IMG/VR virus record: IMGVR_UViG_3300033076_000135
Location: 1-31,611 of that record
Origin: a virus
Lineage: Duplodnaviria > Caudoviricetes
Direction: 5' to 3' (one strand)
Length of the DNA stretch: 31,611 nucleotides
In this document: positions 1 through 31,611 of the stretch, piece by piece
Numbering within the stretch: position 1 is the first letter of the stretch
Layout: each line of letters opens with the position of its first letter
Translations under genes and position numbers: made by a program
The notes under the pieces: model-generated
What the model saw: only the letters and a program-made list of their open reading frames with translations
Database searches by the model: none
What the model was told of the DNA's origin: nothing

Positions 1-621
1 CTTGACGACATGAAGCCGCAGACCAAGGACAAGATCACGCTGGCTGATCTGGACGTGGACATCTTCTACCAAATCGACCCAGCCAAGGCTGCCGAAATCA
101 TGACGCGCTGGCCCGGTGATGCGGTCGAACTTAAAGGCGAGGACGGCGTGCGCATCGGCAACGGGTACGTGACCCGTCAAGCCCGCGAGGCTGTCTACAA
201 CGCGATTGCCAAGTACGGCAGCGACACCGTTCACACTGAGCGTGTTGCGATTGCAGCAGAGGTGGTGAAGTCGCTTCAGGCAGACCTTGACGAGTCCGCT
301 GGTAAGGGCATGTTCTTCGTTCGCTCGGCCAACGTGCGCAACTTGGTGACCGACCCAGCGCTGGAACAGTCAATCAAGGAAGCGGCGAACCGAAACTTCC
401 AGATTGCGGCCAAGCAAAAAGAGGTGGAGTTGGCCCGCGCCGAAGCCGAACGCAAGCGTGTTGAGGCACAAGGTGATGCCGATGCCATCCGCCTGCGTGC
501 TGCTGCCATCACCTCTCAGGGCGGTCGTGAATATGTCGAACTGAAGGCCATTGAGAAGTGGGATGGGAAACTGCCAACCACAATGCCGGGCCAAGTCACG
601 CCTTTTGTTCACATCAAATAA
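1..621 (+). CDS. SPFH/band-7 (prohibitin-like) protein, 5'-truncated
   Basis: The frame is open from base 1. It has an SPFH-like core (TKDKITLADLDVDIFYQIDP...AREAVYNAIAKY...VRNL), an Ala/Glu/Arg coiled coil (AEAERKRVEAQGDADAIR) and the typical C-terminal 'AIEKWDGKLP'. Confidence 0.85.
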   Translation, partial: LDDMKPQTKDKITLADLDVDIFYQIDPAKAAEIMTRWPGDAVELKGEDGVRIGNGYVTRQAREAVYNAIAKYGSDTVHTERVAIAAEVVKSLQADLDESAGKGMFFVRSANVRNLVTDPALEQSIKEAANRNFQIAAKQKEVELARAEAERKRVEAQGDADAIRLRAAAITSQGGREYVELKAIEKWDGKLPTTMPGQVTPFVHIK

Positions 622-630
622 GGAGTCATC

Positions 631-1140
631 ATGAGCGAAAACAAAGTCACCCTCGAAGGCATCAAGGCCAAAATCAAGGCCAACTGCTTCCTCGTGTTGC
701 CAGACGGCCGCACCACCATCTGCATGCTGTCTATGGAGAATGGCTACACCATCAAGGGCATCTCGGCCTGCGTGGATGAAGCCAACTTCGACATCGAGCT
801 TGGCCGCAAATACGCATACGAGGACGCCATCCGTCAGATCTGGCCTCTGGAGGGCTATCTGCTGGCCCAGCGTATGTATGAGAACCCACCCAAGACGCTG
901 ACAGTCCCAAGCGTTTTGGAGGAAGCAAAAAAGCAACTCGATGCCGAGATTGAGAAAGCCAAGGCCGCCCAGTTCAAGCTGTCTCCGCAGCGTGTGCAGG
1001 CCATGAAAAAGGCTGGTGTGTGGCAGGTGAAGGACAAGCGAGACAAGATGATCGCCGCTTATGCCAAGCATGATGCGCCATGGGGCTTTAAGAAGGATGG
1101 CACACCCAAGAAACAACCCGGAAGGAAAACCGCAAAATGA
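631..1140 (+). CDS. acb4: N4 gp49/Sf6 gp66-family (Acb4-like anti-CBASS sponge) protein with a C-terminal scaffold-like motif and basic tail
   Basis: Residues 1-83 match the recalled family pattern (TTICMLSMENGYTIKGISACVDEANFDIELGRKYAYEDAIRQIWPLEGYLL). An AAGGAG RBS lies just upstream. The C-terminal extension is described in findings. Confidence 0.75.
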   Translation: MSENKVTLEGIKAKIKANCFLVLPDGRTTICMLSMENGYTIKGISACVDEANFDIELGRKYAYEDAIRQIWPLEGYLLAQRMYENPPKTLTVPSVLEEAKKQLDAEIEKAKAAQFKLSPQRVQAMKKAGVWQVKDKRDKMIAAYAKHDAPWGFKKDGTPKKQPGRKTAK

Positions 1141-1643
1141 AACGCTACATCGGAGTCAAAGAGATCAATGCCACATCCATGAGTCGTGCGGCATACAACC
1201 TGTTCCGTGGCTGGGAACTGCCCAAAGACGAGAATGGTGAGGACGAGGGCTACCTCGTTGAATATCTTGATGGTGGTCAGGCCAACACAGCAACCTATAA
1301 AGGCTATGTTTCGTGGTCGCCAAAGGATGTATTTGATCGGGCCTACAAAGCCACGGAAGGCATGACCTTTGGTCTGGCCCTTGAAGCCCTCAAGCGTGGC
1401 TCCAAGGTGGCACGCAAGGGCTGGAACGGCAAGGGTATGTGGCTATCTTTGTCCGGGCCACACCAACGCATTCCGTATCAAGCCTTCTGGTCTGAGAACA
1501 ATGCAGCCTACGCCAAAGAGCAGGGTGGTTATGCGACCGTGCTGCCCAGCATTACCATGAAAACTGCGACCGGAGAAATCCTGATGGGCTGGCTTGCCAG
1601 CCAAACCGACATGCTGGCCGAAGACTGGGAGATTGCTCAATGA
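1137..1643 (+). CDS. tad2: DUF2829 (Tad2-like anti-Thoeris sponge) domain fused to an N-terminal YIG-K...SWSPK domain
   Basis: The C-terminal half MTFGLALEALKRGSKVARKGWNGKGMWL...GWLASQTDMLAEDWEI is the DUF2829 signature. ATGA overlap with the upstream gene. Confidence 0.8.
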   Translation: MKRYIGVKEINATSMSRAAYNLFRGWELPKDENGEDEGYLVEYLDGGQANTATYKGYVSWSPKDVFDRAYKATEGMTFGLALEALKRGSKVARKGWNGKGMWLSLSGPHQRIPYQAFWSENNAAYAKEQGGYATVLPSITMKTATGEILMGWLASQTDMLAEDWEIAQ

Positions 1644-1831
1644 CACCCACAATGCACCTGCGCTTTATTGAGCGCACAGAAATCATTGAACAGAACGGCG
1701 AGGCATCCATTGGCCGAAAGGTCAAAATCCTCCAGCAGTTCTGGGAGACCACCAGCGGCAAAGATGTCGTGGGCGATATGTTCGTTCAGATCTATGGCGT
1801 CTGGAAAGACATCCCATTTGTGAGAGACTGA
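1640..1831 (+). CDS. small hypothetical phage protein (63 aa)
   Basis: ATGA overlap with the upstream stop. The LRFIER...ILQQFW...WKDIP pattern recurs in small phage ORFs (recalled). Confidence 0.7.
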   Translation: MTPTMHLRFIERTEIIEQNGEASIGRKVKILQQFWETTSGKDVVGDMFVQIYGVWKDIPFVRD

Positions 1832-1832
1832 A

Positions 1833-2072
1833 ATGCAAAACCCCTACCTGAACCAAGACGAAGCCGTCAAAACCTTCCTGAGCAAGATCTCCGTCCATCT
1901 GGATGGCGACTATGACTTCAGCCCCGAGGATCTGGAAAAGATCGCCACGGGCTTCATCATGGAGGCGATGCCGAAGATCGTTCGCACAGAACGCGAGATG
2001 TGCATCGACTTCGTGCGCAGCCTGAACCACCTTGTCGCTGACAAACTGCAAGAAAAGCGAGGCCACCTATGA
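1833..2072 (+). CDS. hypothetical protein (79 aa)
   Basis: Starts 1 nt after the upstream stop and is tightly packed in the operon. Confidence 0.7.
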   Translation: MQNPYLNQDEAVKTFLSKISVHLDGDYDFSPEDLEKIATGFIMEAMPKIVRTEREMCIDFVRSLNHLVADKLQEKRGHL

Positions 2073-2236
2073 CCGAAGAGTTCATCGACTACTCGACCCT
2101 CCTGATGCGTATTGAGCACACAGAAAAGGAACTGCACGAGGCTTGTCTGAAGCGCCAGTACGAGCGAGTTCCCGGGCTTGTCGATCACCTGATCGAGCAG
2201 GCCAACAAACTCAAGCAGTGGGCATCCGTCCAATGA
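2069..2236 (+). CDS. hypothetical protein (55 aa, absent from the ORF track)
   Basis: Translated by hand: MTEEFIDYSTLLMRIEHTEKELHEACLKRQYERVPGLVDHLIEQANKLKQWASVQ. ATGA overlap with the previous gene; it ends immediately before the terminator. Confidence 0.7.
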   Translation: MTEEFIDYSTLLMRIEHTEKELHEACLKRQYERVPGLVDHLIEQANKLKQWASVQ

Positions 2237-2259
2237 AAAAAGCCCCCATCTCTGGGGGC
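2236..2259 (-). terminator. intrinsic terminator of the virion operon, between convergent blocks
   Basis: On the minus strand it reads GCCCCCA-GAGA-TGGGGGC-TTTTTT: 7 bp stem, GNRA loop, U6 tract. Confidence 0.8.
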
Positions 2260-2285
2260 AATCTCTCACATGGCAATGCGAAGAG

Positions 2286-3668
2286 TCATCTAGGAATCAT
2301 CTCGACCGGGGGCATGTTTGTCCCCGGCTCGGGTATGCGAGGCTTGAGCGGGGAGAACTTGTCCCGCAGGTAGTTGGTCAACGGGGATGCCGTCGCCAAG
2401 AACGCACCAAGAGCCTTGGCCTTCATGTTGGGAGCCATCATCAAGGCACCACCAGCGCTTCCAGCGCCAGAAACCATTGCCCCTGTGGTGTCACCCTGCG
2501 CGTAGCGCTGCTGGGCCTGCTGGGCGTTCTCAGTGGCCGCAAGACCCCCAAGTCCGCCGGTAACCGTCGGAGAGCGCAAGACAGCGCCAGCGCCGCGCTG
2601 TACAGCACCGGCAGCACGAGAAAGAGCGCCCGGGCCTTGAGGGGCTGCCGCTTGAATTGGGGTATTCGGGATGGGTTGGCTCTTGGGAAGCTGGGCCAAG
2701 GCCGCAGGCTTACCCCCCGGCACGTCGGGGCTGGCCGGAATGGCTGGCTGCTGGACGTAGGACGCCCGGGGGCCGCTGCCGACCGAAGGTTCGGGGGTCA
2801 TGATGCCGCCGTACCTTGGGTTTTCAGCATACCCACCACCCATTTGCTGGATCTGGTTCATGGCCTGACGGCGCTTTTCCAGCAGATCCCAGACTTCTCC
2901 CTCACCCTTGCCCGTGCCCAAAGCCTTTGCGGCCTCGATTTCAGGCAAACCATGAACTGTTGCGTAGTTCTGGACGGCGCTGCCCGGGCCTGTGGCTTTG
3001 GCATACGGCAAAGCACCAGTTGTTGCAGGCCCGCCAACGGGGCCAGCAGGGCCTCCGGCAGCCGGAGCCATGGTAGGGGTGCTAGGGGCCATTGAAGGGG
3101 TCGCTGATGGCGCTGTGGGGGCCTGCACAGCCCCTGAACGCAGCAAAGCGGGTAGTTCTCGCACGGCTTGGGCGGTTTGAGCCACGTTTTGGCCGAAATT
3201 CAGGGTCTTCGCAGCGGCAGCGCCAGCGCCAGCACCCAGAACATCCAGTGCTACACGGGCTTTTTGGGCTTGCAGGTCTGGACTTGCGGCCGAGCCGGGC
3301 GCAGAAGCAGCAGCCGCTGCCGGAGCGGGTGTTTCGGAAACGTCAGGAATGCCATCTTCCCCGGCCAGACGGGTGATTTCCGAGCGCAGGGAACTCACGT
3401 CGCGGCTCAAGCGCTCGTAGGCCTTCACGTTGGCTTCGGTTGGGGTGCTGTCAGCGATGTTCTCGGCGATCTTCATCTGCTTCACAGCGTTGGCGTACTC
3501 GGTTTGCAAGATCAGGAGACGATCTGCCTGCTTGCCTTCGCCAGAGGACTTCCCGGCATACGCCTGAGCAGCAAACGCCTGAATTTCATCCTCAGAAGCA
3601 CCTTCAGGGCCTGCGATCTTGAGGATCGAGCCGTCCGGCGCTTGGACTTTGTAGATCACTTCAGCCAT
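2286..3668 (-). CDS. putative ejection/internal virion protein (460 aa)
   Basis: Start moved to ATG 3668, just after the upstream stop at 3670. Ala/Gly/Pro-rich, with Gly/Ala hydrophobic C-terminal helices. Last gene of the virion operon. Confidence 0.6.
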   Translation of the reverse strand: MAEVIYKVQAPDGSILKIAGPEGASEDEIQAFAAQAYAGKSSGEGKQADRLLILQTEYANAVKQMKIAENIADSTPTEANVKAYERLSRDVSSLRSEITRLAGEDGIPDVSETPAPAAAAASAPGSAASPDLQAQKARVALDVLGAGAGAAAAKTLNFGQNVAQTAQAVRELPALLRSGAVQAPTAPSATPSMAPSTPTMAPAAGGPAGPVGGPATTGALPYAKATGPGSAVQNYATVHGLPEIEAAKALGTGKGEGEVWDLLEKRRQAMNQIQQMGGGYAENPRYGGIMTPEPSVGSGPRASYVQQPAIPASPDVPGGKPAALAQLPKSQPIPNTPIQAAAPQGPGALSRAAGAVQRGAGAVLRSPTVTGGLGGLAATENAQQAQQRYAQGDTTGAMVSGAGSAGGALMMAPNMKAKALGAFLATASPLTNYLRDKFSPLKPRIPEPGTNMPPVEMIPR

Positions 3669-3669
3669 T

Positions 3670-5145
3670 TCACTGCCTTTCAACGCCGATGAACCGGAAC
3701 TTGTTTGTGCCCGGGGCCTTGCCGCCAGCATTCACGCCAATCTTCTGGGAGATGCCAGAGATGGTGTTCATGTACTCCTGAACCATGTTGTCATAGTCGC
3801 CGGATTCCATGAACTCGTCAGCAGACTTCTTGGAGCGGCGCAAAGCCGAAGCCACCTTCTTGTCAAAGTTGGCCCGAGCCTCCAGCATGGACAGCTTGGC
3901 GAGGATTGTCGATGGATTGTCCTTCGGAGAGATGGTCGCGTTGGCAAACAGGTCTCGCTCGAAGTTGGACACAGCGCCTTGACCGGCAGCCAGCTTGGCT
4001 TGCTGAAGCTGGATGTTCGCCATGGTCGACAAGGCGTAGCGGTAACGGTCGATCTGCTCTTGAGGCAGGCCGATGTTTCGCATCGTGTCTTCCAAAGCGC
4101 CAGCTTGAATCGAAGAGCCAGAGCTTCTCACGCCCTCTTGAATCATGTTCAAGACAGCGGTTGCAAAGTCAGGACGATTGAAGATACCGAAGATTTCGCT
4201 TGCGTCAGGACGCGAGGCAATCGAACGCAGGGACGAATAAGCAGCCAGACGGCCTGTCGCATCACGGCCAGAGCCAATGAGGTCTTGCGTGCGGCCGACT
4301 TCAGCCTTGGCGGTCTCTGTCTCGCGTGTTTTTGCGCCCTCAGACTTTGCGGCCTGCTCCTCGACAGTGAGTCGGCCTGTTGCTGGCGCAGAAGTGCCGC
4401 CAGTGGTCGAGGCAACACCACGGAACTCGTCGATCCACTTCTTGCCATTGCCTGCCGCCTCGGCTTGCTTGTACTGGCTGTACTCGCCCGGTGTCATGTT
4501 GAATGTGCCGTGCTTGGTGGTGAACGGCTCTTGCTTTTGACCCGGAATTTCGAGGTTCAGGTACTGCTGCTTGTCGCGGTCGAACACGATGCCGTTCATC
4601 GAGATGACGTAACGGTCGCGGTCGTTCTTGATCATGTCGGACAGGATCTTGGCCTTGTCCGGGGCAATGATCGCCAAACGAGCGATGTCCTGAGCCGTGA
4701 CTGGCTGCGCAGAAGATGGAGCGCCCTGTGCAGGAGCCGCGCCAGCGCCGCCCGCAGGGGTAGCTCCAGCAGCGCCGGGCTGTTCACCACTCATGCGGCC
4801 GATCAGGTTGCGCATCTCGCGCTCACCACGAGTGGCTTGAGACTGACCAAGGTTGGCCTGAGCCAACTCAAAGCGCATCTTGGCGAGTTCCTGAGCACGC
4901 TTTTCCTCTGCGGCCTGAACTGGAGCGACTTGGTTGGCTACGTTCCCGAGCGCCTCGCCAAAAGATCCTGTCTTCGTGGGCGACAGAAAGCCCTGAGCCA
5001 TCGCCAACAGTGTTGGGTCAAACAGTTGCTGACGACCTTCCAGCGCTTCCAAGAGCTTCTTTTGGGCGTCTTGGTACTGCTGGACAGCCGAGACATCTTC
5101 AGGCGTCTCGGCATACAGAGACAAAGGCGATTTTGCTGTTGCCAT
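3670..5145 (-). CDS. putative ejection/DNA-transfer protein (491 aa)
   Basis: Start moved to ATG 5145 (MATAKSPL). Helical Ala/Gln-rich protein with a GQGAVSNFER motif recalled from podophage injection proteins. Located downstream of the nozzle gene. Confidence 0.6.
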   Translation of the reverse strand: MATAKSPLSLYAETPEDVSAVQQYQDAQKKLLEALEGRQQLFDPTLLAMAQGFLSPTKTGSFGEALGNVANQVAPVQAAEEKRAQELAKMRFELAQANLGQSQATRGEREMRNLIGRMSGEQPGAAGATPAGGAGAAPAQGAPSSAQPVTAQDIARLAIIAPDKAKILSDMIKNDRDRYVISMNGIVFDRDKQQYLNLEIPGQKQEPFTTKHGTFNMTPGEYSQYKQAEAAGNGKKWIDEFRGVASTTGGTSAPATGRLTVEEQAAKSEGAKTRETETAKAEVGRTQDLIGSGRDATGRLAAYSSLRSIASRPDASEIFGIFNRPDFATAVLNMIQEGVRSSGSSIQAGALEDTMRNIGLPQEQIDRYRYALSTMANIQLQQAKLAAGQGAVSNFERDLFANATISPKDNPSTILAKLSMLEARANFDKKVASALRRSKKSADEFMESGDYDNMVQEYMNTISGISQKIGVNAGGKAPGTNKFRFIGVERQ

Positions 5146-5147
5146 TA

Positions 5148-6131
5148 TTAGTCTCCAGAGCCACCGGTGCCGTAAAAGAAGGATGCATTTGCCGGATCCC
5201 AAGTTGCTGCGTCAGGCAAAGCGCCACCGAATTTGTTGCTCACCCAATCAATCAACTTGTTGCCAGCGGCATCTTTGTTTCCAAATGCCGATCCAACCAG
5301 AGTCCCCAAACCGGCAATTTGCTGAAGCGCAGACGGAGCGTAGGAACTTGGCAGAACCTGCTTCGTCTCGGATGTCGTGGTCGGGAAGGTGTAGCCTTGC
5401 AAAATCTTGGCGACATTCTGCGCCCGGGTGAGCGGAGAATCAATCTTGGATTGCTCGTAAGCCAACTGAGATGTACCCAGATCGGCCAGCGTCTTGGCTT
5501 CAGTCGCGCCAGCTTGAGACTCGGCTTGACCCAGACCGTACAGGCCTTGGCCTGCGCTGATGTCGTAGCCGCGCTCTTTCAAGGCGGCATCCAAGGCCGA
5601 CTTGTAGCCTTCGGACTTGAGCTTGGCCTCGTTGCTCAACAGGCCGGTCTGGATGTCAGCCAAGGTCTGGCCCATGGCCCCGGCGTAGCGCTGGCTGCCA
5701 AAGCCACCCTGACCCGCAAAAGCGGCCTTCAGGGCTGGCATCAGGTTGCGTTGAGTGCTCAGGGCGCTCTGCTGCTCCAGCGAGTCGATGACGTCCTGCT
5801 GATAGGGGTCATAGAAATTTGAGATGTCAGCCGCACCCACACCTGTCGCGCCAGACTGCAAAGCCTTCAAGGATTCATCCATCGCAGTGTCATACTGACT
5901 CAGCGTGGTCGGAGCGTTTTTATAGACATCCGTCAGATTTTGCGGGAGTTTCGCAATTAGATCATCGCCAGTGAATGGCGTCTTCACCCCTTCGGCATTG
6001 GTCGTGCCAAGTTGAGACTGGCCGGTCTTGGCCAACTCAGTCAGGTAATTCGTCAGGTACTGCGGAGCAGTGGCTGTGCTGGAGCCGGTCAGTGTTACCG
6101 GCGTGGGGGTTGGTGCGTCAAACAGGCCCAT
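5148..6131 (-). CDS. putative DNA-transfer/pilot-type ejection protein (327 aa)
   Basis: Gln/Ala/Gly-rich, with 'FYDPYQQDVID' and 'GQGGFGSQR' motifs and a hydrophobic C-terminal 'QIAGLGTLVGSAFG'. Its position is typical of ejection genes. Confidence 0.6.
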   Translation of the reverse strand: MGLFDAPTPTPVTLTGSSTATAPQYLTNYLTELAKTGQSQLGTTNAEGVKTPFTGDDLIAKLPQNLTDVYKNAPTTLSQYDTAMDESLKALQSGATGVGAADISNFYDPYQQDVIDSLEQQSALSTQRNLMPALKAAFAGQGGFGSQRYAGAMGQTLADIQTGLLSNEAKLKSEGYKSALDAALKERGYDISAGQGLYGLGQAESQAGATEAKTLADLGTSQLAYEQSKIDSPLTRAQNVAKILQGYTFPTTTSETKQVLPSSYAPSALQQIAGLGTLVGSAFGNKDAAGNKLIDWVSNKFGGALPDAATWDPANASFFYGTGGSGD

Positions 6132-9100
6132 TATTTGCTCCTTTTGTGGGATTTTAAGTAATCCAGCGGGGATTTCAAGGCTGGGGGAGGCAGGTCTTTG
6201 GGGCCTGTCGAGCGGGCACGGTCACGGATGTTGTGCATCATCTCGTACAACTTGTCCGTTCCAGCCTTGGTAGAACCGTTGCCAAGAGCGGCCACAACGT
6301 CGGCCGGGAACACGAACTCGCCGTCGGCAAGCCATGCCGGGATGTCGTCAGATTGGCCGTCACCCTCACCGGCAACATGCTTGCCGTGCTTGAAGTTCTC
6401 GCGGCCGTGGTAGTTATCCAGAGCGCCGCCAGACTTCGCCAACAGTGGCAAGGCCATGCTACCGCCGGAGTTCATCATCAAGGGGGCAACGTAGCCACCC
6501 TCCTTGAATGCCGGAGCGGATTCGCCAAGGATGCTGTCAATCGAGTCCTCGCTGCCGTAGGTGTAGTGGGCGCTCTCGGGTTCAGCAGCCTGATTGAGAG
6601 CGCCTTGTGGCTGCCCCATGCGCTGCTGCAAGATCTGGGCAAGACGGGGGTCAATTTGTTGCATCATGGATTCTCTTTCCATTTCCTGTTGGGCCTGTTT
6701 GACGGCAGCCAGAGGGTCGATTGCGCCTCCGGTCACCTTGGATTTTAAGAACTGAGGGTTGATATTCCAGTCATACCCACCCAAGGCGGCCCCAGCCATT
6801 AGACCAAGACCCGCTCCAGAAGATGAGCTTGTTGTGACTTTTGGTATCACCGGAGGTGTGGGAGTTACCGGGGTGCCGGGTGGCGTTACGACGGGAGGAG
6901 TCGTGACAACTGGAGGAGTCACAACCGTAGGCGGAGTGACAATATCCGGAGGGGCAACTACAGCAGGAGGAGTAACCACTGTCGTTGGGGTGACGACTTC
7001 TGGGTTGGTCACAACATCTGTCGAAACATTTGCAATAGATGGAGGCTTGTTTACGACGTTTGTTGCGGTCTGTTGCGCAATTGTCGTCAGAGTTTGAACA
7101 TTCAGGTTGTTTGCAGTGGCGACATTCGTGACGGCATTGATTGCAGTCTGCACAGCCTCGTTCACATTGACATTGCTTGTGACGGCGGTCTGAATAGCCG
7201 CCTGAACAGCAGACTGTACAGCCTCATTCACATTGACGCTATTTGAGACCGCCGTAGATACAGCAGCAGAAATGGAGTCATTGATGGCCGTATTTACGTT
7301 CTGGTTGCTTGATACCGCGCTGGAGACGGCAGAAGAAACAGCACTCTGCACAACAGACGAAGGATTAGCATTGTTTGCAATTGCAGATGAAATTGTTGTG
7401 CCGACAGACTGAGACGTAGAAGCGCCGGAGAGAATGGATGAACTTACCGTTTGCTCAACAACGCTACTTACATTTTGACCGCTTTCAATTGCCGCACTAA
7501 CTGCGGAATTGATAACTGCGAGAGCATTTTGCCCATCTGCAATTTGTGAGGAAACAACCGACCCAACATCAACTCCAGAGTTGATCTGGTTTTGAACATT
7601 GTTCTGAATTGTTTGAACAACTTGAGTTGTTGGCGTGCTGAAATCAACTGCCGCCATTGCTGGAGAAGAGACAGCGGCCGACAACGACAGTGCCAAGCCA
7701 GCGGCCTGATTGCGAATTTGATCCATGAACGTGCGCTCATTGGAATCAGCCTTCAAGAACCCAGCTTGCTCGTCGGTAATTGGGTTTGTTCCAGCAAAAT
7801 ATTCAGGCGTCAGTTTGGTTGCAGTCAAGGCGTCCGCAACCTTCTGTCCAACTCCAGATGTCGACGGAACAGTTGGCGATACGGCAGTTCTGTCGGCATC
7901 AGAGATTTGAGTTGCGTTCTGATTTGCGGCCTGAACAGAAGTGGTGATTGCCGAAGAACCACCAACGGCGGCGGCAGTTGCAATCACAGTATCCTTGAGG
8001 GCCGTCTGAAAATCTTCAAACGTAGAATTTTTGGCAAGGCCAAAGTTGGAAAACTTATCGACAGCAAATTGCCCAACAGTAGTCAGCAACTCGGAGGCCT
8101 CTTCTTTTCCAAGACCCTTCATTGTCTCTTTCACAGAGTTGAATATTGCATCAGCAGACCCAGTGACAGGAATGCCCTTCATGACTTGCTTCATGCCGGG
8201 GATTCCAATCATCTCTCCGGCAACCTCAATCGCAGTCATGACGGCAGTACGCTTCGCGTTGTCAATGTCGCTCAGACCAGCTTTTGCTCCCTCCACCCAT
8301 GAGTTGTTGGCAACAATCGCACCAACTGAAGCAACACCAGCAGCAGGGCCGCCAACAAGGAAAGAAGCAGCAGACTCAATTCCAGAAGCCAAGCCGCCAG
8401 CAACAGCCTTTTCATTTCCAACCAACTTGGACATTTCTTTGTCTTTGTCGTTGGCAAGCAGGTTTTGAACTTCAGAGAAGGTCTTCGAATCGTTTCCAAC
8501 AAGGTTGCTCAGGAACTGAGCGCCACGGACACCAAGACCAGCAACATCTGCTGCGGCCACATTAGCGGCAGTGGATAGCACATCCTTGGAGGTGTCAAAG
8601 AACGACTTATCGTAGGCCTTCAATGTGTCTGTCGCGGTAGATGGAGCGACATTGGTTACAACACCTTGAGGGTTCACAGAGGCGGTGTTCTTGAGCATTG
8701 AGTCAATGACATTGAAAGTCATTGAGTCTGGGCCTTTGAGCATGGCCGCTTGTTGCGCAGGCGTTGCGTTTGCATACGCAGACACAAACCTAGACATCTC
8801 ATCTTTCGTGAGGTCTGCCGGATTGAAGTTCGGGTCTTTAAGGTTCTGAGCCAACTGATTGGACACATAGTTTGTCACAGTTGACGTGTATCCGGTATTG
8901 GTTGATGCGCCAGAAAGGTCTGGTCGCTCTGATGCCGTTGCTGTGCTGTACTGCTTGCCGTTCCACTCGAACGTCTGATTTGGGCCAAGCAGATCACGGG
9001 CTTGGGCATAGGCATCAGAGAACTTTGGCATGTTCTTGATCTGATCGAGCCTGTCTGCGCGGACAGAGTCATCCATGGCATTCTGGTCAATCGCGCCTTG

Positions 9101-11155
9101 CAAATCACCGAACTCAGTGTCTTTGGCGGTGACGTCGGTGATGATGGGGTTTGATGTCTCACCGCCAGTCACTGGAGAAGTCACCACACCGTTTGCGCCC
9201 GTAGTGGTCTTCAGGCCGCTTGCGCCACCAGTCCCAGCATCACTCACAACGCCATTGTTGACAGAGGCGACCTGAGTTCCAGTCGTGCTCTTGGCGTCGT
9301 CAAGGATGGACTTCAGATTGTCTGCGCCGGGCACAACAACGCCAGTCGCGGCATTTGCGGCAGCCATTGCGTCATCATCGGGTGCGCCAGCAGCTTTGGC
9401 CTTGATGAAGGCATCAGCACCAGCTTGAACGATGGTGTCGTCATAGACACGATTGGTGATGCCGCCCGTGGTTGTGGCGGTGGATGCGCCGGGAGCAAAT
9501 GGAGTTCCCAAAGAACTGAATTGCGTGCCGCCGCCGGGGGCACCTCCTCTAACTTTGTCCCCAAAACTCGTCACAGCCCCGAGCAGCACAGTGGGGTCAC
9601 CAGAACGAAGAGCGTTGACCACACTGCCTGCGGCGGCGGCGACCTTCATGTCTTGGCTGCCAGAAAGGTCTCCGGCGGCATTCAATGCCCCAATGGCATC
9701 ATTGTCATTCATCGACTTGACCAGATTGGCGATCTGCACACCAGTCGTGACACCGGAGGGAAGAGTGCCACCCAACTGGGTGTAGCCGGACAATGACGCA
9801 TTCACAAGACCGGCCGCATTGCCCGTCTGAATGGCATTGATGCCAGACACAGCGGTCTTGGCAAGGTTGACGTCAGCAAGTCGCGTCTGCAATTGCAAGG
9901 CCGGATTTGCGCCAGTCGTGGCAATATCGGACGCAAGGTCAAGACCGCTTACGGCTTGAGAGCTTGCCGGATTGGTCATGGCGTTGAGTTCGCCGCCAAG
10001 GTATCCGCCATATGCCCCAAAGGCGTTCAGGATCGCGCCAGTCGTGTTTCCTTGGCTTGCTGCAATCAGCGCATTGCCTGCGGCCGCAACCCAACCGATG
10101 CCCGGAACAAAAGACAGAACAGACAGAGCGCCAGACAGGTCGCCGAGGTTGTTGGTGACCACGCCAGTCGTGCTAAACGATGGCTTGCCCGTGGCAGGAT
10201 CAATCGTCAGGTTGTAAAGCGTTCCGCCGGGGCCGGTGTACGTCTCTCCAATTTGCAACTGAGATGTGTCGGAGATCTGCTTCCCGTTGGCATCAAAGAT
10301 GCCTTTGCCAATTGCAATGTTGATTGGCTCATACACCGGGCCATAATCACCCTCTCCACCATACGCTTGCTTTGACACAACTCGTGAGGCTTCATCAGCC
10401 GTGAGCACTCGGCTTTGGCCGCCAAGCCCTTCGTAATCTCCGCCCCAGCTTGCAATGAATCGGCCCGTCTTGTTGCCGCTCTCATCGTACTCAGGACGAA
10501 CACTGGCTTGACCCATGATGTCGCCGGACTTGAGTTGGCTCAGGTCTGTGATGCCTTTGTCGAGCAAGTTGGCAGCGGCGTCGAGCAGAACTTGGTTGGC
10601 AGCGTTGGTGTTTTCGCCAAACACTTTTTGCGCCTGATCGGCGGCGAAACCAATGTTGGCCCCCTTCTCACCATAGACTCCACCCTGAAGAGCGCCTTGG
10701 GATGTGGCAGAGCCAAGCTGTTGAGCAAGCGCCGTCAGTTGCGCTTGATCGTATGTTTTTCCAGTGTGGTACGTTAGCGTTGGCGCAGTCGTTGCAGTTG
10801 AAAGAGCACCAGACCCAGAAGAAGTCACAGGAGTTGTGACAGGCTGAGTTGCGGCCGTATTGCTTGAGGCAGCGCTATCAAGACCAACTGCGCGCGTCAA
10901 AGCGCCAGCAGCAGGAGCGTAGTAAGAATCCAAGGTGCGGCCGGTGGCAGCCTGAATATCTGCCGGGCTGATGCCATACTGAGCCATGGCAGCAAGCGTT
11001 TCATCTTTGGTGTGTGCAGACGGGTCTGAAAACCAATTCACAATGTTTTGGTTGTACTGACTCATGCCGCCGGGCAAATTTGCCTGCGCGTACCGTGCGC
11101 CAGCAGACAAGCCGTCGTCTTCCAAGCCCAAGTTTTCATTGGTAGACATCACCAT
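6131..11155 (-). CDS. very large putative internal virion/ejection protein (~1670 aa) with tape-measure-like features
   Basis: The ATG at 11155 overlaps the upstream TGA. Low-complexity A/T/S/G sequence with hydrophobic segments, 18- and 22-aa repeats, VVTPP repeats and a C-terminal GEGDGQSDDIPAWLADGEFVF domain. Confidence 0.65.
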   Translation of the reverse strand: MVMSTNENLGLEDDGLSAGARYAQANLPGGMSQYNQNIVNWFSDPSAHTKDETLAAMAQYGISPADIQAATGRTLDSYYAPAAGALTRAVGLDSAASSNTAATQPVTTPVTSSGSGALSTATTAPTLTYHTGKTYDQAQLTALAQQLGSATSQGALQGGVYGEKGANIGFAADQAQKVFGENTNAANQVLLDAAANLLDKGITDLSQLKSGDIMGQASVRPEYDESGNKTGRFIASWGGDYEGLGGQSRVLTADEASRVVSKQAYGGEGDYGPVYEPINIAIGKGIFDANGKQISDTSQLQIGETYTGPGGTLYNLTIDPATGKPSFSTTGVVTNNLGDLSGALSVLSFVPGIGWVAAAGNALIAASQGNTTGAILNAFGAYGGYLGGELNAMTNPASSQAVSGLDLASDIATTGANPALQLQTRLADVNLAKTAVSGINAIQTGNAAGLVNASLSGYTQLGGTLPSGVTTGVQIANLVKSMNDNDAIGALNAAGDLSGSQDMKVAAAAGSVVNALRSGDPTVLLGAVTSFGDKVRGGAPGGGTQFSSLGTPFAPGASTATTTGGITNRVYDDTIVQAGADAFIKAKAAGAPDDDAMAAANAATGVVVPGADNLKSILDDAKSTTGTQVASVNNGVVSDAGTGGASGLKTTTGANGVVTSPVTGGETSNPIITDVTAKDTEFGDLQGAIDQNAMDDSVRADRLDQIKNMPKFSDAYAQARDLLGPNQTFEWNGKQYSTATASERPDLSGASTNTGYTSTVTNYVSNQLAQNLKDPNFNPADLTKDEMSRFVSAYANATPAQQAAMLKGPDSMTFNVIDSMLKNTASVNPQGVVTNVAPSTATDTLKAYDKSFFDTSKDVLSTAANVAAADVAGLGVRGAQFLSNLVGNDSKTFSEVQNLLANDKDKEMSKLVGNEKAVAGGLASGIESAASFLVGGPAAGVASVGAIVANNSWVEGAKAGLSDIDNAKRTAVMTAIEVAGEMIGIPGMKQVMKGIPVTGSADAIFNSVKETMKGLGKEEASELLTTVGQFAVDKFSNFGLAKNSTFEDFQTALKDTVIATAAAVGGSSAITTSVQAANQNATQISDADRTAVSPTVPSTSGVGQKVADALTATKLTPEYFAGTNPITDEQAGFLKADSNERTFMDQIRNQAAGLALSLSAAVSSPAMAAVDFSTPTTQVVQTIQNNVQNQINSGVDVGSVVSSQIADGQNALAVINSAVSAAIESGQNVSSVVEQTVSSSILSGASTSQSVGTTISSAIANNANPSSVVQSAVSSAVSSAVSSNQNVNTAINDSISAAVSTAVSNSVNVNEAVQSAVQAAIQTAVTSNVNVNEAVQTAINAVTNVATANNLNVQTLTTIAQQTATNVVNKPPSIANVSTDVVTNPEVVTPTTVVTPPAVVAPPDIVTPPTVVTPPVVTTPPVVTPPGTPVTPTPPVIPKVTTSSSSGAGLGLMAGAALGGYDWNINPQFLKSKVTGGAIDPLAAVKQAQQEMERESMMQQIDPRLAQILQQRMGQPQGALNQAAEPESAHYTYGSEDSIDSILGESAPAFKEGGYVAPLMMNSGGSMALPLLAKSGGALDNYHGRENFKHGKHVAGEGDGQSDDIPAWLADGEFVFPADVVAALGNGSTKAGTDKLYEMMHNIRDRARSTGPKDLPPPALKSPLDYLKSHKRSK
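6835..7030 (-). repeat. V-V-T-P-P coding repeat (Pro/Thr linker) in the large virion protein
   Basis: VVTPTTVVTPPAVVAPPDIVTPPTVVTPPVVTTPPVVTPPGTPVTPTPP. Confidence 0.8.
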
Positions 11156-11415
11156 CAAACACCACCATTCATCACGTTGATCACGGATTCCGCCCAGCTT
11201 TGCCAGTCATCAAAGGCATAGGGGCTTGGAATGCCCTGATTCAAAAACACATCAATTGCCAGCAAGGATGCCCCCCATTCTCGCCAGTCGGTATCCGGCC
11301 CGGCAATTGGAAGCTGCTGGGCCGCATACTGTTCGCACATGAGAGCCGTCCAGTGGTCGAACTCCATGTACCTCGGGTCATAAACCAGCGCCGAAGGGTT
11401 AGGTGTTGTAGCCAC
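11155..11415 (-). CDS. small virion-module protein (~86 aa)
   Basis: Trp-rich (WREWG, AFDDWQSWA) ORF between the nozzle and ejection genes. The start is uncertain: GTG 11415 is chosen, the ORF track gives 11442. Confidence 0.65.
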   Translation of the reverse strand: MATTPNPSALVYDPRYMEFDHWTALMCEQYAAQQLPIAGPDTDWREWGASLLAIDVFLNQGIPSPYAFDDWQSWAESVINVMNGGV

Positions 11416-13666
11416 GAGTGTCCCCGAGGTCTGCACTGACAATCACTTTGCCCATCTGGAAGTCACCTCCGGCCACGTTGGAAACGAACCTCAAGCGCAT
11501 CTCGCGCCGCTGCTCACGCATGTCGATTTTGTTCGTTCCCGGCTCAAAAGGATAGGGGCCAGTCGTCAAATCGTCTGCCTGAGCAAACGGACGGCCGACC
11601 ACATAAACCTCCATTGTGCCTTGCTGGATGAAGTCAGGCTCCAGACGCTCAACATGCACCCAGCGGTTCTCGCCCACCGGATTTGGCTGAGAGGGGCCAC
11701 CGGCCACCCACCCGAGGTCGCTGGTCTCAACATAGGCCTCGATGGCGTTTGCTTGAGTGAACTTGACCTCATCCGTGCCGACTTCGTGCTGCCAGAGGCT
11801 CACAAAGTTGACGGTGGCCGTGACTGTGAACTCAAAGCCAGCCCCGCCCGGAATGCTGGCAGACAGGGCGTCATCGACGGCGTATGAGACGCCACGGTCA
11901 TTGATCTCCACCGAGGTCACTTGGCCGCCAGCCACAATGATGGTCGCAGTTGCGCCGCTTCCTGTGCCGCCGGTCAGGGGGGTGTAGGTGTAAGTCCCGT
12001 TCGTGTAGCCAGAGCCAGCGTTGGTGATCGTGCCGCGCAGCAGGCCACCGGTGTAGTTGATCTCCGTGCCTGCGTTCACAGGGAAGCGGAACACCTGAGA
12101 GAAGTAACCGGCCGAACGACGGGCACCGAGGGCCTCGCCAACGTCATACCAGACGTTCTCGCGGATGTTGTAGATGATCGCGTCGTTGCACTCTTCCGAG
12201 TCGCCACGGGGATAGAACCACCAGATCTCGCCATAGCGAGGCACTTTGGAGGCGTAGACCTTCTGGCGCTGCGCATAGTTCAGATTGTCAAAGAACCAGT
12301 TCTGGTTCATCGAGTTCGGAATCTCCTTGACCACGCCGTTGTACAGCAGGAATCGGTCAACACCGCACCAGTAGTAGATGCCGTCGTACTCGATCACAGA
12401 CTGCGCGGAGAGCATCGAAGACTGGCTGGAGATGATGTCGTAGCGCCAGAAGGTCTGGACGGCCGTGCCGCCAATCGTGAGGCTGGCTGGGTTGTAACTC
12501 ACCCGGATCAGCGAATCGAGCGACCAGAACAGGCCAGAAGGCGAGTTCGAGCCACCACGGACAGGGAAGCCCTGAACGATCTTGCCAGTCGCCATGTTCA
12601 CCGTGTTCGCTTCAGCCGAGACCCAGTCGTTGAGGTTGCCGGAGGCGCAGTTGCGGATCAGGCCATCGTTGCCGTACACAAAGACGTAGGGGTGCAGGGT
12701 CACCACACCTCCAGAGACCGACACCTCGTTATCGAACGTCAGCACGGCCGCAGCGGTGGTGGCCGTTGCGTTCTTCGTCAGCACCAAGGCAGTCGTGGTG
12801 ATCGACAGCACGCGAGTGTCCGCTGGGATGCCCGGGCCGGTCACAAGCTGGCCTGCGCCAATACTGAAGTTCGCCGACGCCAATGTGACGTTCGGAGAGC
12901 CGCTGGTGGTCGCGCCGGTCTCGGTGAACACGCCAATCGGGTCTAAGTGAGTGGTGCTGATTGGCCCAGCCAGAACAGGCGTGTTGACCTCGTTGTCGAT
13001 GTCAAACAGGTCTGGGGATGGGTGTGCCAGCAGGTAGTTCACGCCATTGCCAGTCGAGTCGGTGAACGTGTCGAACTGCCACAGGTTGGCCGCCGAGGGC
13101 GTGAAACACGAGTCGGTGGTGTCGACCTGCACGGAAAATCCAGACCCAGTCCCGCCAAGCTGGGCGGCCGTGGCCGTCAACTTCTCATACTGGCTGTACC
13201 CAGAACCGCCAGAGGTGATGGTCACAGAGGTCACAGCGCCACCAGAAACGACGATGTCGGCCGTTGCGCCGATGCCTGCACCCGTGGTCACATACGACAA
13301 GGAAACGGCGTTATAGGTGCCATTGACGTAGCCAGAGCCACCGATCAGGGTGTTGACGGTCAACAGAGATCCACCGAAGTTGTAGTCGGTGATGCCGGAG
13401 CCAGTGCCGTTGTTGTTTACCGGGACGACCTGAAGGCCATCGGAGTAGCCGTTGTAGATGTTGCTGAAGTTGTTGCGCGGAACAACGAAAATGCCCCGAG
13501 AGGGGCCTGCAAGGTATTCGGTGATCTGACGGTAGCCCCCGATCTTGCGAGGGCGCTGGCGCTGGAATCGAATCCAGCGGCCATCAGAGTAGAACTCTTT
13601 GTCGAAAACCGTGCCGTCTCGCTGGACGCCCGGCTTGGTGTCAAGGGCAAAGACTTTTTTGGTCAT
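11399..13666 (-). CDS. tail nozzle / P22 gp10-like (tail tubular protein B-like) protein with inserted beta domains
   Basis: 755 aa, aromatic beta-rich (GIYYWCGVDRFLLYNGVVKEIP, EIWWFYP, IIYNIRENVWY), with a C-terminal 'MREQRREMRLRF...FQMG'. Lies upstream of the ejection genes. Confidence 0.7.
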   Translation of the reverse strand: MTKKVFALDTKPGVQRDGTVFDKEFYSDGRWIRFQRQRPRKIGGYRQITEYLAGPSRGIFVVPRNNFSNIYNGYSDGLQVVPVNNNGTGSGITDYNFGGSLLTVNTLIGGSGYVNGTYNAVSLSYVTTGAGIGATADIVVSGGAVTSVTITSGGSGYSQYEKLTATAAQLGGTGSGFSVQVDTTDSCFTPSAANLWQFDTFTDSTGNGVNYLLAHPSPDLFDIDNEVNTPVLAGPISTTHLDPIGVFTETGATTSGSPNVTLASANFSIGAGQLVTGPGIPADTRVLSITTTALVLTKNATATTAAAVLTFDNEVSVSGGVVTLHPYVFVYGNDGLIRNCASGNLNDWVSAEANTVNMATGKIVQGFPVRGGSNSPSGLFWSLDSLIRVSYNPASLTIGGTAVQTFWRYDIISSQSSMLSAQSVIEYDGIYYWCGVDRFLLYNGVVKEIPNSMNQNWFFDNLNYAQRQKVYASKVPRYGEIWWFYPRGDSEECNDAIIYNIRENVWYDVGEALGARRSAGYFSQVFRFPVNAGTEINYTGGLLRGTITNAGSGYTNGTYTYTPLTGGTGSGATATIIVAGGQVTSVEINDRGVSYAVDDALSASIPGGAGFEFTVTATVNFVSLWQHEVGTDEVKFTQANAIEAYVETSDLGWVAGGPSQPNPVGENRWVHVERLEPDFIQQGTMEVYVVGRPFAQADDLTTGPYPFEPGTNKIDMREQRREMRLRFVSNVAGGDFQMGKVIVSADLGDTRGYNT

Positions 13667-14922
13667 CAGAACGCTCCGCCAGAGATACCGCCTTCAAAGT
13701 TTCCAATGCCAGTTGCTGTGATGTCGCCAATCACGTCAGCACCGCCAGCATTGATGTCCACGACCTGATTGCCAAGCACAGAGATGCCAAAACGGCCAGC
13801 GCCGGGGCGGTAAATGCCAGTGTTGATCTCGGAACCAAAGTTCAGAGACGGAGACGCGGCCGAGCCATTCACCAAGCTGAACGAAGTGCCGCCCGCTTGG
13901 GTGGTGTTGGCGTTCAGGATGTTGGTGGCATCACAGATCAGTGTGGCCTGCCCAGACGCTGGCACAGTGGCCGTGCTGGCCCCTACAGCGCCAGTGGAAA
14001 TTGTCAGGGTGTAAGAGCCTGCATTGCACTGGTTGGAGATGATGTACAGGTTCACCACCGGTGGCACGATGATCGTGACATTGCCAGTCAGCGTTCCGGT
14101 GTAGATCTGGATCGTGTTTGCGGCCTCGCTGGCCGTCAGGGTGTAAGTCCCAGACGTTACAGGCTTGGTCAGAACGCCGAACTCGAACTGAGTGCTGACG
14201 CCATACCCGACGGTCACATACTCGGTGCCCGTGGAGATGATGAAGGCCGCCTCGCCCGGGGCAAACGCCTTGGCAACAGCGCCATCCAGAAATTGGCCCG
14301 AGGTCGTGCCAATCGACATGGTTCCTGTGCCGTTGTTCTTGAACAGAATGAACCAGTTGTTGCCAGTGTCCTGAGCCAGAGGCAGCGTCGAAGTCCCCGC
14401 GCCACCCGTCCAGATCATTGTCTTTGCACGATCAGTGGTCAGGTAGGTGTAAGCGTTGGTCACTGAGCCGGATGGGTGGCTTTGATTCAGGGTCAGGCCG
14501 GAGGCCAGCAGGCCAGCGCCAGCCAGCGAGTTGGCATCAGCCGCAGATGTGCCAGCGCCAAACTCCAGATCACCCCAAGTGCCGAACTCGTCGGGGTTGT
14601 CGGTGATGTAGATGTACTTGGCCTCGCCCGGGGCGATCACGATGATCGTGCTGTCGCCGTCATAGGTGGTGACGGTGAAGCTGTTCGAGCCGACGTTGCG
14701 GATCATCGCGTCGTTGCCGACCGACGTCTGGTTTGCCGGAGGCATATAGAGCGACAAGCCAGCAGAAGTGGCCGTCACATCCATGATCCGGGCGGCATAG
14801 TCGTCCGTGGCGTTGCCGTTGATCGGCCACTCAAGCTGGGTGTTGGCCGCCAGAGTGACTGCGCGGTACGAGACGTCCGTGGGTTGAACCACGGTGCCGG
14901 TGAATGGGCTGTTGTAACTCAT
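13666..14922 (-). CDS. tail structural protein (418 aa)
   Basis: Thr/Gly-rich beta protein with internally repeated modules. It has an 'NGSAASPSLNFGSEINTGIYR' fibre-like motif and ends in ISGGAF. Confidence 0.6.
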   Translation of the reverse strand: MSYNSPFTGTVVQPTDVSYRAVTLAANTQLEWPINGNATDDYAARIMDVTATSAGLSLYMPPANQTSVGNDAMIRNVGSNSFTVTTYDGDSTIIVIAPGEAKYIYITDNPDEFGTWGDLEFGAGTSAADANSLAGAGLLASGLTLNQSHPSGSVTNAYTYLTTDRAKTMIWTGGAGTSTLPLAQDTGNNWFILFKNNGTGTMSIGTTSGQFLDGAVAKAFAPGEAAFIISTGTEYVTVGYGVSTQFEFGVLTKPVTSGTYTLTASEAANTIQIYTGTLTGNVTIIVPPVVNLYIISNQCNAGSYTLTISTGAVGASTATVPASGQATLICDATNILNANTTQAGGTSFSLVNGSAASPSLNFGSEINTGIYRPGAGRFGISVLGNQVVDINAGGADVIGDITATGIGNFEGGISGGAF

Positions 14923-14931
14923 GGTCTATCC

Positions 14932-15567
14932 TTAACTGTCCACGGCCACCGCTTGGCGGTCGGCCACACGGAGCCTGTCTTCGGCCACCAGCACGTCCAT
15001 GGCCTGCTGATACAGGGCCTGCCACAACTGCACGCGCTCGTCGTTCTTGAGGAACGGCATGGCCTGCAACAGGGAGCCGTACAGCAGAGCCTGCGGGGCG
15101 TAGATCGTGAACCAGTTGGTCTGGTTGGAGGAGTCCAAAGGCTGGAGGCGTTCGTAATACAGCACCTCGAAGTCGTAGTCGACGTCAGGCGTTGGAGCGA
15201 TCAACCAGTGGGTGTAGTCGTAGTCGCAGTAGAACTTTGGCACGTCCGTGGCCGTGGGGTCGGGCCAATACTCGCGCAGGTACTCGTACTTGCGGATCAG
15301 GACGGGCTGGCGCTTGCCTGCGACCGTGATGTTCATCGAAACCGTCTTGTGCCAGCGGGCAGGCTTGTCGATGACGTTGGCATTGGCCGTCATGGTGCTG
15401 GTCTGCACGGTCAGGTTGCCAAGGAACTTGATCTGGGCGGCAATGGTTTGCTCGGCCAGCATGATGAAGAGGGGGATCTTCTCCAGAGTGGCCGTGTCAG
15501 TGCGCTCCAGATAGGACTGGATGTTCTCGACCAGAGAGTCGTAGGTCATCACAGCGGCTGTCGTCAT
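14932..15567 (-). CDS. head-tail adaptor / tail tubular protein A-like protein
   Basis: 211 aa with an N-terminal helix (TYDSLVENIQSYLER) and 'IAPTPDVDYDFEVLYY...TNWFTIYAPQALLYGSLLQA', a pattern recalled for podophage adaptors. Confidence 0.7.
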   Translation of the reverse strand: MTTAAVMTYDSLVENIQSYLERTDTATLEKIPLFIMLAEQTIAAQIKFLGNLTVQTSTMTANANVIDKPARWHKTVSMNITVAGKRQPVLIRKYEYLREYWPDPTATDVPKFYCDYDYTHWLIAPTPDVDYDFEVLYYERLQPLDSSNQTNWFTIYAPQALLYGSLLQAMPFLKNDERVQLWQALYQQAMDVLVAEDRLRVADRQAVAVDS

Positions 15568-15579
15568 TCTGAGGCTCCT

Positions 15580-15921
15580 TTACCCAACATTACGCTCAAA
15601 ATGAGGGCAATCAACCAGAGACTTGAAGTTGCCACCCCAGCGATTTTTGGGGTTCAGGCTCTCCCAGTATGCCCCAAGTGGAGCAAGCGTTGCCTTGTCC
15701 CAGATTATCTTTCCGTCCTTGAAGAAATTCAAGTCGATGGCGCACCGTTTGAGGTGGATTGAGTTCAAGGTCTTGGAACGGCCGGTTTGGACGTAAATCG
15801 CCTGCTGCTCGGGGGTTCGGGCCAGTTCCCCGCCGGTCACCATGAAGCCGTGCTCAGTGGCGTACTGGATCAGCCTGCATGCGTCCAGCAAAAATGCTGC
15901 TTGTTCTTGGCTCAGGCTCAT
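15580..15921 (-). CDS. M15-family peptidase endolysin
   Basis: Zn-ligand motifs S-I-H-x4-A-I-D and D-C-P-H-F-E, plus 'RTPEQQ' and 'RWGGNF'. Adjacent to a holin-like gene. Confidence 0.85.
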   Translation of the reverse strand: MSLSQEQAAFLLDACRLIQYATEHGFMVTGGELARTPEQQAIYVQTGRSKTLNSIHLKRCAIDLNFFKDGKIIWDKATLAPLGAYWESLNPKNRWGGNFKSLVDCPHFERNVG

Positions 15922-16451
15922 TTTGGGCCTCCCGACAGTTGCTTGATGGTCTCGTCTTTGTCCTTGGAGCCACGGGTTGTACCGAACTCAAAGGAGTAGA
16001 TGTTGTCCAGATACCCCAAAAAGCGGCCCAAAACGAGCGTCACGATGCCTTTGACGTATTCGTTGAGGCTTGGGGTGCTCCAGACCAAATAAACCATCCA
16101 AGCGACCGCTATAGCGGCCACGGCCACCATGATGTCGGCCCGATAGTTGTGGACGCCACGGCGGATGAACTCGGAATCCCGCTCCCGAGCACTGTCTCGA
16201 TCCTTGACCTCCTCTTTGAAGGCCTCCAGATCCTGCTTGGCCTTCTCGATGCCCAGTTCAAGCAGGCGCTCTTCGTGGTCAAACTGAAGCTGGCGCAACT
16301 TCTCGACGTCTTGAGGGCTTGGGTTATCTTCAATCTTGACGCCAAGGGCGTTTTCGACCACCTCTTTGCCCTTTGCTTGGATCGCAGATGACAAAAGGCC
16401 CAGACCATTCTGGGCCAATGTCGTCAGCAGGGCGGCTGCAATTGGGATCAT
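15918..16451 (-). CDS. putative holin (GTA 3TM holin-like)
   Basis: Hydrophobic N-terminus, coiled coil, 'DRDSARERD', two C-terminal hydrophobic helices and 'FEFGTTRGSKDKD'. Overlaps the endolysin start. Confidence 0.65.
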   Translation of the reverse strand: MIPIAAALLTTLAQNGLGLLSSAIQAKGKEVVENALGVKIEDNPSPQDVEKLRQLQFDHEERLLELGIEKAKQDLEAFKEEVKDRDSARERDSEFIRRGVHNYRADIMVAVAAIAVAWMVYLVWSTPSLNEYVKGIVTLVLGRFLGYLDNIYSFEFGTTRGSKDKDETIKQLSGGPK

Positions 16452-16867
16452 GTTGCACCTTTCGACGTCTGAATTTGATCTTGACCCTTAATTACCGTAA
16501 CCTTGTCACCTTCGACCGTCACGGACATGGGCGGCTCTTTTTCAGCCAGCTTGTCCAGTCGCTCGATCAAGGAGCGGATCACCTCGAACTCCGGCTTCTC
16601 CTGCTTTGGATTTGCCCCGGCGATGCCGTTGAGCATGGCAATCAATGCCGTCAATGCGGCCGATACCAAGCCGATCACAGCGGCAATTTTGGACTCTTCA
16701 AGCACCAAACTGGCCCCCACGCCGACAATCACGATGGCTGTGATGTATGCCAACCCATGCTTGCCAATAGCTTTGCCAGCCACCTCTTTGGCGGTGCTTT
16801 GAGCTTCAAGACGATTGAGTTCTGCCTGCGCTTGAGCTTTGAATAGCTTCAAATCGTTTTGCTCCAT
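16448..16867 (-). CDS. two-TM membrane protein in the lysis cassette (139 aa)
   Basis: Start moved to ATG 16867 (MEQNDLK). Two clear TM helices: LAYITAIVIVGVGASLVL and IAAVIGLVSAALTALIAML. Confidence 0.65.
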   Translation of the reverse strand: MEQNDLKLFKAQAQAELNRLEAQSTAKEVAGKAIGKHGLAYITAIVIVGVGASLVLEESKIAAVIGLVSAALTALIAMLNGIAGANPKQEKPEFEVIRSLIERLDKLAEKEPPMSVTVEGDKVTVIKGQDQIQTSKGAT

Positions 16868-16874
16868 GGCATCC

Positions 16875-17090
16875 TCAAATTCCAACCAGCTTTTTGACAA
16901 ATTCAGCCGCAACGCCGGGGCCAAGCAAGACGACAGCGATCACAACGTAGAGCAGGTATTCGATCTTGGTCATCCGCTTGTGACCATCGTCAAAGCGATT
17001 CTGAATGCCTTCATACCGTTGAGCACAAATTGCCTCGTGGACACTTAACCGCTTATCGGTCTCAGTGGCAAGTTCGTGAGTAGCCTCCAT
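16875..17090 (-). CDS. small coiled-coil protein with a C-terminal TM helix
   Basis: RLSVHEAICAQRYEGIQNRF...IEYLLYVVIAVVLLG. This architecture is common next to phage lysis genes. Confidence 0.7.
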   Translation of the reverse strand: MEATHELATETDKRLSVHEAICAQRYEGIQNRFDDGHKRMTKIEYLLYVVIAVVLLGPGVAAEFVKKLVGI

Positions 17091-17093
17091 TGC

Positions 17094-17276
17094 TCAAGAC
17101 TCCTTGACGTCTTTGACATCCTCTTGAGGTGCCAGTTGCGCGTCTGCTTGAGTCTTGACCTTCATCGCAACAGGGTAAGCGCCGGATTTTGTCGGCAACT
17201 CACTCAGGCCAGCAAGAATGAGGTTGATCTCGTCAATCGTGAGGTTTTGCAGTGTGATCATGGTTGTGTCGGCCAT
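17094..17276 (-). CDS. hypothetical protein (60 aa)
   Basis: LTIDEINLILAGLSELP-type small ORF, packed between the chaperone and lysis genes. Confidence 0.65.
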   Translation of the reverse strand: MADTTMITLQNLTIDEINLILAGLSELPTKSGAYPVAMKVKTQADAQLAPQEDVKDVKES

Positions 17277-17704
17277 TCAATAGTCCAAGGGAACCCAGCC
17301 TGCGCGGTGATGTCGCGCAGCGCCTGACGGTATGCAGCCCAAGCCGCTTTGTCCACGGGGGAGTCAGCGACCTGAGTCCAGTCGCACTCGGCGAGCTTTG
17401 CCTTGCGTTGGTCACGGATGGCTTGTGCTTGCGCGGTGTCTTTCGCAGCGATAGCTTCGGCGTCCATGTCGGCCACGGAATACTTGGTGTACCAAGCGCC
17501 GTCGATCTGCTCCACACCGTCGCGGAATGCAACTTGGTATCGTGTGGGTTGCGCTGCCGGGCCTTCCAGTACGGGGTCGACGCCAATCGCCTCCATGACT
17601 TCCGGGGTCAGTTGGTCGTAGGACGGGCCGTCGTTGGCGAGTAGGTAGGCTCGCAGTTCGCTTTCAAACATCACTGCGCCGGTGGCGCGGATTCGGATTT
17701 CCAT
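17258..17704 (-). CDS. tail fibre assembly chaperone
   Basis: C-terminal IRDQRKAKLAECDWTQVADSP...WAAYRQALRDITAQAGFPWTIEWPTQP is the phage tail assembly chaperone signature. Follows a fibre gene. Confidence 0.85.
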   Translation of the reverse strand: MEIRIRATGAVMFESELRAYLLANDGPSYDQLTPEVMEAIGVDPVLEGPAAQPTRYQVAFRDGVEQIDGAWYTKYSVADMDAEAIAAKDTAQAQAIRDQRKAKLAECDWTQVADSPVDKAAWAAYRQALRDITAQAGFPWTIEWPTQP

Positions 17705-17713
17705 GATTACTCC

Positions 17714-19729
17714 TTACGCAATTGCGAGGTAAATATAGCTGGCAGCGTTTGTGTTGATTGCAGCCAAGACTGATGCGTTAACCGCGAACCCTGTGGTGAC
17801 GGTGGTAACAGAACCAAGCGTTGCAGATTCAGCCGCAGTGCTGTTGAGCAGCAGATACGGGTCTGTCAGTGTTGTCATGCCACGGGCTGTGTCGTAGACG
17901 TACCAATCGCCTGTGCTGTCGGTGCGCTTAATGAGCACGAACCGAGCACCACCAGTGAAGCCGCAATCAATGGTTTGGGTTGAGCCGTTTCCTGTGTAGC
18001 TGCCGACCTTGCTCACGCCGGGGCAGGTGGCAAAGAGGTAAGCGGCATACGCATCAGCCGCACTGTTTGTTGAGCCGGATGTTCCTACGGTGAAAACCGA
18101 CGACGTTGGTGCTGTATCGTTCCACGGGGCGGTTGCCGTCGCAGAGGCCGATGTTTGGTTGAGGTTCAAGTACTTTGTCGCGCCAAGCGTTGCCGAGTAA
18201 ACAAACCAGTTCGTGGAGGCACTGCGGTCTTTCACGATCATCAACTCAGGGGTCGCTGCCAAATTGTGATTGAACGTGGTAGCGCTACCAGTCCCCGTAT
18301 AGCAAACCTCATCAAAGAACTTGGGCGCACGGCGGAAGCTCCAGAAAATGTCGTTCGCGTTGGCGTACCCGGCATTCATCAAGAACCCGGTGTTGTTCCA
18401 GCCGTATGTGAACCCGATCGAGTTTGCGTCCCCGGCTGTGCTGTAGGTCAAGAAATACGTCTCTGTGGTCGAGTCGGTGGGCGCGGTGCTGATGCCACGC
18501 AAACGGTCTTCCAAAGCCGTTCCGCCGCCGGAGCGGTACGTCGCCATCGTCATGTCGACCGGGAAATTGGTGCTGATCTGTGTGCCTTGCGCCACGTTCA
18601 CCGCATTGGGGCTGAAAACCTGGGTCGCGTCTGTCGGCACCTTCATTGGGCCACGACGAATGGCGATGTAGATCCAGTTGGTGTTGGCGTTTTGCTGCTC
18701 CACGGTGAACCCTGTGGCGGCAGGATTGTTGACGAACGCGCTAGACTCGGCGCTGGTCGCGTTGGGGTACAAGGATTGCGCGTAACCGGCGCTGCCCGGC
18801 ATTCCGCGCATGACGTCGTTGATGTACCAGTTTTGCGCTGTGTCTGTGCTTTTCATCAACACCCATTGTGGCTCGTATCCGAGCGTCACGGTCGCTTTGC
18901 CGCTGCTGTTTGTCGCAAAAGAGCCGCAAGAAATCACGTTGTCTGTGCCATTCAGGCCAAATCCCCCGGCATTGTGGGCGAAGATGTAGGCGACGTAGGT
19001 CACGCCGCTGGAATTTACTTCCGCTGCGGCAGAAATCGTGAAATTGGTGCTTGTTGGCGCTGCGTAAGTCGTTCCGTCACCCCACAAATACCCGCCCGCA
19101 GAACCGAACGTCGATGTGGAGTCGAGTTGCCCGTAGCCGTTGCCAGAATTGAACGCCCGGTGCCAAACCCACCAACTCCCCGCAGCGCTCACACTCTTCA
19201 CAAGGATGCACCCCGGCGTGGAACCGAGATTGTGTGAAATCGTGCGGCTGTTGGTGGCGTTGCCCGTGTACGTCACGATGTCGAAAAACTTTGCTTGCTT
19301 GCGGAATGTCCAAGCGTCAAAGTTCGCGGTGTTCGCGTTGGTGATCCGACGGCTGGTTGGGTATGCTGTGTTGGTGTTGACCGTGAATCCCGTTGTGGAC
19401 GGCGAAGACAACCAGTCAAACATCGTCCCGCCACCCTCAGCGCTGTTGGTGTTTGGAGAAAGGACTTTATTTTGCGTGCTGAGATAACCCGTCCCGAAGC
19501 CCCTGGCTGTGTCCCAAATTCCGTGGTTGGCGGAAAAGCTGCGCACCTTGACCCAAACCATGCCGCCGTACGTGGACAGGTCGATGTTCGCGGGGATGGC
19601 TTGGGAGGTGCCATTGCCATTGTAGATGTAGTTGTTGAACACGTCCTCGATGTAGACAGCAGTACCGGTCTTCGCGAACTCACCAAAACCTTGCGACGAG
19701 GCCGCGCCTTTGCTTTCAATGATTGGCAT
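17714..19729 (-). CDS. tail fibre / receptor-binding protein with tandem beta modules (671 aa)
   Basis: Start moved to ATG 19729 (MPIIESKG). Repeated modules (YTGN...HNLG..P...VK; CGSF/VGSY...GYEP/GFTGG...W..YD..RG) occur in two tandem copies. Confidence 0.7.
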   Translation of the reverse strand: MPIIESKGAASSQGFGEFAKTGTAVYIEDVFNNYIYNGNGTSQAIPANIDLSTYGGMVWVKVRSFSANHGIWDTARGFGTGYLSTQNKVLSPNTNSAEGGGTMFDWLSSPSTTGFTVNTNTAYPTSRRITNANTANFDAWTFRKQAKFFDIVTYTGNATNSRTISHNLGSTPGCILVKSVSAAGSWWVWHRAFNSGNGYGQLDSTSTFGSAGGYLWGDGTTYAAPTSTNFTISAAAEVNSSGVTYVAYIFAHNAGGFGLNGTDNVISCGSFATNSSGKATVTLGYEPQWVLMKSTDTAQNWYINDVMRGMPGSAGYAQSLYPNATSAESSAFVNNPAATGFTVEQQNANTNWIYIAIRRGPMKVPTDATQVFSPNAVNVAQGTQISTNFPVDMTMATYRSGGGTALEDRLRGISTAPTDSTTETYFLTYSTAGDANSIGFTYGWNNTGFLMNAGYANANDIFWSFRRAPKFFDEVCYTGTGSATTFNHNLAATPELMIVKDRSASTNWFVYSATLGATKYLNLNQTSASATATAPWNDTAPTSSVFTVGTSGSTNSAADAYAAYLFATCPGVSKVGSYTGNGSTQTIDCGFTGGARFVLIKRTDSTGDWYVYDTARGMTTLTDPYLLLNSTAAESATLGSVTTVTTGFAVNASVLAAINTNAASYIYLAIA

Positions 19730-19739
19730 TTTTAAGGCC

Positions 19740-20648
19740 TTACTTGAACTGGGTTTGGGACGCAAACACAGTGAATGTCGCGGAACCGGTCTTCACAATC
19801 GTGTAGACGTATGCGTCAACGCCTGAAGCATTTCCAGAACTCCACGCTGTGCCGCCTTGGTATTTAGGCGTGACAGACGCGCCGTCAACCTGTACTGCGC
19901 TGTTGTAGTAAGCGGTGGAGCCTTGCGTCACCAAAAACGCAACGGTCATGGACTCGCCCGTCGACATGACGGAATCAAGGCTTGTGCCGCTTGAGCCACG
20001 GAAGTTGACTGTCCAGTTGGCCGAGGCGTTGCTGGTGTAGTAAACAACAGACTGCGTCGTGATGTCGTAGTTGATCGTGCCCGTAGCCGCAGTTGCAGAC
20101 ACCGTGCAGACCTCTTTTGCGTTTGCCAACTTTGCCGCAGCAACACTTGAGGAACCGCTGAAAGTCTGAAGAGCAGTAAACGACGTGGCAGTCCCGGGGG
20201 CGACATAGTCTGTGCCAGCAGTGGCTGCACTCAGAGCGGTTCCGTTGCCCTTCAAAACACCTGTAATGCTGGTCGCAAGAGTCAGGGCTGGAGTTGATCC
20301 TCCAGAGCTTGTGCCCGTAAAACCGTTGGCCGAAGCAATTGACACCGCAGTCACTGTGCCGCCGGAGCCAGTAGCCGACAGGGTGCCGCCAGAAAAGCTG
20401 ATGCCGGAACCGATGGTGACATTGCTGAAACCGCCGGAGCCGTTGCCATACAGGATGGAAGAGCCGGACGTTGCGGAAGTGGCATTCGATGCCAGCAGCT
20501 TAACCGTGCCAGATGCGTTCTTGAAGTACAGCTTTTCGTCAGTCAAGTTGATGGCAAGTTCGCCATCAGACAAATTTCCAGCAGACGGAGTGGCAGACGC
20601 TGTGCTGGTTCTGTACAGTTGAATTGGGGTGAAGCCTGTTGCAGCCAT
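19740..20648 (-). CDS. tail fibre protein with an Mtd-N-like N-terminal domain
   Basis: N-terminal 'IQLYRTSTASATPSAGNLSDGELAINLTDEKLYFK', followed by an S/T/G-rich shaft and a C-terminal beta domain. Confidence 0.7.
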   Translation of the reverse strand: MAATGFTPIQLYRTSTASATPSAGNLSDGELAINLTDEKLYFKNASGTVKLLASNATSATSGSSILYGNGSGGFSNVTIGSGISFSGGTLSATGSGGTVTAVSIASANGFTGTSSGGSTPALTLATSITGVLKGNGTALSAATAGTDYVAPGTATSFTALQTFSGSSSVAAAKLANAKEVCTVSATAATGTINYDITTQSVVYYTSNASANWTVNFRGSSGTSLDSVMSTGESMTVAFLVTQGSTAYYNSAVQVDGASVTPKYQGGTAWSSGNASGVDAYVYTIVKTGSATFTVFASQTQFK

Positions 20649-23647
20649 TAGAAAGTACCTCCGGAGATGCCGCTCGTTGCGGTCACGGTTGTGAATTTAC
20701 CAGTTGATGCAGTGGTTGCGCCAATCGCTGTTCCATCAATTGCACCACCCGTGATCGCCACGCTGTTGGCGTTTTGAGTTGACATTGTCCCCAAGCCAGT
20801 GATCGCCGTGTTTGGGATCGTGGTCGAGGCTGTCATGGTGCTTGTGCCGTTGCCGTACACATAGCCTGTCAGGGTTGTGGCTCCAGTGCCGCCGTTGGCT
20901 GGAACTAGCGTGCCACCCAGTGTCAGGGTTCCGGAAACGGTGATCGGGCCACCAGTCAAGGTCAAGCCAGTCGTGCCGCCAGAGCCGCTCACGCTGGTCA
21001 CCGTACCGCCTGCGGCAGGTGTTGCACTAATTGTGATGCCGCCAGCCGAGTTGGTGATCGAGACGTTTGTGCCAGCAGTCAGGGTGGCGAGAGAGTAGCC
21101 AGATCCGTTACCAATCGGCAACTGACCATTGGTTGGGGTGGCTGTCAGGCCTGTGCCGCCATATGCCACACCAATCGCGCTTGCGTTCCATGCTCCGGAC
21201 GTCAGGGTGCCCACGGCTGTGATGCCGGTGTAAGAGCCACTCAGACGGCCTGTTGGCAGCGTCCCGGACGAGATGTTGGAGGCATTGGTCGTGTCAGTCG
21301 TTGCAGAGGCTGCAAGACCCGATACAGCGCCAGCCGAGATGGCAATCGAGGTGTTGGTGACCGAAGTGACCCGGCCGTAGGTGTCCACGGCAAAAACAGG
21401 AACCTGCGAGGCAGAGCCATAGGTGGCCGCAGCAACACCTGATGTTGCCAAAGCAATAGTCACCGGAGTGGAGCCTGTATAGCTTGTGCCGGCCAGGCCA
21501 GTGCCAATCGTCAAGGCATTTGGGTTTGCGGCCGTGATCGTGCCAGACCCACCTAGCGAGATGCTCGTGCCGTTGACCGTCAGGCTGCTGTTAGCAAGGA
21601 ATGAGTTGCTGAACGTGCCAGACGTCACTTGGCTTGCAGCAATCGCAATCGAGGTGTTGCTGGCACTGGTGACTTGACCTTGGGCGTTGATTGCCAAGGT
21701 CGGAACCTGAGAAGCTGTACCGTATGAAGCCGCAGTCACCCCGGTGTTCGAGATGTTGAATGTGGTCGACGGAGACAGGTTCAGGCCAGTGCCAGCGCTG
21801 TACAGAATGGATTGGCTGAACTGAGCGAATGTGATGGCTGTTGTGCCAAAGGTGATCGTGCCAACCGTGTTGCACACATACGACTCACCTGCGCCAGTCA
21901 GGCCTTCTTGGATGAAGAAGTAAGAGCCTTGACCCAACGCTGTTGGGCTGTTCGCGCCATATGTGTTTGCGTCAGTTGCACGGGTCAAAACCCAGTTTGT
22001 TGACGGGGAGCCAGTGTTGGTGACGGTATAGACGCCGTTCTGAGAAGCAGTCGTCTGGTTGTACACCAGCACTCGGTCGCCAACAATCATCGTGATGCCG
22101 TCGATCACCAAGGCGGCCTGCGTGCCAGCATTGGTCAGCGTAGCACCAACGCCTGCTGTGCCGTTGTTGTAGGTGGCGTTCAGGTTGCCAAAAGCCTCTG
22201 GAACCTCAACACGGCAAGCGGGGTGGATGTCGATGCCAGCGGCAACCTGTTCATCCACATACTGCTTGTTCACCAAGTCATTGGCGCTTGATGGCGCTGT
22301 GGAGACAGTGCCTGATGTGGCCGTCATGCTGGTGAATGTTCCAGCCGCAGGAGTTGACCCGCCAATCGTTGTGCCGTTGATCGAGCCGCCGGTGATCGCC
22401 ACACTGCTGGCGTTCTGGGTGGACATTGTGCCAAGACCAGTGATCTGCGTGTTGGCGATTGCAATCGGAGTCTCAGCCAATGCCGTCAATTGGCCCTGAG
22501 CATTCACAGTGGCCGTCAATGTCTTGCTGGCCGCGCCATACGATGCAGCAGTCACGCCGGTATTGGCAATACCGATGGTGACCGGGGTGGAACCGTCATA
22601 GCTTGTCCCACTCAACCCTGTGCCAATTGTGAGCGCATTGGCCGCAGCGGCCGTGATGGTTCCAGACCCGCCAAGAGAAATTGTCGTGCCGTTGACGGTG
22701 AGAGAACTGTTTGCCAGTTGGACGTTCGAGACCGTTCCGCTCAGATCGCTTGTCGGGATTGTGGTTGACGCCGACATGGCCGAAGAGCCATTTCCTTTGA
22801 CATACCCGGTCAAAGATGTCGCGCCAGTTCCACCATTGCCGGCATTCAGCGTGCCACCAAGGGTTACCGCACCGGTTGTTGCCGTCGCTGGAGTCAGGCC
22901 AGTGCCGCCACCGCTGAAGCTATCAACGCCAGCACCTTGAGAGAAGGCCAGCCAGTCAGAGCCATTGAAGCCGTCGAAGGTGTTGGTGGTGGTGTTGAAC
23001 CGGAATTGACCCGGCGTTCCGACAGGCTGCTCCGAGACAGAGCCAGACGGCAAAGTCACAGCGCCAGTGCCGGGCAGAACAGGGTTGTCTGCCAAGCCAA
23101 TTGTTGGGTTTCCGCCACCGTTTCCGTTGGTCACACCGATCTGGTTGGCCGTGCCAAGGATCTGGCGACCAGCAATTGTCGCGCCACCCACCACGGCCAG
23201 CATGCCAGTGCCGCTGATGTTTGCCAAAGCGGCAGCAAGGCCAGTCAATTGGAATGTGGGGTTCGCGCCTGTGCCGTCGCCGTTGGACACGCTCAGGCCG
23301 TTGCCAGAGGTCTCCAGCGTGCGGGCAACAACGGAAGTCGATCCGTTTTTGACGATGATGCCGGACGAGGCCGCCTCAAGGCTGCCAGAAGCGCCATTCA
23401 GGCTGATTCGGTAGAACGACGTGGCTCCGCCATCGGTCAGGCCAAGGCCAGTGCCTGTGGACAGGTATCGGCTGTTTGGCAGCGTCAGTTCCTGATTTTT
23501 GGTCAGGAAGGTCTGGGTCTGCGATGGGCTGGCCGCAATGGCTGCGGTCGTGGTCTTGTACGTCCCGCCGTTCTGGACGATGGGGACAAGTTCCGTGCCA
23601 GTGATTGGGCCAGCGTCTGGCAGTTGGGTGATGGTTTGATTTGCCAT
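20648..23647 (-). CDS. long tail fibre protein (999 aa)
   Basis: Extremely G/T/S/A-rich with duplicated modules, an 'ANDLVNKQYVD' motif, a 'RVLVYNQTTASQNGVY...LTRATD' domain and a C-terminal ISGGTF. Confidence 0.75.
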   Translation of the reverse strand: MANQTITQLPDAGPITGTELVPIVQNGGTYKTTTAAIAASPSQTQTFLTKNQELTLPNSRYLSTGTGLGLTDGGATSFYRISLNGASGSLEAASSGIIVKNGSTSVVARTLETSGNGLSVSNGDGTGANPTFQLTGLAAALANISGTGMLAVVGGATIAGRQILGTANQIGVTNGNGGGNPTIGLADNPVLPGTGAVTLPSGSVSEQPVGTPGQFRFNTTTNTFDGFNGSDWLAFSQGAGVDSFSGGGTGLTPATATTGAVTLGGTLNAGNGGTGATSLTGYVKGNGSSAMSASTTIPTSDLSGTVSNVQLANSSLTVNGTTISLGGSGTITAAAANALTIGTGLSGTSYDGSTPVTIGIANTGVTAASYGAASKTLTATVNAQGQLTALAETPIAIANTQITGLGTMSTQNASSVAITGGSINGTTIGGSTPAAGTFTSMTATSGTVSTAPSSANDLVNKQYVDEQVAAGIDIHPACRVEVPEAFGNLNATYNNGTAGVGATLTNAGTQAALVIDGITMIVGDRVLVYNQTTASQNGVYTVTNTGSPSTNWVLTRATDANTYGANSPTALGQGSYFFIQEGLTGAGESYVCNTVGTITFGTTAITFAQFSQSILYSAGTGLNLSPSTTFNISNTGVTAASYGTASQVPTLAINAQGQVTSASNTSIAIAASQVTSGTFSNSFLANSSLTVNGTSISLGGSGTITAANPNALTIGTGLAGTSYTGSTPVTIALATSGVAAATYGSASQVPVFAVDTYGRVTSVTNTSIAISAGAVSGLAASATTDTTNASNISSGTLPTGRLSGSYTGITAVGTLTSGAWNASAIGVAYGGTGLTATPTNGQLPIGNGSGYSLATLTAGTNVSITNSAGGITISATPAAGGTVTSVSGSGGTTGLTLTGGPITVSGTLTLGGTLVPANGGTGATTLTGYVYGNGTSTMTASTTIPNTAITGLGTMSTQNANSVAITGGAIDGTAIGATTASTGKFTTVTATSGISGGTF

Positions 23648-23988
23648 TATGGTGTCACCGAAATTCCGTCAAGGTTACCGTTGTTCTCCGGATCTTGGGT
23701 GTTGCCCTCGGTGGAGATAACCCAATCACCCTGATTGTCCGTCACAAGGTTGTTTGGATCAACTGCAACCGACACGTCTGGGCGTGGGAAGCGCAGGTTG
23801 ATCCGCTCTGTTTTTCTCGCAGGCAAGCGATAGGGGTCTTTTTCGTCCGCGCACCCCTGTTGGCAGACGCGCAACCCCGGGAAGTTGGGGTCGGGCATCT
23901 GCTCGTCCATGGGGCGCTTCATGCGGCAACGGTCGCAGATGAAAATCGCCAGCGAGGCGTTGCCGATGGTGTCGAGAAACATCCCCAT
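23647..23988 (-). CDS. Cys4 (putative Zn-binding) virion-module protein
   Basis: CDRC...VCQQGC within the structural operon. Confidence 0.65.
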   Translation of the reverse strand: MGMFLDTIGNASLAIFICDRCRMKRPMDEQMPDPNFPGLRVCQQGCADEKDPYRLPARKTERINLRFPRPDVSVAVDPNNLVTDNQGDWVISTEGNTQDPENNGNLDGISVTP

Positions 23989-23991
23989 GGC

Positions 23992-25062
23992 TTACCTTGT
24001 GTAAACCCCGATGTTTGGGGCAAAGTAGATGGGCGACTTGTCGCGTTCTTCGACCTCTGCGAGGGCCAAATACTTCTCAGCCTGCGCTTCGAGGTACTGG
24101 ATGCGGGTCATGTCCACTTGAGGCAGTTCAAGGCTCATCTGGTGGGCCAGCATCGACACCACGGCCATGTACCAGCGCTGCGGGATCTGCAATTCGTCCG
24201 TCAGAGCGCCCACATCCATGATCTGCTTGCTGTACCAGACGGTCATCTGGACAAATGGGTCACTCGGAGTGGGCCAGAGGTAGATTTCGGGGTTCGGAAC
24301 CGTCCGATTGAACCAAAATTGGTACGGCTGGTTGGCCGTGAAGTTCTTGTTGGGCAGGTTCGTGTAGTCGTCGCGGTTCAGGCGAGACATTGTGATCTCG
24401 CGGCTGTTGTTGCCGACATAGAACTCACGCAAAGCAAGGGTTGTGCCGCCAGAAGCACGAACTCGGTAGTATTGGACGCTCTGGCCGGGGTCAATGTCCG
24501 TCCAGATCCACACTTTATCGGTCACAGTGACCGTTCCGAGGTCGTTCAGGGTGTTCCAAGTGATGCCGTCGACGGAATATTCCAGCGTCAGCGTCCAAAC
24601 TGCGCTGCCACCGCCAGCAACATAAGGCATGAGGCCAATCGAGCCAGCATAAACCGGGTTGTCAGTCCCAAAATTGATCGAAATGTTGCCGTTGGCAGAG
24701 TTCTGGATGCAGTATGTGTCAATGTCATTGTCGCCAACAAGCGCAACAGTGCCCCCGGCGCTCGTTGAATAGCTGCCAGAGGGGCGATTCATCGTGCGAT
24801 ACAGGGCGTTCAGGACGTCATTCGACCCTGTTGGCAGTGCATAGATGTATTTGTCGGCCGTGAGGCCGATAACTTCCTTCTCAACGGCCCAATACTGGAT
24901 GCCGATGTTGATCAGGTTGGTCAAAATGAAGCCGAGGGACTCGCGGGCGCTCAAAAGCTGCTCGGAAGTCAGTTCTTCAGCCAGTTTTCCGCACCGACGT
25001 GCTCCGTGATCAATGAGGGTCTGAACGCTGTAGATCTTGCCGTAGGTGTCTGAGTAAGCCAT
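23992..25062 (-). CDS. adaptor/neck ring-like protein with an inserted discoidin (F5/8C)-like domain
   Basis: Adaptor-like 'IYLWPTP...IPQRWYMAVVSMLA'. Central 'LEYSVDGITWNTL...QYYRVRASGGTTLALREFY' resembles galactose-binding/discoidin folds. Confidence 0.6.
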   Translation of the reverse strand: MAYSDTYGKIYSVQTLIDHGARRCGKLAEELTSEQLLSARESLGFILTNLINIGIQYWAVEKEVIGLTADKYIYALPTGSNDVLNALYRTMNRPSGSYSTSAGGTVALVGDNDIDTYCIQNSANGNISINFGTDNPVYAGSIGLMPYVAGGGSAVWTLTLEYSVDGITWNTLNDLGTVTVTDKVWIWTDIDPGQSVQYYRVRASGGTTLALREFYVGNNSREITMSRLNRDDYTNLPNKNFTANQPYQFWFNRTVPNPEIYLWPTPSDPFVQMTVWYSKQIMDVGALTDELQIPQRWYMAVVSMLAHQMSLELPQVDMTRIQYLEAQAEKYLALAEVEERDKSPIYFAPNIGVYTR

Positions 25063-25071
25063 GGTGCTCCT

Positions 25072-25620
25072 TTACCAGTTTGGACAATTCCATCGCTTCA
25101 TCGAAGCCCTTGCCCGGCTGCCTTTTTCGCTCTTCTCGGCGACAGGCTCCATTCTCGCGCAGAAAGCATCCCTGCGGGGGCCTCCTTGGGGCTGTGGAGC
25201 CTTCAAATTCGATCCGGTTTCCCGGTTGTACTTCTCGCGGCCCTTGGCCGTCAGGCCAGCGCCACGCTCGACGGGCAGCTTCTCGCCACGGCCGACAGCC
25301 AGACTGGGGCCGCCCTTCGCCATCTTGGCCGTTTTCGCGGATTCCTTGAAGGCCTTGGCCGTTGGAGCGCCCTCGGAGCCGGGCTTGCGCATCTTCTCGC
25401 CAGAGCCTTCAGCAATGCGCTGGCGCTTGGCGTTGATGTTGGCGTACAGGCCGCCGCCATCAGCCATCTTATCGGGCAACTTGCCGTAAGCCTTCTTGCC
25501 CTTGTTGGACTGAGTGAACTCAGCAGCCACGTCAGGCCGAATGCCCACCTTCTTGGCGAACTTCGGGCTGTTCTCTGCGGCCTTCATCAGGCGGAACTGG
25601 GCTTGGCTTTTGGCAGGCAT
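25072..25620 (-). CDS. basic three-module internal virion protein
   Basis: Lys/Arg-rich. Modules MPAKSQAQFRLM..., GLYANINAKRQRI...KTAK and GAGLTAKGREKYNR...FCARM...RWNC are separated by MADGG and MAKGG. Confidence 0.7.
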   Translation of the reverse strand: MPAKSQAQFRLMKAAENSPKFAKKVGIRPDVAAEFTQSNKGKKAYGKLPDKMADGGGLYANINAKRQRIAEGSGEKMRKPGSEGAPTAKAFKESAKTAKMAKGGPSLAVGRGEKLPVERGAGLTAKGREKYNRETGSNLKAPQPQGGPRRDAFCARMEPVAEKSEKGSRARASMKRWNCPNW

Positions 25621-26381
25621 CAGGTGCTCCCGTCGTTTTTGATCAGGATGCCAGACAGGTTGGCGGTAACCGTGGATGTGATGTTGTCCGTGGTCGTCGC
25701 CGTGTCAAGCAGATCAGACCTCTCCGGCACGGCCAGAGGAGGCGTGTAGGGGTAGTGCTGGTAGCCGCCACTTGAGATGATCTTGGCTGCGGCGTACCGA
25801 ACCCCTGCCACGGCTGTGCTGAAGTTGATGGTCACCAGCTTGTTCTGGTTTGCAAGAGAGCAGTTCACGCTGCCGCCCAAGATGTAGAGCGTGTAACCCG
25901 CTGGAACGGTGTAGTTGCCGCACATCATGCTGTTGTCGCCAGCGGAGATAAACCCGTAGACGTTGGCCGGGACGCCAGAGGTCACAGTGCCGGTTCCGAA
26001 GTACAGATTGCCCACTGGGCTGTCTGTCAGAACCAGCATGTCATTCACGCGAAAGAACGACTTTGTGGATGTGACTGGGTTTTGCCCGTTCAGGGCAATC
26101 ACCTCGCTGATTTCGGCATAGTTGGCATCCAGACCGCTGATCAGAACTGACTGGGTCGTGTCCCCTGTCGAGCTACTCGACAAGGTCATTGTGGACGCAA
26201 CAGAGGGGAACGAGTAATTGGCCGCACGATTCCACACGGCATAGTTCTGAGCCGTTGTGATGGAAGTGGAGTACGCGCTACGAAAGATTGCGCGATGGCC
26301 TTGGATCTGGTTGCGGGAGACCTGCAACTCAAATGGCTCGTAAGCGCCCTGCCGTGTGATCGACGAGATGATCGTGCTCAT
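25620..26381 (-). CDS. putative virion structural protein (253 aa)
   Basis: Beta-rich, Ser/Thr-rich, translationally coupled on both sides. Confidence 0.6.
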   Translation of the reverse strand: MSTIISSITRQGAYEPFELQVSRNQIQGHRAIFRSAYSTSITTAQNYAVWNRAANYSFPSVASTMTLSSSSTGDTTQSVLISGLDANYAEISEVIALNGQNPVTSTKSFFRVNDMLVLTDSPVGNLYFGTGTVTSGVPANVYGFISAGDNSMMCGNYTVPAGYTLYILGGSVNCSLANQNKLVTINFSTAVAGVRYAAAKIISSGGYQHYPYTPPLAVPERSDLLDTATTTDNITSTVTANLSGILIKNDGST

Positions 26382-26686
26382 TACGCAATGCCCGCTTGGA
26401 TCACGTTCAGAGTGACTGTCCCTGAGCCAGAATTGACCAGCACTTTGATGGCGCTGATCGGGAAAGAGATGGAGCCGTCTTCGTTGCCCGTCTTGCTGGT
26501 GATGGTCACATCATCAAACCAAGTGGTCAGGCCAACAGCGGGATCGTCATAGCTGAACTGGATCGAGTAATTGACGGTGCCGGCGACAACAGCCGCAAAC
26601 CCAATGTTCACTGGGGTGACGTTCGTGTTGATCACGATGGCGTTGGATGAACCAGTTCCCGTCTTGGATACGGTTTGGACTTTCAT
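26381..26686 (-). CDS. small beta-rich virion protein (101 aa)
   Basis: GAGG RBS upstream, beta-sandwich-like sequence, head-module position. Confidence 0.6.
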   Translation of the reverse strand: MKVQTVSKTGTGSSNAIVINTNVTPVNIGFAAVVAGTVNYSIQFSYDDPAVGLTTWFDDVTITSKTGNEDGSISFPISAIKVLVNSGSGTVTLNVIQAGIA

Positions 26687-26700
26687 TTTTTATCCTCAAG

Positions 26701-26724
26701 AAAAGCGGGGGCCGAAGCCCCCAC
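26701..26724 (-). terminator. intrinsic terminator (UUCG hairpin)
   Basis: On the minus strand it reads GTGGGGGC-TTCG-GCCCCCGC-TTTT, directly after the stop at 26730. Confidence 0.75.
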
Positions 26725-26729
26725 TCAGG

Positions 26730-27800
26730 TCAGCACTTCACCGATCCACCACGCTTCTTGGCGGGTGCAACCGTCACAGACTTTTCAGTCTCGGTCACAC
26801 TGCCTTTTGGCGCAGAGCCAAAGCCCAACAGATCCTTCGCGCCACGGAAAATCTTCCCGGGGATGTCACGGATCGACTGAGCCATGTCCAAGTCTTCCTT
26901 GGACGGGCCAATGCTCTCTTTGTAAGCCTTGTCCATCGCCTTGCGGGCAGCAGGACTGTCGAAGTTGATGTCGCCACCCTTGGCATACTTCAGGTTCGTG
27001 TTGGCTTTCGCCTGACGAACGGCAGTAGCGTTCTCGGCCTTGAAGTTAGCTTGGAGCTTCTTCTCGGCTGGGGTTACGCTGCCACCTTTTTTGAAGGTGC
27101 CGGATTGACGGTCATTCGAAACAGGCTTGGAGGCAGGCTTCTTCGGATAGGCCACGGCGCGGCCGCTGTCGTTAACAGCACCCCCCGTGGCGTAGGCTTT
27201 TTTTGCGGAGCCGCCTTTCTTGTAGCCGCCCGCATTGCCCAGCTTCACGTCGCCAGTTGGTGCAGAGTTGGTGTCCACCTTCGCTGTGTCCATCTTGGTG
27301 TTGCGGTATGCGCCACCTTGACCTTCAGTGTTGATGATCCCGCTCTTGGCAATAGCGCCGCCCTTTTTGAAGCCGCCTTGGCCGTTCACCACGCCACCAG
27401 TGGCGTAATTACCGGGCTTTGCCGACTTAGCAACACCACCAGTGGCAAGGCCTTTGTGGCCTTTGCTGGCAGGCTTGGACTCGTGAGACTTCAGTTCTTT
27501 TTCAAGACCCGAGATCTTCTTCATCTCAGCTTTGTGTGTTGCTTTGGTTTCGCCGCCTTCCTTCATCATCGGACGACCAGCCATCGCAGCGCGACGGGCG
27601 GCCATTGTCGGTTTTGCAGGACGAGCAGCAGCGGGCATGCCGCCGCGAGGAGCGCCAATAGCGCCAGTGGGTCGTGTCGACGGGATGGCGGCCATCAAGG
27701 CACCACCGTCAGCCTTCTTCACTGCACCACCTTTTTTGAGCTTCAGTTCAACTGAAGGCTCGGTGGTCTGCATTTTGACCATAGGTTTGAATTGACCCAT
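26730..27800 (-). CDS. highly basic internal head protein with 11 [FYMLK]-[AK]-x-GG motifs
   Basis: K/A/G-rich, 356 aa. Motifs in order: LKKGG, KADGG, MKEGG, LATGG, YATGG, FKKGG, YKKGG, YATGG, FKKGG, YAKGG, KKRGG. AAGGAG RBS. Confidence 0.7.
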   Translation of the reverse strand: MGQFKPMVKMQTTEPSVELKLKKGGAVKKADGGALMAAIPSTRPTGAIGAPRGGMPAAARPAKPTMAARRAAMAGRPMMKEGGETKATHKAEMKKISGLEKELKSHESKPASKGHKGLATGGVAKSAKPGNYATGGVVNGQGGFKKGGAIAKSGIINTEGQGGAYRNTKMDTAKVDTNSAPTGDVKLGNAGGYKKGGSAKKAYATGGAVNDSGRAVAYPKKPASKPVSNDRQSGTFKKGGSVTPAEKKLQANFKAENATAVRQAKANTNLKYAKGGDINFDSPAARKAMDKAYKESIGPSKEDLDMAQSIRDIPGKIFRGAKDLLGFGSAPKGSVTETEKSVTVAPAKKRGGSVKC

Positions 27801-27811
27801 GATGATGCTCC

Positions 27812-28201
27812 TTATGCGAACGATTTATAAACAATCGTCACACGACCAGCGCCAGCAGTGGGTGCAGTGCTTGTGTAAGCGTAGGTCAGAGTGGCGTAAT
27901 CCACGTCCGAGGTTCCCACGTTTGCCCAAGCGCTATACACGCCAGTTGTAGCAACTGAAGCACGACCAGCAGCGGCAACACTTGTCGCAGCCACATAAGC
28001 GGCAGCGGAACCAGTTTTGCCAACGGTCACCAGATCAGTACCGGCCGCATCAAAAGCAGTCGTCACGTCGATGTTGATGTCGACGATCTGAGCGTTTGCT
28101 GGGATAGTACCAATGGTGACAGTGGTGCTTGTGTAATCGAAAGGTGCGGTGATTGCGGACAGGATGCCTGCCGCATTGGTCACGTTGTTGTTGTATGCCA
28201 T
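27812..28201 (-). CDS. putative capsid decoration/minor head protein (129 aa)
   Basis: Directly downstream of the MCP. Beta-rich 'TIPANAQIVDINIDVTTAFDA...GAGRVTIVY'. Strong RBS. Confidence 0.6.
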   Translation of the reverse strand: MAYNNNVTNAAGILSAITAPFDYTSTTVTIGTIPANAQIVDINIDVTTAFDAAGTDLVTVGKTGSAAAYVAATSVAAAGRASVATTGVYSAWANVGTSDVDYATLTYAYTSTAPTAGAGRVTIVYKSFA

Positions 28202-28221
28202 TGTCTTTTCTCCTTAATGGA

Positions 28222-28241
28222 GCAGGGGGCGAACCCCCTGC
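28222..28241 (-). promoter_or_regulatory. stable UUCG hairpin after the major capsid gene (no U-tract)
   Basis: On the minus strand it reads GCAGGGGG-TTCG-CCCCCTGC followed by TCCATTAAGGAG. It may be an mRNA stabiliser or a weak terminator. Confidence 0.6.
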
Positions 28242-28247
28242 GGTTGA

Positions 28248-29165
28248 TTAGACGCCAGCAGTACCGTACATCGCACGCCAGTCGGTGAAGCCAACGTCGT
28301 AACGCTCGGTCGCCTTGTAACGCATGGTGTCGGTTTCGAAGTCACCTTCCATGGTCTTCTCAAGACGGCGGCGCATCATCAGCTTCATGCCTTCGGGAGC
28401 GTCGGTCTGCACCCACCATGCGGTGGAACTGGTCAGACGCGACATCACAGCGGCACCCTCGTCCAGCAAGCCGATGGACTTGATGGGGTTGATGTCGTTG
28501 TTGGCGTTGCCAGAACGCAGAACGCTCTTCAGCAGCACTTCGGCTTGGAAGACGTTGCCGGGGGCGACCACCAGTTGGCGGGGCACCAGACGGATCTTCT
28601 TGCCGTTGTTGTCCACTGCCTGACGGATTTGGATCAGCATCTGCTCCAGAGAAGTCTGGGACAGGTTGGCTGCCGTAGCCAGCAGGTTCGAGGCAGTGCC
28701 GTTCACGATGGGGTGAGCGGAACTGTTCAGGGCAACACCGTCGCCACCAGCGTACTGGCCGCCAGTGAAGGCGTTGTTCAGCACGTTTGCAGCCAGAGTT
28801 TCCTTGGTCTCGATCAGGGACTGAGCGAGGTGACGGGCATACACCTGACCGATACGGATGTGATCGCCGTCTTCCACCAGCACTTTGGTCAGCGCGAAGG
28901 CCAGACCATACACGTTGTAAACGTAGCGCTTGAGGAACAGCACACCACCTTGTTGGTACGTCACCGGAGTGCCGTCAGGCATCTGGGGAGCAGCACCGAA
29001 ACCGTACAGGACGGGTTCTTCATGGTAGTTGCGTGGGATGCCTTCTTGTTCGCGGAAAACACGCGACCATTCATCGGCACGTTGATCGTACACGCCGTCG
29101 AAGCACTCGTTCAGAATGGGTTCGACGATGGAACGAAAGTCGGTACTGCGCATTGGAGCGGCCAT
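28248..29165 (-). CDS. major capsid protein (Mu gpT-like, HK97 fold)
   Basis: 305 aa with 'GGDGVALNSSAHP', 'PRQLVVAP' and 'GDFETDTMRYKATERYDVGFTDWRAMYG'. Strong RBS, biased codon use, downstream of the scaffold. Confidence 0.85.
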   Translation of the reverse strand: MAAPMRSTDFRSIVEPILNECFDGVYDQRADEWSRVFREQEGIPRNYHEEPVLYGFGAAPQMPDGTPVTYQQGGVLFLKRYVYNVYGLAFALTKVLVEDGDHIRIGQVYARHLAQSLIETKETLAANVLNNAFTGGQYAGGDGVALNSSAHPIVNGTASNLLATAANLSQTSLEQMLIQIRQAVDNNGKKIRLVPRQLVVAPGNVFQAEVLLKSVLRSGNANNDINPIKSIGLLDEGAAVMSRLTSSTAWWVQTDAPEGMKLMMRRRLEKTMEGDFETDTMRYKATERYDVGFTDWRAMYGTAGV

Positions 29166-29179
29166 GGTTCACTCCCTCC

Positions 29180-29755
29180 TTAGATAGCTGTGCCAGCGGC
29201 ACCGGCGAATTGGAACTCGCTGATGGTCGCACGGACGATGGTGTAAGAATCGCCCCAGTCGTTGCCGGGGTACGGAGCCAGATCGACGATGCGCATCTGA
29301 GCGGAGTTACCTGCGCCCACCAGAGTGGTCGACAGAGTAGCTTGCGACAAGCCAGTGGTTGTGGAACCAGCGGTTGTGTTGCTCAGGTCAGCTTCGTCAC
29401 CGATGCTGGTTTGGGCCAGAGAGCCGTCAGCCTGAATTTCGTACACGATGTTGGGATCAGCGTAGAAATAGGCAACGCACGAACCGGTCTGGTATGCAGT
29501 GGATGCAGGCCAGTTGTTCGAGACGTGACGACGACCAGTGGTATCAGTCCACTCCACACCTGCGAATGCGCCAACGAAGGCGTCACCAGCAGCAGCGGGT
29601 TGAATAGTACCGCCAGTGACGTATTTCACTGGTTGGCCCTTGAGGATTGCCGAGCCGTAGCCCGAGGCGATACCGCCAGCCAGCGCCTGAGCGCGATCCA
29701 AACCGGAGGGGTGGAACGCAGGGCGCAGACCGAACGGAGCGTTTGTTGCAGACAT
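29180..29755 (-). CDS. putative capsid cement/decoration protein (191 aa)
   Basis: 'APFGLRP...ILKGQPV...GAFAGVEW...DPNIVYEIQAD'. Lies immediately upstream of the MCP. Confidence 0.6.
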   Translation of the reverse strand: MSATNAPFGLRPAFHPSGLDRAQALAGGIASGYGSAILKGQPVKYVTGGTIQPAAAGDAFVGAFAGVEWTDTTGRRHVSNNWPASTAYQTGSCVAYFYADPNIVYEIQADGSLAQTSIGDEADLSNTTAGSTTTGLSQATLSTTLVGAGNSAQMRIVDLAPYPGNDWGDSYTIVRATISEFQFAGAAGTAI

Positions 29756-29773
29756 AGTCTTGCTCCTTAAAAG

Positions 29774-30319
29774 TTAGCCCTCGAAAACGGGGGCACGGTT
29801 GGTTTGCTGTTGATCGAACCTGTCCATCCCTGCTTCCAACTGCACGAGGCGGCGACCAGAACTGTCCTTCGCACCTTGAAGGCTTTCCACTTGGGAGCGA
29901 ATACGCTCTTCTTCCTCGCGGGGAGCTTCATAGTGCATCTGCGTCATGACCTCTTGGTAGATGTCCATCGGCAGTTTGAAGAGCAGCATCTCGTTGCATG
30001 CTACATGCCCAACGTGTTCGCCAGCCTTGACACGATAATTTTCGAAGCCCGGTATCTCATCCGCCGTCACGGGTACATAGCCGAGTCGCATTCTCTTGTC
30101 GATGGTGTCGTATGCGTTGGTTGTCGAAAGCCAGCACAAGTGCCATCCCGGGATTTCGGGAACCTTGGGCAGGGCCGATTGCGTCCACTCATCGCTCCAC
30201 ATCTTGCGACGTTCCTGCGAACTCATGAACTTGTCTTCGGGGGGTCGACGGCTTGCGTCCTCGCTTGCGCGATCATTGCGGCCACCGGCCTGAAGAGATT
30301 TTTTGAGACGTGAATCCAT
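29774..30319 (-). CDS. head-module hypothetical protein (181 aa)
   Basis: Lies between the scaffold and capsid genes, with its own RBS. Contains 'PGWHLCWLS...RLGYVPV...MLLFKLP'. Confidence 0.7.
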   Translation of the reverse strand: MDSRLKKSLQAGGRNDRASEDASRRPPEDKFMSSQERRKMWSDEWTQSALPKVPEIPGWHLCWLSTTNAYDTIDKRMRLGYVPVTADEIPGFENYRVKAGEHVGHVACNEMLLFKLPMDIYQEVMTQMHYEAPREEEERIRSQVESLQGAKDSSGRRLVQLEAGMDRFDQQQTNRAPVFEG

Positions 30320-30331
30320 GTTTGACTCCTG

Positions 30332-31321
30332 TTAGCGTTGAGCTTGACGCGCTTCTTGCGCATAGCGTTTGATCATCTTGTTGCGTTTTTCTGGGTCATC
30401 CCAGAAACCAGCATCCTTCATCGCTCGAACTTGTTCGGGCGACAAAGTGAAGGAGTTTTTACCTCCTGCTCTTGATGCTGATTCACGTCCAGATGAAGTC
30501 ACGATACCTCTCGGCTTACTCCGTCGACTTGGATTCTCGTCGGTGTTTGCATTGTATAGATGGGGGACGTACTTTTGCAAGCGGTTGTCAAACTCTTCCC
30601 AGTAATCGGGGCGAGTGGCATCCCAGCCCTCGGCCGTCAGGGTTTCGTCGATCTGCTTGGCAATACGGCTCTCCATGTCACTGCCGTTTGGCTTGTACCA
30701 TGGGTTGCGATCCATCCAGTCGGCTGCCAGACGTTGCAGGCGCGGGTCTGGCAGGTTCTGCTCCTGCTTGGGCTGAACGGCATTCTTCTTCAGGTTGCGC
30801 AGAGCTTCGGCCTGTTGGCGGGCCTCCATCCACATCTCCTGAGCCTTCGCCATGGCTTGGCCGTCACGAGACTCAGCGGCCTCGGACAGTTTCATCTTGG
30901 CGTAGTTGATGCGCAGTTCAGAGTCCTCGATGGCCTTGTCGATGCGGGCAAGGTCAGCAGAGTGCGTCTTGCGCTCGACAACGGACAGTCGTTGCAGGAG
31001 TTCTTGATTCTGGCGTTCAAGCAATTGCAGCTTGATCTCTTTTTCGGCATTGGTCTGCTTGACCAACTGCTTCTTGGCACGGCGGCGCTCACGCTTGGCG
31101 GCACGGAGGGCGTCCGAGTCGTCAGGGTGGTCGTCATCGCCTGCGTCACCGCCTGCGGCCATCTCTGGCTCGTCGCGGTCATCATCCTCGTCGTCGTGCT
31201 GGCCTTTGGCAGCAGCGTCAGCGTCAGGGCTGGGGATGCTTTCTGGAAGGTCGACAACGGCCGAGCCGTCCATCTCTTCCTTGACGTCAATCACGTCGTC
31301 TTGTGCGTTTTCTGTACTCAT
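30332..31321 (-). CDS. putative capsid scaffolding protein (329 aa)
   Basis: Acidic disordered N-terminus, long coiled coil, 'WMDRNPWY', and a short helical C-terminal motif (TLSPEQVRAMKDAG...YA). Upstream of the capsid genes. Confidence 0.7.
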   Translation of the reverse strand: MSTENAQDDVIDVKEEMDGSAVVDLPESIPSPDADAAAKGQHDDEDDDRDEPEMAAGGDAGDDDHPDDSDALRAAKRERRRAKKQLVKQTNAEKEIKLQLLERQNQELLQRLSVVERKTHSADLARIDKAIEDSELRINYAKMKLSEAAESRDGQAMAKAQEMWMEARQQAEALRNLKKNAVQPKQEQNLPDPRLQRLAADWMDRNPWYKPNGSDMESRIAKQIDETLTAEGWDATRPDYWEEFDNRLQKYVPHLYNANTDENPSRRSKPRGIVTSSGRESASRAGGKNSFTLSPEQVRAMKDAGFWDDPEKRNKMIKRYAQEARQAQR

Positions 31322-31329
31322 GTTTCACC

Positions 31330-31611
31330 TCAGATGAAAGAACGCATTTCCAAAGGACTGCACGTCACTTTGGCAATGATCTCGTGGTCATTCAGGATCA
31401 TGAACAGCGCTGGGTCTTCGAGGTCGTCCTCGCCCGGCACTTTCACTTCCCAGCGGTCACCGCCCCACTTCGGGACACGGATGTAGTCGCCAACAGAGCA
31501 CCAAGAGCCTTCCGGCCAGCCTTGCATGGTGTCTCGGTTTTTGAATGCGAGAGGGCCAATCTCGATGACTTTCGCCACCATGTTGTTCCACTTCTCTGTC
31601 TCCTTGGTCTC
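31330..31611 (-). CDS. groES: GroES/Cpn10-like co-chaperonin, 5'-truncated
   Basis: The frame is open to the window end (ETKETEKWNNMVAKVIEIGPLAF...WCSVGDYIRVPKWGG...ILNDHEIIAKV) and matches the Cpn10 pattern V..VG...VGD.V....G...L...I.A.V. Confidence 0.75.
   Translation of the reverse strand, partial: ETKETEKWNNMVAKVIEIGPLAFKNRDTMQGWPEGSWCSVGDYIRVPKWGGDRWEVKVPGEDDLEDPALFMILNDHEIIAKVTCSPLEMRSFI

What the first reader, a model, noticed from the sequence alone, without database searches (positions are those of the whole stretch)
973..1065. Acb4-like anti-CBASS sponge carries a copy of the phage's own scaffold C-terminal motif: a candidate capsid-addressed anti-defence protein
Seen: residues 115-145 of the Acb4-like ORF (FKLSPQRVQAMKKAGVWQVKDKRDKMIAAYA) align without gaps to residues 291-321 of the scaffold at 30359-30451 (FTLSPEQVRAMKDAGFWDDPEKRNKMIKRYA). 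By hand count 18 of 31 positions are identical, although the genes are 29 kb apart on opposite strands. The motif is joined to the sponge domain by a helical linker (VLEEAKKQLDAEIEKAKAA). Established: the C-terminal helical element of scaffolds such as P22 gp8 binds coat protein; gp49/gp66-family Acb4 sequesters CBASS cyclic nucleotides; CBASS escape mutations have been mapped to capsid and scaffold genes. Inference: the phage has grafted its coat-binding tag onto an immune-signal sponge. This could load the sponge into virions for delivery at the next infection, or concentrate it at procapsid assembly sites where CBASS may be triggered. I know of no description of such a fusion.
Basis: partly seen in the sequence, partly recalled or inferred. 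Interest (0 to 1): 0.92.

Follow-up and report, generated by a model that had tools for sequence, protein, structure and literature searches.

The report
Scaffold-derived tag on phage immune sponges
A water phage's alarm-signal 'sponge' protein carries a conserved copy of the end-piece of its probable head-scaffold protein, and related phages put the same piece on two sponge families and many small basic proteins, most likely as an address label for the young capsid, though binding and packaging are untested.

Summary
Confirmed: ORF 631-1140 is an Acb4-family (PF13876) domain followed by a helix, a 31-residue copy of the C-terminal motif of ORF 30332-31321 (18/31 identical, E 4e-9) and a basic tail. 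It is not a one-off. Searches gave 62 distinct non-scaffold copies: 19 on Acb4, 1 on Tad2, 42 on small strand-helix proteins, nearly all before a basic tail. Copies keep the scaffold's invariant residues and show purifying selection; a second copy is accessory (1 of 17 near-complete relatives). Corrections: the tag is not a fresh graft of the phage's own scaffold (synonymous sites saturated, no co-variation in 4 genomes, one old capture not rejected), and it is not sponge-specific. 'Scaffold' rests on position and composition; coat binding is unshown (complex prediction unavailable). Best reading (0.42): a procapsid-addressing tag, working like T4's capsid-targeting sequence or SaPI CpmB, that loads small basic proteins and sponges into heads. 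Main rival (0.22): a decoy against head-sensing defences, since these phages also carry genes copying a capsid-protein fragment. This scan noted scaffold-derived tags on other DNA before, none on a sponge.

The parts
631..1140 (+). 169-aa modular gene: Acb4-family sponge domain, helix, scaffold-end motif, basic tail
   Evidence: ribosome-binding AGGAG at 621-625
649..873 (+). Acb4 / PF13876 domain (residues 7-81)
   Evidence: Pfam E 3.6e-22; profile match to 9E4W E 1.4e-4; Foldseek E 1.7e-5
907..966 (+). linker helix (residues 93-112); shared with tag-less Acb4 relatives, not part of the tag
973..1065 (+). 31-aa copy of the scaffold C-terminal motif (residues 115-145); two predicted helices 119-127 and 132-145; net charge +6
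   Evidence: (pLDDT 50-59)
1075..1137 (+). basic KKDGTP...PGR tail, common to many small proteins of these phages; AT-hook-like by recalled resemblance only
1137..1643 (+). Tad2-like sponge gene overlapping the stop of the tagged gene; carries no tag here
   Evidence: Pfam PF11195 E 3e-25; same order in G002 and G003
28248..29165 (-). major capsid protein, presumed partner of the motif
   Evidence: PF25209 E 1.5e-13; 89% to an annotated major capsid protein, 75% to Caulobacter phage RW, 42% to pelagiphage HTVC023P
30332..31321 (-). 329-aa probable head scaffold: acidic N-terminus, helical middle, basic C-terminal motif; scaffold role inferred
   Evidence: gene order terminase, 828-aa gene, GroES, this gene, two genes, capsid in phage RW; charge profile; weak Atlas lead to PF09306, 14% of a cluster at score 0.87; no Pfam, annotated PHROG or PDB match
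30359..30451 (-). donor motif, scaffold residues 291-321; the most conserved block of the family

Best explanation
The 31-residue two-helix motif is the coat-binding end of this phage family's head scaffold (inferred). It was captured long ago, probably once, into a family of small early proteins built as oligomerising N-domain, linker, basic tail, and has since been shuffled by recombination onto different N-domains, among them the Acb4 and Tad2 sponges (shuffling shown, single origin not rejected). On a tetrameric sponge it would be displayed four times, compete weakly with scaffold for sites on the inner procapsid wall and be co-assembled into the prohead; size and the basic, probably DNA-binding tail would retain it after the scaffold leaves (inferred, by analogy with P22 scaffold fusions). 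The cargo then either sits at assembling heads, where late-acting signalling defences are triggered, or travels in the virion into the next cell, like T4 internal proteins. I put procapsid association of some kind at about 0.5 and delivery into the next cell at about 0.3.
For: Motif is the most conserved block at the very end of the family's scaffold-position gene. 62 distinct non-scaffold copies on Acb4 (19), Tad2 (1) and small proteins (42); an address label is expected on unrelated cargoes. Copies keep the residues invariant in scaffolds: 6.55 of 7 scaffold-defined core positions in 11 copies found without a word index, against 5.35-5.88 in simulated neutral drift passing the same score filter (P <= 0.008). 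Two close pairs give 10 synonymous and 5 non-synonymous changes inside the motif (binomial p 3e-4). Carriers lie in phages of the same virion family (9 of 12 records examined share virion genes with the window, the other 3 are fragments of 5-17 kb), and 0 of 21 genomes chosen for plain Acb4 have the motif anywhere. Motif presence needs 8 changes on the Acb4 tree, at least 4 forced by well-supported branches; a soil contig carries 906-1121 with 2 differences behind a different upstream sequence. Precedents read as passages: T4 capsid-targeting sequence and injected IPI (PMC9958956); CpmB and 80alpha scaffold share a C-terminal coat-binding motif (PMC5644958); P22 scaffold ends load and retain fused cargo (PMC9962691).
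Against: No family, structure or experiment identifies the donor as a scaffold. The tag does not track the cognate scaffold: the share of 264 scaffold motifs at least as close as the phage's own is 0.22 (window), 0.98, 0.86 and 0.64; capsid proteins of most loci are 83-97% identical, so this weakens but does not refute. In Acb4 copies the second half drifts: the scaffold's DDP is mostly replaced by basic residues and the conserved Tyr is kept in only 38% (net charge +4.7 against +2.7), and one small-protein lineage has lost the second helix. The dN/dS pairs are non-sponge carriers, and selection is no stronger on the motif than on the tail. The motif is internal here but terminal in scaffolds. 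Most copies are not on sponges. The same phage family also recycles a 40-residue piece of the capsid protein in small genes, which a loading tag does not explain.
Confidence: 0.42

Rival explanations
1. Decoy or cloak against host sensors of head proteins. The motif mimics the scaffold end that a CBASS or TIR-type sensor recognises, or covers the scaffold site on free capsid protein, so it titrates the sensor early in infection; on Acb4 or Tad2 it also brings the sponge to the signal-making enzyme. The protein need not be packaged.
For: The same phage family has a second class of ~60-aa early genes copying capsid residues ~165-204 (16 loci; profile E down to 1e-7, reverse profile hits full capsid proteins at E 6e-9; 3 of 5 records checked hold both fragment gene and full capsid gene). 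Carriers sit in a variable early slot beside Tad2. A scaffold domain alone triggers one CBASS and an escape mutation maps to its extreme C-terminus (bioRxiv 2023.05.21.541620, passages); Thoeris senses capsid protein (PMC12578639, listing and passages). Lack of co-variation with the own scaffold fits a host target.
Against: Host and its defence systems are unknown. A faithful mimic could trigger rather than block the sensor. A search for capsid-fragment decoys gave 2 reviews, seen only as listings. The basic tail is not explained.
Confidence: 0.22
2. The motif is a small nucleic-acid-binding or oligomerising element that works with the basic tail (a nucleoid-type protein architecture) and has nothing to do with the capsid wall; in the large protein it may do the same job. 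The sponge would be tethered to phage DNA or RNA.
For: It always precedes a basic tail and becomes more basic on Acb4. Tag-less versions of the same small proteins and of Acb4 with only the basic tail are common (23 of 26). One carrier has a sub-threshold AT-hook match (E 0.033). The donor's scaffold role is not proven.
Against: The invariant positions are hydrophobic or small (Leu, Val, Ala, Gly, Trp), and are the same as in the scaffolds. No nucleic-acid-binding family matches.
Confidence: 0.18
3. Assembly modulator: mini-scaffolds made early that hold back premature capsid polymerisation, or poison head assembly of co-infecting relatives, as SaPI CpmB competes with the helper scaffold; the sponge domain is a passenger of the same cassette.
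For: 42 of 62 copies are on small proteins with no recognisable cargo. The CpmB precedent. Capsid proteins of relatives are close enough for cross-binding. The tag often fits other phages' scaffolds better than the own.
Against: Self-toxicity for the carrier's own heads would be expected. Repeated coupling to two sponge families is unexplained.
Confidence: 0.1
4. Neutral hitch-hiker: a scaffold fragment that entered a tolerant linker by illegitimate recombination and is decaying.
For: Accessory (1 of 17 near-complete genomes); variable second half and one truncated lineage; the linker of these proteins accepts many unrelated sequences.
Against: Core retention above the drift control, synonymous excess in close pairs, saturated synonymous distance to scaffolds with 41-58% identity kept in two of four genomes and 32-39% in the others.
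Confidence: 0.08

Closest known systems
Acb4 of Bacillus phage SPO1 (PF13876, PDB 9E4W; bioRxiv 10.1101/2024.12.30.630793, passages and section 8 read)
   Same: N-terminal domain is a Pfam member with the same fold; the paper notes that several homologs carry unexplained extensions.
   Different: About 85 extra residues with a scaffold-end motif and basic tail. Of 10 ligand-contact residues 1 is identical (F62), about 5 conservative, and E49, Y57, T70, K81 differ (T, V, Y, P here), as they do in many tag-less relatives; ligand unknown.
Phage T4 internal proteins IPI-IPIII and their capsid-targeting sequence (review PMC9958956, passages read)
   Same: A short shared peptide on unrelated small non-essential proteins; IPI is an anti-defence protein packed in the head and injected with the DNA. 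This is what the system most likely works like.
   Different: The T4 signal is ~10 residues, N-terminal, removed by the prohead protease and, per the review, not shared with the other core proteins. Here it is 31 residues, internal, homologous to the scaffold end, and no protease gene was recognised in the window.
SaPI1 CpmB and phage 80alpha scaffold (PMC5644958, passages read)
   Same: A small separate protein with an N-terminal dimer domain carries a homologue of the scaffold's C-terminal coat-binding motif and uses the same site.
   Different: CpmB is satellite-encoded, C-terminal, redirects capsid size and has no cargo domain or basic tail; no sequence relation to the RIIK motif.
Engineered P22 scaffold fusions (review PMC9962691, passages read)
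   Same: Cargo fused in front of a scaffold's C-terminal helix-turn-helix is co-assembled into procapsids, and cationic or oligomeric fusions are retained.
   Different: Artificial, and a different scaffold family; here the arrangement is natural and unproven.
Sponge-sponge fusions Acb4-Tad2 and Acb4-Sequestin (bioRxiv 10.1101/2025.07.12.664507 and 10.64898/2026.06.04.730250, passages read)
   Same: Acb4 and Tad2 are often fused to other domains and cluster in variable early hot spots beside SSB genes.
   Different: Known partners are further sponges found through Pfam; this partner has no Pfam model and derives from a head-assembly gene.

Membership tests
Acb4 (PF13876) | Pfam PF13876 domain above the curated cut-off | tested here: met
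   79.1 bits against cut-off 27, residues 7-81
Acb4 (PF13876) | Fold of SPO1 Acb4 (three strands plus long helix) | tested here: met
   AlphaFold2 model, domain pLDDT 73-88; all listed matches at E <= 1e-4 are 9E4W chains
Acb4 (PF13876) | Ligand-contact residues of the 3'3'-cGAMP pocket | tested here: inconclusive
   K36>R, F48>Y, F62=F, N63>D, I66>L, V56>C kept or conservative; E49>T, Y57>V, T70>Y, K81>P differ
Acb4 (PF13876) | Tetramer that binds cyclic dinucleotides and rescues phage from CBASS | not testable with these tools
   Needs binding and plaque assays; no oligomer model was available
Head scaffolding proteins (for ORF 30332-31321) | Gene between portal/terminase module and major capsid gene | tested here: met
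   Three genes upstream of the capsid gene in the window, G001, G003 and phage RW
Head scaffolding proteins (for ORF 30332-31321) | Elongated helical protein with acidic body and short basic conserved C-terminal element | tested here: inconclusive
   Charge profile and conservation fit; PDB profile hits are generic coiled coils; no structure model could be made
Head scaffolding proteins (for ORF 30332-31321) | Sequence match to an annotated scaffold family | tested here: not met
   0 of 107 members match a scaffold family in Pfam; 55 of 107 match only phrog_28737, unknown function; Atlas lead PF09306 is below its reliable range
Head scaffolding proteins (for ORF 30332-31321) | C-terminus binds coat protein; protein present in proheads, absent from virions | not testable with these tools
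T4 capsid-targeting sequence / internal proteins | Short N-terminal signal removed by the prohead protease | tested here: not met
   Motif is internal, 31 aa; no protease among the window's Pfam and PHROG hits (window is a partial genome)
T4 capsid-targeting sequence / internal proteins | Same peptide on unrelated small accessory proteins, including anti-defence cargo | tested here: met
   Acb4, Tad2 and at least three kinds of small N-domain
T4 capsid-targeting sequence / internal proteins | Packaged in the head and injected | not testable with these tools
   Needs virion proteomics
SaPI CpmB-type scaffold mimics | Separate small protein with a homologue of the scaffold C-terminal motif | tested here: met
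SaPI CpmB-type scaffold mimics | Encoded by a satellite, motif at the C-terminus, redirects capsid size | tested here: not met
   Encoded by full phages that carry their own scaffold; motif followed by 20 or more residues; size redirection untested

The most novel reading that the evidence does not exclude
A large family of aquatic HTVC023P-like podophages uses a natural, exchangeable copy of its scaffold's coat-binding end to load Acb4 and Tad2 immune-signal sponges, and a set of unnamed small proteins that may be further anti-defence factors, into the head, so that sponges enter the cell with the genome; together with the capsid-fragment genes this would be a general strategy of recycling head-protein pieces for counter-defence.
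Probability: 0.3. Interest if true: 0.9.

Novelty: new variant of a known kind. Interest (0 to 1): 0.72.

Why it matters
Signal sponges are described as proteins made during infection; I found no report of one addressed to the capsid (paper searches; find searches in two sponge papers). A natural scaffold-derived tag on two unrelated sponge families would show that phages place counter-defence at the head or inside the virion, would explain one of the unexplained Acb4 extensions, would mark 40-odd unnamed small proteins as candidate virion cargo or anti-defence factors, and would give a cargo-loading peptide for an abundant aquatic phage group that can be tested in a cultured relative (Caulobacter phage RW).

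Tried and rejected
Complex prediction of capsid protein with the motif was not available, and no structure model of the scaffold could be obtained, so binding has no computational verdict. PDB sequence searches with the capsid, scaffold and motif profiles found nothing relevant. The protein Atlas gave no usable hit for a small carrier. A search for proteins shorter than 180 aa with the scaffold's own end returned 26 hits that were scaffold fragments or probable chimeras, not carriers. No locus was found for P0067. The degenerate DNA scan gave 19 stretches and no new carrier sequence. My first pick of motif coordinates took the wrong domain line and was redone. My first drift control used core positions chosen from the tails themselves and a filter laxer than the real searches; I replaced it by a scaffold-defined core and the no-word-index subset. 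Several independent captures from scaffolds: suggested by 8 of 27 tails lying nearer a scaffold than another tail, but the AU test does not reject one clade (p 0.70, 31 columns, low power). G004 (92% by CheckV) lacks scaffold and capsid genes, but the contig ends before the head operon, so it is no counter-example. The second match in G020 looks like a duplicated contig end and was not counted. No RNA holder was listed. No sigma-70 promoter-like site in 1-2600. Host unknown: 38 MAG contigs with this capsid carry mixed labels, many Burkholderiales or betaproteobacterial, and may be mis-binned. No supplements were read; the Acb4 homolog table of the bioRxiv paper might list tailed homologs.

Full report
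Observation. The window is a 31.6 kb fragment of a podovirus of the HTVC023P/CRP-901 type: its capsid protein is 89% identical to a spring-water metagenomic phage, 75% to Caulobacter phage RW and about 42% to HTVC023P and CRP-901. ORF 631-1140 (+) and ORF 30332-31321 (-) exist as described. Residues 115-145 of the first match residues 291-321 of the second with 18 of 31 identities and no gap (BLASTP E 4e-9). A profile from 24 scaffold ends picks out only this ORF among the non-scaffold ORFs of 25,765 searched (E 4.4e-9, next 0.71). At DNA level the two copies are 61% identical with pS 0.82, so this is an old homology, not a recent duplication. A contig from a different study matches 714-1283 without a difference, so the fusion is not an assembly artefact.

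Anatomy. Residues 7-81 are PF13876; the model of this part matches SPO1 Acb4. Pocket residues are partly conserved and follow the pattern of many tag-less relatives, so a sponge function is likely and the ligand open. Then come a helix (93-112), the motif, predicted as two short helices at low confidence, and a basic tail beginning APWG-KKDGTP. The next gene is Tad2-like and overlaps the stop codon; the previous one is an SPFH-domain gene.

The donor. ORF 30332-31321 lies between GroES and the capsid operon in the window, in G001 and G003 and in phage RW. It has an acidic N-terminus, a helical middle and a basic end, and the motif is its most conserved block. That is the usual build of a head scaffold, but 0 of 107 family members match an annotated scaffold model and the Atlas lead to PF09306 is weak. 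'Scaffold' and 'coat-binding end' are inferences from position and from P22 and 80alpha (passages).

Recurrence. A first search with the tail gave 26 proteins of 39 candidates; 3 of 26 carry the motif, one of them without an Acb4 domain, and 23 are Acb4-type proteins with helix and basic tail only. A motif profile against 1.84 billion representatives gave 505 hits, 150 listed: 106 full-length scaffold-type proteins, 32 short scaffold-like ends, 11 small proteins with an internal motif and one methyltransferase that may be a chimera. A profile of those small proteins gave 166 hits of 1,270 candidates, 120 listed, including 13 more PF13876 proteins and one Tad2 fusion. Pooling proteins and loci, and leaving out hits with fewer than 20 residues after the motif, there are 62 distinct non-scaffold motif sequences: 19 on Acb4, 1 on Tad2, 42 on small proteins, mostly a strand-helix N-domain, with several kinds of basic tail. 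Both lists were cut by the tools, so these are lower bounds. The same small proteins and Acb4 also occur with the basic tail and no motif: the motif is an optional insert.

Distribution. Carriers lie in the early arm near an SSB-like and an exonuclease-like gene (labels recalled; no Pfam match), facing the end of the virion operon. G002 and G003 have nearly identical neighbours and different Acb4 tails, so the slot is hypervariable. Of 35 genomes chosen by their scaffold, 1 has a true second copy (1 of 17 near-complete). None of 21 genomes chosen for plain Acb4 has the motif at all, and 4 of 18 chosen for the basic tail have it once, in scaffold-sized frames. So the tag is accessory and was seen only in the family whose scaffold has it. 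On the Acb4 tree it needs 8 changes (at least 4 forced; 83 columns, bootstrap not settled), which shows module exchange.

Selection. After an 80% redundancy filter the copies keep L3, V8, A10, K12, G15, W17 at 92-100% and R23 at 86%. Because detection favours conserved positions I ran a control: the 11 copies found without a word index keep 6.55 of 7 scaffold-defined core residues, whereas neutrally mutated scaffold motifs passing the same 49-bit filter keep 5.35-5.88 (P <= 0.008). Two independent close pairs, both non-sponge carriers, show 10 synonymous and 5 non-synonymous changes where 78% non-synonymous is expected (p 3e-4); the tail is at least as constrained as the motif. An Acb4 and a small carrier with related tags have pS 0.71 and pN 0.20. 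Against this, the second half is freer: in Acb4 copies the scaffold's DDP is mostly basic and the Tyr is kept in 38%.

Origin. In the four genomes with both genes, the tag is 18, 10, 13 and 12 of 31 identical to the cognate scaffold, and 22%, 98%, 86% and 64% of 264 scaffold motifs are at least as close. One clade for all copies is not rejected (AU p 0.70, low power). The direction scaffold to accessory gene is inferred from the motif's presence at the scaffold end in distant phages. 'The phage's own tag' should therefore read 'the family's tag, moved as a cassette'.

An unexpected parallel. G005 has, 1.7 kb downstream of its carrier, a 60-aa gene resembling capsid residues ~165-204. It recurs in 16 loci at 53-100% identity, the homology holds in both directions, and 3 of 5 records checked also hold the full capsid gene. 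This family has thus recycled pieces of two head proteins into small early genes, which raises the decoy reading.

Mechanism. Shown: a selected, mobile homologue of the scaffold end on sponges and small basic proteins. Inferred: that it binds the inner capsid wall, is co-assembled into proheads, is retained by size and the basic tail, and possibly ejected. This parallels T4 internal proteins with their capsid-targeting sequence, CpmB and engineered P22 fusions, without being a member of any of them. A virion-borne CBASS inhibitor is known (ICP3 Gp15, abstract only), but it is an ejection protein that blocks the effector. I give the addressing model 0.42, decoy or cloak 0.22, nucleic-acid or oligomer element 0.18, assembly modulator 0.10 and relic 0.08.

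Novelty. My paper searches and term searches in two sponge papers showed no scaffold-derived tag on a sponge; the library lacks most subscription papers and I read no supplements. The Acb4 paper mentions unexplained extensions. Earlier notes of this scan describe scaffold-derived tags on accessory proteins of other phages and sponge genes inside head operons, but none with both; they are unchecked and not counted as support. Verdict: real, conserved, undescribed arrangement; new variant of a known kind; interest 0.72.

Noticed in passing
L270 7108-7287 (-) in G005; L427-L442 around 3001-3177: Family of ~60-aa stand-alone early genes homologous to residues ~165-204 of the major capsid protein, in 16 loci of the same phage family; candidate capsid mimics. 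Worth its own study.
   Followed up: partly
protein P0253 (no locus): Tad2-like domain fused to the scaffold-end motif and a different basic tail: a second sponge family with the tag; one sequence only.
   Followed up: partly
proteins P0079, P0148, P0181, P0205-P0228; loci L217-L241: Widespread unnamed family of small proteins with an N-terminal strand-helix and a basic tail, with or without the motif; no Pfam, PHROG or Atlas match. They share slot and tails with Acb4 and Tad2 and may be unrecognised anti-defence or nucleoid-type proteins.
   Followed up: partly
proteins P0152 and P0051 (no locus): A methyltransferase-like protein and a protein with acidic repeats end in a scaffold-type C-terminus; real fusions or chimeric assemblies, not resolved.
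   Followed up: no
window 1-1643 (+): SPFH/Band 7 gene, tagged Acb4 and Tad2-like gene in a row: a small anti-signalling cluster at the end of the early arm.
   Followed up: partly
window about 30530-30660 (-), scaffold residues ~220-260: The motif profile weakly matches a second, internal conserved stretch of the scaffold family (EGWDP...YW) in many loci; possibly an old internal repeat, possibly chance.
   Followed up: no
window 26730-27800 (-): 356-aa basic, Gly/Lys/Ala-rich protein with repeated short GG-containing units downstream of the capsid gene, conserved in G003; looks like an internal head or DNA-condensing protein; no family match.
   Followed up: no
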